64,000 nucleotides of DNA, from the NCBI GenBank assembly GCA_019828565.1, contig JAHDYR010000021.1, positions 124,001-188,000 on the forward strand, read 5' to 3'. Every line of letters starts with the position of its first letter. Position 1 is the first letter of the stretch. Below, piece by piece: positions 1-64,000 of this stretch. The translations under genes and the position numbers were made by a program. The stretch is from Carpediemonas membranifera BICM (taxonomy: Eukaryota; Protista; Fornicata). The notes under the pieces are model-generated. The model was not told the DNA's origin and ran no database searches. It was given only the letters and a program-made list of their open reading frames with translations.

Positions 1-1205
1 TGTGGCTGAGGAGTACCGGCCGGCACTGAAGCCGCGACTTGTCGATGGGGGCGTGGGGGCACTTGTTGTAGAGCTTGGGGAGGACCGACTGAGAAAGGGA
101 CTTAATGGCTGAGTTCAGCTTGCCGTCAGTTGGGGCTTTCTCACGGAGAAAGCGCAGGAGGGCGTCGATTGGTGTGCGCCACCAGTTGCAATCGGTTTGA
201 TCTGTGTCGAAGTGCTTGTCTGCTACGGTGACTAGGGCTTCAAGGGCGATAATGGCGGCGTCTGAGGGTGTGGATGGGTCGGGGCGAGTTTCGCGGCCTT
301 CAGAGAGGAGGTAGTTCAAGAACGTAACCATAAGCTCCTCAAAATAGGTCTTTGTGTCCGCATCCTCGTCATCCATGGCGCATTGGGACGCTACATGCCC
401 AACGTGTATTCTTAGCCCGTCAAGCTTCGGGTGCAGCCTGCAGCGGGGTATTTGCTGCATAACTGGATGTGCAAGCACTCCAACTGCGACTAGATGCGCG
501 TGCATCGATCGAAACCCACGGCGATTGAGCTTATTCATCAGACACGACGTCAGCTGGTCTATTCTGACAAAACTCCATGTTGCTGTCGAAGAAGAGAACG
601 AACTCATCGCGAGATACAGCTGGCACTCACTGCTCAAGATCCGCGAGATGCAATAAACTCCGTTCAAAAGAAGCGAGTACGTGTTGCCAGAGAGACAAAG
701 AAAGCAAAGCTGCCATCCGAGTCTGACAACACCCAGCGATGCGTCATCAGCTGGGCTCTGACCGTGGCCATCCCAAAGCAAAAAAAAGCAACAGCTGCAC
801 TCAGGGCTGAGCTCGGGGTGGACAATGAGATCCGAACATCGTTCAGCCACTTTGCCTCTGGGAAAGCCCCTAGGCGTGTTAAATGGTGTGAGCTTTACAT
901 TTCGTGCGTGTGGCTGCTCAGCGGGAGCCAAAGTGGTCGATGAGACTCACAATGGGGCGGCGGATGAGCAGGAAGACGTAGCAAACGAATAAAAGAACCA
1001 AAAAGATGAAAAGGGACCCGTAGATGCGCTTTTCGTACGTGAACATGCCATAGTAATCGAACCTGATCGACATTGTTAGCAGCTTCTTCTTCATGGACTT
1101 CATGGGAACAAACGGAGTACGAGCGTTCGGTACATCCCGAGTGTTGCTGGTTTCAACCTCGGATGGTTTGTTTACAGGTGTGTTCTTTCTGTTAACGACA
1201 ACCAT
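1..1205 (-). CDS. Hypothetical membrane protein, 3' end outside window; intron 914-950
   Basis: ATG at 1205 and a hydrophobic helix (LFIFLVLLFVCYVFLLI). A 37-nt GTGAGT...GCAG intron joins in phase to a frame that stays open to position 1. Confidence 0.6.
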
Positions 1206-1250
1206 GACGAAATAGCAATGTTAAACTGCGAAATATGGTACAACGATCGT

Positions 1251-1949
1251 TCACCGCAGGGCGCCCTGAATCCGCATGTCTCGCATCTTCTGCGTGAACC
1301 GAGCAAACGTATGCTCGCTCTGGCGCTTACTAGGCGGCCTCTCAAAGGAAGCAACGGGGTGATCCTTGGCGCCAATCTTGGCGGCCCTCACGCGGTAGGC
1401 TTCTTCAAGCTCGTAGCCTTGGAGAATATCGTCTGTCATTGCATCCACGTCACTCAGGAGTTCTGGGATGACCAGCATCCTCTCGATTTCATCTTCTTTG
1501 GTGCGTTCCCGCTCTCGCCCGTCGGCAAGCGGCTCCTCTCCGTCCATGCCCACACGGCTCCTGAAGCCGTCCCATACGACCTCAAGTGATCTAAGGGCAT
1601 CGTGGACGTGGTTTCTTACGCCGTCGTTGAGCGCGCTCGTCTCCTTGAGCTCAACCTCCATCCTGTCGGCTTCTTCGACGCAAAAGAGGTACATCCGCTC
1701 CTTCAGCTTCGCCTCTTCAAGCTCAATGTGTTTCTCTAGCAGGGTTTTGCCGTCAGAGGCCTTTGCCATCACTGGTGAGTCCACAAGCTGCCGTGCTGTT
1801 TCCATCAACGTCTGTCCCTGGACCTCGTCCTCCTCGCCGCGCACAATCGGTGCGGCACGACGTGCACTGCCTTCGTGGTATCTTGGCCCCACAGAGGCAT
1901 ATCTGTTTCGATTCATTGGCGAAACCAAGTCGTTTTCTCGTTTTCGCAT
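1251..1949 (-). CDS. Hypothetical coiled-coil protein
   Basis: ORF with coding-like composition. First ATG outside the transposon is MRKREND at 1949; the longer ORF call reads into the element end. Confidence 0.6.
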   Translation of the reverse strand: MRKRENDLVSPMNRNRYASVGPRYHEGSARRAAPIVRGEEDEVQGQTLMETARQLVDSPVMAKASDGKTLLEKHIELEEAKLKERMYLFCVEEADRMEVELKETSALNDGVRNHVHDALRSLEVVWDGFRSRVGMDGEEPLADGRERERTKEDEIERMLVIPELLSDVDAMTDDILQGYELEEAYRVRAAKIGAKDHPVASFERPPSKRQSEHTFARFTQKMRDMRIQGALR

Positions 1950-1986
1950 TTTTGCCCGCCGAGCTTGTGCTATTGAAGGGTCAAAC

Positions 1987-2008
1987 AATGTGTTTATACT
2001 GCGCAACA
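1987..2008 (+). repeat. 22-bp direct copy of the element's right terminus (AATGTGTTTATACTGCGCAACA)
   Basis: Identical to 3556-3577. Also at 61996-62017 and 63561-63582, where the match extends to 25 bp. Confidence 0.9.
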
Positions 2009-2213
2009 CTGCCCTGTCTCCCTCCTACTCACGTCTTAAGTCGGTAGGGAGATCGTCTTCTCCAGGGCTTCCACAAAGCGTCTTCTTCGTGGACGTCAGC
2101 ACAGCTGCAAACTTCACAATCGCTCACACGTCGTCTCATTGTCTTCTATTCCACATTAAATTCACTTCTACACTTGTATATGCTGGTAATGGTGTTCATC
2201 GTCGGCTCTATAT

Positions 2214-3497
2214 GTGTGCGTCTGGGCAATTGCAGACGGAGTGGAGACGTTGAGTGGCCTCATCAGCCACTTCAACGGGGAGTACTCGATGTCGCTCCGC
2301 CAGCCTCGCCTCGTGTCGATCGTGCCCATGGCCCCCGTCCGACCGGGCTTCATGGCCTACGGTGAAACGATGGGCCAACTGAACGAGAACTTCTGTCATC
2401 GTGTGGGAATTAATCCCACACTCCCACACGCCACCAAACCGTTGACAGAAGAGCAGGAGGAACCATACCAGAACAACCCCAGGTCAATGGGCCGTCTGCT
2501 CAGCCTGAGCACCGATGGGGTCTGTGTGGCGGTGACGATTAGGAGAGGCTTCGGCCACTATCGGCCACAACATGATGCGAGCATGCCTGTTCGAAAGCGA
2601 GCGAAATGGCGGGAGAAAGAGCGCCCCCGACTCGGGACCAATAATGCCGATGCTCCGCCCGCGCCGGATCCTGATGCCCACCTCATGGGGTTCGACCCGG
2701 GCGCGAGGTCCATCGGAGGGTATTACATCAGGCACCCCGATGGCACCACCAGCTCCGGCGTCCTTCCAAAGTGCGGATACACTAAGACGCCAAGGTTCGG
2801 CTTTGATATGACGGCCGCGTCGTTCAAGAGTACAAGACTAGTGAGCATCAACAACTCTATTAGGTTTGTGCTGGACAACGCGAACGACATTTTCGAGGCT
2901 GGAATGCGTAAGTCTTTCCGCCGAGTGCGCTTTGCGAACCACATCCTTCGCCAGAAGTACTTCGCCCACTGCGGCCAACAGTTGGCTCGGGAGTTCGGTC
3001 GCCACCATCCCATCGCCACCTCCATTCGCCTGAAAGTCTTCTACGGGAGCTCGGGATTCACCACGCCTGCTGGTATGTTCATTCCTTGCGCGCCATATCG
3101 AAAGTTCGCGAGAGAGATAGTTCCCCTTCTCAAGAGGTATAACATTGTCGTCGATCTTAACATGGTTAACGAGGATCGCACCACCGTCGTCTGCCCTCAC
3201 TGCCACGCCCCCTACAAGCGAGTTCGTCCGCGTGATGACCAGCACGTTCACCCACATCGTGTGATGCTCTGCGAAAATCCACAGTGCCGTGGTGCTCAGT
3301 GGCGCGCAACAGTTCCTGATGCTCTGAATGTTGATCATCGGGACAAGAGTGCTGCAGAGAACATCCTGTGGCGTTCTCTTGCCACGGAAGATGAGCTCAG
3401 TGGCTCTCCGTTCAGTCGCACATCGATCCCGCGCCTTCCAACATCATTCCAGCATCATCAATTGGCTAACCGCCAACATTCGTCTACGGACGGATGA
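2214..3497 (+). CDS. Fanzor1-like (TnpB homolog) RNA-guided endonuclease
   Basis: RuvC-I LMGFDPG (D at 2694), VFYG, rearranged RuvC-II NEDRTT (E at 3171) just before CPHC, second Zn pair CENPQC, RuvC-III HRDKSAAENI (D at 3342), plus the upstream STDGVCV motif. First in-frame ATG is 2289; true start uncertain. Confidence 0.88.
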   Translation: MCVWAIADGVETLSGLISHFNGEYSMSLRQPRLVSIVPMAPVRPGFMAYGETMGQLNENFCHRVGINPTLPHATKPLTEEQEEPYQNNPRSMGRLLSLSTDGVCVAVTIRRGFGHYRPQHDASMPVRKRAKWREKERPRLGTNNADAPPAPDPDAHLMGFDPGARSIGGYYIRHPDGTTSSGVLPKCGYTKTPRFGFDMTAASFKSTRLVSINNSIRFVLDNANDIFEAGMRKSFRRVRFANHILRQKYFAHCGQQLAREFGRHHPIATSIRLKVFYGSSGFTTPAGMFIPCAPYRKFAREIVPLLKRYNIVVDLNMVNEDRTTVVCPHCHAPYKRVRPRDDQHVHPHRVMLCENPQCRGAQWRATVPDALNVDHRDKSAAENILWRSLATEDELSGSPFSRTSIPRLPTSFQHHQLANRQHSSTDG

Positions 3498-3577
3498 TGT
3501 TGTGCAGTTTGGCACTTTGATCGTTCCTTTCAGGCCCTGTCTGGGAGGTTCGAAAAATGTGTTTATACTGCGCAACA
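3498..3577 (+). ncRNA. Putative omegaRNA scaffold of copy A1
   Basis: Runs from the stop codon to the terminus. TGTTGTGCAGT pairs with ACTGCGCAACA, GGCAC with GTGTT, and CCTTTCAG with CTGGGAGG. The position matches known TnpB/Fanzor guide RNAs. Confidence 0.65.
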
Positions 3578-3589
3578 GAGCTTGCTGCA

Positions 3590-3754
3590 ATGGCGGGCTC
3601 CTCGTCGCGCTATCTGCCACAGTCGCCGAGTCGCTGGAACATCCACCGGCTCAAATTCGACATCACCGTTGCACTCGCTGAGGGTAACTGCCGGGTCTTC
3701 AACGCCTCCAAGGGGGCGACTTATCCAATTTATGATTGCTTACGTAAAGGTTGA
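3590..3754 (+). CDS. Small ORF or gene fragment, paralog of 31448-31594
   Basis: MAGSSSRYLPQSPSRWNIHRLKFDITVALAEGNCRVFNAS matches the second copy at 31/40 aa. Confidence 0.45.
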   Translation: MAGSSSRYLPQSPSRWNIHRLKFDITVALAEGNCRVFNASKGATYPIYDCLRKG

Positions 3755-4247
3755 GATTGGTGGCGACAGAGACATAGGCGTGAACTAGTAGTCATGAGAG
3801 GGGATGTCATGGGCGAGGCAGTACGCGTGGTCCCGGTGTGCGATGGCGTAGTTATGGACGCAGGTGACCATTGCCTGGAGGCGACTGACCCCTCCTTCTA
3901 ACCCTCTTCGACTTGAACAGATTGCCGGGCGCGGTGTCCAGTGGCGAGATGCAGTGCGCGTGTGTGAGAGTGTGCAGGTGTGAGACGTGCGTATCGGACC
4001 CCGGTGCGCTGCTGATTGGCTCGACTTTGGCGAGGCTGATTCATCGAGACGAGACCAAGGTTCAGGGTGATGGTTATAAGGAACACTGCCCGCCGAGCGC
4101 CGACCGATGATGGACACCGTTCAGGCATCATGGTTGATCTTGCAGGAGCTCACTGGTGACGTAGAAAACAAAGTTTATCAGAAGGCGACCAGACTGATTG
4201 TCAAAAAGACCACAGTCAAAAATGGTCGGAAATGGGCAAAATAATCA

Positions 4248-4994
4248 TCAAGCATCTACGGGTTGAATATGGCCTAGAGCTTGGTCGAAAAGGGCCTTGT
4301 TCTGCTCATAAAGAGCAATGATGTCATCGGGCAAAAAGCTGCACGAGACTCCAGCCTCGACAGAAGGAACGCTGCTCGTAGCACCAGAAGATGCGGGGGT
4401 GGCCACATCAGTCGGGGACTTCTTGTCTTCAAGAGCAGCGCCGCTGAGGATGTCTGCGACGGGTGTCTTAACGTCGTGGGTGTACGTCTTGGTCGGCATG
4501 CCGCGGACACGGGCATTCTGGAACCAGGACTTGACGCGGAGGGTGTCGAGGCCGGTAAACTTGGAAATATTCACGATCTGATCGTGTTTGGGGAAACGTA
4601 CGTTTGCGAGAAAAATGGCGGTCAGCACAGAAGTCTGGGTGGACGAAAAAGCCGACCCACGAGCCCGGGAGTTCGGGCGATTCATTAACTTCTTCTTGCT
4701 CTGGCGCTTGGAAACTGCCGTGATGGGCGAGGGGTTAGAGGGCTTGCAAGAAACAACCTTTCCTAAAGGAGAAGGGGAAACGGGGACAGGTGAAGCAACG
4801 AGATCATCGCAGAAGTTCCATTCGGGGTGGTTAAAAATCGAAGGAACGTCGAGATCCACGGAGAACTCAGAGCCATCCGAAGAAAAAGTCGGATTGCTGA
4901 ACTCAGACGATGTTGAATCACTGCGCTCCAAAAAAAGAGCAGGGGGTACGGAAAGGTTGATGCAAAGCTCCTCAAAACCAAAAATCTCGGCCAT
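4248..4994 (-). CDS. Homeodomain transcription factor
   Basis: RARGSAFSSTQTSVLTAIF...FP...TGLDTLRVKSWFQNARVR, a helix-3 WFQN signature. Confidence 0.8.
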   Translation of the reverse strand: MAEIFGFEELCINLSVPPALFLERSDSTSSEFSNPTFSSDGSEFSVDLDVPSIFNHPEWNFCDDLVASPVPVSPSPLGKVVSCKPSNPSPITAVSKRQSKKKLMNRPNSRARGSAFSSTQTSVLTAIFLANVRFPKHDQIVNISKFTGLDTLRVKSWFQNARVRGMPTKTYTHDVKTPVADILSGAALEDKKSPTDVATPASSGATSSVPSVEAGVSCSFLPDDIIALYEQNKALFDQALGHIQPVDA

Positions 4995-5208
4995 CAAAAG
5001 CGGCAAGATGGAAAAGCGCGTCTCGCTGAAACTGAAATTCTGTCGGCAGTGACTCCGGCGACTGTGGCCAAAATTAGACACGCAGAAGGCTCAAATCATC
5101 GCCTCTAAATGCTCATCAAATGCAATAAAAGTGGTTTAGTAGTCACATGGATTCTACACCTCGTTCTCCGTCTTTCCTGCAGTCGCAGAGTTGATAACAA
5201 ACGCCATC

Positions 5209-7686
5209 TCATATGGTCATATACTCCTTCAGCACTCGTGCGGCCTCCCGCCTGTTCCCTGAGTCCGCCAGCAGCCGCGCCATGTTCACTGCTGCCGGAC
5301 GCTGGGCCCGCTCCAGCTGCCACGACGACACGGGCTGGGTCGGGCCGGAGTCGTATTCGGACGGCCGGCCCTGTAGTATACTCATATACATAGGGGAACA
5401 TAAATGGACCATCCGGCAGTACTGCAGCATCCGGGCCGTGTTGTACGCCGCCTCCGCCGGGTCACCCCGAAGCTCGCTGTATCGCGCCATCCGCTCGACA
5501 GCCTGGACGACCTGGTCGTTCTTGTTCGTGTTCCGGTTGGCCCTACGCCGCTGGGACGTGAAGAGGAGGCTGAGGCCGAGCATGAAGTGGGGCAGGGGGT
5601 CGCCTGGGCACTTGGCCGCGACCTCCTCGAACCTGGGCACGGCCTGCTCGTACGAGCCGTGCCAGAAGGCCGTCGAAGCCCTGAACAGCGTGCCATACGT
5701 GTTCTTCTTGAATATGGCGGCCTTGTAAGCCTTCCTGGCGACCGACCTCGTCTCCTGCAGCAGGAAGCTCTCCCACAGCCGCTGCGAGTCCGGGTGCTGT
5801 TCGAGCAGCGCCACGTCGAGCTGGCTGTGGGACGACGTGCACTGGGCTCCGATGAGCACCGTGAGGAGCCGCAGGTTGTCGTACAGGTCGACCCGACGTT
5901 GCCCGCCCCAGATGTCGAGCATGCGGGACGCCACGGCCGCGTTGATGAGCTTCGAGGCGTCTGCAGGCCTGTTCTCCCGCACCAGCTCGAGGGTGACCCG
6001 GATGGCGACGGTGTAGAAGCGGTCCTGGGTCAGCACGGTCGGGATGAACTCGTTCAGCAGCAGCGCAGTCGTGCGGGAGAATGCTGACGACCGGAACGAC
6101 GTATCCGAGCGGCTGGCGACAGTCTCGGCCCGCACCCCGCGGCAGACGTCGACGATGGCCTGCGCCCCGTCGCCGACACTGCCGTGAACCCAGCCGAGGA
6201 AGTGCCGCAGGGCGTCGGTGGGCCTGTCCGCGGGGAATGGGCACTGGTACGGCCCGACCAGCTTCCCCAGCGGGCCCGAGGTCACCGCGGCGTTCGGCTC
6301 AATAAAGCCCAGGAGCCAAAGGCATGTGTCCTTCAGGCCTAGTCTACCACACGCGTTGGCGGCCTTGAGGACGGTCGGGGCAGTCGGGTCGACCGCAAGC
6401 ACGCGAGAGTACCTTGTCAAGAGCTCCCGCCGGCCCGCATGGTCGAGTTTGGCCAGCCGCTGGAGCAGAGAGTCAGCGAGGATGAGGTTGACGGCCATTG
6501 CCATGCTCGGCACGGCCTCCGTCACCGCCAGCAGCCGCAACCCCTGGGCATATACCGCCTGGTCGGACGCCGAGACACACGTGCGGCCGAGCTCGAAGTA
6601 GAGGTCCGCGAAGTCATCGATGGGCGGGGCGAACCGCTCAATGGCGGCGAGAGCGTGGGTCCATTGTCGCGTGTGGACGAAGGCGATGGCCAGACGGACG
6701 AGTAGCTCAGGGTGGAGCCCGTTGAGCCCACCGACGGTGTGCTTCTGGATGGTGGTGATGACCGTCGTGTAGTTGCCCGCGATACCGTGGACCTCAGCCA
6801 GGATGTTGAGAATGCCCAGGTCGGGCTCCGCGGCCGAGTCCAGCAGCTTCTCGAGGAAGCGGACGAGCCTGCCGTACAGCTTCGTCTCGAGGTAGTACTC
6901 CACGCACAGCTGCAGCACCGCGGGGTCCGGGCGGACGTGGTAGAGGGCCTCAAGACAGCGGCCGGCCCCGCGCATGTCGCCGACGACGCGGTATGCACTG
7001 TGTGTCTCGATGAGATGGGCCCCAAGGTCGTCCTCGTCCTCAATGAACGGGGTCATCTTCCTGAGGCAGTAGAGGTAATACTGCTCGTGGCCTGTCCGCT
7101 GGGCAATGTCGGCGCAGATCTTCCACGGCTCCTTGGCCCTCCGAGACAGGTGGGCGGCCACGAAGAAGAAGTCCAGCGCTACCCGCTCGCTGCCTGTATC
7201 CTCGAGGGAGAGGCCGATCAGCCGGTATGGCTCGGGTGTCTGGGGCGCGAGGCGGATGGCATCCATGCACAGCCGGACGGTCTCCACACGGTTCTGGTTG
7301 ATGAAGGCGATGTTGGCGCGGCCGAGGAGGTCCGTGACTGCGGCGGGGAGCCGCATCTCCCCCAGCGAGCGGACCTGGCTCCGCGTCCGACGGCGGGGGA
7401 GGTGGAGGCTGCGGGCCTCCTTGTTCAGCTCAGCCTCGAACTCGTCCTCTTCTTGCTCCTCGTTGATCGAAAATTGAACGTCTTCGGCGTCTACGTCGAG
7501 GTTACCGCTCCTAAGGTTGCTGTCGATCTGAATGAGGAGCGTGTCGATCATATCGTGGTTCCTCTGGATGAAATCACCTCCATCGTCTACATTATCGTCT
7601 CTATGGGGCGGTATTTCCTCTCGAAGGCCCTCATCGTCGGACATTATTCCGCTGTGCAGATTAATGGCAGGTCGCCCGGTCGCCAT
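5209..7686 (-). CDS. GTF3C3: TFIIIC TPR subunit (Tfc4/GTF3C3-like)
   Basis: Acidic N-terminus, TPR array (LLGRANIAF...AIRLAP..PEPY) and C-terminal EAAYN...SGN motif. Start may be 7644. Confidence 0.75.
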   Translation of the reverse strand: MATGRPAINLHSGIMSDDEGLREEIPPHRDDNVDDGGDFIQRNHDMIDTLLIQIDSNLRSGNLDVDAEDVQFSINEEQEEDEFEAELNKEARSLHLPRRRTRSQVRSLGEMRLPAAVTDLLGRANIAFINQNRVETVRLCMDAIRLAPQTPEPYRLIGLSLEDTGSERVALDFFFVAAHLSRRAKEPWKICADIAQRTGHEQYYLYCLRKMTPFIEDEDDLGAHLIETHSAYRVVGDMRGAGRCLEALYHVRPDPAVLQLCVEYYLETKLYGRLVRFLEKLLDSAAEPDLGILNILAEVHGIAGNYTTVITTIQKHTVGGLNGLHPELLVRLAIAFVHTRQWTHALAAIERFAPPIDDFADLYFELGRTCVSASDQAVYAQGLRLLAVTEAVPSMAMAVNLILADSLLQRLAKLDHAGRRELLTRYSRVLAVDPTAPTVLKAANACGRLGLKDTCLWLLGFIEPNAAVTSGPLGKLVGPYQCPFPADRPTDALRHFLGWVHGSVGDGAQAIVDVCRGVRAETVASRSDTSFRSSAFSRTTALLLNEFIPTVLTQDRFYTVAIRVTLELVRENRPADASKLINAAVASRMLDIWGGQRRVDLYDNLRLLTVLIGAQCTSSHSQLDVALLEQHPDSQRLWESFLLQETRSVARKAYKAAIFKKNTYGTLFRASTAFWHGSYEQAVPRFEEVAAKCPGDPLPHFMLGLSLLFTSQRRRANRNTNKNDQVVQAVERMARYSELRGDPAEAAYNTARMLQYCRMVHLCSPMYMSILQGRPSEYDSGPTQPVSSWQLERAQRPAAVNMARLLADSGNRREAARVLKEYMTI

Positions 7687-7902
7687 GACCCAACGCCAGT
7701 CTTGTTTGCCTTGTACTACACGCCAGTGAATACACCACTGACTTGTGTCGCTGTCCCGCAGGAGATCCGCTCATTCTCCGACCACTGCCCTTCCACGTGG
7801 TCGATGATCCTGGAACCTTCAGCTACAAGACTGGGATCTACTATTTAAACACGATAACAATAACGTCGTCCGGGCCTGTCGTGTGCTCGCCGCACCCCTG
7901 CC

Positions 7903-8293
7903 TCACGCCACCTTGCCCCGCAGCCACCCCTCCATCATGTCACAGTCGAACGTCAGCGACTGGGATATAGCCTCGTATTGCTTCACCACCTCCTTGGCCT
8001 GCTGGATGGCATCTAAGAGTGTCTGGCGAGTGGCCTTGAGCTGATTCACACGGTCCTTGAGATGATCGATGTCCTCACGGCCCTCTGTGTAACGTGTATT
8101 GGTAGTTATGTCACATACTTTGCGTCCATGTCCCGCCAATGAAGCGGAGGTGCGCTGATTCGACACCACCAACGAGATTGAGCTGGATTGGCCGCTTGAG
8201 AACGTCTTTGTCCTCGGGGACCATATTTGAGACCAGCTTATTGATCTTATCGTACTTTTTGCCTTCAAGAAATGGTGTAGCTATCGCAGACAT
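7903..8293 (-). CDS. Small coiled-coil protein; intron 8085-8118
   Basis: A 34-nt GTATGT...ACAG intron joins the two overlapping ORFs in frame. Confidence 0.55.
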
Positions 8294-8414
8294 CGATATT
8301 TCCGAGGTCCGAAATTCTCATCGCGCAGGTTATGTCAGCATCCAAATATGCCGACAGACTCAAGAGAAACGAGTGGGTGAAAGGCGTTCAGGTTTATAAT
8401 GGTCCGAACAAAGC

Positions 8415-10289
8415 TTAGGCGACAATACGGGTGCCGGTCTTGCCCTCGAGGGCGTCAACAGCCTTCTCGAGAGAGGTGATGATAGCATCACGGCCAGTCT
8501 CCTTGACGAAGCGGAGGGCAGCGGTGACCTTGGGCTTCATGGAGCCCTCGGCAAAGATGCCGTTGGCGATGGCGTCCTCGGCCTCCTTGACGGTGAGGCG
8601 GTTGAGGGCACGCTGGGTGGGCTTCTTGTAGTCGACGTAGGCGCACTCAACGTCGGTGAGGATCATGAGGTGGTCGGCCTCGACGAGGGCGGCGATGCGC
8701 TCAGAGCAGAGGTCCTTGTCGATGACAGCAGCAAGGCCCTTGACGGTGCCGTCGGGGAGCTTCTTGACGGGGACACCACCACCGACGCCAGAGATGACGA
8801 TGTGGCCGGCATCGAGGAGAGCGACGACAGCGTCCTGCTCGGCAATGCCGATGGGGTTGGGAGATGGAACGACGACGCGCCAGCCGCGGCCGGCGTCCTC
8901 CTTCATGGTCTCGCCCTCGGCCATCATCTTCTTGGCCTGCTCCTCAGTGAAGAACTGGCCGATGGGCTTGGTGGGGTTGGCGAAAGCGGGGTCGGCGGGG
9001 TCGACGAGGGTCTGGGTGAGGACGGTGCAGACAGTCTTGGGGTTGCCGCGGCGCATGAGCTCGTTCTGGAGGGACTGCTGGATCATGTAGCCGATGAAGC
9101 CCTGGGACATGCCGCCGCAAACGTGCAGAGGCTGCTCGGGGACCTTCTCGGCGGCCAGGGCGTTCTGCTTCTGGATAGCGCCGACCTGAGGGCCGTTGCC
9201 AGAGGCGAGGCAGAGCTCGTAGCCGCGGTCGAGGAGGTCAGCGAGGGAGCGAGCGGCAGTCTGGGTGTTCTTGAACTGGTCCTCGGCGGTGCCCTTCTCG
9301 CCGGGCTGGAGGAGGGCGTTGCCACCGACAGCGACGACGAGGCGAGTCTTGCGGGTCTCGCGGCCGATGAGGAGGAAGTGGAGGAGCGCCATCTGGGCCC
9401 AGAGGCGGTTCTCGGCCTCATCGAAGACAACGGAGTGGGGGCCGTCGATGACCTCAGCGGTCTGCTCCTGCTCGCGGTTGGCGGGGAGGCAGTTCATGAA
9501 GGTGACAGTGGGCTTGGCGAGGGCCATGAGCTCCTTGGTGACGCGGTAGGGGGTGAGGTGCTTGAGGCGGAAGTCCTGGACGTCCTTGGCGATGCCGTAA
9601 GACATCCAAGAGTCGGTGTAGACGACGTCGGCGTCCTTCATGGCGGCCTCGGGGTCGTGAGAGACACCGACCTTGGCGCCAGTCTTCTTGGCGATCTCCT
9701 GGATCTCGTCAAGGGCCTCCTGCTCGACAGTGAAGTCCTCGTGCTCGGGGCCGCAGGCGATGCAGTCGAAGCCGCAGACGGCAGCAAGGCGCATGAGATC
9801 GTAAGTGACGTTGTTCTTGCAGTCACCGTAGTAGACGAACTTGATGCCCTCGAAGGTGCCCTTCTTCTCGACGATGGTGAGAATATCGGCGAGCATCTGG
9901 CAGGGGTGGGCCCAGTTGTCGAGGGCGTTGATCACGGGCACAGAGGAGTGCTTGGCGAGGTCCTGGCAGTCGGAGCGCTTGTTAAGGCGGGCCATGATGA
10001 CGTCGGTCATACGGCTGGCAACGATGGAGGTGTCGGCCATAGACTCCTTGACACCGAGGGGGGAGGTGGCGACATCGTAGTAGATGGCGTGGCCGCCAAG
10101 CTTAGTCATACCGGTCTCGAAGGACACACGGGTGCGGAGGGAAGGCTTCTGGAAGATCATGAGAAGAGTCTTGTCCTTAAGGCAGGTGTTGTACTTCTCG
10201 GGGTGAGCCTTCATGTCCTTGGCAACATCAAGGATGTAGAGGATCTCCTCCTTGGAGAAGTCAGCAATAGTGAGAAGGTGGCGGGGCAT
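8415..10289 (-). CDS. Ornithine carbamoyltransferase-carbamate kinase fusion (arginine deiminase pathway)
   Basis: N-half has SLRTR, HPCQ, DSWMSYG, NCLP and FDEAENRL. C-half has VAVGGNAL, GNGPQVG, PTKPIG, VIDKD and GSMKPKV. Single 624-aa frame with strong codon bias. Confidence 0.93.
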   Translation of the reverse strand: MPRHLLTIADFSKEEILYILDVAKDMKAHPEKYNTCLKDKTLLMIFQKPSLRTRVSFETGMTKLGGHAIYYDVATSPLGVKESMADTSIVASRMTDVIMARLNKRSDCQDLAKHSSVPVINALDNWAHPCQMLADILTIVEKKGTFEGIKFVYYGDCKNNVTYDLMRLAAVCGFDCIACGPEHEDFTVEQEALDEIQEIAKKTGAKVGVSHDPEAAMKDADVVYTDSWMSYGIAKDVQDFRLKHLTPYRVTKELMALAKPTVTFMNCLPANREQEQTAEVIDGPHSVVFDEAENRLWAQMALLHFLLIGRETRKTRLVVAVGGNALLQPGEKGTAEDQFKNTQTAARSLADLLDRGYELCLASGNGPQVGAIQKQNALAAEKVPEQPLHVCGGMSQGFIGYMIQQSLQNELMRRGNPKTVCTVLTQTLVDPADPAFANPTKPIGQFFTEEQAKKMMAEGETMKEDAGRGWRVVVPSPNPIGIAEQDAVVALLDAGHIVISGVGGGVPVKKLPDGTVKGLAAVIDKDLCSERIAALVEADHLMILTDVECAYVDYKKPTQRALNRLTVKEAEDAIANGIFAEGSMKPKVTAALRFVKETGRDAIITSLEKAVDALEGKTGTRIVA

Positions 10290-10568
10290 TCAGACAACAA
10301 GTTCGTCGACAAAAGTCAAACAAATTCCAAGTCTCCCGAAGACCCCTCGACAGGTAAAAATGGCTGATCGTAGAAAGCGGGGAAGGACGCCCATATTGTG
10401 CCCGACAGTGAAAGAAATGCATTGGTGCGACCAACCATTTCCCAACCAGACCTGCAAGATGTGCACGAGATCCTTGTCGGGCGGCTTCAATCGAACGACA
10501 GCAGTGTAGTCAGCTACTGACCCAATGCCAATCCTATCACCGTATTGCTCCTCATTCGCCAATGAATC

Positions 10569-11801
10569 CTACCCACGCACTTTATGAACCATGACACTCC
10601 CCGTCGCCATGGCTAAGAACACAGTGCCACTGTCCTCGTCGAACAGCACCTGCATGACCTGCTCCGCACCAACCACACTCATCAGGCTGTCCAGGTCTGG
10701 AGCGTTGGAGTCGAGCTCGTCCAGTCCAGTGCTAACATAGCATGACTCACCGCCAAAGCCCCCAGAACGCCCGGAAATACCACTAGCTGCGGTAATCGTG
10801 GCGTCCGGACCCAGCCCGGCGAGGCTGTACAGTCCTGCAGCAGCAGTGACGCCCCTGGAGCTGGGCAGGGTCCTGACCACACGACCAGAGCGGGGGACGA
10901 CGACCCGGCAGTCCCGGCCGGTGCCGACGACTCCACGACTCAGCCCGAGCGGGGCGAACCTGAAAGACCCCTGGGGCAGCTTGATGGCGCCGTGGGGGCT
11001 CTGGCTGCTGTACGTGTGAAGACGGCCGTGTCGGCGTCTGAATAGGAGGACGCCGTCCAGGTACTCGAGCAGCTCGATCTGGGTGTCATCGCCCCACAGC
11101 TTGAGCTCTAGGAACTGCTCCTCCGTCCCTTCTCGGGTCAGAATCCGGATCGGCTGGAGCTTTCCGCCGAGGATGCGGGTGGGGGTGTAGATGACCAGTA
11201 TGTGCATTCCGGACAGCCGGACGTCTCGAATAGTCCTTGTGCTCGACTGTGGAATGGAGTCACAGGAGTCGACCTGGTCGCTGGGTGGTTGAGTGAATTT
11301 GAACAGCGGGTGGTAGGTCTCCATGTCAAAGACGACGTATCGCTTGAAGCTGGCGTCGTGGATGAGAATGGCGCTGGATTCCACGCTCCACTCGAAGTAT
11401 GATGGGAAGCGCAGGTTGAGTCGTCTGAAGAGCGGCCTCGGGTTGGCCTCGCCGCGGACAATATCGTCCACAGCAAACGCAGTGATGAATATGCGGTCTG
11501 GACCGTGGCCTGTGTCCGTGTAGATGACGACGACCTCGTTCGAGTATGGGTTGATGAAGGCCTCGAGGACACTCGCATTCATTTTTGGACAAAGGAAGGT
11601 GAGGAAGCGGTATGTCGTGCGGTTGTACGCAGCGCAGACACCATTGGCCTCGGTGATGACGATGATGCCAGATATGAAGTGGACGCTGTGAACCATGGAG
11701 CGGATTCGAAAGTCATCCTCCGTATATGGGAATTCCACAGAGCTAGGTGGTTCAAAAGGATCCATATAACCCTGTGTAAAGCGTATGGCCTGGACAAACA
11801 A
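10569..11801 (-). CDS. Uncharacterised beta-propeller-like protein
   Basis: 410-codon ORF rich in beta-strand patterns; start uncertain (ATG at 11765 or an upstream exon). Confidence 0.55.
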   Translation of the reverse strand: MFVQAIRFTQGYMDPFEPPSSVEFPYTEDDFRIRSMVHSVHFISGIIVITEANGVCAAYNRTTYRFLTFLCPKMNASVLEAFINPYSNEVVVIYTDTGHGPDRIFITAFAVDDIVRGEANPRPLFRRLNLRFPSYFEWSVESSAILIHDASFKRYVVFDMETYHPLFKFTQPPSDQVDSCDSIPQSSTRTIRDVRLSGMHILVIYTPTRILGGKLQPIRILTREGTEEQFLELKLWGDDTQIELLEYLDGVLLFRRRHGRLHTYSSQSPHGAIKLPQGSFRFAPLGLSRGVVGTGRDCRVVVPRSGRVVRTLPSSRGVTAAAGLYSLAGLGPDATITAASGISGRSGGFGGESCYVSTGLDELDSNAPDLDSLMSVVGAEQVMQVLFDEDSGTVFLAMATGSVMVHKVRG

Positions 11802-12253
11802 CGCGTTGGTATCTATTCTGGTTTCTTCTCACCATGTTCTTGACAGCAGTCTTTTGAATGGCGGAAATGTGTGAATTGCCTATTGATAGAGACATCTGCT
11901 GAAATCCATGCACGATGTTGCAGGAAGGAGCATTCATCAGCAATAATCTCGTCGCAGTCGTCTCCGGCGCATTTATATGAAGGAATGTAACAGCACTAAC
12001 ACGACAACGATATCTCTCAGAGACGTACACCCACGAGAACTGCACGCCAGCACTCTTTTGGGACTGTTGAGTGAGTAATACGCCCAGGCAGACCTCATCC
12101 ATGAACAGCCGTCGCCATTACACCAACAATCAATCAATCAAAACTAGGACCCAGCTACTATTTTCTGTCCACATGCGCCCTTCAGTTTTCACAGCAACCA
12201 ACGCTGGAGGGGGGCACCGAAGTGAATTGTTTTAACTAATGCACACCCGGGAT

Positions 12254-13095
12254 TCACTCCCGGTGGTAGAACTTCGGCACCGGCCTCGCCTTGTGCACTA
12301 GGGTCTCTCTCAGCTTGCTCAGCTCCTCCTTCTCCGCTACGGCCTTCAGCGCCTCCTCTTCGGCTCTCCGGGCAGCCTCTTCCTGCTCCTTCCTCTCCTG
12401 CTCGGCCTTCTTCTGTTCCCACGCGAGTCTACGCGCCTCTGTGGGGAAGTTAGGGGTCATTGGAATAGTGGCGTCTTTTCTTGGGATCGTTGGGACACCG
12501 TGCTTCCCAGGGTGTTCGTAAATTTCGCGAGGCATGTCTCTCGCCTTAAACTTGTACTCTGGCTCCGGCTCGGGCTCATAGATGGTCCGCTCGAGGCCCC
12601 CTGCGAAGCACTTCGGTGTCTCTGGGACGGTGATGGGCTTGGGCTCCACGACGGCCATCAGAGAACCGAGGTAGACCTCCTTGGGGACCGGACGGGCTTT
12701 GAACGGAGCTACTTCTTCTTCAACATACGCTGGACGAGAATCCGCGCGGTTTTTGGATGCAAATTGGGGCGTTTCTGGTATAGTGATTGGTTTTGCCTCG
12801 ACTTCGGGTAGTTTTGCGCCGGAATAGACCGATTTCGGCACCGAGCGAGCTTTAAACTGTGTTGTGTTCTCAGGACCAGATGACTGGGCCATTTCTTTGA
12901 TTTCGCTGTCTTCCTTCTTGTCCAAAAATCACTCAAAAATTCCGACAACCAATCATTTCCCAGCGACTCCTGTGCGTCGATGTGATCCATGATGTGCCTA
13001 CTGAACGGGTCTGAGCAGTCGGACTTGCTGTTTGGGCGGGGTATCGTGGATTGAAGGAGCTTCCCCTTCCCCTTCCCCGCCCGTCGTCTCGGCAT
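12254..13095 (-). CDS. TPX2-like microtubule-associated protein (frame break near 12930)
   Basis: Repeated FKARxVP / PITxPETP motifs and C-terminal LRETLVHKARPVP. Confidence 0.65.
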
Positions 13096-13172
13096 GCACC
13101 CAATTGGGTCAGTACTGAGGGCATAATATTGATAACGCAGACCCACAAGAAAAGCAAGCAAGCGCAAATTGT

Positions 13173-14513
13173 TTACATGTCAGCGTACTCCTCCTCCTCC
13201 TCGTCGAACTCACCCTCCTCCTCGGCGGTGGCCTCCTGGTACTGCTGGTACTCGGAAACGAGATCGTTCATGTTGGACTCGGCCTCAGTGAATTCCATCT
13301 CGTCCATGCCCTCACCAGTGTACCAGTGAAGGAAGGCCTTGCGACGGAACATAGCAGTGAACTGCTCAGAGACGCGCTTGAAGAGCTCCTGGATGGCGGT
13401 GGAGTTGCCGATGAAGGTGGCAGACATCTTGAGGCCCTTGGGAGGGATGTCACAGACGGAAGCCTTCACGTTGTTGGGGATCCACTCAACGAAGTAGGAA
13501 GAGTTCTTGTTCTGGATGTTGAGCATCATCTCATCAACCTCCTTGGTGGACATGCGGCCACGGAAGAGAGCAGAGGCGGTGAGGTAGCGGCCGTGACGGG
13601 GGTCGGAGGCAGCCATCATGTTCTTGGCATCGAACATCTGGGAGACAAGCTCGGGGACAGAGAGGGCGCGGTACTGCTGGGAGCCGCGGGAGGTCAGGGG
13701 AGCGAAGCCAACGAGGAAGAAGTGGAGACGGGGGAAGGGGACCAGGTTGACAGCGAGCTTACGGAGGTCAGAGTTGAGCTGGCCAGGGAAGCGGAGGCAG
13801 CAGGTGACGCCGGACATGACGAGGGAGACGAGGTGGTTGAGGTCACCGTAGGTGGGGGTGGTGAGCTTGAGGGTACGGAAGCAGATGTCGTACAGGGCCT
13901 CGTTATCGATACAGAAGACCTCATCGGAGTTCTCAACGAGCTGGTGAACGGAGAGAGTAGCGTTGTAGGGCTCGACAACAGTGTCGGAAACCTTGGGGGA
14001 AGGCACGACAGAGAAGGTGGTGAGCATACGGTCGGGGTACTCCTCACGGATCTTAGCGATCAGAAGAGTGCCGAGGCCGGCACCGGTGCCACCGCCAAGG
14101 GAGTGGGTCATCTGGAAGCCCTGAAGGGCGTCGCAGCCCTCAGCCTCCTTGCGGACAACATCGAGGACGGCGTCGACAAGCTCAGCACCCTCGGTGTAGT
14201 GGCCCTTGGCCCAGTTGTTGCCAGCACCGCTCTGGCCGAAAACGAAGTTGTCGGGGCGGAAGAGCTGACCGAAGGGACCAGCGCGGACAGAGTCCATGGT
14301 GCCGGGCTCGAGGTCAACGAGAACAGCGCGGGGGACGTAGCGGCCGCCGGTAGCCTCGTTGTAGTACACGTTGATGCGCTCGATCTGGAGCTCGGAGTCA
14401 CCGTTGTACTTGCCAGCGGGGTCGATGCCGTGCTCGTCGGAGACAACCTCCCAGAACTTGGCACCAATCTGGTTACCGCACTGACCAGCCTGAATGTGGA
14501 CGATCTCTCTCAT
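13173..14513 (-). CDS. TUBB: Beta-tubulin
   Basis: [24 protein letters not shown] and an acidic tail. Confidence 0.99.
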
Positions 14514-15115
14514 TTTCTGCGTAGGAAGTCTGAAATTTTCCCATTTCATTGGTCGTGACGACAAATGCAGCACGAATGCTGAGAAAACAGAGCATCAAGC
14601 GTTGATTATCACCGTGAAGCTCTTCTGTCGTTTTCGACCTCAAGTCATGGCTTGGTTGAAACAAACGAAGTATGTGTCGAAGTGACGACTCCGCCGCAGA
14701 ATTTTCACAGTCGCAAGAATTTCTGCTGGTCAAGATTTGCTAGATCGAAGGTGTTGGGCTCTGTTTAGAAGATATATGCAGTGATAGTCCGCGCCATCGA
14801 AGAATACAGCGTTCGTTTTCATTGTCCCGTCTGAGACGATGGGCCGACAGGGTCACCCCACGCACGTGAGAGGGTTATGAGTCGCTAGGCCGCTCGAGAA
14901 ACAGCATGTGGTCAACAAGAACATGATATTTGCGCGCAAGAACGGGTGTCTTTGCACCGTCCTTCCAAACGCCATCGACACTCTCTTCCGAGGAGTTCAT
15001 ATTGCCAAGGCGGGCTCTCTGCTCGGGTGATGTGTCTCCTGCCGTAGGCGCAGCCGCGGCAGACCGCACGAGGCTTGACCCAAAAGTGCCACAGGGAGGG
15101 CTGACTCCGGCTGAG

Positions 15116-15817
15116 TCAGATGACCATGGACAACCAAAGGTATTTACAGAGCTCACCACATCTCCTCATCCTCTTTAACTCAGTCACCTGTCTAGGTTCT
15201 GAGAGCCAATCGATCCCTTCGATGACAATGCGGTGCACACCATTCCCCTGTCGTTCGAATCTACCTGCAGGACGTGGCTGGGCGCTGGTTCGATCAGGCC
15301 GGGGAGGAATAAACAACTTTACACAGCTCTCGCGAGAGATACACTGACCAGTGGCCGAGTCCCACAGCTTGACTGTGCCATCGTATGATGTAGTGGCGAT
15401 GGAGCCGTCGGGGGTGGCGGCGGCACCGTGCACAACGGATTCGTGCCCAGTCAGTGTCCTAACGCACTCACCAGCCTCCATAGGTTTCATAGACCGCGTG
15501 TTCCATGCTTCGAGTGCGAACTCAACCCATACATCGTCATGGTCGGCCTCGAGTCTGCCACGCACCATCATGACGGTAACAGCAGGTTCAGTGAGCTCCA
15601 TAGTAAGTGTCTCGGGTTCTATACTCTCGCTGAGTAGGTACTGGATGACCTGCTCGATGTCCTGCACAGTGATCGGCGTCTCGCCTCGCTTGAGGATCTG
15701 GATGCCCTCGGGGCCGGGGTGCTTGGAGCTTGCGGTGTGGATATGAGTATCTACTGCTCTGCAGTTGTCGCTGCGTGAGAATGCGGCCTCAATACGTACC
15801 ATTGACTGTGTAAGCAC
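15116..15817 (-). pseudogene. Degenerate WD40-containing fragment
   Basis: Only about one WD repeat (LTGHESVV...SYDGTVKLWD) in an ORF with no clear start. Confidence 0.35.
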
Positions 15818-16264
15818 GGATTTGGTGGATCAAACGTGTCAGGCGTGCTGTGTAAGAGAATCGCGATGCAGCTGGGCTACTGCTGTTGCTACACACCATC
15901 TGTGTGAGAATAGGCATGGCATAGCGTACTTTGGACAACTTCGAGACATTTTGCCAATTCTGTCTCTTCTCTACAGGAGGTTGTCTTGTCAACAGGCGTG
16001 TCACATCATTGCTGGGCTGAACCTGCGAAATCCCTCCATGACCCCGATGGTGGGGACATGGTGCTCGCAGTCGCTCGGAGCTGAGCAGCGCAAGGGCTGC
16101 GGGACTCCAATGGCGAGGCCAGCAGCCATGCTCAGTGGAACTCTTCGATCGATCCATTGCCACTGCACGGATCGGCTTGGCTCTTGCTGGTAGCCCCACC
16201 CCAACTGAGCTGAGAACCAGCACCACGCCCAGATCCACATAAACTGCAGCCCGCCGTTTATTTA

Positions 16265-17542
16265 TCACGCATCAGCCCCGTCCACATGAACATGGACCCC
16301 GTCAACCTCCCGCCCCTCGCTCGAGATGTCCAGGTGCATCATCTTGCTGACCCCCTCTGCCACGAGCACCTTGGTCACGTCCACCCCCATCTCGTGGAGC
16401 GTGGCGTAGTAGTTTGACTTCACCCGGCTAAGCTGCGTCTCTTGGTCGACTTGCGAGGAGATCTGGGCCTTTCTTATGATCTCGTCAAGCTCATGATTCT
16501 TCATCTTTCTCGCGTTCGCGGCATCCGCTTCCCGCGCCTCCATGGCCATCTTGTGCGCGTGCTTGGCCTCATCCAGCATGTGCTCCTTCTCGACCCGGTC
16601 TGAGTTCATCTGTAGCGTCAGATTCTGCAGCTCCTGCTCCTGCTTGGCGGACTCGAGGGCGATGTGCATCATGGTACGCTTCTCGATGGCGTCGTCGTGC
16701 ATGGCCTGGAGCGAGTCCGACACGTGGTATCCGCGGAAGACGACCTTCTTCAGCTGGTACCCCATACGGTCTGCACGCTGTTTGAGCTGATTGTACGTGT
16801 CGAGGGAGCTCAGGGCGTCTGTCTTCTGCAAGAACTCCTCGTACGTGAGCTTGGCCGCGAAGGACACAACGTCGGCGCAAACGTCCGCGATGATGTCGCC
16901 GATGACGTCGGTAGTAGAATCGAGCATCTTCTCGACGTCAACGAGCTGGTAGAAGATCATCACCTTGACTGTGATCATGGCGTCATCCTTGGTACGGACG
17001 TCACGAACGTTGTAGAAGGTCGAGCTCTCAGGACCGAACCGAAGGCGGCGGAACTGCAGTGCGTTTGGAATCTTGCGAGTCTTGTCCTTGGGATCATCTC
17101 CGTGCCACCTGAAGGAGTGGAGGAACTCGTTGGGCAATGGGATGAATAGGGCAGGGCCCCTGACGATTCGCCGGTCCACGGTCGAGGTGTCAGAGTTCTT
17201 ACGGTAGACCACGAGCACATGGGATGCATCAATAGTCCATGCTTCCTCGAGGTTGATTGTTCTGTGTCTGTGGGGCTCGAGGAACATCGCGGTGGGGCCG
17301 GGGACGTGCTCAATGTGGCCATCGTGGAAGGTAACCTTCAGATACTCGCTGTCTGAGGCGTAGAACCTGGACAGACGCTGGTAGGACTTGCCGTAGAAGA
17401 CCAGCTTGGAGCGGGGACCCTCGATGACTCGGCAGTTGCCGTCAGAAGACCATAACGCAAGCGCCTCGTTTTCACGAATAGTCAGCTTCTTGAATGGCTT
17501 CTTACAGTGCTTCTGCGGTGGTTCGTTGTAGAATTCCATCAT
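16265..17542 (-). CDS. SPFH/band-7 domain protein with vault-like N-terminal repeats
   Basis: Repeated I/VxGP motifs, DVRTKDDAMITVKVMIFYQL, and a coiled-coil C-terminus. Confidence 0.65.
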   Translation of the reverse strand: MMEFYNEPPQKHCKKPFKKLTIRENEALALWSSDGNCRVIEGPRSKLVFYGKSYQRLSRFYASDSEYLKVTFHDGHIEHVPGPTAMFLEPHRHRTINLEEAWTIDASHVLVVYRKNSDTSTVDRRIVRGPALFIPLPNEFLHSFRWHGDDPKDKTRKIPNALQFRRLRFGPESSTFYNVRDVRTKDDAMITVKVMIFYQLVDVEKMLDSTTDVIGDIIADVCADVVSFAAKLTYEEFLQKTDALSSLDTYNQLKQRADRMGYQLKKVVFRGYHVSDSLQAMHDDAIEKRTMMHIALESAKQEQELQNLTLQMNSDRVEKEHMLDEAKHAHKMAMEAREADAANARKMKNHELDEIIRKAQISSQVDQETQLSRVKSNYYATLHEMGVDVTKVLVAEGVSKMMHLDISSEGREVDGVHVHVDGADA

Positions 17543-17638
17543 TGGTGTATTGGTGAGTCCGGAAGTCGAACACTCGAAGCTCAAGTCAAGGGCACAAATC
17601 AACCGCCTCCTGCATCCTGCATCGATAATCCGCGGGGT

Positions 17639-19225
17639 TTACTCCTTTCTTCCACCCTTCTTGCCGCCCCCCTTGCCCTTGCCCCTGTAGTGCTTGTCCA
17701 TGGCCTTCCTCCGCTTGTCGATGTCGCCGCGGTCGAGCGGTACCTTCTGAAGCCGCTTCACCTCATCCCGCCTGGCCCCCTTGACCTGGTACATCCACTC
17801 TGGGACGTGGCAGCCTGACGACTTCATAACATTCCGAACAATCTGAAGATACGGACGATCTTCGTCAGTGATGAGAGTGATTGCACTCGCCTCCTGCTCC
17901 GAGTCTGCCGATCGCCCAGTACGCCCGATCCTGTGGATATAAGCCGCGGGCGACTGTGGGAAGTCATAGTTAATGACAGATTTGATTCCATCAAAATCTA
18001 TCCCGCGTGCCATGACATCCGTAGTAATAAGCGCCCAGATCTTGCCCGTCTGCATCTCCCGCATCGCTCTATCCCTCATCCTCTGCGGCAAGTCTCCGTG
18101 GAACGCCGCGGCCTTGACCCCGGCCCCTGTGACCTGCACCTGGAGGTCAACGGCCCTATCCTTGGACTGCGTGAAGATGAGGGCGGGGAGCTTGACCCGA
18201 CGCAGGACTGTGCGGAGTGCCGCGAGCTTCTGGGTCTCGAGGCCGGCGTAGACCAGCTCCTGCTTGATTCTGCGGTTGGCCTCTGAGTTTGTACCGATCT
18301 TGATGACGACGGACGCCCTGCTGATTCTGTCGAGGACGTCCTTGACGGCGTTCGTCACGGCCAGCGTGGCGCTAAACAACACTAGCGAGAGGTCATCGCG
18401 GAGATCCTTCTCGGGGTCCTTGTCCCTGCCATGTGCTGCTGCCAGGAGCCTCTCCGTGACCTCGAAGAACTGCTGGTCGAGGAGGCGGTCAGCCTCGTCG
18501 AGGATGAAGTACCGAAGAGAAGTCAGCGTAACGTTGTTGCCCTCGTCGCCCATGAGGTGGACAAGGTGGTTCGGGGTCACAATCAGGATGTCACACCCTT
18601 CCTTCTGGAGGCGGCGCTCGTCCTTCTTCTCGGCAAGGGTGATCATGCGGAGGTCGACGCCGCCGTCGATGAATGTCTGGATGACCTTGGCGGTCTGGTT
18701 GGCTAGCTCGCGCGTGGGGCTCACTACGAGGGCCCGGGGGGTGCCGGGGACGCAGTGGCTGGGGCCGAGGCCGATCAGCATGGGGATGACGAACGCACCC
18801 GTCTTGCCTGAGCCAGTTTCAGCAGAGGCAATGACATCTACTGGGTTCGGAGGCATCAGGCAGGGGATGGCGGCGATTTGGATGGCGCTGGGGGTCTCCC
18901 ATTCGAGCGTTTCAGCGAGCGTGTGCTGGATGGAGGCAACCGCGAGGGCTGTGGTCTCGGTGGCGGGGATGTCCGCGAATGAGTGGAGGAAGTTCCGGTT
19001 TGCAGGGTAGCCAGTTGTTGAAATGCGGTGCTGCTTGAGAAACGCCTTGCGGGTCGAGAGTTTGGTGGTTTCCGGAGGCGCCAGAGGCTCATCGGCCTCC
19101 TTGATCTTCTTCACCTCCTTAACAGGCTCCTGAAGCTTAATACCTTGCGTCAGTTTCGCGAATAGGTCCATCTCCGTTGCCGTCTTCGTCTCGAACTTTT
19201 TTCCTGCAGCGAGTGAAAGCATCAT
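17639..19225 (-). CDS. DEAD-box RNA helicase (ROK1/DDX52-like)
   Basis: AETGSGKT, PTRELA, DEAD, SAT, ARGID and HRIGRTGR motifs. Confidence 0.92.
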   Translation of the reverse strand: MMLSLAAGKKFETKTATEMDLFAKLTQGIKLQEPVKEVKKIKEADEPLAPPETTKLSTRKAFLKQHRISTTGYPANRNFLHSFADIPATETTALAVASIQHTLAETLEWETPSAIQIAAIPCLMPPNPVDVIASAETGSGKTGAFVIPMLIGLGPSHCVPGTPRALVVSPTRELANQTAKVIQTFIDGGVDLRMITLAEKKDERRLQKEGCDILIVTPNHLVHLMGDEGNNVTLTSLRYFILDEADRLLDQQFFEVTERLLAAAHGRDKDPEKDLRDDLSLVLFSATLAVTNAVKDVLDRISRASVVIKIGTNSEANRRIKQELVYAGLETQKLAALRTVLRRVKLPALIFTQSKDRAVDLQVQVTGAGVKAAAFHGDLPQRMRDRAMREMQTGKIWALITTDVMARGIDFDGIKSVINYDFPQSPAAYIHRIGRTGRSADSEQEASAITLITDEDRPYLQIVRNVMKSSGCHVPEWMYQVKGARRDEVKRLQKVPLDRGDIDKRRKAMDKHYRGKGKGGGKKGGRKE

Positions 19226-19242
19226 TTACAGTGCTCTGGAGC

Positions 19243-19877
19243 CTAATTGTGGACGTCCTTCTCGATCTGGACCAAGTGGGATGTCGCCTCAAGCATGGTC
19301 ACGACCGTCTTCATGTCGCCCGACCACTTGTCGAGAATTGACTCTGAAGAAACCTCCGGGACGAAAACAACGGACCCTGCCGACCTGTCGATCTTGATAT
19401 ACATGTCCCCGAGATCACCATCAGCGATAAGCTTCTCCAACTCCTGCTGCGTGCACTGCACGAGCTCAATAAGACGCTCCATGGTGATGTCGGCGTAGTA
19501 CCTGGCCACGAGGTGGAGATTCCTCATAAGGAACATAGAGACTACTGCAGCGGGGACACGGTCGTCGAGGTCGGGGAACTTGGCAAGCTCCTCGCGGACG
19601 GAGGAAATGGACACGAGCTCGATTGATTCTGCCATAGTGTAGAGAGCACGGGCATATTCGGGCAAATGCTTGAACTGTGCGTGCCCCTTGATGGCGGCTA
19701 TGAAGTTTGAGCGTTCGCCTTCCTCGTTAACGGCAAGCGCCTTGACGGAGGCCTCGAGTAACGACTGCGTGAGCTGTAGAGGACGTTACATACCGCTTTC
19801 TGCATCTCAACGTCTTTTTCATGGTTCAGCTGCTCTAGTAGCGCTCTTGTGCGGTTTCTTAGTATCTTAGCGAACAT
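19243..19877 (-). CDS. PCI-domain protein (Rpn5/PSMD12 C-terminal-like); probable 20-nt intron 19774-19793
   Basis: NLHLVARYYADITMERL...IKIDRSAGSVVF...ILDKW...SHLVQIE. Confidence 0.6.
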
Positions 19878-20017
19878 GTGTAGCTTTCTTCACGTTTGAC
19901 ATCACATCAAATACTGAATCTGATTAGCCCTCTCCGAGGCCCCACCGGTGCCCTGCTACAACCCACCATCGCCCATCCTACCACCAGCAACGGGCCGACC
20001 ATTTACCATCAGGGACC

Positions 20018-21376
20018 CTACCCAGACCGCCCATAGACGAGTGTCACGGCCATCTGGAACGCCCTGGTCGTGAACATCTCATCCATACTGACCTCCGTCA
20101 CGTCCCTGTCGCTGCACTTAAACACCCTGCCCGCGGAGACCCTGTACGTGTAGTAGTGCCCCCCCGCCTCGTTCCCCGCATGACAGACCACCGCCTTGAG
20201 GTTGTACCACACCTCGGGCCGGGTGTACCTCGCGATGTCCTCCTCAGTGGCCATCACGACTCCGTCAGGCCCCTCCACGGCCCCGGTCGGTGCGTCCTTG
20301 CCGTCGGGCATGCCCACATAGGCGCCCATGTCAAGCTTGTCGGGGTAGATGACCTTGTTCCTCAGCTTCCTTGCCTGACCCCGCAGCATGGCCACCCTGT
20401 TGATGTGAAGCATCAGTGTCTGCGGGAGGGCGGTCAGGTGCGTCGTCTTGGTCGCCCGGGACGGCATGGGCCTCAGGGGGACCTGTACTCCCTCGAATAT
20501 CTTGCCGGTAGACGCTGCCCCGACGTTTGTGGCGTGGATGAACGTCTGCAGGGCGTCCACACCCTTCGTGAACTCTGCTCCGGCCATGTAGTCGTCAGAG
20601 GCGAGGTTGGCCATCATACGCTCCGTCATGAGCGGGAGAAGCTTGACGGCGCCACACTTCATGCATGCTACGCCGTCGATGATCTCCTCCTTGAAGAAGT
20701 CGTCGAGACATGACTCTAAAGTGCACGACGGCAGGACGTTTGCACCGGTCCCTTGGGCGTCGGACGGCACGGGAATAGGGAGGAGAAGCGAGTTGAACCG
20801 GCTGATGGAGAAGGGGGCCCGTCCACAGCAGTTGATGCAGGTGTACGACGTCGTGCAGGTCCCTGTGAGCGAGGGCAGGGGGGCCGTCCTCACCGGGTCC
20901 ATCTCAGGTGTGCCGAGGACCCCGGCGAACGAGCACTTGGGGGAAGTAGCCGTAGCCTTTGCCCGGTGGCCGTCGATGAGATGCATCAAGGCCGTCAGGA
21001 ACTCGTGGGCATCCTGCTCCTGGCTCGTGTCCATGAACGTAGACACGACAGGCTCAGCGTCCAGCAGGTGCTTGTACGAGGGGATGGTCGCTAGGCGGCG
21101 GAGGATGTCCCGAAGCTTGCGCAGGGCGTCGCGACTTTCAACAGTGCCCTTGGATTCTTTGTATGCTGTCTTAACAACTTCATCCACCTCTGTTGCGAAG
21201 GTATCATCGAACGACAAGGCCTGAAGGATCGAGTTGGCGAAGCAAATAGTCGCTTTCGTGTTCTTGAGCCCCGGGGGCAGATCTCGTGGCGTATAGTTGT
21301 GTTTGTAGTACTCTTCTAGTGAATATACACCGTATGCGCTGCCCAGCAAGACCGTGGCGGCCTTGAGTAGATGCAT
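20018..21376 (-). CDS. Ubiquitin-specific protease (USP30-like, N-terminal TM)
   Basis: Cys box GLKN...CFANSILQAL, EQDAHEF, and His box HAGNEAGGHYYTY. Confidence 0.9.
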   Translation of the reverse strand: MHLLKAATVLLGSAYGVYSLEEYYKHNYTPRDLPPGLKNTKATICFANSILQALSFDDTFATEVDEVVKTAYKESKGTVESRDALRKLRDILRRLATIPSYKHLLDAEPVVSTFMDTSQEQDAHEFLTALMHLIDGHRAKATATSPKCSFAGVLGTPEMDPVRTAPLPSLTGTCTTSYTCINCCGRAPFSISRFNSLLLPIPVPSDAQGTGANVLPSCTLESCLDDFFKEEIIDGVACMKCGAVKLLPLMTERMMANLASDDYMAGAEFTKGVDALQTFIHATNVGAASTGKIFEGVQVPLRPMPSRATKTTHLTALPQTLMLHINRVAMLRGQARKLRNKVIYPDKLDMGAYVGMPDGKDAPTGAVEGPDGVVMATEEDIARYTRPEVWYNLKAVVCHAGNEAGGHYYTYRVSAGRVFKCSDRDVTEVSMDEMFTTRAFQMAVTLVYGRSG

Positions 21377-21467
21377 CAGGTTGCTGTCAAAGTCAAGAAC
21401 AGTCAACGCCCAGGCCGCCCGGACTCGACTGGGCGATCAGGGCAGTCGGCACTCTTATCCGCATTTA

Positions 21468-22934
21468 TCAGGTAAATCTGTCGAGCACGTCGCCGCGTCC
21501 CTGCTTGCCCTTTGGCGCGGTCTTCCCCTTCCGTGCCCGTTCAATGTTGGCATCCTGCGCCTTCCGCCGCTCCTCCTCGGCCTGAGTCTTCAACTTGCCC
21601 GTGAGTCGCTTAACAGCCCGAGTCCTGCCCCTAGCCAGCTTGAACTCGTCAATTGTCCCAGTCTTCTTATCCCGGCACTGGTCACCCCGGCCTGCCCGCC
21701 CGCCGTGGGTAGACACCGCCCCGATCCTTGTGGGGTCCAGGCAGATCTGGTCCGGCTTGAGCTTCTCGATGAGCTGCTTCACCTCGCTCTCCTGGCGCTG
21801 TTTCTTGGTCTGGTAAGGGTTCGACTCGTATGAGTCGAAGTTCGGGTCAGCAGACCCGGGAACCACGGCGAAAGTCGCACCCTTGGCCGTGCCGCACGCG
21901 AGGAAATCTTCGTGAGGGCAGAACTCCAAGTCGTGGAAGTCGGTGCCCTCGCCGATGTGCTGCATGTATGAGCTCTTGGCCTTGGTGCGGAGGCCCTCCT
22001 TGTACATCGTCACACGGCGTCTCGTCGCTACGGCCATGACACCCGTGTCTGAGATGCGGATGTCTGCGATGGAGTCGTGGGCGAAGTATGAATGCATGGG
22101 ACGTTCGGGCCGTCTTACGTCGTAAACCTGTACCTGGTGGGGCTTGGGGTTCTTGATGTCGATGCCCCCAACCGCCATGTAGCGGCCGGACCGGTCGAAA
22201 TCGAGGGCTGTGACCGTGGACATCGTCTTCACTGTCAGCAGGGGCTTGTTCGTTGCAGGAGACCACAGCTTGACCCGGCCGTCCTGGTGGCCAGTACCGA
22301 GTACGGCGTTCCACTTGTTCTGGGCGAGGGGCATGCCCCCGGTGTGGCCGGACTTAATGTCGATTGCCCCGGCGATGCCACCTGTACTGATGTCCTGATA
22401 GACCAGGCGGCTGCTGGTCGTCAGAGAGGCAAGGAGCATGTGGTAGGGAAGGAAGGACAGGCGCTGGGGGCGCGTATGGCTGCTGAGACGGTGGATCTCG
22501 AGCCCGGCGTCGTCGTAGATGTGGGTGAACTCACCCTGGGCTACGGCAAAGAGCAGGTGATTGTGGAGGTACTGGATATCCCGGATCTGCTCACCGAGGT
22601 GCATCTCCTTGACGATCTTGCGGTCTTTCCAGTGGGAGATGACGATGTTGCCCTGGGTGCCACCCATCGCCATGTAGTTGCCCGTACGGTCGAAAGAAAC
22701 GCTGTATGGGCCGAAGTCCCGGCCGATGTTGTACATCTTCCGCTTTGTCTGTGCATCAACCTGTTCGCGGATGTCCTGCTGGCGGTACTGGTATGTTTTC
22801 TCTCCTTCATCGGCTTCCAGGTACCCTACAGCCTCAGCGTTCAGCCTTTCGACGACTTTGCCGTCCTTGGCAGCACGACGATACTGTTTCAGGACATCAC
22901 GCCCTTCAGCAGAGGCTTTATCGTAAACACCCAT
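21468..22934 (-). CDS. UTP7: U3 snoRNA-associated WD protein Utp7/WDR46
   Basis: WD repeats, FLPYHMLL, and BING4-type C-terminus VPGSADPNFD..E.NPY...RQESEV. Confidence 0.88.
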   Translation of the reverse strand: MGVYDKASAEGRDVLKQYRRAAKDGKVVERLNAEAVGYLEADEGEKTYQYRQQDIREQVDAQTKRKMYNIGRDFGPYSVSFDRTGNYMAMGGTQGNIVISHWKDRKIVKEMHLGEQIRDIQYLHNHLLFAVAQGEFTHIYDDAGLEIHRLSSHTRPQRLSFLPYHMLLASLTTSSRLVYQDISTGGIAGAIDIKSGHTGGMPLAQNKWNAVLGTGHQDGRVKLWSPATNKPLLTVKTMSTVTALDFDRSGRYMAVGGIDIKNPKPHQVQVYDVRRPERPMHSYFAHDSIADIRISDTGVMAVATRRRVTMYKEGLRTKAKSSYMQHIGEGTDFHDLEFCPHEDFLACGTAKGATFAVVPGSADPNFDSYESNPYQTKKQRQESEVKQLIEKLKPDQICLDPTRIGAVSTHGGRAGRGDQCRDKKTGTIDEFKLARGRTRAVKRLTGKLKTQAEEERRKAQDANIERARKGKTAPKGKQGRGDVLDRFT

Positions 22935-23127
22935 CGCCGCTCGCTTGAAGCTGCATAACCTGCAGTGTTGTTAACGAGGCCCCATACACTCAGCAGAGTA
23001 CGTAATAGGCGGTAATACAGCCCAATGGTTGCTTTCCATCGCTTGTTTCACTCTTCCACGATCGCTGTAGCAGAGAGCCCCCACAGCCCTGGACTAACCC
23101 TCTCCCCAGCCTTCCGATCCGATTTAT

Positions 23128-24144
23128 CTACTTGTGGCTGACCCCGAACGAGCCAACCTTCCGCTCAGTCTTGGCCTTGGGCCGCCCGTCCCTGCCACGC
23201 TTGGCCTTGTCCCCCTTGCCCGCGGTAGCCTTGGCACGATGGGCCTCCTTCTTCTCCACGTCGTTGGCAGCGCGCTGGTTCCGCTTCCGGAGCTTCTCCC
23301 GGTTTGTAGCAGGGATGACACGGAGAGGGCGGCCACGGCACACGAACTGGGGTTTCCCACCAAGTGTGTGCTTCTTATACTTCATGAAGTCGTTGATCTT
23401 GTCCCTGGACTCGCGGTCACCCACAGAAACGAAGGCAGTCTGGGCATCTCCTGTCGCCTTGTCCCTGACGATCCGAATGTGCTGGATATCGGGCCTCGAC
23501 GGCATTTCAGCCAGACCCTCGGCAATGCTCTCCATCAGCTCGAGGGGGGAGACCTTGCGGGGGATGTTGCCGATGAAGAAGCACTCGTGGCTGTCGAACT
23601 CCTCGTGTGTCTTCTCAGAGGCAATGTCGATCGTCACGGGGAAGTCCATGATCGTGAAGGATTCGGTGGCGGCAAGCTCGACAAGCTGCTGGCGAGCCTC
23701 GTCGGTGATGTTGTCGAAAACGACGTAAGCGTTCTGGAAAGTGTCCCGAGTGGCCTTCTGCTCGATGAGCTGGCGCTTAGACTGGGAGCTGAGCGCCGCA
23801 CGCTTGAGAGCGACGGAGCGGAAGCGCACAGTGAGGATTTTCGCGTCCTTCAGCGGCTCGAGCGTGCCAGCAAACTTCTTGACGACGCGCTTCATCTTAG
23901 ATGAGCTGACGCCAGCGGGAACACCGCCAATGAAGAGCGTGTCCTTGTTCTTGGCTTCGAAGTCGTACTTGTGCTTCGCAGCATCCTTCTTAGCAGCAGC
24001 TTTCCGCCGAGAGAGCTTGGCATCGTTCTCTTCTACCACTTCCTCGGCATCAACGAACTCTTTCTCCGCCTCCTCGAAATCTGAGGGGATATCCAGACCT
24101 GCTTCTTCAGCAAGTTGCTTGATCTCATCGTCTTGCGCCGCCAT
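23128..24144 (-). CDS. Nucleolar RRM protein (Nop12/RBM34-like)
   Basis: Two RRMs (TLFIGGVP; VRFRSV..NAYVVF; FFIGNIP) and a basic tail. Confidence 0.7.
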   Translation of the reverse strand: MAAQDDEIKQLAEEAGLDIPSDFEEAEKEFVDAEEVVEENDAKLSRRKAAAKKDAAKHKYDFEAKNKDTLFIGGVPAGVSSSKMKRVVKKFAGTLEPLKDAKILTVRFRSVALKRAALSSQSKRQLIEQKATRDTFQNAYVVFDNITDEARQQLVELAATESFTIMDFPVTIDIASEKTHEEFDSHECFFIGNIPRKVSPLELMESIAEGLAEMPSRPDIQHIRIVRDKATGDAQTAFVSVGDRESRDKINDFMKYKKHTLGGKPQFVCRGRPLRVIPATNREKLRKRNQRAANDVEKKEAHRAKATAGKGDKAKRGRDGRPKAKTERKVGSFGVSHK

Positions 24145-24348
24145 TGCGTTCCCGTTACCTCGCTGCTCGAGTCGCCGAGTCGAACACGCGTCTCGGCAAC
24201 CAGGGCCGTGACGGGTGCTACGGGTCTTGCCAGGAACACTGTGAGGACACCTGCGCTGCCTTATTCATGCTGCAAAAATCTGAGCGTCGGCAACGATTTC
24301 AGAAAGAGCAGAAATGGCACGACTCGTTTACTAATGTTACAACAACGC

Positions 24349-25053
24349 TCAGATGGCCACATGCGCCCTTGCTACCCTCTCTGCCACACTATCCAGCAGC
24401 CCGATGAGCACTCCCTCGCTGTCGGCCTTGCACGACCTCTCGCCCTCGAGCAGCGTGGCGAGCTCGGTCTGAAGAGACCCGCACGCCTCCTCTACTCTCT
24501 TCTGACGTGCCACACGCTCCTTCTTGAGACTCTCTGCGGCTTCTCTCGCCTTTCCGACGCTCTCATCGATTGAGTTCGAAACTTTCTCAAGCCATTCCCG
24601 GTTAGCATCCTTCTCGCGGACAAACTTGACCCTCACCGTCTCTAGATCCTTTGGGTTCGTGGAGTGGGTGCGTGGACAATCATCGCCGTTGATTTCCCTC
24701 ACGCTTTCGAGCTGGGCCTCGAGGGCAGTGAAGAGGCGGGTCTCAAGCTCGAGTCGCTCTTGCTTTTCTTGCCTTATAGCCGTGTTGATCGACTCCCGTG
24801 CTCTAGTGTACCTCTCTACTTCTGGATGGGCCTCAGATTCCCGCTTTAAGTCGGACACGGCCTCTTGGACGGCGGCAATGTCGTTCTCAAGTTTAACGAG
24901 TTGCGGGTGGCGCGACATGAAGCTTTCAGAAATCCTTTCAGTTGCTACCTTGATCTTTTGGTGCCAACGTTGGTCAGCTTTGGAAATATAGGAGGTCAAC
25001 TCTGAATCGAGGGAATGGATGCGGGAAATCACTGCATTCGCCCGGGGTTCCAT
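24349..25053 (-). CDS. Coiled-coil protein, possibly SF-assemblin/beta-giardin family
   Basis: Heptad-rich 234 aa; C-terminal LEGERSCKADSEGVLIGLLD. Confidence 0.5.
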   Translation of the reverse strand: MEPRANAVISRIHSLDSELTSYISKADQRWHQKIKVATERISESFMSRHPQLVKLENDIAAVQEAVSDLKRESEAHPEVERYTRARESINTAIRQEKQERLELETRLFTALEAQLESVREINGDDCPRTHSTNPKDLETVRVKFVREKDANREWLEKVSNSIDESVGKAREAAESLKKERVARQKRVEEACGSLQTELATLLEGERSCKADSEGVLIGLLDSVAERVARAHVAI

Positions 25054-25309
25054 CCCACTTGTTGAATTTTGCGTCAAAATTGTGCGAGATAGCGGTCTAT
25101 TCCCAAATCGCGAGAAGTCCATGTGGCGACGACGAAATGACATAAAGTGCACATTGAAAAATTGCATGAACACGGTCCGATACAGCGACTCCACGCCCAG
25201 CTAGTACTCGTTGCAGTAGAAGCAAGCGCCACATCTCGTCAGTCAGTCCCAATACTCCGTCGAAACCTACCGTGGCAACGATCCATATGCATTTACAAAG
25301 AGACCCAGC

Positions 25310-26344
25310 TTACATGCCAGGGGGTGCCATGGGGCCGCCCATCATGGGCTGGCCGACCATGCCAGGCTGCACCATACCGTATCCCATGGGGGCGGCCATC
25401 TGCATGGGGACGCCGTACGCCGCGGGGGCCATGGACGCGGCCATGAAATTAGCGGGCATATTCCGGCCATAACCGAGCACCCGTGAGCTGTAGATGATCC
25501 GGCCGGTAAAGTGGAACGAGACGAACGTGATCATCGTCAGCTGGAGAATAATGTTAAGCACGAGGGGGATAACGGGCACGACGTTGATGGCAGTGAGGAT
25601 GAAGGTTAGCACGACGTAGATGTAGATGAAGATCATGTCGTGGGCCCACAGGAGGATCTGGGTAATGGCGTTCTTAGCCTGACTCCGGATAGCGAGGATG
25701 AGGCGCTGGACAAAGTTCATCTTCGGCTCGAGGGCGATAAGAAGAACCATGGGCGGGACGAGGCCACAGCAGCAGCGAGTGCAAGGCAGGCCGACGAGGA
25801 GGAAGAGAACAGAGAATATGACAACGCCGACCACGGGGACTGCGAGGAGGGGGAAGAGAGCGAAGGCGGGGAAGCACACCATCACCACGAGAAGAGCAAA
25901 GTTAACCATGCGGCGGCCGAAGTAGTCGTTCTTGAGCATCTTTGTGAACGGGTGGGGGCCGTCCTCGGGGATCATGAGGGTCTCTACAACACCGGTGGTC
26001 CAGCTGGAAGCGAAGTTGCAGGTGCAGCAGGGGACTACGCAGCACCAGAGGGTGAAGAGGACGACGAGGTGAAGAGGAATGAGTATAAGAGGGGGAAGTA
26101 CGGAGGTGATAATCGCGAAGGGGATGTATGCATGAGCGATGACGGCTAGAGCGACGGAAAGGATGACTGCTATAAGAAGGCCGCAGCAAATATTCGCGCA
26201 GTTCGCCTGCCAGACATTCTTGGTCAGCTTGAACTGACCCAAAGTGTGAACGCGGTGGAGTTTTGGGGCATTGTCGTCAATGACGATGTAGAAGGCAGTT
26301 TCACCTTCATAAGCATCCGATGCTTGATAAACAGCTGTCGACAT
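25310..26344 (-). CDS. Multi-pass membrane protein with Pro/Met/Gly-rich tail
   Basis: Several Cys-rich hydrophobic helices; low-complexity C-terminus. Confidence 0.7.
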   Translation of the reverse strand: MSTAVYQASDAYEGETAFYIVIDDNAPKLHRVHTLGQFKLTKNVWQANCANICCGLLIAVILSVALAVIAHAYIPFAIITSVLPPLILIPLHLVVLFTLWCCVVPCCTCNFASSWTTGVVETLMIPEDGPHPFTKMLKNDYFGRRMVNFALLVVMVCFPAFALFPLLAVPVVGVVIFSVLFLLVGLPCTRCCCGLVPPMVLLIALEPKMNFVQRLILAIRSQAKNAITQILLWAHDMIFIYIYVVLTFILTAINVVPVIPLVLNIILQLTMITFVSFHFTGRIIYSSRVLGYGRNMPANFMAASMAPAAYGVPMQMAAPMGYGMVQPGMVGQPMMGGPMAPPGM

Positions 26345-26579
26345 CAATGCTTTGTGCGAGAATGATCTGCGTGTTATTCTCGTCGACGGATCGGCTGAAA
26401 ATATCTCCTTCGACTTCTGACACTGGGGGCCTGCTGGGCGATCACAGGCGTGCATGTGGGGTCTAGAACCACGTCATGAAGGCTCACACGGACGCGTTGA
26501 GTCGAGTCCCAGCCCGAATCCCGGGAGAATACCCCATCCCACCCCCAAGTCGACCAACAGAACCCTTCCCGGGCCTAGT

Positions 26580-27791
26580 TTACAACAGCCGCTTGAGCAC
26601 CTTCTCATGGAACTCGGTCGGGATGATAGCCTTGAGAGCCTCGACCTCAACCCCCTCCCCCGCCAGCTTCTTCGCCTTGACCCGCATGTACGTGACCATG
26701 CTGCCTGTCCCCGTCACACCGAGCATGCCCGCACAATACTCCAGCCCCCGGGCTGAGGGGAGGGCCAGCGCGCCTCTCAGTAGGATGTACACATGGTCGC
26801 CGTCGACCTGGTGGCCGAGGGCGTTCAGCAGCTTGCAGAGCCGCTCGGGGCCGAGCTGTTCCATGTACTTCGCCACCACCGCCCCTGTGGCCGCCTTGAG
26901 CCCGTTGAAGTGGGCCTGCAGCTCGAGGTGGGTCGCGGGCTGGGGCGGGACGTCGATCTCAGTGAAGACAGGGCCCTGGAAGACCTGGGCCGGCTGGGAG
27001 GCGGGCTTCACTTCCTGGGGAGCATCGTCTGTGGAGATGGAGATCTTCCCAGTCCTTCCCGCCTGCTTCTCCGCCTGCTTGCCTTGCTGCAGGGCGACCT
27101 TCTTCTTCTCGCCGCCCCTCGTCAAATCCCGCAGCTGGGTCGAGAGCTGGGTGATCTGCTTGTTCTTACGGCCCGCCTCCGTGGACAAGGCGAGCGCCAC
27201 GCTGGAGAGGGCCGTGTGGTAAAGCTCAGGCTTCTTCTGCTCGTCCCCGATTGCCTTGGTTGCGAGGGCGAACCTGTACAGCGCCTTGACGTTCGTCGGA
27301 TTCAGCTTGAGCGCAGTCTCGCAGTCCTCTACAGCCTGCTCGTTCATGCCGACCTTGATGAATGCGAAGGCCCGGTTCGTGAGGGCGTCCTGGGACTCGG
27401 GGTCGCACTGGATGGCGCCCGTGTAGGAAATGATCGCGTCCATGTAGTCTCCCTTCTTGAACTGCGCGTTTCCCTGGATGCGGTGCTTGTCCGCCTCGGT
27501 GGGCTCGTCCTCCTCGATGGCAACCTTGTGGCCAGCGGTGACTCTCGGGTTTTCCGGCTGATCAATCGGCTCAATTTTGGTTTTCTTCGGCGGTTCGCTT
27601 CGCTGCTCAGCTATGCGAGCATCTACGGTGCCGCGAACGGGCGGGATTGAAGAATTGACAGTGGGTTTCGCCTTTTTGAGCTGTTCGTCGGTCTCTTCGA
27701 CGTCATTTGCCCAAGAATTAAGCTCTCTGAGCTCCTGCTGTTGTTTAGCCGCATTAGCGCGAACCTGCTGTTGAAATTGTATCGGATCCAT
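26580..27791 (-). CDS. RPAP3/Spag1-like TPR co-chaperone
   Basis: N-terminal QQQVRANA..Q..LRELNSW and TPR clamp (GNAQFKKG...NRA..KALYR). ATG at 27791; the longer ORF call reads into the transposon. Confidence 0.8.
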   Translation of the reverse strand: MDPIQFQQQVRANAAKQQQELRELNSWANDVEETDEQLKKAKPTVNSSIPPVRGTVDARIAEQRSEPPKKTKIEPIDQPENPRVTAGHKVAIEEDEPTEADKHRIQGNAQFKKGDYMDAIISYTGAIQCDPESQDALTNRAFAFIKVGMNEQAVEDCETALKLNPTNVKALYRFALATKAIGDEQKKPELYHTALSSVALALSTEAGRKNKQITQLSTQLRDLTRGGEKKKVALQQGKQAEKQAGRTGKISISTDDAPQEVKPASQPAQVFQGPVFTEIDVPPQPATHLELQAHFNGLKAATGAVVAKYMEQLGPERLCKLLNALGHQVDGDHVYILLRGALALPSARGLEYCAGMLGVTGTGSMVTYMRVKAKKLAGEGVEVEALKAIIPTEFHEKVLKRLL

Positions 27792-27812
27792 TCCAGATGA
27801 CCGCAGCGATGC

Positions 27813-27956
27813 TGTGCCGCGCAGGATTAGAATTGTTGAGTCCAAAACACACAGTGATCCAAGCAGCATCAGGATCGCAGTGTGGTTCATCATACTCTAT
27901 CAATCGTGCGGTGCATATCACGCGCGCTGCAGCGCGTGCTTGCTCAACTTAGCAAG
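27813..27956 (-). ncRNA. Putative omegaRNA scaffold of family B
   Basis: Two short hairpins (CTTGCT/AGCAAG, CACGCGC/GCGCGTG), then a ~105-nt imperfect hairpin (CGCAcGATT/AATCcTGCG, CACAC/GTGTG, GATCC/GGATC) closing at the terminus. Confidence 0.55.
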
Positions 27957-29462
27957 TTAATGGTAGCGAGGAAGAGCACCTCTCTGGGAGTCGTAGTGGA
28001 AAGGAGATTGCTCTATCTGATCTGAAGTTGCATCGTAGGTGCACCAAAGGATGTTCTCGCTGGCGCTCTTATTTCGGTGAGAGAGATTGAGAAGTATGTC
28101 TCTCTGCTCGGGATGCCGACGTAGCCGTTCAACGCGCCATGGAGCTCCCTCGCACGCGGGATTCTGGCAGAGCATGGTGCGGTGTGTGTGCACCACACGT
28201 CTGAAGTGTGCTTTGCAGTATGGGCACACGATGGAAGTGCGGAATTCCGAGACCATCGTGACACTCACGACGACGTTGTGCCGGAACATGATGCCAGGGA
28301 GAGCTCGAGCATAGTGGCGGTACGGAGCACAGGAGGGAGTGCCGGCGGAACCGAACAGTGCAGCCCCATACGCGACTTCGAGATGAATGGGCTCCGGGGG
28401 GCGCCCGCCGAGATCATCCAGGAGTTGACGTCCAGCCTGGGCGAAGTGCTTCAGGCGCAGACAGTGATTGGCAAAAGTCTCACGGCGGAAACACTTTCTC
28501 GTCCCCTCGTTGATGATCTGAACGATGTTCTTATGGACAAACCTAATCGACTGTTTGAGAGCCTCTAGACTTGTCGTTTTGAACGATGCTGCGCTCATAT
28601 TCACGCGGAAAGAGGGGGTGGCAGTGTAGCCACACTTAGCGAGTACGCCAGATACACTCTGCCCGTCTGGGCGGCGGATCGTGTAGCCGCCCAGCGACCG
28701 AGCACCAGGGTCGAAGCCCATGAGAGCTTGAATGTCCGGGGCAGGAGTAGCCTCGGCGTCATCCTGACCGAGCCGAGCCCGCTTGTTGCTGCTACCCTTT
28801 TTGTACGTGGGCCGGTCAGCCACCCGACCGCCACGGTATTTCTCGCGACCCACCCAAACCGTCACAGCAACAGAGACCCCGTCTGTCTTCACAGAGAGCA
28901 CTCTGCGGAGCTTGGTGATGTCACCGTGATCACGCTCGTATCTATCAACCTGCTCAGTGGTCTAGTTCTTAGTTGCTGACCAATTCACGTGCACACGGAG
29001 GCGCCTCTTCATCGCTGGGGTGAGCGCTGTTACTCTGCGCTCGATGGTCATGAACCCAGGCCTGACCGGTGCCATCGGCACGAACGGAACGAGCTTCGGC
29101 TCTGGCAGGGCCTGACTGAGCTCGAGGTTCACGGCACAAGTGAGTGTGACCAGCTTGGTCACTGCAGCACTCATGCGCGTGACACACGACAGCACGCCGA
29201 CGAGGGCCTCGGCCACGGTACCAGTGCGACCCACCCGCTGCTCCTCGGGCAATGCATGCATTTGACGATGATGCATGCCATGATCGGCGGCTATGGTGGC
29301 AACCTCAGTGTCGAGCTCGCCTAGGGTGTCGAGAAAATCCTGTCGAACACCCGGCTGATCATGGAGGAGCGGACGCACCCGTTCTAATCCAGCACGAAGA
29401 CGGGTCAGGTACCCGGGTGGCTGTGGAGTACTCACCCAACCAGCGCTGAAATGGAAATGCAA
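27957..29462 (-). pseudogene. Fanzor1-like gene with in-frame TAG (28962-28964) and RuvC-III D>N
   Basis: VPMAPVRPGFM, KTDGVSV, LMGFDPG, VAYGAALF, SEFRTSIVCPYC, CQNPAC and HRNKSASENI. The two listed ORFs are one frame split by a single stop. Confidence 0.85.
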
Positions 29463-29761
29463 TTCTCTAAATCCTTACCTTATCTAAATCAGACTGAACC
29501 TGTTCAGTCCTCTGGAGTTCATCCCAGGGGGGGTCGACAGCTTAAGTCACCTTTACATGAATCCTCCACATAAACCTCTAAATACCACAGATGCTGAACT
29601 TTAAACTGCTCGACCATGAACAATGCTTTTCTAGGTGATTGCTGGTGCTATCACTGGCGCCATCACACATCATGACACTCGCCATAGCGAACAAGGCACC
29701 CTCATCTTGCTAACTGCCGTCCAACTCAATCCAACGCCATACAATTTACGATACGATGAGC

Positions 29762-30274
29762 TCAGTCGGACCGGGAGTGTTCCGCCAACCACTCAAGCCC
29801 GTCCTCGAGCCCAGTGTTGTCTACGGCGGACGTGGCGACCACATGCCAGGTCCTGTCGTTGATGTCCTGGAGCCCGAGCGCCTGGGAGATCGTGCCGACA
29901 TCAGAGGCGCCCTCCTTGTCTGCCTTGTTCGCGAACACGATAACTGGCGCCCTGTCTAGCATCTCTTCCTTCAGGATCTTCTGGAACTCTTCCCTCGCGA
30001 GCGGCATGCGCGCCATGTCGCTGGAATCAACCACAAAGACAACTGCTGAAACATTGTTGTAGTAGAAGTTCCAGTAGTTGCGGGACGACGTCTGGCCGCC
30101 GAGGTCGAACACCTGGAACTTGACATTCTTGAACTGCACCGTCTCGAGGTTGAAGCCAACGGTGGGAATCGTGCTTACAACCTCACCGAGCTGCAGGCGG
30201 TATAGTATCGTGGTTTTCCCGGCGGCGTCAAGTCCTACCATGAGAATTTTGTAGTCTTTGTGTCTGTTGAACAT
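29762..30274 (-). CDS. ARF/Arl1-like small GTPase (N-terminus probably extends upstream via an intron)
   Basis: [23 protein letters not shown] and TSA motifs. Confidence 0.92.
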
Positions 30275-30476
30275 TTGTGTGAAACGACTGAGATAGGCAC
30301 CCCTTTGTAAGTCATAAAATGATGCTCAGTGTGTACTGAAGAGCAATTCACTACCGATCCGCATCGAGTACAAACATTTCTTCTCTGCTTTAGCTTGTTC
30401 AGCCGGTTTTGATCTCCCTCATGTGCAGGATAAGGTTCGGCGACTGGGGACCCTGTGTATTGCTGCGTCTAAGTGT

Positions 30477-31382
30477 TTACAACGATTTCCCGCTCTGCCC
30501 GGCCTTGATCCATAGCGGCCCAGAGTTGGCCTGCACCGCCTTCTCACAGGCCACGCCCAGTGCCTTCTGGTGCATGATATATGGCCCGACCGGGACGCTA
30601 CGGACGACGTCTGGAATCTGCTCGTGGAGAGCGCCTACGGGGATAAATATGAGCTCCGTGGAAGAGAGGTGGGCGGCCGCGCGCTGGAGCACGCGGTCGG
30701 TGACTGCCGACAGGGGCACGCGGCGCAACGACTGCTCCTTATCGCCGAGCGTGAGCTCTGTCTTCAGGTCAAGGTCAATGTGTACCTTGGATATGGTCAC
30801 GCGGGGCAGCCCAGTGTTGCCGATGTCGACTCTGGTCGTCATCCTGAGCCCGAGCTGGCTGACTGCGGATGTCAGCCGGACGGGAATGAATATGATGCCA
30901 CCCACACCGCAGCGCGCGCTAATGAGGATGGCCATGTCGCCTGTGACGACGGCGTCGACCTCCGCCTCGATTTTCTTGGCGAATCCGGTGCCGACGCTCT
31001 TTGTCACAACGAGGTGGCGGACCGAGGCGTTCAGACGATCGGCCTGAAGTCCATCGACCTGGAAATCGGAGAGATACGGCTTAGCGAGGTCTGTAACCGC
31101 TGCTGTGGCACGGGAGAGCTCAGTCTTGAGGAGGCCAATATGCTCGGCGGTGACGTACTGCTCGACGGCGGTCTGGATGAGGCAGTTGAGCCAGCTGAGA
31201 TGCTTAGATGAGTACTGAACAGCGTCACCTTCATCGACGGGAGAATCCGCGGAAACGCTGAGATGGAGAGGTGTGTGCTTCTTCTCGTGGCCGCGAGAGA
31301 GCACAGGGAGGAGGTAAAGGAAGAATGCGAAGATTATAACAAGAATTGCCGACGTGAAGCCGAAAAGGAACGAAAGGATCAT
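30477..31382 (-). CDS. Membrane-anchored SMP/TULIP-like protein
   Basis: N-terminal TM followed by LSWLNCLI and long beta strands. Confidence 0.5.
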   Translation of the reverse strand: MILSFLFGFTSAILVIIFAFFLYLLPVLSRGHEKKHTPLHLSVSADSPVDEGDAVQYSSKHLSWLNCLIQTAVEQYVTAEHIGLLKTELSRATAAVTDLAKPYLSDFQVDGLQADRLNASVRHLVVTKSVGTGFAKKIEAEVDAVVTGDMAILISARCGVGGIIFIPVRLTSAVSQLGLRMTTRVDIGNTGLPRVTISKVHIDLDLKTELTLGDKEQSLRRVPLSAVTDRVLQRAAAHLSSTELIFIPVGALHEQIPDVVRSVPVGPYIMHQKALGVACEKAVQANSGPLWIKAGQSGKSL

Positions 31383-31447
31383 CGCTGACTGGACAAATGA
31401 TCGAATGAGGTCCCCGGAATGTGCAGTCTTCGGCCTGGGTCGCGGCA

Positions 31448-31594
31448 ATGGCTGGCACCACGTCTCGCTATGACCCGCAGTCTCCGAGTCGTTGGGACAA
31501 CCACCGGCTCAAGTTCGACATTGCCGTTGCTTTTGCCGAGGGCAACTGCTGGGTCTACAATGCCTCTGCTGGCGCGGGTGCCTGCACCTTCTAA
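31448..31594 (+). CDS. 48-aa small ORF, paralog of 3590-3754
   Basis: MAGTTSRYDPQSPSRWDNHRLKFDIAVAFAEGNCWVYNASAGAGACTF; absent from the ORF track. Confidence 0.45.
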   Translation: MAGTTSRYDPQSPSRWDNHRLKFDIAVAFAEGNCWVYNASAGAGACTF

Positions 31595-32236
31595 TTTCCC
31601 CGCTCCGGCGACACGGCTGTCGTTCTGGCTTTATTGTGTCTCAGTCTTGATGGCGTTGGGTTCAGTTGGTGTGGTTGGTATCCTTGCGTGGTAACTGTTG
31701 CGATCCGTCAGGAGAGAAGCCCCAGCACGGCGGGCACGGAGGGTGAAAAATGACTTGTTGGATAGCTGTCTTCGGGATCTCATTGGAAACGTGCCTTCGA
31801 GTCGACTCGAGCTTCGGGGTTCGGGTGGTGTGGCAAGAATACCGACTGGTGGATGGTCTAGCAACATTGTCATCGCAGGATCAAGTTCAGCTGAAGCTGA
31901 ATTGGACTGACCGTCTGCATCAACTGCTTGGATTCAGACTTGTTCAAGTCGGCATGACTCACCCCCTCAGCCGATGGCCACAGCTGGTAAGCATGCCTGG
32001 ACGGACTGAGATCGCTGCGCTGAACACACGGCAGCTGTCGAGGTAACCTCTAAACCAGCTCGGGTGGGATCATCCAGACGAAAAGTGGAGCAACAGCCGC
32101 ATCACAATCGCACAGAACATGCGCCCAGGCTAATCCGACCAGTGGACGGTTGACATTGAGCAGACCCAGCATATGCGCCCCTCGCGATAGCATGACTTAC
32201 TAAACAGCGCTTGACGCGACATTGCAAAATTAACAT

Positions 32237-34360
32237 TTACTCCTCATAGCACATTGCGCCCTGCATCTCGTCGAAGGAAATGATGACACGGGCATCGAGA
32301 GCGATGACGGCGTCGGTCTTGGCGAGGAGGGGTTGATGTCGAGCTCCTTGACGATCTTGAGATCGGAAATGAGGTAAGAGAACTTGACGAGGGTCTCGGC
32401 GAGGCCCTGGAGGTCGACGGCGGGCTCGCCACGGAAGCCCTTGAGCGCCTTGTAGATCTTGGTCTTCTCGATCGTCGCCTTGGCCTCCTCGAGGTTGAGC
32501 GGGGGATGGCGAGCGCAGAGTCCTTGAAGATCTCGACGAGGACACCGCCGGCACCGAACACGAGGACGGGGCCGTACTGGGGTCGCGGTTCATGCCGATG
32601 ATGACCTCGGAGCCCTTGAGGTCGATCATGGCCTGGACGGTGACGCCGAGGAAGCCGGGGCGGCCGATGCGCTGCTCCATGTCCTTGTAGACGGCGATGA
32701 CCTCCTCCTCGGTCTTGAGGTTGACCTTGACACCGCCGACATCGGACTTGTGGGTGATGGTCTCAGAGTGGATCTTGACGACCACGGGGAAGCCGATCTC
32801 CTTGGCCTTCTGGGCGGCCTCCTCGGGGGTGAAGGCGACCTCGGTGGCGCAGATCTTGATGCCGTAGGCCTCGAGGACCTTCTTGGACTCATACTCGGTA
32901 AGGTAAGAGCGCTTGGCGTCGTAGGCCTCCTTCATGATGGCCATAGCGGCGTCCTTGGCGCCAGCGGGCACGAGGTCCTTGCTGCTGAGGGTCTCGTTCT
33001 TGGTGAGGTCGGCGATGGTGCGGCCGTACTTGACGAGGTAGTTCCACATGCGGACGGCGAGGTCGGGGTACTCGAAGCAGGGGATGCCAGCCTGGCGGAG
33101 GACGTTGCGGCCCTCCTGGACGTCCTTGCCACCGACCCAGGAGGCGATGACGGGCTTGCCAGTGGAGGTGGCGTATTCTGCGAGGTGCTTGGCGGTGGCA
33201 GTCGCGTCGGTCACACCCTGGGGGGTGAGGATGACGAGCATGCCGTCGGCGTTGGGGTCGCGAGCAGCGATGGCGAGGGAGCCGGCGTAGGTCTGGGGAG
33301 GAGCGTCGCCGAGGATGTCAACAGGGTTGTTGCGGGACCAGGCGGCGGGGAGGAAGTCGTTGAGCTCCTTGAAGGTGCCCTCGGACAACTTGGTCAGCTC
33401 GGAGCCGCCGGAGATAAGAGCATCGGTGGAGATGACACCGGGGCCACCAGCGTTGGTGACGATGGTGAGGCGGGGGCCAGCAGGGAGGGGCTGGGCGGCG
33501 ACGACGTCGGCGAGGAGGAAGAGGTCCTGGATCTCGTTGACGCGGAGGACACCGCAGCGCTCGAAGAGGGTGTCGAGGACGTCGTCGGAGCCGGCAAGGG
33601 AGCCAGTGTGGGAGGCGACGGCGGAGGCACCAGCGGCGGTACGGCCGGACTTGATGACGATGATGGGCTTCTTGGGGGAAACCTTCTTGGCGGCGCGGTA
33701 GAAGGACTCGGCATCGCCGAGGCCCTCGATGTAGCAGATGATGGCCTCGGTGTTGTCATCGGAGCCATAGTAGTCGATGATATCTCCCCAGTCGAGGTCG
33801 AGCATGGAGCCGATGGAGACGAAGCCAGAGAAGCCGAGGCCGATGGTCAGGGACCAGTCGAGGACGGCACAGCAGAGGGCACCGGACTGGGAGATGAAAG
33901 CAACCTTGCCGGGCTTGGTCAGGGAGCCGGCGAAGGTGCCGTTGTAGCCGTAGTGGGAGTTCTGGACACCGAGGCAGTTAGGGCCAACGATGCGGAACTT
34001 GCCCTGAGCAATTTCCATGATGTCCTTCTCGAGCTTGATGCCGGGTTCACCCATCTCCTTGAAACCAGCAGAGATGATGATGCCACCGGGGATGCCCTTC
34101 TGAACGCACTCCTTGACAGCGTTAGCGCAGAAGCGAGCGGGGATGACAAGGATGGCGGTATCGGGGGTCTCGGGGAGGTCAAGAACAGACTTGTAGCACT
34201 TGCGGCCAAGGACAGTCTCTCTGGTGGGGTTCACGGGGTAGAACTCGCCAGAGAAATCAAGAAGGTTCTCAGCCATAGTACGGCCAACACCGGGCTTCTC
34301 AGAAGCGCCAATGAGCGCAACGGAGCGAGGGGCGAAGATGTTATCAAGAGCGTGCACCAT
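32237..34360 (-). CDS. ADP-forming acetyl-CoA synthetase (alpha-beta fused), copy 1
   Basis: IGAS, GPNCLG, SQSGA, SHTGSLAG, NPVDILG and HKSDVGGV. Three 1-bp C-run deletions scramble the 3' end relative to copy 2. Confidence 0.93.
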   Translation of the reverse strand: MVHALDNIFAPRSVALIGASEKPGVGRTMAENLLDFSGEFYPVNPTRETVLGRKCYKSVLDLPETPDTAILVIPARFCANAVKECVQKGIPGGIIISAGFKEMGEPGIKLEKDIMEIAQGKFRIVGPNCLGVQNSHYGYNGTFAGSLTKPGKVAFISQSGALCCAVLDWSLTIGLGFSGFVSIGSMLDLDWGDIIDYYGSDDNTEAIICYIEGLGDAESFYRAAKKVSPKKPIIVIKSGRTAAGASAVASHTGSLAGSDDVLDTLFERCGVLRVNEIQDLFLLADVVAAQPLPAGPRLTIVTNAGGPGVISTDALISGGSELTKLSEGTFKELNDFLPAAWSRNNPVDILGDAPPQTYAGSLAIAARDPNADGMLVILTPQGVTDATATAKHLAEYATSTGKPVIASWVGGKDVQEGRNVLRQAGIPCFEYPDLAVRMWNYLVKYGRTIADLTKNETLSSKDLVPAGAKDAAMAIMKEAYDAKRSYLTEYESKKVLEAYGIKICATEVAFTPEEAAQKAKEIGFPVVVKIHSETITHKSDVGGVKVNLKTEEEVIAVYKDMEQRIGRPGFLGVTVQAMIDLKGSEVIIGMNRDPSTAPSSCSVPAVSSSRSSRTLRSPSPAQPRGGQGDDREDQDLQGAQGLPWRARRRPPGPRRDPRQVLLPHFRSQDRQGARHQPLLAKTDAVIALDARVIISFDEMQGAMCYEE

Positions 34361-35506
34361 TTTGAGGTTTCTTCGAAAACTGCTGACGGCTGATCCTGGG
34401 GAGATCGCAAATCAAAATGCATCTTACTGCATCTCCAGAGCGGCGTCGAGTCGGCCTTGCCGCATTGCCCAACTGGGCCGAGTTGCGAACCTGACAGGTC
34501 GTTGAACGAGCCGCAAAACTTGCCGGCAGCGTCTGTGTAAGATGACAAAACGGCGCGCTGAAGTGGTCAAGGGCTCCTGGGGTACCGCCCGGCTTCCTAG
34601 GGCGACACAGTGCACAGTTTAAATTTTCAAGCCGGAATCAGTCAATGAAAGTCCTGGCCGTCAACGTTCGAAATTCTGTTAATTCCGGCGCGCCTTCCGC
34701 GAATCTGGTGCACAGTCGGCGTATCGGCGACATGGGGGGCGTATTGGTGCATTTTTGTTGCCGAGCTAGACAGCTTCAGGTTATACCGAATTGGATTCTG
34801 TTGGATTCGGATCTGCATCAGATTCGTCAAATCTTGTCACAGGATCAACGACAAACAATTTTACAATCGGGTTCACGGGGTGACCAGTATGTCTCAGATT
34901 CAGCTTGGGTGGCTGTCTCAGTCGATTTCGGAAGATTGAAACCGAATCTCCGTCCAAACAAAATTGAAGAAACGAGACCACTAGCCCCTTGGGTACGGTC
35001 ATTGTCTTCCCTGAAATCATCGGGCGGTACGCGAGATTCGGTCAATCTCGAAATTCGCGTGATCTGGTCGGGTCCACCCGGAATGATGGTAATCGCTTAG
35101 TGGCATTGTGATGTTTCTTCTCGGCGCCCCCCATGTCGCCGATACGCCGACTGTGCACCAGATTCGCGGAAGGCGCGCCGGAATTAACAGAATTTCGAAC
35201 GTTGACGGCCAGGACTTTCATTGACTGATTCCGGCTTGAAAATTTAAACTGTGCACTGTGTCGCCCTAGGAAGCCGGGCGGTACCCCAGGAGCCCTTGAC
35301 CACTTCAGCGCGCCGTTTTGTCATCTTACACAGACGCTGCCGGCAAGTTTTGCGGCTCGTTCAACGACCTGTCAGGTTCGCAACTCGGCCCAGTTGGGCA
35401 ATGCGGCAAGGCCGACTCGACGCCGCTCTGGAGATGCAGTAAGATGCATTTTTGATTTGCGATCTCCCCAGGATCAGCCGTCAGCAGTTTTCGAAGAAAC
35501 CTCAAA

Positions 35507-37635
35507 ATGGTGCACGCTCTTGATAACATCTTCGCCCCTCGCTCCGTTGCGCTCATTGGCGCTTCTGAGAAGCCCGGTGTTGGCCGTACTATGGCTGAGA
35601 ACCTTCTTGATTTCTCTGGCGAGTTCTACCCCGTGAACCCCACCAGAGAGACTGTCCTTGGCCGCAAGTGCTACAAGTCTGTTCTTGACCTCCCCGAGAC
35701 CCCCGATACCGCCATCCTTGTCATCCCCGCTCGCTTCTGCGCTAACGCTGTCAAGGAGTGCGTTCAGAAGGGCATCCCCGGTGGCATCATCATCTCTGCT
35801 GGTTTCAAGGAGATGGGTGAACCCGGCATCAAGCTCGAGAAGGACATCATGGAAATTGCTCAGGGCAAGTTCCGCATCGTTGGCCCTAACTGCCTCGGTG
35901 TCCAGAACTCCCACTACGGCTACAACGGCACCTTCGCCGGCTCCCTGACCAAGCCCGGCAAGGTTGCTTTCATCTCCCAGTCCGGTGCCCTCTGCTGTGC
36001 CGTCCTCGACTGGTCCCTGACCATCGGCCTCGGCTTCTCTGGCTTCGTCTCCATCGGCTCCATGCTCGACCTCGACTGGGGAGATATCATCGACTACTAT
36101 GGCTCCGATGACAACACCGAGGCCATCATCTGCTACATCGAGGGCCTCGGCGATGCCGAGTCCTTCTACCGCGCCGCCAAGAAGGTTTCCCCCAAGAAGC
36201 CCATCATCGTCATCAAGTCCGGCCGTACCGCCGCTGGTGCCTCCGCCGTCGCCTCCCACACTGGCTCCCTTGCCGGCTCCGACGACGTCCTCGACACCCT
36301 CTTCGAGCGCTGCGGTGTCCTCCGCGTCAACGAGATCCAGGACCTCTTCCTCCTCGCCGACGTCGTCGCCGCCCAGCCCCTCCCTGCTGGCTCCCCCGCC
36401 TCACCATCGTCACCAACGCTGGTGGCCCCGGTGTCATCTCCACCGATGCTCTTATCTCCGGCGGCTCCGAGCTGACCAAGTTGTCCGAGGGCACCTTCAA
36501 GGAGCTCAACGACTTCCTCCCCGCCGCCTGGTCCCGCAACAACCCTGTTGACATCCTCGGCGACGCTCCTCCCCAGACCTACGCCGGCTCCCTCGCCATC
36601 GCTGCTCGCGACCCCAACGCCGACGGCATGCTCGTCATCCTCACCCCCCAGGGTGTGACCGACGCGACTGCCACCGCCAAGCACCTCGCAGAATACGCCA
36701 CCTCCACTGGCAAGCCCGTCATCGCCTCCTGGGTCGGTGGCAAGGACGTCCAGGAGGGCCGCAACGTCCTCCGCCAGGCTGGCATCCCCTGCTTCGAGTA
36801 CCCCGACCTCGCCGTCCGCATGTGGAACTACCTCGTCAAGTACGGCCGCACCATCGCCGACCTCACCAAGAACGAGACCCTCAGCAGCAAGGACCTCGTG
36901 CCCGCTGGCGCCAAGGACGCCGCTATGGCCATCATGAAGGAGGCCTACGACGCCAAGCGCTCTTACCTTACCGAGTATGAGTCCAAGAAGGTCCTCGAGG
37001 CCTACGGCATCAAGATCTGCGCCACCGAGGTCGCCTTCACCCCCGAGGAGGCCGCCCAGAAGGCCAAGGAGATCGGCTTCCCCGTGGTCGTCAAGATCCA
37101 CTCTGAGACCATCACCCACAAGTCCGATGTCGGCGGTGTCAAGGTCAACCTCAAGACCGAGGAGGAGGTCATCGCCGTCTACAAGGACATGGAGCAGCGC
37201 ATCGGCCGCCCCGGCTTCCTCGGCGTCACCGTCCAGGCCATGATCGACCTCAAGGGCTCCGAGGTCATCATCGGCATGAACCGCGACCCCCAGTACGGCC
37301 CCGTCCTCGTGTTCGGTGCCGGCGGTGTCCTCGTCGAGATCTTCAAGGACTCTGCGCTCGCCATCCCCCCGCTCAACCTCGAGGAGGCCAAGGCGACGAT
37401 CGAGAAGACCAAGATCTACAAGGCGCTCAAGGGCTTCCGTGGCGAGCCCGCCGTCGACCTCCAGGGCCTCGCCGAGACCCTCGTCAAGTTCTCTTACCTC
37501 ATTTCCGATCTCAAGATCGTCAAGGAGCTCGACATCAACCCCCTCCTCGCCAAGACCGACGCCGTCATCGCTCTCGATGCCCGTGTCATCATTTCCTTCG
37601 ACGAGATGCAGGGCGCAATGTGCTATGAGGAGTAA
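35507..37635 (+). CDS. ADP-forming acetyl-CoA synthetase, copy 2 (apparent +2 frameshift near 36392)
   Basis: Same protein; intact C-terminus ELDINPL...ALDARV. Consensus of the two copies is 708 aa. Confidence 0.93.
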
Positions 37636-38045
37636 ATGTTAATTTTGCAATGTCGCGTCAAGCGCTGTTTAGTAAGTCATGCTATCGCGAGGGGCGCATA
37701 TGCTGGGTCTGCTCAATGTCAACCGTCCACTGGTCGGATTAGCCTGGGCGCATGTTCTGTGCGATTGTGATGCGGCTGTTGCCCCACTTTTCGTCTGGAT
37801 GATCCCACCCGAGCTGGTTTAGAGGTTACCTCGACAGCTGCCGTGTGTTCAGCGCAGCGATCTCAGTCCGTCCAGGCATGCTTACCAGCTGTGGCATCGG
37901 CTGAGTGGGATGAGTCGGGCTGCATCATGGAGCCAAACATGACGCCATCATATGATGAGGATATGACTTGTCTCGTTCCCAGCTGAGTTCATCCAACATG
38001 ACACACCAGCACGCGATGCGAGTCCATTTATAACACCATACACCC

Positions 38046-39050
38046 TCATTCCGCATCCCGCCGGTCAAAGTGGGTGATCTGCAGCTTTCCCTCCTTCGAC
38101 GCGTATGCCAGCATCGTACCGTCTTCCGACCAGGCCGCCACAGGGCCAAAATTCCCATGCCGCTGCCTTACGAAGTGCAGCTGCATGTCCTCATAAATGG
38201 ACACGCTCTTCTCAGTTACTACGGCCACGAGCATGGGATAGTAGAGGCCGGCCTCCCGGGTCTGCTCGCTGCGGACAGCGATGGAGAGAATAGAGCTCTC
38301 CAACTCCACGCTAGCGACGGGCACGAGCACAGGGGCGTTCTTGCTGCTGAACAGGGTCAGCGTACCACTGTTCTGGCCCATGAGAACCACCCCGTTGCCC
38401 ACAGCGAGAGCTGTGAATGGGTCTGCCCTTGGCGCGTGTTGCTCGGCAAGCACGGCCATCTGCGGATCGTTATCACACCGCATGATGGTCAGTGCCGAGG
38501 GGCTGGCAACTGCCATCAGCGTCGACTGAGATACGGAGAGGAGCGCCGCGTCAAAGGCACCAGGAACCCTACCGATAGACACGGCATCACCGGACGCCAT
38601 GTCCATGTGGCAGGCGAGGTCCAGGCCGCAGAGGGCGAGGTACTGCTCATCATTGCTCTCGGTCAGCCCGCGGATGCTGGTAATCGGTACGTTGAGCTCT
38701 GTGCCAAAGTGGGTGAGGGGCACCTTGTCGAACTCCCCGTTTGATACGTAGGCCTCGAGGTCTGCGATCTGGATGCTTCCGTCAGTAATCCACATATATT
38801 GTATGGCCTCTCCCTCTGCGACAATGTCCGCGATGTATATTGAGTGTATCCGGTTCAAGCTTGTGGAATAGTTGTGAAGCAGCGTCAGGGCGCGGTCCGT
38901 GACCTTCCATAGGAGCACATGGCCGTTGGACAGCCCCGTGGTAAGATGCTGGCCATTTGACGCGAATGTAAGCGATGTAATGACCGCATCCTCTTGACGC
39001 AGCTCATGCTGGCTCGTAGAGGCGACGCTATAGAACGTTTCCTCCCCCAT
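38046..39050 (-). CDS. WD40-repeat protein
   Basis: ITSLTFASNGQHLTTGLSNGHVLLW and AWSEDGTMLAYAS. Confidence 0.7.
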   Translation of the reverse strand: MGEETFYSVASTSQHELRQEDAVITSLTFASNGQHLTTGLSNGHVLLWKVTDRALTLLHNYSTSLNRIHSIYIADIVAEGEAIQYMWITDGSIQIADLEAYVSNGEFDKVPLTHFGTELNVPITSIRGLTESNDEQYLALCGLDLACHMDMASGDAVSIGRVPGAFDAALLSVSQSTLMAVASPSALTIMRCDNDPQMAVLAEQHAPRADPFTALAVGNGVVLMGQNSGTLTLFSSKNAPVLVPVASVELESSILSIAVRSEQTREAGLYYPMLVAVVTEKSVSIYEDMQLHFVRQRHGNFGPVAAWSEDGTMLAYASKEGKLQITHFDRRDAE

Positions 39051-39118
39051 GTCTGAGATGGAGGGGTAAAACTGCGAGATGACTCCCAGGGCATGCCACC
39101 GGGCCCTAACCGCTATGT

Positions 39119-39586
39119 TTACTTGGCATACTGCTTGGCGTTGACGCCCTCCTTGTTTCTCGCGATCTCGATGGCGAGATACTGGCATCTGGGGACAATG
39201 ATGGTGTTGTGCTCGTCGCAGTCCTTCTTGCAGTCAACACGGAGCAGCGTCGCCATGTTCCAGTCGGGGATCTTGCCTTCGAACGGCATCAGGAATGGCC
39301 TCCACTTCTTCTTGGCATCCTCGGACTTGAGCTCCTCCTCCTCGACGGCATCGATGTTCAGCTCGGGAAAAGCGAAACGGAACGAAGAATAGATAAGATC
39401 GTCGATCTTAGTCATTCTGAACGTCGTGAGGTCCTTGACAGACTTGCGCAGACGATCATACGTCTCTGCATACTTCTAGGTGAGTGCCGAGGGAAAAAAA
39501 CAAACAGCAGCCTTCATCGCCCAGTTCAGCTCAATCTGAGCATCGTTGCTTACGCCTTCCTCGAAAGGATCGTGCTTTGGGGCCAT
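39119..39586 (-). CDS. PBDC1: PBDC1-like protein (intron-containing; start approximate)
   Basis: LKS..AKKKWRPF..F....DWNMATLLR...YLAIEIARNKEG; upstream exon IELNWAMKA. Confidence 0.8.
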
Positions 39587-39797
39587 CCTCGCGTCTCACA
39601 GTCACCGGCAGTTTAAGGTTCTTGACTAATGCTCTGAAACGAGCACCCCGACCCACATAGGCCTTGCCTACAGGTATCGGGCATCGTCAAGTAGAGACAC
39701 GTTAAACTGCCGCCGCCCTCACATTGTCGTCATCACTGCCTTCGTGACACCAATCAGAAGATGCATGCTATTTAGTAGTAACCGAGGACCATATGTT

Positions 39798-40376
39798 TCA
39801 CACATCGAGCAGCCCGTCCAGCATTGCCTCGTCCTCGTCGTCGAGCACGCTATCATACAGAGACTTATCCGCCCGGGTGTCGACCAGCCTGATACCCGGA
39901 CTGGCAGTCTTCTCCACGGCCATGCCGGCAAGGTTTGCCATGCGGTACTTCTCGGGGTCGAAGCCCGGGCTTGCTTGATAGAGCTTGCTCGCGGACATCA
40001 ATTTGCTCGTGGGAAGCTCGTATGCCTCGTCCTCTTCGAGAAGGCCCTCGATATCTTCGTCAAGGAACCTGTCGAGCTGATCAATGGACGCTTTGGATGC
40101 AGTATTCGGGTTGTGCTGCTGTTGTTCGCGCTGAGGCGCTCGTCGTGCACTGGCGGCGGTGTTGGCGTCATATGATGTGCGAGATGTATGTATAGGCGTG
40201 GAAGTTGCACTAGCTCCTGGGGCCCGTGGAGTTGAACGCGCTGATGACTGATGTGGAACATTTGGTGTGCCACGAGCAGAGGGATGGGCAGATCGCGCTG
40301 AATCAAGCGCCATTTCAGGAATATTGTTATGTTTTGGTAGTTCGTCGTTTTTCGGCGCAGATGAACCTGCTCCCAT
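39798..40376 (-). CDS. Hypothetical disordered protein with possible N-myristoylation
   Basis: MGAGSS start; 192-aa ORF. Confidence 0.55.
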   Translation of the reverse strand: MGAGSSAPKNDELPKHNNIPEMALDSARSAHPSARGTPNVPHQSSARSTPRAPGASATSTPIHTSRTSYDANTAASARRAPQREQQQHNPNTASKASIDQLDRFLDEDIEGLLEEDEAYELPTSKLMSASKLYQASPGFDPEKYRMANLAGMAVEKTASPGIRLVDTRADKSLYDSVLDDEDEAMLDGLLDV

Positions 40377-40597
40377 TCGTCGTTGTAGTTTTTATCGATT
40401 TCGGAGAGCATATTCTGCACCGAGTTGTTATGTTGCACTCTGTCATGCCATGCCAGCTGAGCGACACACAACGAATGGGCCAAGGTGCGTTTAGCCACAT
40501 CTCAACGCCACACAGCTCATGATCAGCCGACGCGTGTACCCGGCCCCTTGACAAGCCCCACTCATACGGTATTGAACAAAACCTGCCCTGCCTTGGT

Positions 40598-43500
40598 CTA
40601 CCGTCCCCTGCGTGCCGATCCGATTCGCTGCGACCCCCCGGTCGTCTTCCCCCCAAGGTTCAGGGGCGGCAACTGCCCTGCGCTCCCGCTGCCCGGCTTC
40701 GACCGGCCCAAGGGGTCAATCACTCCAACATTGGGGGTCCGACTGAACGTCTTGTTGTAGCTCTCCTCCCTGTTGACGAGCTCCCGCTTGTAGTACTCGA
40801 TCTCCCGTCTTAGTCGGCCCATGACCTGCTGCTGCTCAGCGGCCATCTGCTCAAGCTCGGCGATGGCCTCGAGGTCCTCCTGGCGTGGCGGGCGACTGTC
40901 GAAGTCGCGGCGCTCGGACTCGTATTGCGCCAGGAGCTCCTCGTAGCGGGATTCGAGATCGTATCTGAGATTTTCCATATCTGTGGTCAATCTGTCGATC
41001 TCTGCGTCCTTCTCGCTCCGTGCGACCTCGATCTCCTCCTGCGCTCTCCGAAGCTCGTCGGCCAGCCTCTGCTGGAACAACACGCGCTCCTCCTTGAGCG
41101 TCGCGTCCCCGTCCGCGGCCGTTTGGGCTATCCTCTTCTTAGCGTCGTCCAGAGTGACAACGAGTGCGTCGTGCGACTGCATGAGACTGTCAAACCTCTC
41201 CTGCAGCCCGAGGAGGTCTCGATCCCGGCTCTCGACCGTCGCCTCTGCCTGGGCGATCACCTGCTGAAGCCCACGGACCTTGGCCGCGGCCTCTTCCTGC
41301 TGGGCCCGCATGGTCGCCATCACCTGCTCGACCCCAGCGGCGTGTTCAGCCCCCAACCTGTTCAGCGCGGCCTCCTTATCCGCAGCCAGGTCAGCTTCGA
41401 GCTTGTCCAGGGCCGCCCGGTGGTCCTTCTCGAGCCTGGCGACGGCTGCTTCGTGCTGGTCCATTGTCTCGTTCATAGACACCTTAGCAGCTGTAGCGGC
41501 TTCCTGTGCGGCCTGGCCCATCATCTTGAGCTTCTCCTCGAGTTCGTCCACGCGGGTCTGCCACTCACCGGCGCTGGCGTCGTTCGCCTTGAGCGCGGCC
41601 TTGAGCTTCTCTTCATGGACCCGGTCCTTCTCGTCCAAGGCATCAGCCATTTCTTCCCGAAGAGCCTCGAGGTCGGATGCCCGAGCTGCCTTCGCCTCCT
41701 CCAGGGCTGCCCTCAACTTGCCGACAGTCGCCTGCTCCTCCGCGATCCGTTCGTCCTGGGCCGCCACGGTGTCTCTGAGCGACGCCAGCTCTCTGTCGGC
41801 CTTCCCGTTGGCCGCCAGACTCAGCTCCAGCTGACTGTGCTTTGAGTCGAGCTCGGCCAGCAGCGTCTGCACCCGCTCCTCGAGCCCGGTCACCTGAGAG
41901 TCGGTGGAGTCTGCCATGGACGACACACGGTCCTGCAGCTCGGCCATGCGGGCAGTGGTGCTCTCAAGGTCTGTTTTGAGCGCGGTGTTGTCCTCTGTCA
42001 AACCCTCGATGGTCGACTCAGCCTTCTCAGCGGCAGATGCGGCATCCTTGGCCGCCTGGTCCATCTCCTGCCGGATCTGGGCGATCTCGGCCTCCTTCTC
42101 GGCCTCAATCGCGGTTACACGCTCCTCTGCAGCAGCTGTCGCCTCCTGTGCTTCCCTCAGCTCAACTCCGAGCCGGTCGACCTGCGCGGCAAGGGCCTCA
42201 GCCCGTTTCACGGCATCACTAGCCCTAGCGTCCCCGGTCTGGACTGTCTGGGCGATCCTGGCCCTGAGGGCGTCAGTCTCCTCCCGCTCGAGGGCGAGCT
42301 TCTCCTTGAGGGCAGTGATGTTGTCACCGAGGTCGACCGCCTTCTTGGCCCAGTCGACCGCCTCGGCCTTGGAGTCGGCCAGCTCGGTGTCGAGTTGCTC
42401 GACCTTGGCCTGCAGCTGGGCAACTGTGGCGCGCTCAGTCGCAAGGTCGGTGTCGGTCCGAGTCTGACCCTCCTTAGAATCCGCCAGCTGCTCTGCGAGC
42501 TCGACCGCCTTGGCCTCAAACTTGTCCCTGCTGACCGTGGTCGCCTGTAGTCTCTCGCGTGTCTCGTCGAGCTGGCGTCGGACGTTGTCGAGCTCAGCCT
42601 TAACCTGCGAGACGAGCTCATCGCTCGCTGACCCCTCGCTGGCCAGGGCCGCGGCCTTCTCCTTCTCCTGCTCGAGCTCTGCGGCAAGACTGCTCTCCCG
42701 CTTCTCTGACTCCTCCAGGCTCAACTTGACCTGCTCGAGCTCATCCTCAAGCTGGGCGATCTCCTTGTTCTTTGAGATCATCATTTCAGCACTGTTCCGG
42801 AGGTCTCCGGTCATTCTCTTGTTCTGCGCCTCGAACCCAGCAATCTTCACGGCGTACTCATCCCCGCGGTCCCGGATCATCTTCTCGAGCTCCTCGTTCG
42901 CCTGAGTCAGTCTTGCGACCTCATCCCTCAGCCTTGCAGCCTCACCGTCCGCCGCACTGTGTTGGAGTCTGAGCCCGCTGAGGGCGACCACCTCCTTGTC
43001 GTACCGGGCCTGCAGCAGGGCTCGGGACTCGCGCTCGTGGGCCAGTTCCTCTGTGAGCTGAGCATTACGATCATTTGCGGCCGAAAGCTCAGTCTTGGCG
43101 TCGTTCTCGCGGGACTCGGCGGCATTCACCTGGCCGAGAAGCTCGTCTCTCAGCGACTTGAGCTGGCCCTCGGCTTCAGTCCTCGCGGCCCGCATCTCCT
43201 CAGTGAACACGGCGCCCTTTCTCTCGAGCTCGGCCCTGCTTTCGTCCATCACACGCCGCAGCTCGGCCTCGTGGTCAGCGTCCGACCCTGCCCGGGACTC
43301 CTGCAGCCTGGCCAGCTCTCGCTCAAGCTCCTGGGCCTTGTCCTGCTTGGCGATGACTGCGTCCTTTGCTTTCCGCACATCGTCGCTGATCTTGTCCACC
43401 CTGGCTCGTGAGGCCCGTTTGATCTCAGCTAGCCGTGCCTCGCAGTCGGACTTATACTTCTGGAACCGCTCGATGAACTGCTCGCGCTCTAGCTGGTGCT

Positions 43501-43784
43501 GGTGGTTGAGTTTCTGCAGTGCGTCCTGTACGAGCTCGCATTCCTGTTGCTCATGAATGCGGTCCTTGAAAAGGTTCATGCGATGCGTCGTTTCTTCAAG
43601 GAGGGCCGTAATTTCGTCTTCATAGCGGCCAGTGAGGCCCTGCATAGCGAGCTCGCTGTCCTCCGTCTGGATAATCGAGATGAGTGGGGAAACGAACCTT
43701 GCTGTTGAGATGGTAGATGACCTTTGTCAGCTGTGCAATCTTCTTCGACATTTTGAAGTGGACGTCATCGTAAGGCGGCCTCAT
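40598..43784 (-). CDS. FAM184-like coiled-coil protein; intron 43667-43697
   Basis: KMSKKIAQLTKVIYHLN N-terminal motif and ELVNRE.SYNKTF...NVGVIDP C-terminal motif; 31-nt phase-0 intron. Confidence 0.82.
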
Positions 43785-44066
43785 CTGCACCGAATGAGGA
43801 TTTTCAGTGACGAATTTTCTCTGGCTAAACTGCACAGTGTTCGCAACGACCGGTCGTCTTCGTCGGAGGAGCAGTAGTGGTTCCTGTACAGCAGGGTGTT
43901 AGTTCTGAATTATAACGCGCACGTCTCCATATGCCACGACAGCCGCCCTCATTTCGGATGCCGCTGACGATCGCAGTGCCAGCCCACTCAGCGGCACGGT
44001 TGGCAGTTTAGTTGATGTCGAATCAGTACAAGGGAAAACCGTAAAATTTACACGGGAAACATGGAC

Positions 44067-45730
44067 TTACTCTTTGAGGGAGCCGCGCTCGCGCATCATG
44101 GGCATGACGCGGTTCTCAAGACGCATGTTGGTCTCGATGGGGAGGCCGGCGACGCAGCGGAGGATGTTCTCGAGGCAGGCACGCTGGGCGGGGAGGGCGT
44201 TGATGATGGGTGTCTGGTCGGGGACGCGGGGGGCCTTGCAGAAGAAGGAGATGGTGTTCATGACGGGGTGGAAGTTCTCCCACTCGCCGTTGGGCTCGCG
44301 GATCTCGAGACGGCCGAGCATCTCGCCGCAGAGGGCCATGTCCATGATGATGGGGGCCGCCAGGAGGGAGTCCTCGCACGTGTTGTGGAGGACGATGGTG
44401 TTCTTGCCGCGCATGAAGATCTCGGAGGTGTACTCGTCCATGGCGCGCTTGGAGTCGCCGACGTACTTGAGGTACTTGATGACGATGCAGTGGTCGGGCT
44501 TCTCGATCTCGCCGGGGCGCTTGTAAAGGATGTCGTTGGAGGCAACGATGTCGTCAACGACGTTGGCCTTGGTGATCTCCTTGCTGCGGAACTGGGCGGG
44601 GGAGGAGAGGTTGAGGCCGTCGTTGTTGCCCAGATGGTTGTAGGAGGCGATGCAGGTGGGCTTGATGCCCGAGGAGACGAGGAAGTCGGTGAGGACAGAC
44701 TTCATCTTGGTCTGGCCAGACTTGAAGTCGTCGCCGCCGATCATGGAGCGGTTGCGGACGGCGTACTCGATGACGCCGGGGACGAGGGTGTTCTGGGGGG
44801 AGCCGTTGATGAAGGTGACCTTCTCCTCGATGGCGGCGATGGCGAAGAGGCTGGAGGGGGCGATGTGCTTGCTCTTCTCGGCGTCCTTGAGGGAGGCGAG
44901 GAGCTCGGCCTCGGTGGTGTTGACGCCCTCGATGATGGGGGCAAAACACTCGGTGTTGGCGGTCCAGAGGACGACGATCTTCTCGAGGTTGTTCTCCTCC
45001 TTGAACTTGCGCATCTGGGCCTTGATGACCTCGACGTACCAGCGGCGGCCGGTGGTGTCGACCTCCTCGCCGAGCATCTCCTTGGCGTACTCAGCGGTGA
45101 TGACGTTGTTGGCGCGGTCCTCCTGGTTGGCGGCTACGAAGTTGATGTCAAAGACGGAGGGCATGGGGGTGATGTTCTCCATGTAGGGGCGGAGCTTGTG
45201 CTGCAGGGTCACGTCGAGGACGGCGGCCTTCTGCATAGCGGCGTACATGTTGTCGTTGTTGATGTCCCAGCCACCGAGCATGAACTGGTCGGGGTTCTTG
45301 GGGTCAACGAAGGGGACGAGGCTGCGGAAGGGAGCATAGACGTCCTCGCCGGCATGGGTGGTGCCGAGACGGACAGTGGAGCTCTCTATCATGGAGCCGA
45401 AGAAGTTGGGGTTGCAGACACCGTCCTTGCGCTCCCAGGAGATGTTGTGCTGGTTGGCAAGAAGGCCGCCGAGAAGAGTGGAGCCGTTGGAGCCACCGAA
45501 GCCGACAAGCATGAGGCCGGTCTTGGGAGCGTGCTGGCTGATGCGGATCTCGAGCTCCTTGTGAGTAGGAGTGACAACGGCGTGGCCGTCCTTCATCTCA
45601 ACCTCGGTATTGTTGTAGACGAATCTAGAGTAAGAAAATTCGAGCGCCTGTATCGGCAAAAGACATACTTGGAGGACTTATATTCAGTAGTATCGGCCTT
45701 ACCGGCAACGGAGAAAGAATCGACGAGCAT
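44067..45730 (-). CDS. INO1: myo-Inositol-1-phosphate synthase; intron 45625-45668
   Basis: GFGGSNG, LWTANTE, NGSPQNT, GDDFKSGQTK, SYNHLGNNDG and CEDSLLA motifs. Confidence 0.97.
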
Positions 45731-46472
45731 TCGTGGGCTTCGTTCGCTGTGACGCAAAGTCGCCAGAGTCACGGTCAGAAATCTGAGGACCCGGCAAAAT
45801 TTTAAGTACTATGGCACCGGCGAATAAAAGGAATGACGCATCGGGCGCTGGGATGATGGAAAGATGATATACAGGCGCACAGCCTTTGATTGCCGCTCAT
45901 ACGCAGGATGTGCAGGATGAGCCCAAGGCCTCCGTGCCTCCGTGGCTGACCCGTTGTCAGTGTTCAGGCGGGTTGAGCACTTGGGTCGACCAGGACTGGT
46001 GCAGGGACCCGTACATGACCTGGAATGTATCCGCGTAAAGACAATCGTCCCTTGCCAACAATGAACGGGATCCGTTTCCACGCTCAACAGCCGCAACAAC
46101 CTCCATCAGAAGTAAGTATCCACCAATGATTCATTATGTAGTTTGTCCGGAAGGTCAAGCTCGTCCAGCGCAAGTTTGAGAGCATCGCCCGTCCTGCGGT
46201 CCAATACGGAGCCATTCCCCTCATCCTCTACCTTGGTCTTACGGTATGCACCATAATACACCATCACACAGACTGATCCCCGTCCCAACATGCTCTCTGT
46301 GTTCAACCCTCTCTGAGCACCCTTCGCCCTTCATTAAACCGTGTCGCATGCGCTAGTGAGCTCTGTCTCCCACCACTGGACGCGAGTGATGTACTGCTGC
46401 CTTGCTGGCCTCTGGTTCGGGGCTTGTGAATCGATGCTGCGACCCCTTCGCCTTCATTCCGTATTTACAACG

Positions 46473-47246
46473 TCAACCTCGCAGCCGCTCGGCCACAGCA
46501 TGTCCGAACCCCACCCAGCCCTGGCCACCGCTGATCTCATTGTAGACCGGCTCGATCACACGGGACCACAGGAGCCACGCGGCTGGGGCGAGCACGGAAA
46601 TGGCCAGGAAAGTCATCAGTGAGAACATGACGAGCAGAAGGACGACCCACAGCTTGGCGTTACGGACCCACATCGTCCGCTTGACCCGCTGCGTCTCCGT
46701 GTGGAACATTCGGGCGTCCACGGCGAGGGAGTTGGCCCGGTCGTCGAGCTCGTCCAGGTTCTCCCCACGACGGATGAGCGTGTCGATGTTGGAGTGCATG
46801 ATGCCCTTGATGGCATCGGTCTCGGTCTTCAAGGCCTCGAGGCGGTCGACGTTCTCGATGATGTCGTACTTGGCGGCCATCGATGAAAGGAGGGGCTTGC
46901 ACCGGCTAGTCAGGCTGTTGCGCTGAGCATCAGCGACGTTGTTCCCTACCCGGGCGATAAATGAGTCCTTCAGCTCGTGCAGGAGAGAAAATGCGGTCCG
47001 CTGGGGGTATGAGGGGGCGGTGACGACAAAGAAGGCGCAGTTCGCGGTTGTGTCGTAGTGGATGGTACCAATGCCACTGGTGATCGTGAGACGGCTTCTA
47101 TCGTTGAACTTAGAAGCTGAAATCACCTTCTCGATCAAGGAGGGGTAGTCGACGCCATCCAGCTTGTATGCGGTGTGAGAGGCGATGACCTGGTTGTCCT
47201 CGCGCTTTCCGATTGCAATATAGCGAATATTACCGGTTGAAACCAT
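46473..47246 (-). CDS. Longin R-SNARE (VAMP7-like)
   Basis: Longin domain (YPQRTAF), NID..IRRGENLDEL SNARE motif and C-terminal TM. Confidence 0.9.
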   Translation of the reverse strand: MVSTGNIRYIAIGKREDNQVIASHTAYKLDGVDYPSLIEKVISASKFNDRSRLTITSGIGTIHYDTTANCAFFVVTAPSYPQRTAFSLLHELKDSFIARVGNNVADAQRNSLTSRCKPLLSSMAAKYDIIENVDRLEALKTETDAIKGIMHSNIDTLIRRGENLDELDDRANSLAVDARMFHTETQRVKRTMWVRNAKLWVVLLLVMFSLMTFLAISVLAPAAWLLWSRVIEPVYNEISGGQGWVGFGHAVAERLRG

Positions 47247-47372
47247 TCTGAAGCTTCGAAAGCATGACGACTTCGTATGCAGACATCCGCAACAGTGAGC
47301 ATAAACTGCGCTGTCCCAAACTGGGCCAGTACTGCTTTATTCTACTCTATGTGATCGCTACATGTGTCCACA

Positions 47373-47873
47373 CTAGCTATTCTTCACGGGAGAGGGGCTT
47401 ACTTTCGGATGGAGGTGAGCTGCCCCGCCGTGCACAACAATGCCCACCGGGGAGGACGGTTCAGACGGCGTGACAGAGCCGTGCGACAGATCGCTGGATT
47501 TAGACGACGAGTGTCTGTGGTGCCGCGGCACAGCGGCTGGCTGGCGCAGCATTGCTTGAGTGACGGCCTTGGTCAACTTTGCCCTTTGCGACCCAGCGTC
47601 AACATGAGACGATATACGCTTCAGGAACTTGTCTAGCTCCATCTTTGAAGGGTCTCTCATGCTTAGGAAGTCTATGAAGCTCGCTGTGCAGAGAGTCCTC
47701 GCAGTCTCCGCCGTCTTCTTTTCTAGAACGCTGCAGACTTCGTCCGCGAGCATTTTGGCCCTTTTCGCAATGAATTCATCGCGGGAATCGCGTTGGGACG
47801 GCGCCATGTCTTTCAACGAAGAATCCATGACTTCTTCTTGAGAACGTTGTGAGAACGTTTCCAAACTGCACAT
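47373..47873 (-). CDS. Hypothetical protein
   Basis: 166-aa ORF filling the gap; no recognised motif. Confidence 0.4.
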   Translation of the reverse strand: MCSLETFSQRSQEEVMDSSLKDMAPSQRDSRDEFIAKRAKMLADEVCSVLEKKTAETARTLCTASFIDFLSMRDPSKMELDKFLKRISSHVDAGSQRAKLTKAVTQAMLRQPAAVPRHHRHSSSKSSDLSHGSVTPSEPSSPVGIVVHGGAAHLHPKVSPSPVKNS

Positions 47874-48442
47874 GCCGTCATTTGTCCGGGCTGGCCGATC
47901 CCAAGCATCCGCAGTCCAACACTACCGTTATATCCATCGCTGTTCATGTGGCAGGGTCCGTCCTCCTGGTCGGCATCATGTCCACCCGCTCCACTCGCGT
48001 GTCGACTGATGAAGACGTGCTTTGTGGGTCTCACCTCCAGTCAGTGAATGCATGATGCGTTTTTATCCAGTTACTATGAATGTTACTGGACCAGCACACC
48101 GCTCATTGCTGCCCGTCAGGCTGCCTGGGATGACAAAGCTTGACCTCCGCCGGAGATGTCAGCCCAGTGTTCAAGGGTATCGACAAAGCTTACAGGTTCC
48201 CATGTGGCGGATGATGTTGGCATGCACTCACACAAACAAGTCAACCCGCCTCATAAATGAATGGGACGGCGGACTTGACATGCGGGGGGGGGGGGGAATG
48301 GCGCTACATTTAGCATCTATGGTCACTTAGCAATGCCTGGGCTGTCCGGTAAGTCATGCAGACCTCTGTGGCGGGCTTCATGATCACGTTCTCTCCCGAT
48401 GACGACCTTTACACTACTCCAAGAAAATAAAGGCATGTTCAA

Positions 48443-48658
48443 TCACTTCTTGCCAGCAGCAGCAGCCGCGCGCTTCTCCTCAGCGGCCTTCTGCTTGTCA
48501 CGCATGATCTGCGCCTGGCGCTCGCGATCATTGGCGAAAGAGACGCCAGCTTCTGCCCGAGCGTTCTTGGCCGCCTTAGACTTATCCTTCCCAGCATTCT
48601 GTGCATTCTGCTTAGCATTGCGTGCGCGAGAAAGCTCTCTCTGGTTTCCACGAGCCAT
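48443..48658 (-). CDS. SERF/4F5 family small protein
   Basis: MARGNQRELSRARN...AQIMRDKQ. Confidence 0.85.
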   Translation of the reverse strand: MARGNQRELSRARNAKQNAQNAGKDKSKAAKNARAEAGVSFANDRERQAQIMRDKQKAAEEKRAAAAAGKK

Positions 48659-48822
48659 ATCGTTTGGTCGTTTGCGCTTGTCCTGCGCGATTGCATGTGA
48701 ATCGTTGACCTCACTAGGGCGACGTCGCGAATGTCCGGCGTCGTTAGTACGGGTTAGACCCTCTTATGTACGCCCCCCGACGTATGTGCAGTTTATGCAA
48801 CATCGCGAGAGCATCTCACCAG

Positions 48823-51811
48823 ATGTTCCAATACAAACGATTCAACTTTTTGGAGAGAACTCCGGCGTCCACATTTTGTAATCATCCGCAAGTTCCCCAA
48901 CATGCGGGCAAAATTACCTGTTTTCACGTCAGCACGGGGCTCTTTGCGGTGGGCGATGACAAAGGGAACGTGTTCGTCGCTGATGAGCACTTTGAATGGG
49001 CGGTGGATGATGTGTTCGACACAATAACGCTCAGCGTGAAGCTGGTGACCCGCAACCGCAACAACCTGCTTGTCTGTATTGGTGTCAACACAATAGAAGA
49101 GCAGGAGCACTTCGTGATCCGCGCCATCCGTGTCAACACGATCCTGAAGAACACAGCCGCCGCCAGAGCGAGCAGACCCATCATCATCCCCCGTGAGATC
49201 GCCGCGCCTGGCCGCGAGTGCCGAGCCCTTTGCTTCAGCGTGCACCCCGACCACACGCACGTCGCCGTGGGCTTCTCCTCCGCCACTCTCGTCGTAGTGA
49301 CAGACGTGACCTCCCCCAACCCGCACATCTCCCACCTTAACATGCACGGCGTCGACGGGGAGGCGCACGCCGTCACCAACGTCTCCTGGTCTCACACAGC
49401 CAAGAACAAGCTGTTCCTGACCACCTGCTCAGCCGCCTCCCCCCACTCGGCAGTGCAGAAGTTCTTTGACGACAACACCCGCACCTTTGGCCGCGGCGCC
49501 GTCCTCGTGGCCTTCCTGTCGGGCGGCAGGATCCAGCTGGGTGACGCAGACTCCCGCCTGACCCACGTCATGGACGAGGGCAAGAAGGGCGTCCCCATCA
49601 GATGCGCGGCCCGAGTCCCACCCCCGCATCGCCGCGGCAGACGGCACAGTCGAGATGTTCGGCATCGAAGGCTACGCTGCAGCCGAGCCGTCGGCGATCT
49701 ACACCTACTACCGGCCCGACTTCTTCTACCCGACCCCGACGGACCAAGGCCACTTCATCGTCAGCTCGTTCAAGGGCTGCTTCGTCCTCGTATCCCCAGA
49801 CATCGCCAACGTCTCGGAGCTCGGCGAGCGGGAGGATATGGAGCATTTCGAGGAAGTCATGCCCGCAACTCAGATGGTGACTTTGACAGTCGTTGACCAT
49901 ACTGAGAAAATCATCACTTTCCAGCATACACACAACTGCGGCATAATCGACGTCGTGGCCGACGGGAACTCGCTCTACACACTGACCGCGGACGGCAACG
50001 TCCACTGTGTCACCGAGATTGACACGCAGCGGAAGCTCGAGGGCCTCTATGCGAAGAACCAGTATGCCACGGCGATCAAGCTGGCGTCGAACGAAGGGCG
50101 GGACGAGGACTACATCTCGTCGATCCGACGTGACTACGCCGACTACCTCTGGTTGAAGGGCGACCCCGAGAACGCCGTGAACTACTACAAGCAGACCATC
50201 GGGCACGGCGTCGAGCCCTCGTACGTCATCGACAAGCTTTTGAACTCGTCAAATGTGCAGTGGCTGACTGATTATCTCAAGGCGCTGCATCGCGTGGGAC
50301 TTCACACATCGCATCACACCAGACTGCTCCTCAACTGCTTCACTAAGAAGCGCGGCAAGCACGGGGCCGATCCAGCTGACAGCGGCGTTGACGAGCTCCG
50401 CTCCTTCATCTTTGGCTCAGGCCGAGGCAAGGCGCTCGACCTGACAACTCTCGACGTCGAGTCGATCATCGTGTACTGCCACAACCGGGGCACGGTCAAG
50501 GCCATCGAGACTGCCAGCCGCATCGCCAACATGGCGGGTCGACTCGACTGGGTGACTCGAATCCAAGTCGGAGATCATCAACTGACCCAGGCCGTCGAGA
50601 CGATGACAAAGGTGGTCAGCTGGGAAACCCTATTCGAACTCATCCAGGAGCATGCCGCCGTGCTTCTCGAAGACAAGCAGGCGTCGAGCGACCTGAACGA
50701 CCTCATCGTCCGTCACTGCCGTAAGAAGACGGTTAGCCTGACCATCGAGGACAGCGACAACCTCGACTACGCCACGAGCCACTCGATCCACAGCGTGTTC
50801 CCGCTCTACATCAACCACCCCGCACTACTGACTGACTTGTTGACTGAGATTGTCAAGCTCGACGCGTGTCCAGTCGATGTGTGGACGACTCTGTTTGAGT
50901 TGAAAATGACAACTTGGGCCGAGCTTGACAAGGACCCGGAGGCTGACCCTAAGGCCAAGGCTGCGGTCGAATCAGATCTCCTTGGATATCTCGACCAACC
51001 AGAATCTGGGCCTGACCGTCAGCGTGCTCTCGTGACTTGCCACATCCACCAGTTCCGTCGCGGCATCCTCCATCTTAGCCGGCATCTCAGCGAGATCGTC
51101 CGCTACCACATCGCCTCGGGGAACATCCCAGAGGCCGTGTTAGAGTTCAACAAGTTCTCTGGCGACGAGACGGTCACTCCGGTTGACCGGCAGACTGTCG
51201 CCCGCACTCTCCTACCGCACGTGGCCAAGTACTCCGCAGAGCACGCCGGGGAGAAGGGCCCGAGTCTGTTGGCCCAGTATCTCGATCAGATGGAGTCTGT
51301 GATGACCCCTCTTGAGGTGGTCGACGCCCTAGCCCAGACAGACTGTCTGCTGTGCGACCTGGGCGCTTATCTGATCGAGAAGATGAAGGCGCAGGAGTCC
51401 ATCATCGCGGAGAACACAGAGGAGATACGAAAGCTCGAGACGGACATCGACAAGGTCAGCGAGGACGTCCGTCTGTGCAAGGGTGTCAGAGTCTACCGGT
51501 CACAGGAGTGCGACTCGTGCCACAAGCAGCTGACTGGACAGATTGTCCACTTTTCATGCGGCCACTCGTACCACGCCGACTGTCTGACGGCCGACGACAG
51601 GTGCTACAAGTGCTCTGGGGAGATGGCCGCGCTGAACAAGGAGCAGGAGGTGATGAGGAAGAAGATCGTCGACTTTATGGGGTTCGATAAGAAGCTGCAG
51701 AACGACCCCTCGCCGTTTTCGGTTGTTGCCGAGTACTTTGGGAGCTCGATCTTTAGTGAGATGGAGCTGGAGCCTCCGCAGCCCTATGTGGATGGTGAGG
51801 ACGATCTTTAA
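48823..51811 (+). CDS. VPS11: Vps11 (HOPS/CORVET), apparent frameshift near 49620
   Basis: MFQYKRFNF start, propeller, YADYLWLKGD...EPSYVI..L clathrin-repeat region, C-terminal RING (C..C...HFSCGHSYH..C) and FSVVAEYFG. Confidence 0.88.
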
Positions 51812-51898
51812 TAGTGTTATGTTTAAAAGTTTAGCATGCCGAGGCAATCAATCCATCATCTATGTCCCTACTTCAACCAACTATTATTTTTAACCAGC

Positions 51899-53299
51899 TC
51901 ACTCGTCCTTCTCCTTCGTCTCGTCCAAGAACACAGGCAGTGCTACCTTTGCCCAGTTCCCCCGCCACCGGTCAGCCCCCTCCATCGTTGTCTGGTCACC
52001 ATACTTGGCAATCACCCTTGCGCGCAGTTTAGCCAGAGTCGAGTCGGGTTGGCGACCATCAGCGACCATTTTAGCCAAAGTCTCGCAAAGCTGGTCAGCC
52101 ACATTGATTCCGGGTTCCAGCACAATGCCAGTGGATTTTGATACAAGCTCAGTGATGGTCTTAAAGTGCACAGAGATGGCTGGCACGCCGGACCCGAACA
52201 TGTCCAGGATCTTCATTGGCAGGTCGACACCGGAAGACGACGTGTGCAGGGACACGCCGACGTCCGCAGACCCGATGAGGGCGGGATAATCCTCAGCGGT
52301 GAGCCAGGCGCTGTAAATGCGGGCCGATCTCAGTTTGAGGGATGCGATCTTGGCCATACCGGCCTCACGCATCGGTCCCATGCCTGTGATGATGCAGACC
52401 ACCTTGAGAGTGTCAGTGTCTAGCTGACTGTCCAAAGCTGCCAGTCCATCGATGAGTGCATCAACATCTTCGTCTGGCGTCCAAGACGTGCCAGAGACCA
52501 CTAGAAGAGGCCGGTCAGGCAGTCTCTTAACATCTGTACCGCAAGCAGTGAAAAGGGTGGGTCCCTCGAGCGTTTCCTTCGTCAGAGAGATGTACGGCAG
52601 GTCAGGCGGGGGATGGGCGCCGGGAACGAGGTTTAGGCGATGGAACAGGGTATGAGACACTGCTGGTGAGCGGGGGAAGAACTGTGGCGCTGGCTTGTCG
52701 TGCAGGACGACGGCACCGGGAATGTTGAAGTTGGCGAGCATCCAGTTCGTCATCTGCTGCGAGACGGTGAAACAGCGGTTAGCACGGCGGCCGAACAGGC
52801 GCTCAAGCCAGCCATATACCCTCACAAGCGGGTGCTTTGTTCCAAACCTCAACCCAAGCAACGTGAACCCCAAGTTGTGCCAGTCGACGATGAACTTTGC
52901 CCCATGCCAGCGGGCAGCTAGCCAGGCCACGGGAAGGACAGGGATGGCAGGAGGAGTCTGAACTAGAACGTGGGTGGGCTTGCTGATGGTCATGAAGAGG
53001 GTCATGACGAGAAACATGGCCTGAAGAAGCATCTTGACGGGAAGCATGAAAAGGTAAGACAGGCGGCCAACGGAACGGGAATACGGCAGCTTGTAGCGGT
53101 ACACAGACACTGAATTGGACTCGATATGAGGATTCAGTGCTTGGATAAGCGAGGATCCAGCTAGTCCCACCAAGCTGACGTGAAAGCCGTGCTCGGCGAG
53201 TGAAAGGGCGTGATACTGCATTCTAGGAGACCTACCTACATCACCTAGAACTACAACGGCAACAGAGCCTTTCGCAGAGCTCTTCAACCGCTCGATCAT
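51899..53299 (-). CDS. ALG1: Beta-1,4-mannosyltransferase Alg1
   Basis: VLGDVGRSPRMQYHA, DWHN, TSWTPDED and SSSGVDLPMKILDMFG. Confidence 0.95.
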   Translation of the reverse strand: MIERLKSSAKGSVAVVVLGDVGRSPRMQYHALSLAEHGFHVSLVGLAGSSLIQALNPHIESNSVSVYRYKLPYSRSVGRLSYLFMLPVKMLLQAMFLVMTLFMTISKPTHVLVQTPPAIPVLPVAWLAARWHGAKFIVDWHNLGFTLLGLRFGTKHPLVRVYGWLERLFGRRANRCFTVSQQMTNWMLANFNIPGAVVLHDKPAPQFFPRSPAVSHTLFHRLNLVPGAHPPPDLPYISLTKETLEGPTLFTACGTDVKRLPDRPLLVVSGTSWTPDEDVDALIDGLAALDSQLDTDTLKVVCIITGMGPMREAGMAKIASLKLRSARIYSAWLTAEDYPALIGSADVGVSLHTSSSGVDLPMKILDMFGSGVPAISVHFKTITELVSKSTGIVLEPGINVADQLCETLAKMVADGRQPDSTLAKLRARVIAKYGDQTTMEGADRWRGNWAKVALPVFLDETKEKDE

Positions 53300-53383
53300 T
53301 ATCGCTTGAGCTTAAGCTGCACAATTCCACCAGACGACACTCATCGAAAAGGTAGCACATGCTGTCACTCGCGTGTATACCAG

Positions 53384-53826
53384 CTACCCGGTGTGCTTTA
53401 TCTGGATGTTGTGCTTGAGCATGAATTCCGCCAATGTCTGCTCGCGCGCCTTGAGGTCGCCGATCAGCTGGGTCTCAATCTGCTTCAGCTTGTCCCTGTT
53501 GGCCTGCAGGAAGGGGCGGACTGTGCCCACGGTGCCCTTCTGGAGGATGTCTCCACTCTGCCTCATGCAGGTGCGGTCTTCGGGGAGATCAACAAGCTCG
53601 CGGAGTACGTGGCTGTGTAAATGATTCAAAGCGTGTTGTTTGCTGTCTGGAAAGTTCCAGTAGCGGCAGAAACAAACTCGTGTTCGGAAACTTGGGCGGA
53701 GATCTCGGTAGCACGATTCCTAAGGTTCTCTACAATATCATTAAGCTTGTGGTACTCGCCAACAATCTTGTTACGCTCCTCGTCGCTGCTCATGACCTGT
53801 TCTCGATCGCTGCAGATTTCGGCCAT
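53384..53826 (-). CDS. Prefoldin subunit 2-like (two exons)
   Basis: Coiled coil, EH..V...L...PEDRTCMRQSGDIL...TV..V.P.L. Confidence 0.7.
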
Positions 53827-54007
53827 ACGAAAACTGCGAAATTACGAAACCTCACGCTAAAGTCGCTCTCAGTCCGGCCCCATCAGCCATCCAAGCGTCA
53901 CTACTCCACGTTCCTCGCTGTACTGCACCGGCCCCTGTCGTCTCTTGTCGACCGACCGGAGTCATTGCCAGGAGCTCGAGAAGCGGCCGGTCAAACTCTC
54001 AATCACT

Positions 54008-56386
54008 TTACACAAGAGGCGCATGGTACATCTCATCCAACTCATCCGAGAACTGACTCATGAACTCGGTCCGGACCGTCTTCATGGAGGGCGTCATCAA
54101 CTTGTTCTCAGGCGTCCATTCAAACGGCGTAACGTGCACATTTCTGGGGAACTCGAAAGGCTTCAGCTTACCCTCGCCCAAGGTCCTAAAGTGCTGGATC
54201 AGGGCCTTCTTGAACTCGGCGCCCTGGACAGTTGCCTCGTCACCGTCCTCGGGCAGCAGGCCGGACGCCTTGCACTGGCTGATGTCAACAGTGCAAATAA
54301 CCACGACATAGGGCTCAGTGCTCCTTGCCACCGTGATAAGGGAAGGACACTCGCCGCATTCGAACGCCTGGTCGATCGCGTCGAGTCTAACGAACTCTCC
54401 CTGCTGCAGCTTAACAACGTTCTTGAGTCGGCCGACGAGTCGAGCCTTGGGCTGACCGTCAACGTACGTCACCTCAGCCACATCGCCCGTGTGGAACCAA
54501 CCGTCGTCGTCGATCTGCTCCTCGGTCAGGTCGGGTCGCTTGTAGTACTGCCTGATGACTGCGGCTCCCTTGAGGCACACCTCGCCCTTGGGGTGTTCCT
54601 GGGCTGGGTTGGCGTCGTAGCGGCCGGGGACAGAGGCGAGCTTGAACTCCATGCCGGGCACCTGGTGGCACAGATAGCCCAGGTTAGATTCGTATCTGAT
54701 ATTAGATACACCGACGCACATGGACTCTGTCAAGCCGTAGCCCTCGAATACTTCGTCCACGCAGAGGGCGACCTTGAGGAAACGCAGGGCCTTGCTGTCC
54801 ATGGGGGCTGACCCGAGCCACAGCTGCCTGACTCTACCGCCGAGCGTCGCCTTGAACTTGGAGAAGACCAGCTTGTTACCGAGCGGCGACGGCTTGATGT
54901 ATTTCCTAAACTCGAACTCGGAGTCGACTTGCCCTGAACGCTGGGTGAGGTAGCGGTTGAGGAGGTACTTCTTGACTCCAGAAGCTTGGGCGATCTTGGC
55001 CTGCATGGCGTTGTAGACTCTCATCAGAACTCTGGGCACAGCGATGAGGTAGGTCGGCTTAAGCTTGGCCATATCGCCCATCACCATCTTGATGTTGCCA
55101 GAGTAGTAGCCGATGGCGTCGCCTCTCCATATGCACATGTGCTCCACTGAACGCTGGAACACGTGAGCGAGGGGAAGGTACGACAAGATGACGTCGTGCT
55201 GGGGCTCTCCCACAGGAGAACCATGGTTGTTGCCAAGACCTACGTTTCCACTAGCAATGAGGATAGGTGGGACGAGGGCACCGCAGCGGCAGGGCACACC
55301 CTTGGGCCGATCAGTGGTGCCTGAAGAGAAGATGATAGTGAAATCGTCATCTGGCTTCATGTCGAAGTCGCCGGACGACGAGGCGGCCTTGCCACGGGTC
55401 AGGGCAACATTCCACTCAATTGCCACAGGTCCTTTCGCAGGATAAGGGCACATGGCGTCCTTGACTGTAGAAAATCGAGCCATGTTGGGGGGGATGAGGA
55501 CGCTGCCGTAGTCTAGAGCGCTGATGATGGAGGGCGTAGGTGGGGCAAAGGAGGAGAGCTCGGACTTGCAGTCATCCCAGTTGTAAATGGAGGAGTCGTC
55601 CTTGCGGCGGAGGTCAATGTTGTGGCGTTCGCAGAATAGAGCACCCGTGGAGGCGAGGAGCATGCCGGGGTCAAATGGGTCCATGGAAATGACGAGTTCA
55701 AGGGTAGGGACGACGTCTACGAGGGAGAGGATCAGGGGGGCGTGGCGCTTGTCCACAAAGGCGGCCTTGACGTCGGTGAGCTCGCAAATGTACATGAGAT
55801 TGTCAACACCGAGGGCATCGTACAAAGGCACCGTGACGAGGCCCGCGGCCATGCAGGCGAGGTCTGCGATGAGCCACTCGATACGGTTCCTGCCGTAAAT
55901 GACGACGCGGTCGCCGGGTTCGAGGGACGTGGAGCGGAGGAAGTCACGCATCTCGTCAACATATGTGGCCACCTCGGCATATGTGAGCCACTTGTAATCG
56001 CCGTAGCGGTTGACATCCGTCTGGACGCGGGCGCCGAGCATGCAGCGCTCTGCGTAGAGCTCAACAGATTCGCGGAAGGAGCGGAGCGGCGTGTATTGTG
56101 CCCACCGGTTCTCCTTATTCCATTGGATGGTGCGGGGAGTGAGCTCAAACTCAGATTTCTTGCCCGCAAGACCGAGAGGATGGAAATCGAAGACAAAGTC
56201 GGATGGCTCCTTCTTATCTGTCGTTTCAACTGCATCCACAGTGGTCTTTTCGGGGATTTCTACACTGATCATACCGTTCTGAGCGCTCTGAACGTTCTCG
56301 TCACTCATTCGTTGCGTCTCGATTTGGTTCGAAGTCTCAAACTCACCAGCAGAAAACAAAAGATTTGATGCACCAGATCTGGACAT
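54008..56386 (-). CDS. Long-chain acyl-CoA synthetase
   Basis: IFSSGTTDRPKGV, YLPLAH, EGYGLTE, GWFHTGD and RLKNVVKL motifs. Confidence 0.93.
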   Translation of the reverse strand: MSRSGASNLLFSAGEFETSNQIETQRMSDENVQSAQNGMISVEIPEKTTVDAVETTDKKEPSDFVFDFHPLGLAGKKSEFELTPRTIQWNKENRWAQYTPLRSFRESVELYAERCMLGARVQTDVNRYGDYKWLTYAEVATYVDEMRDFLRSTSLEPGDRVVIYGRNRIEWLIADLACMAAGLVTVPLYDALGVDNLMYICELTDVKAAFVDKRHAPLILSLVDVVPTLELVISMDPFDPGMLLASTGALFCERHNIDLRRKDDSSIYNWDDCKSELSSFAPPTPSIISALDYGSVLIPPNMARFSTVKDAMCPYPAKGPVAIEWNVALTRGKAASSSGDFDMKPDDDFTIIFSSGTTDRPKGVPCRCGALVPPILIASGNVGLGNNHGSPVGEPQHDVILSYLPLAHVFQRSVEHMCIWRGDAIGYYSGNIKMVMGDMAKLKPTYLIAVPRVLMRVYNAMQAKIAQASGVKKYLLNRYLTQRSGQVDSEFEFRKYIKPSPLGNKLVFSKFKATLGGRVRQLWLGSAPMDSKALRFLKVALCVDEVFEGYGLTESMCVGVSNIRYESNLGYLCHQVPGMEFKLASVPGRYDANPAQEHPKGEVCLKGAAVIRQYYKRPDLTEEQIDDDGWFHTGDVAEVTYVDGQPKARLVGRLKNVVKLQQGEFVRLDAIDQAFECGECPSLITVARSTEPYVVVICTVDISQCKASGLLPEDGDEATVQGAEFKKALIQHFRTLGEGKLKPFEFPRNVHVTPFEWTPENKLMTPSMKTVRTEFMSQFSDELDEMYHAPLV

Positions 56387-56812
56387 CGGCGGGGGTGGTG
56401 ACCGGCGCCCCTGTCATGCCAAAGTTTGGCCAGTGATATTTCAGAAGCCATCGGTTGGATATCACCCGATTTTTTCAGTGCCGCCACCATTGACGAAGCT
56501 CCTAACGCGTTCTTTATGCGAAAATGAGTCGGTGGTGACCAAGAATTGCTCCAGCACGGTACCAGCCACCCGGTCACCCGCACTTCGACATGATAGAGTC
56601 CCGCTATGGTCCACAAACGCAGTTGTCAAGTGAGTCAAGTGAACTAATCAGACAATCCCACAACAGCTGCGGGACCAGCTCAGCAAAGGACAGCAGAGAC
56701 CCGCCCCGCTCCAGACCCGGCGGTATTGAAGTAGAGGCACAGCTTCGTGTCCTCTAGCTACGTCTTGAACTGTGCTTAAAGCAGCGACGACATTGCAACA
56801 TATCCTAGTCGC

Positions 56813-57171
56813 TCAATCAATGTTCAACTCGCTGAGCTTCCAGTCCTCATACGACCGATCGGGCAGGTATCTCCGAATGATCATGGGGATCTTCGGGGGC
56901 TTGGCAGCGAGCTCCATCTCGGCAACCTCGAGGGGGTCGGTGACACCTGGCTTCACATTGATCATCGCAGGGGCGTTCATGGAGAGCTGAAGAGCACGTG
57001 CACCAAGAATACGAGCGCGTTCGTATTTCGTGAGATAAGGAGTGGTTTGGCGCTCCTCAAGAGGCTATGTAAGAAAGCTGGTGTTCCCCTTGCTGTAGGA
57101 GAGCAAAGAGATGTTAAACAGACAATTTCTACGGACTCAATAGGCTCGATGACGTCAACGTTGTCGTTCAT
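56813..57171 (-). CDS. RPB6: RNA polymerase common subunit Rpb6 (intron-containing)
   Basis: Manual translation gives [26 protein letters not shown]...[16 protein letters not shown]; not in the ORF track. Confidence 0.9.
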
Positions 57172-57539
57172 CGCTTTGGGGCACTGATGGTGAGCTTTGA
57201 AGCCGTTTTCACATTTTTTATTTTATTCAAGCAAAACGCGCGTCCACGCAACGGTAACCAAGGCGGGGAGGGGGGGGTATGTGCGCTTAGATCGGGGGAG
57301 CGGGCTGAGGGGTGGTTTTTAGGAGAGTCTGTTGGACAGCAACTTATCCTGCACCGCCTTTGTCCAGTTTTTCCTGAAATAATGAAGCACCGCAATAGAG
57401 TCAACCACGCGTGGTAATTCCGTTGGTCATGCCGTCCAGTGGTGCTACCAGCCTCTCCCGTCCCTGCCTGAACCATGCTGGTTGGGTGCTTTGACCAGCG
57501 TTGAAACAGGGCACTCAAATGACGAACGGAACACTACGC

Positions 57540-59190
57540 ATGCCGTTGTTCCTTCTTCTCGCTCTATTCGCTGTGGTAAGCGCGGAAGTAGTCCCTGGCT
57601 CTGTTATCATGCAGAGTGGATCCCTTGTATTCCAGAACAAGGAAGACGCGAAGGCTATTGCTTCCGGTACGTTAATACCACTCAGTTTCTCACACAGGCA
57701 ACTTTGAAGATGTTATGAACAGCACAGGATGGTCCTACCTCCACGTCACTACGAACGGCGATTACAAGGATGGCTACCAAGCCATCTCTGCAGGCTACCT
57801 CGAGGGCTATCTCACCGCTGACCTTCTCGAGGCGCAGTGGCACAACTACCACGACCACTTCGTCTCGTACTTCACTGACAACCAGGTTCCCGACGCTGTG
57901 ATCACATTTTTCACAGACCACTACTCCTACATGGTTCAGCAGACCCAGATGAAGGCGTACAGCGACGACTACTGGTACCAGGTCATGCTCAGACTCAAGG
58001 AGCTGCAGGGTATGACCGACGGCTACAATGCCGCGGGCAAGAAGACGCAGCTTTCCGTCATCGACATGCTCATGATGACTTCCGAGGGTGACTGCTACGA
58101 GATCGTCCCCGCGGTCATGCAGGCCGCTGAGAAGGACACGCGCCTGTCCATCCCCGACTTCCAGGCCTTCGACATCGAGGCCGAGCGCCACTTCCACTTC
58201 CGGACGCACTGCAGCGCCCTGATCAAGCTCTCGGGGAACGAGGTCGCCGCAGGCCACACTACATGGACCCAGATGAGTGAGATGGTTCGCGTTTACAAGT
58301 CTTTTGAGTACAACTTCTCGACAGGCAAGGCAAAGTACTCGTTCTCCTCCAAGCCCGGCATGCTGTTCAGCAAGGACGACTACTACACCGTCGAGACCCC
58401 CGCTGGCCACAAGATGGTGGTGATGGAGACCACCAACAGCATCATGAACACGACGCTGTACCAGTTCGTCAAGCCGCAGACGCTGCTGACCTGGATGAGA
58501 GTGCCGCTCGCCATCAGGATGGCCGCGACGCCCCAGCAGTGGTTCGAGGTGTTCGAGAAGGAGAACAGCGGCACGTACTGCAACCAGTGGATGGTGTTGG
58601 ACACGAAGATGATCAACGCCGACGGGACCATGCAACCCGGGTCCTTCTTTGTCGGCGAGCAGATCCCAGGATACGTCCACTACGCTGATATGACGGCCGT
58701 GCTCAACGAGCAGGGCTACTGGCCGTCCTACAACATCCCGTACTTCAAGGACATCTACACCGTCAGTGGCTACCCCAACGCCGTCGCAAAGAAGGGCGAC
58801 GGCTACTCGTACACCAAGTGCCCCCGCGCCCGCCTCTTCGCCGAGCACCAGGCGACTGCCACTGGTGCCCAGGGCGTCTTCGACCTCCTCCGCTACAACG
58901 ACCCCACCGACCCCGTCCAGAACGGGTCCCCAGCCGCAGCCATCGCCTCTAGATACGACCTGCTGCCCCCTACTGACCCCCTGCACGCGGCATTCGGTGC
59001 CATTGACGCGAAGACCACGGATTCTTCGCTGCTGAGGACCAAGAGCCTCGAGACGGCCTCGCTGATCCAGTCGGGCCCAACCCACAACAACGGCCGGCCG
59101 GCCTTCAGCTGGAGCGGGTATGTAGGGCAGACGTTCACACACCTGGGCATGCCCGACGCATGGAGCATGCCTCAGGTGCAGAGCAAGTAA
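57540..59190 (+). CDS. Phospholipase B-like secreted Ntn hydrolase; intron ~57668-57698
   Basis: Signal peptide, TGWSYL, HCSALIK, SKDDY, ETT, NSGTYCNQW, YWPSYN and RYND motifs. Confidence 0.92.
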
Positions 59191-59578
59191 ATATTTTTTC
59201 TCAAACAAAGCCAGACATGTGGGTGTGCATAAGGGTGTGAAGGGTGTGTTAATAGCAAATCTATTTAAGCCAAAATCGCCTCTGATCGTGACGAAGGCCT
59301 ACCCAATCGCAGGAAAATCCATTGATTTGGGAGTGTTACCCACGACATTCAAAGTTGGCAACAGACAAGACAATCTCCAACTCCAGTTTCGTATGAATAG
59401 GTAAGGTCGGATTGATCATTTGGGCCAGAACTGGCGGAAGGTCTCGTTGGGCTCACAACTTAGACCAGAAGGTTGGCCAGAAAATCGAGATATATCGAGA
59501 TAAAATCGCCATAATTGGCGCCGTTGACCAACTTTGAAAGACTACACCACACAATTGAACCGGAATCGGCACCAAGAC

Positions 59579-60196
59579 ATGGTTTTTGAACTAGTTCTTT
59601 ATGTCAATGGATTAGAAGCAGCTGTAAGCCTAATGGTGCGTGCTGGCTTCTTCACTGCCTCCCAAATCCGCGAACAGTTTGTCGACGTCGCCGACCAGCC
59701 CAGCGTCGGTCTAAACAAGGACACCATCGAGGAAGACATCAATAAGATCATCAGGGAGACGCTCTCAAAGCTTAAGGAGGAGTCTAAGTCGTGGCCTGAG
59801 GAGACAGACAACGACCGTCTCTCCCGAGCGTTCAAGAACTTGAATGCTGTCGGCATCAAGGCTGTCGAGTGCTTCGGCTACGAGAAATCTGATGGAAATG
59901 AACTATATCACAAGATCAAGAACAAGAAGCGTTTCCGAGGATATTGCTTTTACCACCGCCAAGACGTCATCACCGCCGTCAGAAATGGCGGCGTCGCCAT
60001 CAGATTCGACACAACCAAGCCAAAGACCATCGCCGAAGAGCAGGCCGAGATCGGCCGGCTGGTCCAGTCTGCCCTGGTGAACGTCGGGCTGGAGACGGAT
60101 TGGAACGGCACAGCTGGAAGAGTTATTTGGGTCAAACCGTTCGAATGGTGTAAGAGAGAGGCGCTGTCGATGGCTGCTGAGGAGGAGGTCGAATAA
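59579..60196 (+). CDS. DUF6891-like protein of bacterial type
   Basis: TDNDRL.RAF..L...GI...FG...SDG...RGYCFYH.QD...W.G pattern, recalled from bacterial proteins. Confidence 0.6.
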   Translation: MVFELVLYVNGLEAAVSLMVRAGFFTASQIREQFVDVADQPSVGLNKDTIEEDINKIIRETLSKLKEESKSWPEETDNDRLSRAFKNLNAVGIKAVECFGYEKSDGNELYHKIKNKKRFRGYCFYHRQDVITAVRNGGVAIRFDTTKPKTIAEEQAEIGRLVQSALVNVGLETDWNGTAGRVIWVKPFEWCKREALSMAAEEEVE

Positions 60197-60327
60197 GTGG
60201 AGTGGTTCATAAACATAACAAAAGAGTGAAGACTTAAGATGAAGTATTGGTGAACGACGTGAACGTATCGATGGGCAATGCTGAGAGGCTGCACGGTTAT
60301 GACAATGGATGCATGGAGTCCCAAAGC

Positions 60328-61071
60328 TCAGTACTCCTTAGGCTTCTCGAACCCCATCCTGACACAAGCGGCCCACGATACGGTCTCATGGCAACCTGGG
60401 CACTCGAACTCGGTCGGGACCAGGCCGTCTGGCACATCCTTGAGTGCCCAAGCTGCCAGACACTCTGGGTGAGCTGGTATATAACATAGGGGGCATCCTA
60501 CAGTGTCCCCGGAGACAGCGCAGTCGCATATGGAGCACACAGCTCTGGTGCCGTCCTCAGCGATGTCCAGCGCACACGCGCTCTTGTCGAGGAAAATGCA
60601 CTTGTCCAGCGGCCCTGTAGTGACAGGCATGTGTTTCCCTAGGACTAACGGGATGTCCTCGGCCCACGGGTGTGGGTTCACCCAGTGCACAGCGAGCGGC
60701 ATGAGAGACCACGGTGGGGTCTGAAGCATGAGTTTTAGGACATTCATGGAGTAGGTGACGAGGTTGTGGCGGCCGAAGCTCTTGCCGCTGACGATATCCC
60801 GCAGGAGGACGGAGTCGGTGGGGTATGTCCAGTTCCATTCGAACTGGAGGCCGGCGATGTTGTTACTGAAGCCATGTACGAAGCATATGACTTGCCACGG
60901 CTTCTTTTTGCTGGTTCTACGAGCTCCGTTAGCGATTTGGCCGTTGTGCTGTCGAATACGGCGTTGCATGTTGACTGTGTAGCCGATGTACGCGTGATTG
61001 AGATACTTCTCGTTCAAGCAACCAAGGAGGTAGCATCCATGGAAGCCATCGGGCCCAGTGAACACATTCAT
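60328..61071 (-). CDS. SLX1: Structure-specific endonuclease Slx1
   Basis: GCYLL...YIGYTVN..RRIRQHNG...GARRT...LQFEW and a C-terminal RING-like Cys pattern. Confidence 0.9.
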   Translation of the reverse strand: MNVFTGPDGFHGCYLLGCLNEKYLNHAYIGYTVNMQRRIRQHNGQIANGARRTSKKKPWQVICFVHGFSNNIAGLQFEWNWTYPTDSVLLRDIVSGKSFGRHNLVTYSMNVLKLMLQTPPWSLMPLAVHWVNPHPWAEDIPLVLGKHMPVTTGPLDKCIFLDKSACALDIAEDGTRAVCSICDCAVSGDTVGCPLCYIPAHPECLAAWALKDVPDGLVPTEFECPGCHETVSWAACVRMGFEKPKEY

Positions 61072-61537
61072 CCACGCTCTCGCGCACGCCAGCGTTATCC
61101 TGCGTTTTCGTCAGCTGAAGTCTGCTACAGACGATTGAGAGTTACTTTACTGCTTGCACTGTGCACTCAATGATACTTCATCAGCTTCCACTCGACTCCC
61201 ACGCCCCTGGCGTTGACCGCAGAATCAGTCACACTGTCAGTCTCAACAATCCATCCATCCATCTGCCGGTATCACTTCGGTTCCAGCACCGCAACATCTT
61301 GTGACTCACGAGATTCAGCTCCCAGGGTCAAGACAGAACAACGCTGACACTGATTTAGTATTCACTCCGAGAGGTCTCACATTCGGGCATTGGCATCAGA
61401 TGATGATAGTCGTCGCTGTCAGGCCGCTGCCGTGAAACCCCTCCCAGACAGAACCTGGGTTGACTCAACGACACGATTGAAATGGTCACGATGAGCAATG
61501 ATGTCTATAACATATGCTGTGTCGTCCGTTGCTACCC

Positions 61538-61957
61538 CTACACGCCAACGGGATTGAACGATGGTCGAACAGTAAACAGGGCGCGTCGCCGCACCACGGC
61601 GCTGATGGAGTATGACGTGTGGTGCTGGGCGCTGTTGTCCACCGCACCGACGATGGCCTGGGACTGCATGGTCTTGAGCCGCTCCTCGTCAGCGGAGATG
61701 GCCGCCTCGACGTCCCGCTGGCGCTTCATCACAAGGAACGGCTTTTGAAGCGTCTCCCACTTGCCAATAAGCCTGTGAAATCCTGAGATAAGCACGGGTT
61801 TGCCGTCCTCTTCAACAAGGTTGCCGATCTCGCGCCCTTGACGTTGTTCTGAGGACACATCGAAGTGCCCCTGGAACTCGAAAAGCACCCACTCATCGAT
61901 CGCTCCAGTACGGTTAAATATGGGAATTGGCTTCGTTATGTTCCTCGTGGTTCTCAT
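61538..61957 (-). CDS. CTF8: Chromosome transmission fidelity protein Ctf8
   Basis: EWVLFEFQG...IGNL...G.HRLIGK...L.KPFLV...VRRRALF..RP. Confidence 0.8.
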   Translation of the reverse strand: MRTTRNITKPIPIFNRTGAIDEWVLFEFQGHFDVSSEQRQGREIGNLVEEDGKPVLISGFHRLIGKWETLQKPFLVMKRQRDVEAAISADEERLKTMQSQAIVGAVDNSAQHHTSYSISAVVRRRALFTVRPSFNPVGV

Positions 61958-61995
61958 GGTCGATATTGAAGCAATTTGGCGGACTGCGTCGCCTC

Positions 61996-62074
61996 TGTTG
62001 CGCAGTATAAACACATTGTTCGAACCTCCAGACAGGGCCTGAAAGGAACGATCAAAGTGCCAAACTGCACAACA
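61996..62074 (-). ncRNA. Putative omegaRNA scaffold of copy A2
   Basis: Same hairpin as 3498-3577. Confidence 0.6.
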
Positions 62075-63355
62075 TCATCCGTCCGTAGACGAATGTTGGC
62101 GGTTAGCCAATTGATGATGCTGGAATGATGTTGGAAGGCGCGGGATCGATGTGCGACTGAACGGAGAGCCACTGAGCTCATCTTCCGTGGCAAGAGAACG
62201 CCACAGGATGTCTCTGCAGCACTCTTGTCCCGATGATCAACATTCAGAGCATCAGGAACTGTTGCGCGCCACTGAGCACCACGGCACTGTGGATTTTCGC
62301 AGAGCATCACACGATGTGGGTGAACGTGCTGGTCATCACGCGGACGAACTCGCTTGTAGGGGGCGTGGCAGTGAGGGCAGACGACGGTGGTGCGATCCTC
62401 GTTAACCATGTTAAGATCGACGACAATGTTATACCCCTTGAGAAGGGAACTATCTCTCTCGCGAACTTTCGATATGGCGCGCAAGGAATGAACATACCAG
62501 CAGGCGTGGTGAATCCCGAGCTCCCGTAGAAGACTTTCAGGCGAATGGGGGTGGCGATGGGATGGTGGCGACCGAACTCCCGAGCCAACTGTTGGCCGCA
62601 GCGGGCGAAGTGCTTCTGGCGAAGGATGTGGTTCGCAAAGCGCACTAGGCGGAAAGACTTACGCATTCCAGCCTCGAAAATGTCGTTCGCGTTGTCCAGC
62701 ACAAACCTCATAGAGTTGTTGATACTCACTAGTCTTGTACTCTTGAACGACGCGGCCGTCATATCAAAGCCGAAACTTGGCGTCTTAGTGTATCCGCACT
62801 TTGGAAGGACGCCGGAGCTGGTGGTGCCATCGGGGTGCCTGATGTAATACCCTCCGATGGACCTCGCGCCCGGGTCGAACCCCATGAGGTGGGCATCAGG
62901 ATCCGGCGCGGGCGGAGCATCGGCATTATTGGTCCCGAGTCGGGGGCGCTCTTTCTCCCGCCATTTCGCTCGCTTTCGAACAGGCATGCTCGCATCATGT
63001 TGTGGCCGATAGTGGCCGAAGCCTCTCTAATCGTCACCGCCACACAGACCCCATCGGTGCTCAGGCTGAGCAGACGGCCCATTGACCTGGGGTTGTTCTG
63101 GTATGGGTCCTCCTGCTCTTCTGTCAACGGTTTGGTGGCGTGTGGGAGTGTGGGATTAATTCCCACACGATGACAGAAGTTCTCGTTCAGTTGGCCCATC
63201 GTTTCACCGTAGGCCATGAAGCCCGGTCGGACGGGGGCCATGGGCACGATCGGCACGAGGCGAGGCTGGCGGAGCGACATCGAGTACTCCCCGTTGAAGT
63301 GGCTGATGAGGCCACTCAACGTCTCCACTCCGTCTGCAATTGCCCAGACGCACAC
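62075..63355 (-). pseudogene. Fanzor1-like gene copy A2, three 1-bp frameshifts (possibly sequencing errors)
   Basis: All D-E-D and Cys motifs retained; deletions fall in GG, CCCC and AA runs. Confidence 0.75.
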
Positions 63356-63801
63356 ATGTAGAGCCGACGATGAACACCATTACCAGCATATACAAGTGTA
63401 GAAGTGAATTTAATGTGGAATAGAAGACAATGAGACGACGTGTGAGCGATTGTGAAGTTTGCAGCTGTGCTGACGTCCACGAAGAAGACGCTTTGTGGAA
63501 GCCCTGGAGAAGACGATCTCCCTACCGACTTAAGACGTGAGTAGGAGGGAGACAGGGCAGTGTTGCGCAGTATAAACACATTGTTTGACCCTTCAATTGC
63601 ACAGCCTCGAGTTGCTAAAACTGCGAAATCCTGCTCACTCGCGGCGTGCTCCAAAGCGCAACCTCTGGGAGCTAACCGTCCACGTCCAGACAGGCTGATG
63701 CCCGAGTCTTGCAGGTCTGACCAGCCCTACTGACAACCGCACCTGAAGCAACTGCAATCCAAAGAGGGCAAGGGCTGAAACTTGCATTTACACGAAACAG
63801 C

Positions 63802-64000
63802 TTACACCCCTTCCATCTCCTCCGTGCCGACCATGCGGGGCACAGCGTTCTCCCCGCTCACAACCATGACCTCGAGGTCGCCGACGACAACCTCGTTGCC
63901 AATAGCGTCGCGCATGGCAGCAACGGCGAGCTTGATGGCACCGTTCAGTGAGAGGTCGGCGGGCTCAGTGGCATCCTCGCCGAGGGACTTCTCGAGGAAC
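63802..64000 (-). CDS. 20S proteasome alpha subunit, C-terminal part
   Basis: FLEK...AIKLAVAAMRDAIG.....DLEVMVVS...EEME*. Confidence 0.7.
   Translation of the reverse strand, partial: FLEKSLGEDATEPADLSLNGAIKLAVAAMRDAIGNEVVVGDLEVMVVSGENAVPRMVGTEEMEGV

Follow-up and report, generated by a model that had tools for sequence, protein, structure and literature searches.

Fanzor proteins are described by a sequence pattern in which an aspartate is followed, after X(125,275), by [TS][TS]XX, a C4 zinc finger, X(5,50) and RD (PMC3627910). A DPG motif and an alternative RuvC-II glutamate located six residues ahead of the zinc finger are further marks of the group (PMC10711439, PMC13565253). Fanzor1 proteins are recognised by a TDG motif, an extended N-terminal REC and a length of over 600 amino acids. 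The known Fanzor1 RNA folds into three stems and ends at the right end of the element (PMC10711439). To date, the known carriers are DNA transposons of the Mariner, IS4-like, Sola, MuDR, Harbinger, hAT, EnSpm, piggyBac, Helitron, Crypton and IS607 types, and the TAM usually includes the fixed target-site duplication (TSD) (PMC3627910, PMC10711439, PMC10530073). Kojima (2026) states that Fanzor genes are not known from any retrotransposon, and as a rule Fanzors reside in elements that excise (PMC13565253). One preprint lists Gypsy near Fanzor by 10-kb proximity alone (PMC10312701). The word Gypsy is absent from the main text of the final version of that paper.

Several other systems are relevant to the elements presented here. 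LTR retrotransposons have given rise to non-autonomous derivatives of the TRIM and LARD type. Position-specific LTR elements include Ty3 of yeast (TFIIIB), Tf1 of S. pombe (Sap1) and DGLT-A of Dictyostelium. Ginger1/2 elements possess long terminal inverted repeats (TIRs) and their own integrase, while U6-L1 elements are template-switch chimeras.

In the 64-kb window, by which we mean the whole stretch of DNA analysed, sequence inspection revealed a TGT start, an ACA end and a perfect 5-bp duplication in three of three insertions. An initial annotation had reported them from a metamonad-like host; coordinates, ends and TSDs were re-found, and the host is the metamonad Carpediemonas membranifera. 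Extended TIRs and a transposase, which that annotation had noted as lacking in all three, are indeed absent from each. It had further treated the insertions as a single family, each encoding a RuvC/zinc-finger protein. There are actually two families: copies 1 and 3 (family 1) are 98.9% identical, and copy 2 (family 2) shares about 57% of its DNA sequence and 46-48% of its protein sequence with them. The Fanzor-type identity of the protein stands, but intact coding does not, as all three window copies are broken and none of them can yield the full protein.

Copy 1 (1966-3577, + strand, 1612 bp) is internally deleted and follows its left TSD, GAGCT, at 1961-1965 (+). About 670 nt are lost at the junction 2215-2217 (+), and with them the start codon and the N-terminal third of the Fanzor ORF. 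The Fanzor1 ORF remnant (2214-3497, +) retains TDG (2511-2519), the RuvC aspartate of DPG (2694-2696), the glutamate (3171-3173), the C4 zinc finger and the RD aspartate (3342-3344). Copy 3 (61996-63603, − strand) has the deletion seen in copy 1 and is flanked by a TSD that reads GCCTC on the + strand (61991-61995 and 63604-63608). Its ORF shows three 1-nt deletions, each in a homopolymer run, which may be assembly errors. The roughly 670 nt absent from both copies exist at three other loci (L012, L013 and L021). Copy 2 (27813-29589, − strand, 1777 bp) lies between duplications that read GATGC on the + strand (27808-27812 and 29590-29594). Its internal repeat, purine tract and ORF start are deleted (about 770 nt missing), a premature TAG occurs at 28962-28964, and in its RD motif the third catalytic aspartate is replaced by asparagine.

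The sequence motifs support the assignment of the protein as a Fanzor-type nuclease and, by TDG and length, point to Fanzor1. TDG, GFDPG, HRD and a glutamate placed six residues ahead of the C4 zinc finger are present in both families, and DPG with a glutamate directly before CxxC, the basis of the initial identification, was thus re-found with TDG in addition. The residues around the alternative RuvC-II glutamate read NEDRTTVVC and SEFRTSIVC. A single natural uninterrupted ORF was found, in a family 2 copy (L045); with 634 amino acids it exceeds 600 residues, as is typical of Fanzor1. Its D384 is followed by TS about 158 residues on, by CPYC...CQNPAC and, 25 residues further, by RD, in agreement with the published Fanzor pattern, to which the family 1 protein conforms likewise. 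Each database match is weak, and together the matches are consistent with a Fanzor. Pfam PF07282 is reached with E values of 0.02-0.19, below the cut-off. The Parasitella Fanzor1 in the PDB gives a weak match (E 0.63) which is aligned on TDG and on the glutamate/zinc finger region. Matches in the ESM Atlas, with TM values of 0.35-0.55 and feature scores of 0.98, all fall in Fanzor/TnpB-type clusters. AF2 models, built alone or with an alignment, are unusable (pLDDT 35-37), which renders Foldseek searches with them meaningless. Most copies in each family retain the complete D-E-D triad, and nearly all copies are broken. Among copies the ORF shows weak selection, with a pN/pS of 0.5-0.8 uncorrected for transition bias.

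The searched genome of C. membranifera comprises 24.24 Mb in 69 contigs, and natural copies, rather than consensus sequences or repaired frames, served as references. A 20-mer from the right end of family 1 occurs 240 times, about twice per full copy, and the left end of family 2 occurs about 55 times. The genome-wide check of ends and TSD length that had been proposed for the window insertions confirmed the 5-bp duplication, which is perfect in 29 of 40 distinct two-ended copies and has one mismatch in three more. The sequence of the TSD is random among the two-ended copies. Internal deletions are common in both families and the copies are mosaics of variants. The longest copies reach about 2280 bp in family 1, and long family 2 copies measure 2470-2660 bp; the two-ended copies of greatest length (2.3 and 2.7 kb) carry the Fanzor as their sole gene. 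No relatives were found in metagenome or viral contigs, and none with a name outside Carpediemonas were retrieved from protein sets. Rfam and tRNA searches of the 64-kb window gave no matches.

The left end of family 1 leads to a different kind of element. Its 21-mer is found, in addition, in pairs on the same strand with a spacing of about 4553 bp, and one such pair (L061) delimits a Ty3/gypsy element of the chromovirus type with identical 92-bp LTRs and a 5-bp TSD. This element encodes gag, reverse transcriptase (RT), RNase H, integrase and a chromodomain (Pfam RVT_1, RT_RNaseH, rve, Integrase_H2C2, Chromo and zf-CCHC). All 14 Ty3 sites examined show a 5-bp TSD; the link between Ty3 and the Fanzor elements was tested on loci L061-L088. 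In copy 1, the 31 nt at 1966-1996 (− strand) agree at every position with the LTR of the resident Ty3, namely with its U5 end, the integrase attachment end, and belong to a 43-bp mini-LTR (1966-2008, −) which forms the 3′ repeat in the retro sense. Directly before it in the same sense stands a polypurine-tract-like run (2009-2027, −), and the polypurine tract of Ty3 occupies the equivalent position. From the 31-nt identity with U5 and the purine tract at the place expected for Ty3, it follows that, in the retro sense, a short 5′ repeat and the mini-LTR enclose the Fanzor gene as antisense cargo.

Both families have this retro-type anatomy. Read in the retro sense, the order is a TG end with a short repeat, the antisense Fanzor, a polypurine tract, a second repeat and a U5-type CA end. 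In copy 1 the direct repeat is apparent from the right end, which recurs inside the left end (1977-2008 versus 3546-3577); after the inner repeat, both families have a run of pyrimidines, whose complement is a purine tract. Family 2 terminates in a 15-nt attachment segment (29575-29589, + strand, in copy 2) which ends CACA in the retro sense. The family 1 mini-LTR also occurs alone with its own 5-bp TSD (L039, L047, L049 and L082), and solo units with a TSD are found for family 2 as well (L093 and L095). The features shared with a non-autonomous Ty3 element are TG...CA ends with a TSD in the 4-6-bp range that matches the resident helper, a polypurine tract and solo repeats with TSDs. Identical LTRs are not among them: the 5′ repeat is devoid of the U5 part in every copy, and sequence variants seen in one repeat of a copy are mostly missing from its other repeat, L013 alone sharing a private change. 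A primer-binding site after the 5′ repeat was found in none of the Fanzor elements, and the helper is also devoid of a TGG-type site. Since the repeats are non-identical and mostly not homogenised and the primer-binding site is lacking, textbook LTR replication cannot build these elements. No helper sharing the end of family 2 was found among the loci examined.

These observations bear on the mobilising enzyme. The initial annotation had proposed a transposase of the Ginger, IS481 or Tn7-Mu type and had suggested looking for a longer element with a DDE transposase between the same ends. The longer element that shares the left end turned out to be an autonomous Ty3/gypsy retrotransposon, and a purine tract, a direct repeat and solo units are present instead of TIRs. 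Mobilisation in trans by an integrase-type enzyme, the other part of that proposal, fits well, as the left end is common to an integrase-coding Ty3. An RT-less integrase copy between such ends was found neither among 60 loci nor in the list of end pairs.

The right end of the elements resembles an omegaRNA. In family 1, the candidate scaffold of copy 1 (3462-3577, + strand) consists of two short hairpins and one of 80 nt. The latter (3498-3577) begins at the stop codon, takes in all the sequence that remains and closes exactly at the element end, and its 3′ strand is the terminal repeat. Its z score is −7.0 on the + strand and −3.6 on the − strand. The family 2 candidate (27813-27960, − strand, in copy 2) has the same layout of two short hairpins and a long terminal hairpin with a different sequence (z −4.3). 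For its long stem the better fold is obtained on the opposite, retro strand, and no covariation in the hairpin was found within family 2. A three-stem RNA at the right end, as in Fanzor1, is thus predicted in both families. A CRISPR-like array or a second guide at the internal repeat was considered and rejected, as this repeat holds the 3′ strand of the scaffold alone and continues into the purine tract.

By analogy with known Fanzor biology, the right flank may serve as a guide. The predicted guide of copy 1 (3578-3597, +) would comprise the right TSD and flank, with the start of a host micro-ORF at 3590. For copy 2 the predicted guide (27789-27812, −) would consist of the TSD and the 5′ leader that precedes the ATG (27791) of a host TPR gene coding for 403 amino acids. 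Given a three-stem omegaRNA-like fold at the right end, guides would be host 5′ UTRs, and the predicted guides often overlap these. The standard TAM rule fails here because the TSD is random and no strong bias exists at −10..−1, where no base preference that could act as a TAM was detected.

Insertion sites are selected with high precision. Outside the left end, at a fixed distance, stands the motif GCAGTTTA(A/T)G, and we analysed it in 26-30 sites per family, picked by similarity to the window copies. The G of the motif occupies −21 at 20 of the 26 family 1 sites, and in family 2 it occupies −20 at 21 of the 30 sites, on a background of 0.0007 per position. The offset differs between the families (Fisher p 1.6e-8), as does the ninth base of the motif (p 0.002). 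The conserved motif ends about 11-13 nt from the insertion site, and no motif at a fixed place was found on the right side (30+30 flanks). In the window, copy 1 is preceded by the variant GCATTTTT (1946-1953, +) with the G at −20, where −21 is the norm for family 1; copy 2 by GCAGTTTA (29602-29609, −) with the G at −20; and copy 3 by GCAGTTTT (63617-63624, −) with the G at −21.

The motif has the character of a host promoter element. Of its 32 matches in the window, 11 lie near host start codons, an enrichment over the 10.6% expected (p 3e-4). Furthermore, in 14 of 51 flanks the start of a host ORF of at least 300 amino acids lies no more than 60 nt from the right end (4.8% in random positions, p 8e-8), which places many copies between the promoter-like motif and the ATG. 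The micro-ORF beside copy 1 has an uninterrupted paralogue at 31419-31600 (+). This paralogue is free of an insertion and carries the GCAG motif some 26 nt ahead of its ATG, the same motif-to-ATG spacing as the neighbour of copy 1. By this analogy of position, it is a counterpart of the empty site. A contig joint that skips copy 1, representing an empty allele, was not seen among the assembled contigs.

Ty3 shares this target. Read by eye, the motif lies at 19-22 nt in 8 of 14 Ty3 sites and at 3 nt on the other side in 4 of 14. At 6 of the 14 sites, also read by eye, Ty3 directly abuts a Fanzor-type end, and in two of these the terminal base of the end is duplicated. Insertions of Ty3 are found in either orientation and also at a second position; those of the Fanzor elements are sharply placed and one-sided. 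The right end of the Fanzor elements contains the motif in reverse and attracts insertions (L100 and L039), which suggests that it may serve as a promoter for the Fanzor and for the displaced host gene. Guide-directed insertion of the CAST type was rejected as an explanation of target choice: no constant guide fits the motif, the motif is a host element near start codons, and Ty3, which is free of Fanzor, uses it too.

The ends of family 2 contain an additional component. Between the 15-nt terminal segment and the repeat lies the 3′ tail of the ORF of an RLE non-LTR retrotransposon, 5′-truncated and located in copy 2 at 29489-29574 (+). The tail has about 24 different lengths among 27 copies, from 34 to more than 421 nt, with one fixed junction; the joins mostly show 0-6 extra bases, and three junctions are shared. 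A search for a family 2 end free of RLE sequence returned no exact match. The autonomous RLE family has ORFs of 1391-1505 amino acids, and 18 of its 3′ ends were compared. It ends in CATAAA followed by varied sequence, and 3 of the 18 copies run on into sequence resembling the family 2 terminal segment. Candidate full RLE donors are located at C1:1440973 and C3:179090. The Fanzor elements have fixed 5′ ends and do not share the 3′ end of the RLE family, as a member or a SINE of that family would. As a site-specific mobiliser the RLE element was rejected, its 3′ ends not being located at the motif. A comparison of the tails with internal variants was uninformative because the copies are mosaic.

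A variable tail with a fixed junction would, on sequence grounds, be the signature of a reverse-transcription step. It could originate either from repeated insertion into the end or from a minus-strand jump from a U5-bearing RNA to the 3′ end of the cassette RNA, and both routes require reverse transcription at the family 2 end. The jump fits the near-universal presence of the tails better.

We think it probable that the elements are non-autonomous retro-elements built on Ty3/gypsy parts, with a Fanzor1 gene and a guide-RNA scaffold as antisense cargo, which Ty3 copies and inserts in trans. Because the repeats are not identical LTRs and a primer-binding site is absent, reverse transcription is a step that we infer, together with packaging, priming and template switching. 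The RNA of the element would be packaged by the Ty3 helper. Reverse transcription would then proceed by a non-textbook route, given a 5′ repeat without the U5 part and without a primer-binding site. Minus-strand DNA could start on an RNA with a U5 end and switch at TAAA to the 3′ repeat of the cassette, and the plus strand would be primed at the purine tract. The Ty3 integrase would insert the product 20-21 nt from the host promoter motif, with the U5 end toward the motif. The other strand would yield the Fanzor mRNA and a three-stem omegaRNA whose guide extends into the flank, often reaching the 5′ UTR of a host gene and its start codon. Lastly, non-restorative homing could occur if the empty allele is cut and the filled allele is copied in.

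Other routes of mobilisation have to be weighed against this one. A cut-and-paste DNA element, moved in trans by a Ginger-type DDE transposase, with ends once borrowed from LTRs and with restorative homing, would account for the TGT...ACA ends, the fixed TSD length and the repeats that are not homogenised. The many internal deletions could stem from abortive gap repair, and the rule that Fanzors reside in excising elements (PMC13565253) would be respected. We nevertheless judge it quite unlikely: TIRs are absent, direct repeat and purine tract occur in both families, solo units exist, and the 31-nt identity to the U5 of an active Ty3 is accompanied by a common target. Moreover, the longest two-ended copies hold the Fanzor alone, and the sole longer element found to share an end is Ty3. 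The Ty3 integrase could also act on a DNA copy for which the element as a whole was not reverse-transcribed, for instance a linear fragment released by recombination or by a nuclease. Such a route, which we rate as very unlikely, reconciles the shared attachment end, TSD and target with non-identical repeats and a missing primer-binding site; it leaves unexplained why both families keep the purine tract at the Ty3 position and why truncated RLE tails of variable length have one fixed junction. These same tails, with their extra bases, the strict orientation and the residence of an autonomous RLE family suit target-primed reverse transcription by the RLE element with U6-L1-like chimeras. Yet the RLE family ends in CATAAA plus varied sequence and makes no use of the promoter motif, a CACA-ending segment lies beyond the tail, family 1 has the Ty3 U5 and no RLE tail, and fixed 5′ ends with exact 5-bp TSDs agree with Ty3. 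This makes the RLE route highly improbable.

The role of the nuclease is a separate matter. Non-restorative homing is its most likely benefit; against a mostly decaying passenger the chances are about even, and homing would require a distant or relaxed TAM plus an empty allele. A Fanzor that binds without useful cutting and tunes neighbouring genes via guides at transcription starts, or that is a decaying passenger, has slightly less than an even chance. No TAM is conserved beside the site, nearly all copies are broken, and guides frequently overlap host 5′ UTRs, as a binder or passenger would lead one to expect; the D-E-D triad, intact in most copies of two families at 46-48% identity, and the scaffold topology kept in both speak against it. 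We hold only as a tentative, rather doubtful idea the fuller version of the Ty3-based reading, namely an RNA-guided nuclease that is active on a retro-element. Ty3 RT and integrase would spread this element into gene starts and the Fanzor would home onto empty alleles, with a scaffold closing stem that is also an LTR end, a U5 donated by the helper in place of two LTRs, and target recognition independent of an adjacent TAM.

The resulting combination has relatives on several sides. With Fanzor1 elements it shares a protein of more than 600 amino acids, TDG in the WED domain, DPG, the glutamate six residues before the C4 zinc finger, RD, transposase-less copies and, as a prediction, the three-stem RNA at the right end. 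Unlike known Fanzor1 elements, it has random TSDs, no TIRs, a motif 13-21 nt outside and ends derived from an LTR retrotransposon, and the rule that the TAM is the sequence beside the insertion site does not apply. TG...CA ends, a 5-bp TSD, a polypurine tract and solo repeats are common to the resident Ty3 (L061) and its TRIM/LARD derivatives; with L061 specifically, the U5 end (in family 1) and the target site are shared. In contrast to these, the repeats are about 25-40 nt long and non-identical, the 5′ one has no U5, a primer-binding site is lacking, the nuclease cargo is antisense, the RNA scaffold overlaps the repeat, and a single orientation is used. As with yeast Ty3, Tf1 and DGLT-A, insertion occurs at a fixed distance from the site of a host promoter factor, upstream of genes, but the target is a Pol II promoter-like metamonad motif and the offsets are family-specific to 1 nt. 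Ginger1/2 elements have TGT ends, a short TSD and integrase-type chemistry in common with the present ones, which differ by direct repeats, a polypurine tract and the lack of TIRs and of an integrase. Family 2 recalls U6-L1 in that a full cassette is joined at a fixed point to a variably 5′-truncated non-LTR tail; it differs by the CACA-ending attachment segment beyond the tail and by a TSD of always 5 bp.

The pairing can thus be described as a Fanzor1 by motif without an adjacent TAM, working like a non-autonomous Ty3 derivative without identical LTRs or a primer-binding site. The initial annotation had suspected an undescribed combination of Fanzor and carrier, and no earlier description came to light in the literature, a search that had Repbase outside its scope; likewise, it yielded no paper on these Carpediemonas elements.

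Two diverged families with intact triads in Ty3-derived shells challenge the statement that retrotransposons are not known to encode Fanzors (PMC13565253), and with it the model in which OMEGA nucleases pay off solely in excising elements. Non-restorative homing by a Fanzor becomes testable in a eukaryote. Random TSDs and the lack of an adjacent TAM predict an unusual targeting rule, which is of interest for compact editors. Beyond the nuclease, the case shows promoter-targeted integration that is precise to the base and provides, for a metamonad that has been little studied, a candidate core promoter motif. It may also reveal a replication route with one and a half LTRs.

Across the C. membranifera genome, at least 150 of 1519 candidate RT matches exceed the cut-off in 24 Mb, and many of the matches lie in open frames of 1300-1440 aa. 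These RT matches represent a large, young Ty3 load together with non-LTR RTs. An RLE-type non-LTR family comprises ORFs of 1391-1505 aa (C10:333809, C26:444537, C3:179090 and 15 further sites), and at these 18 same-family sites the 3′ ends terminate at CATAAA without an obvious tail.

The autonomous Ty3 element (locus L061; L061:4670-4688, C22:29119-29137) lacks a TGG-type tRNA primer site, and no Tf1-like self-priming match was seen. After its 5′ LTR comes an 8-nt palindrome, GTAATTAC, and gag begins with an ATG ~13 nt past the LTR.

Single 5-bp sites have been hit repeatedly. At C1:1513863-1523157 (L064-L066), two tandem Ty3 copies are accompanied by an identical TSD present three times. At L049, a family 2 element has its TSD in common with a family 1 solo. 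A 2080-bp tandem triplication was also observed at L089 (C8:930999-935179), and it takes in a family 2 left end and the associated target motif.

The right end of the second window copy (27813-27893, minus strand) contains an ATG which is in frame with the host TPR gene (26580-27791) and adds 34 codons. A Fanzor element adjoins the start of two members of a multi-copy micro-ORF family (~50 aa; window 3590-3754 and 31448-31594; L044). Elsewhere in the window, a fusion gene (8415-10289, minus strand) combines ornithine carbamoyltransferase with a carbamate-kinase-like domain.

Finally, 22 family 2 Fanzor proteins cluster as P0002, whose public name, 'cytosine deaminase', is apparently a misannotation. 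Four contigs from sequencing run X6, labelled as another organism, are 95-99% like family 1 and possibly reflect the same species present in another sample. The fragments P0040 and P0043 share 41-48% identity with family 2 and are dissimilar to family 1; they probably constitute a third Fanzor family in this genome.
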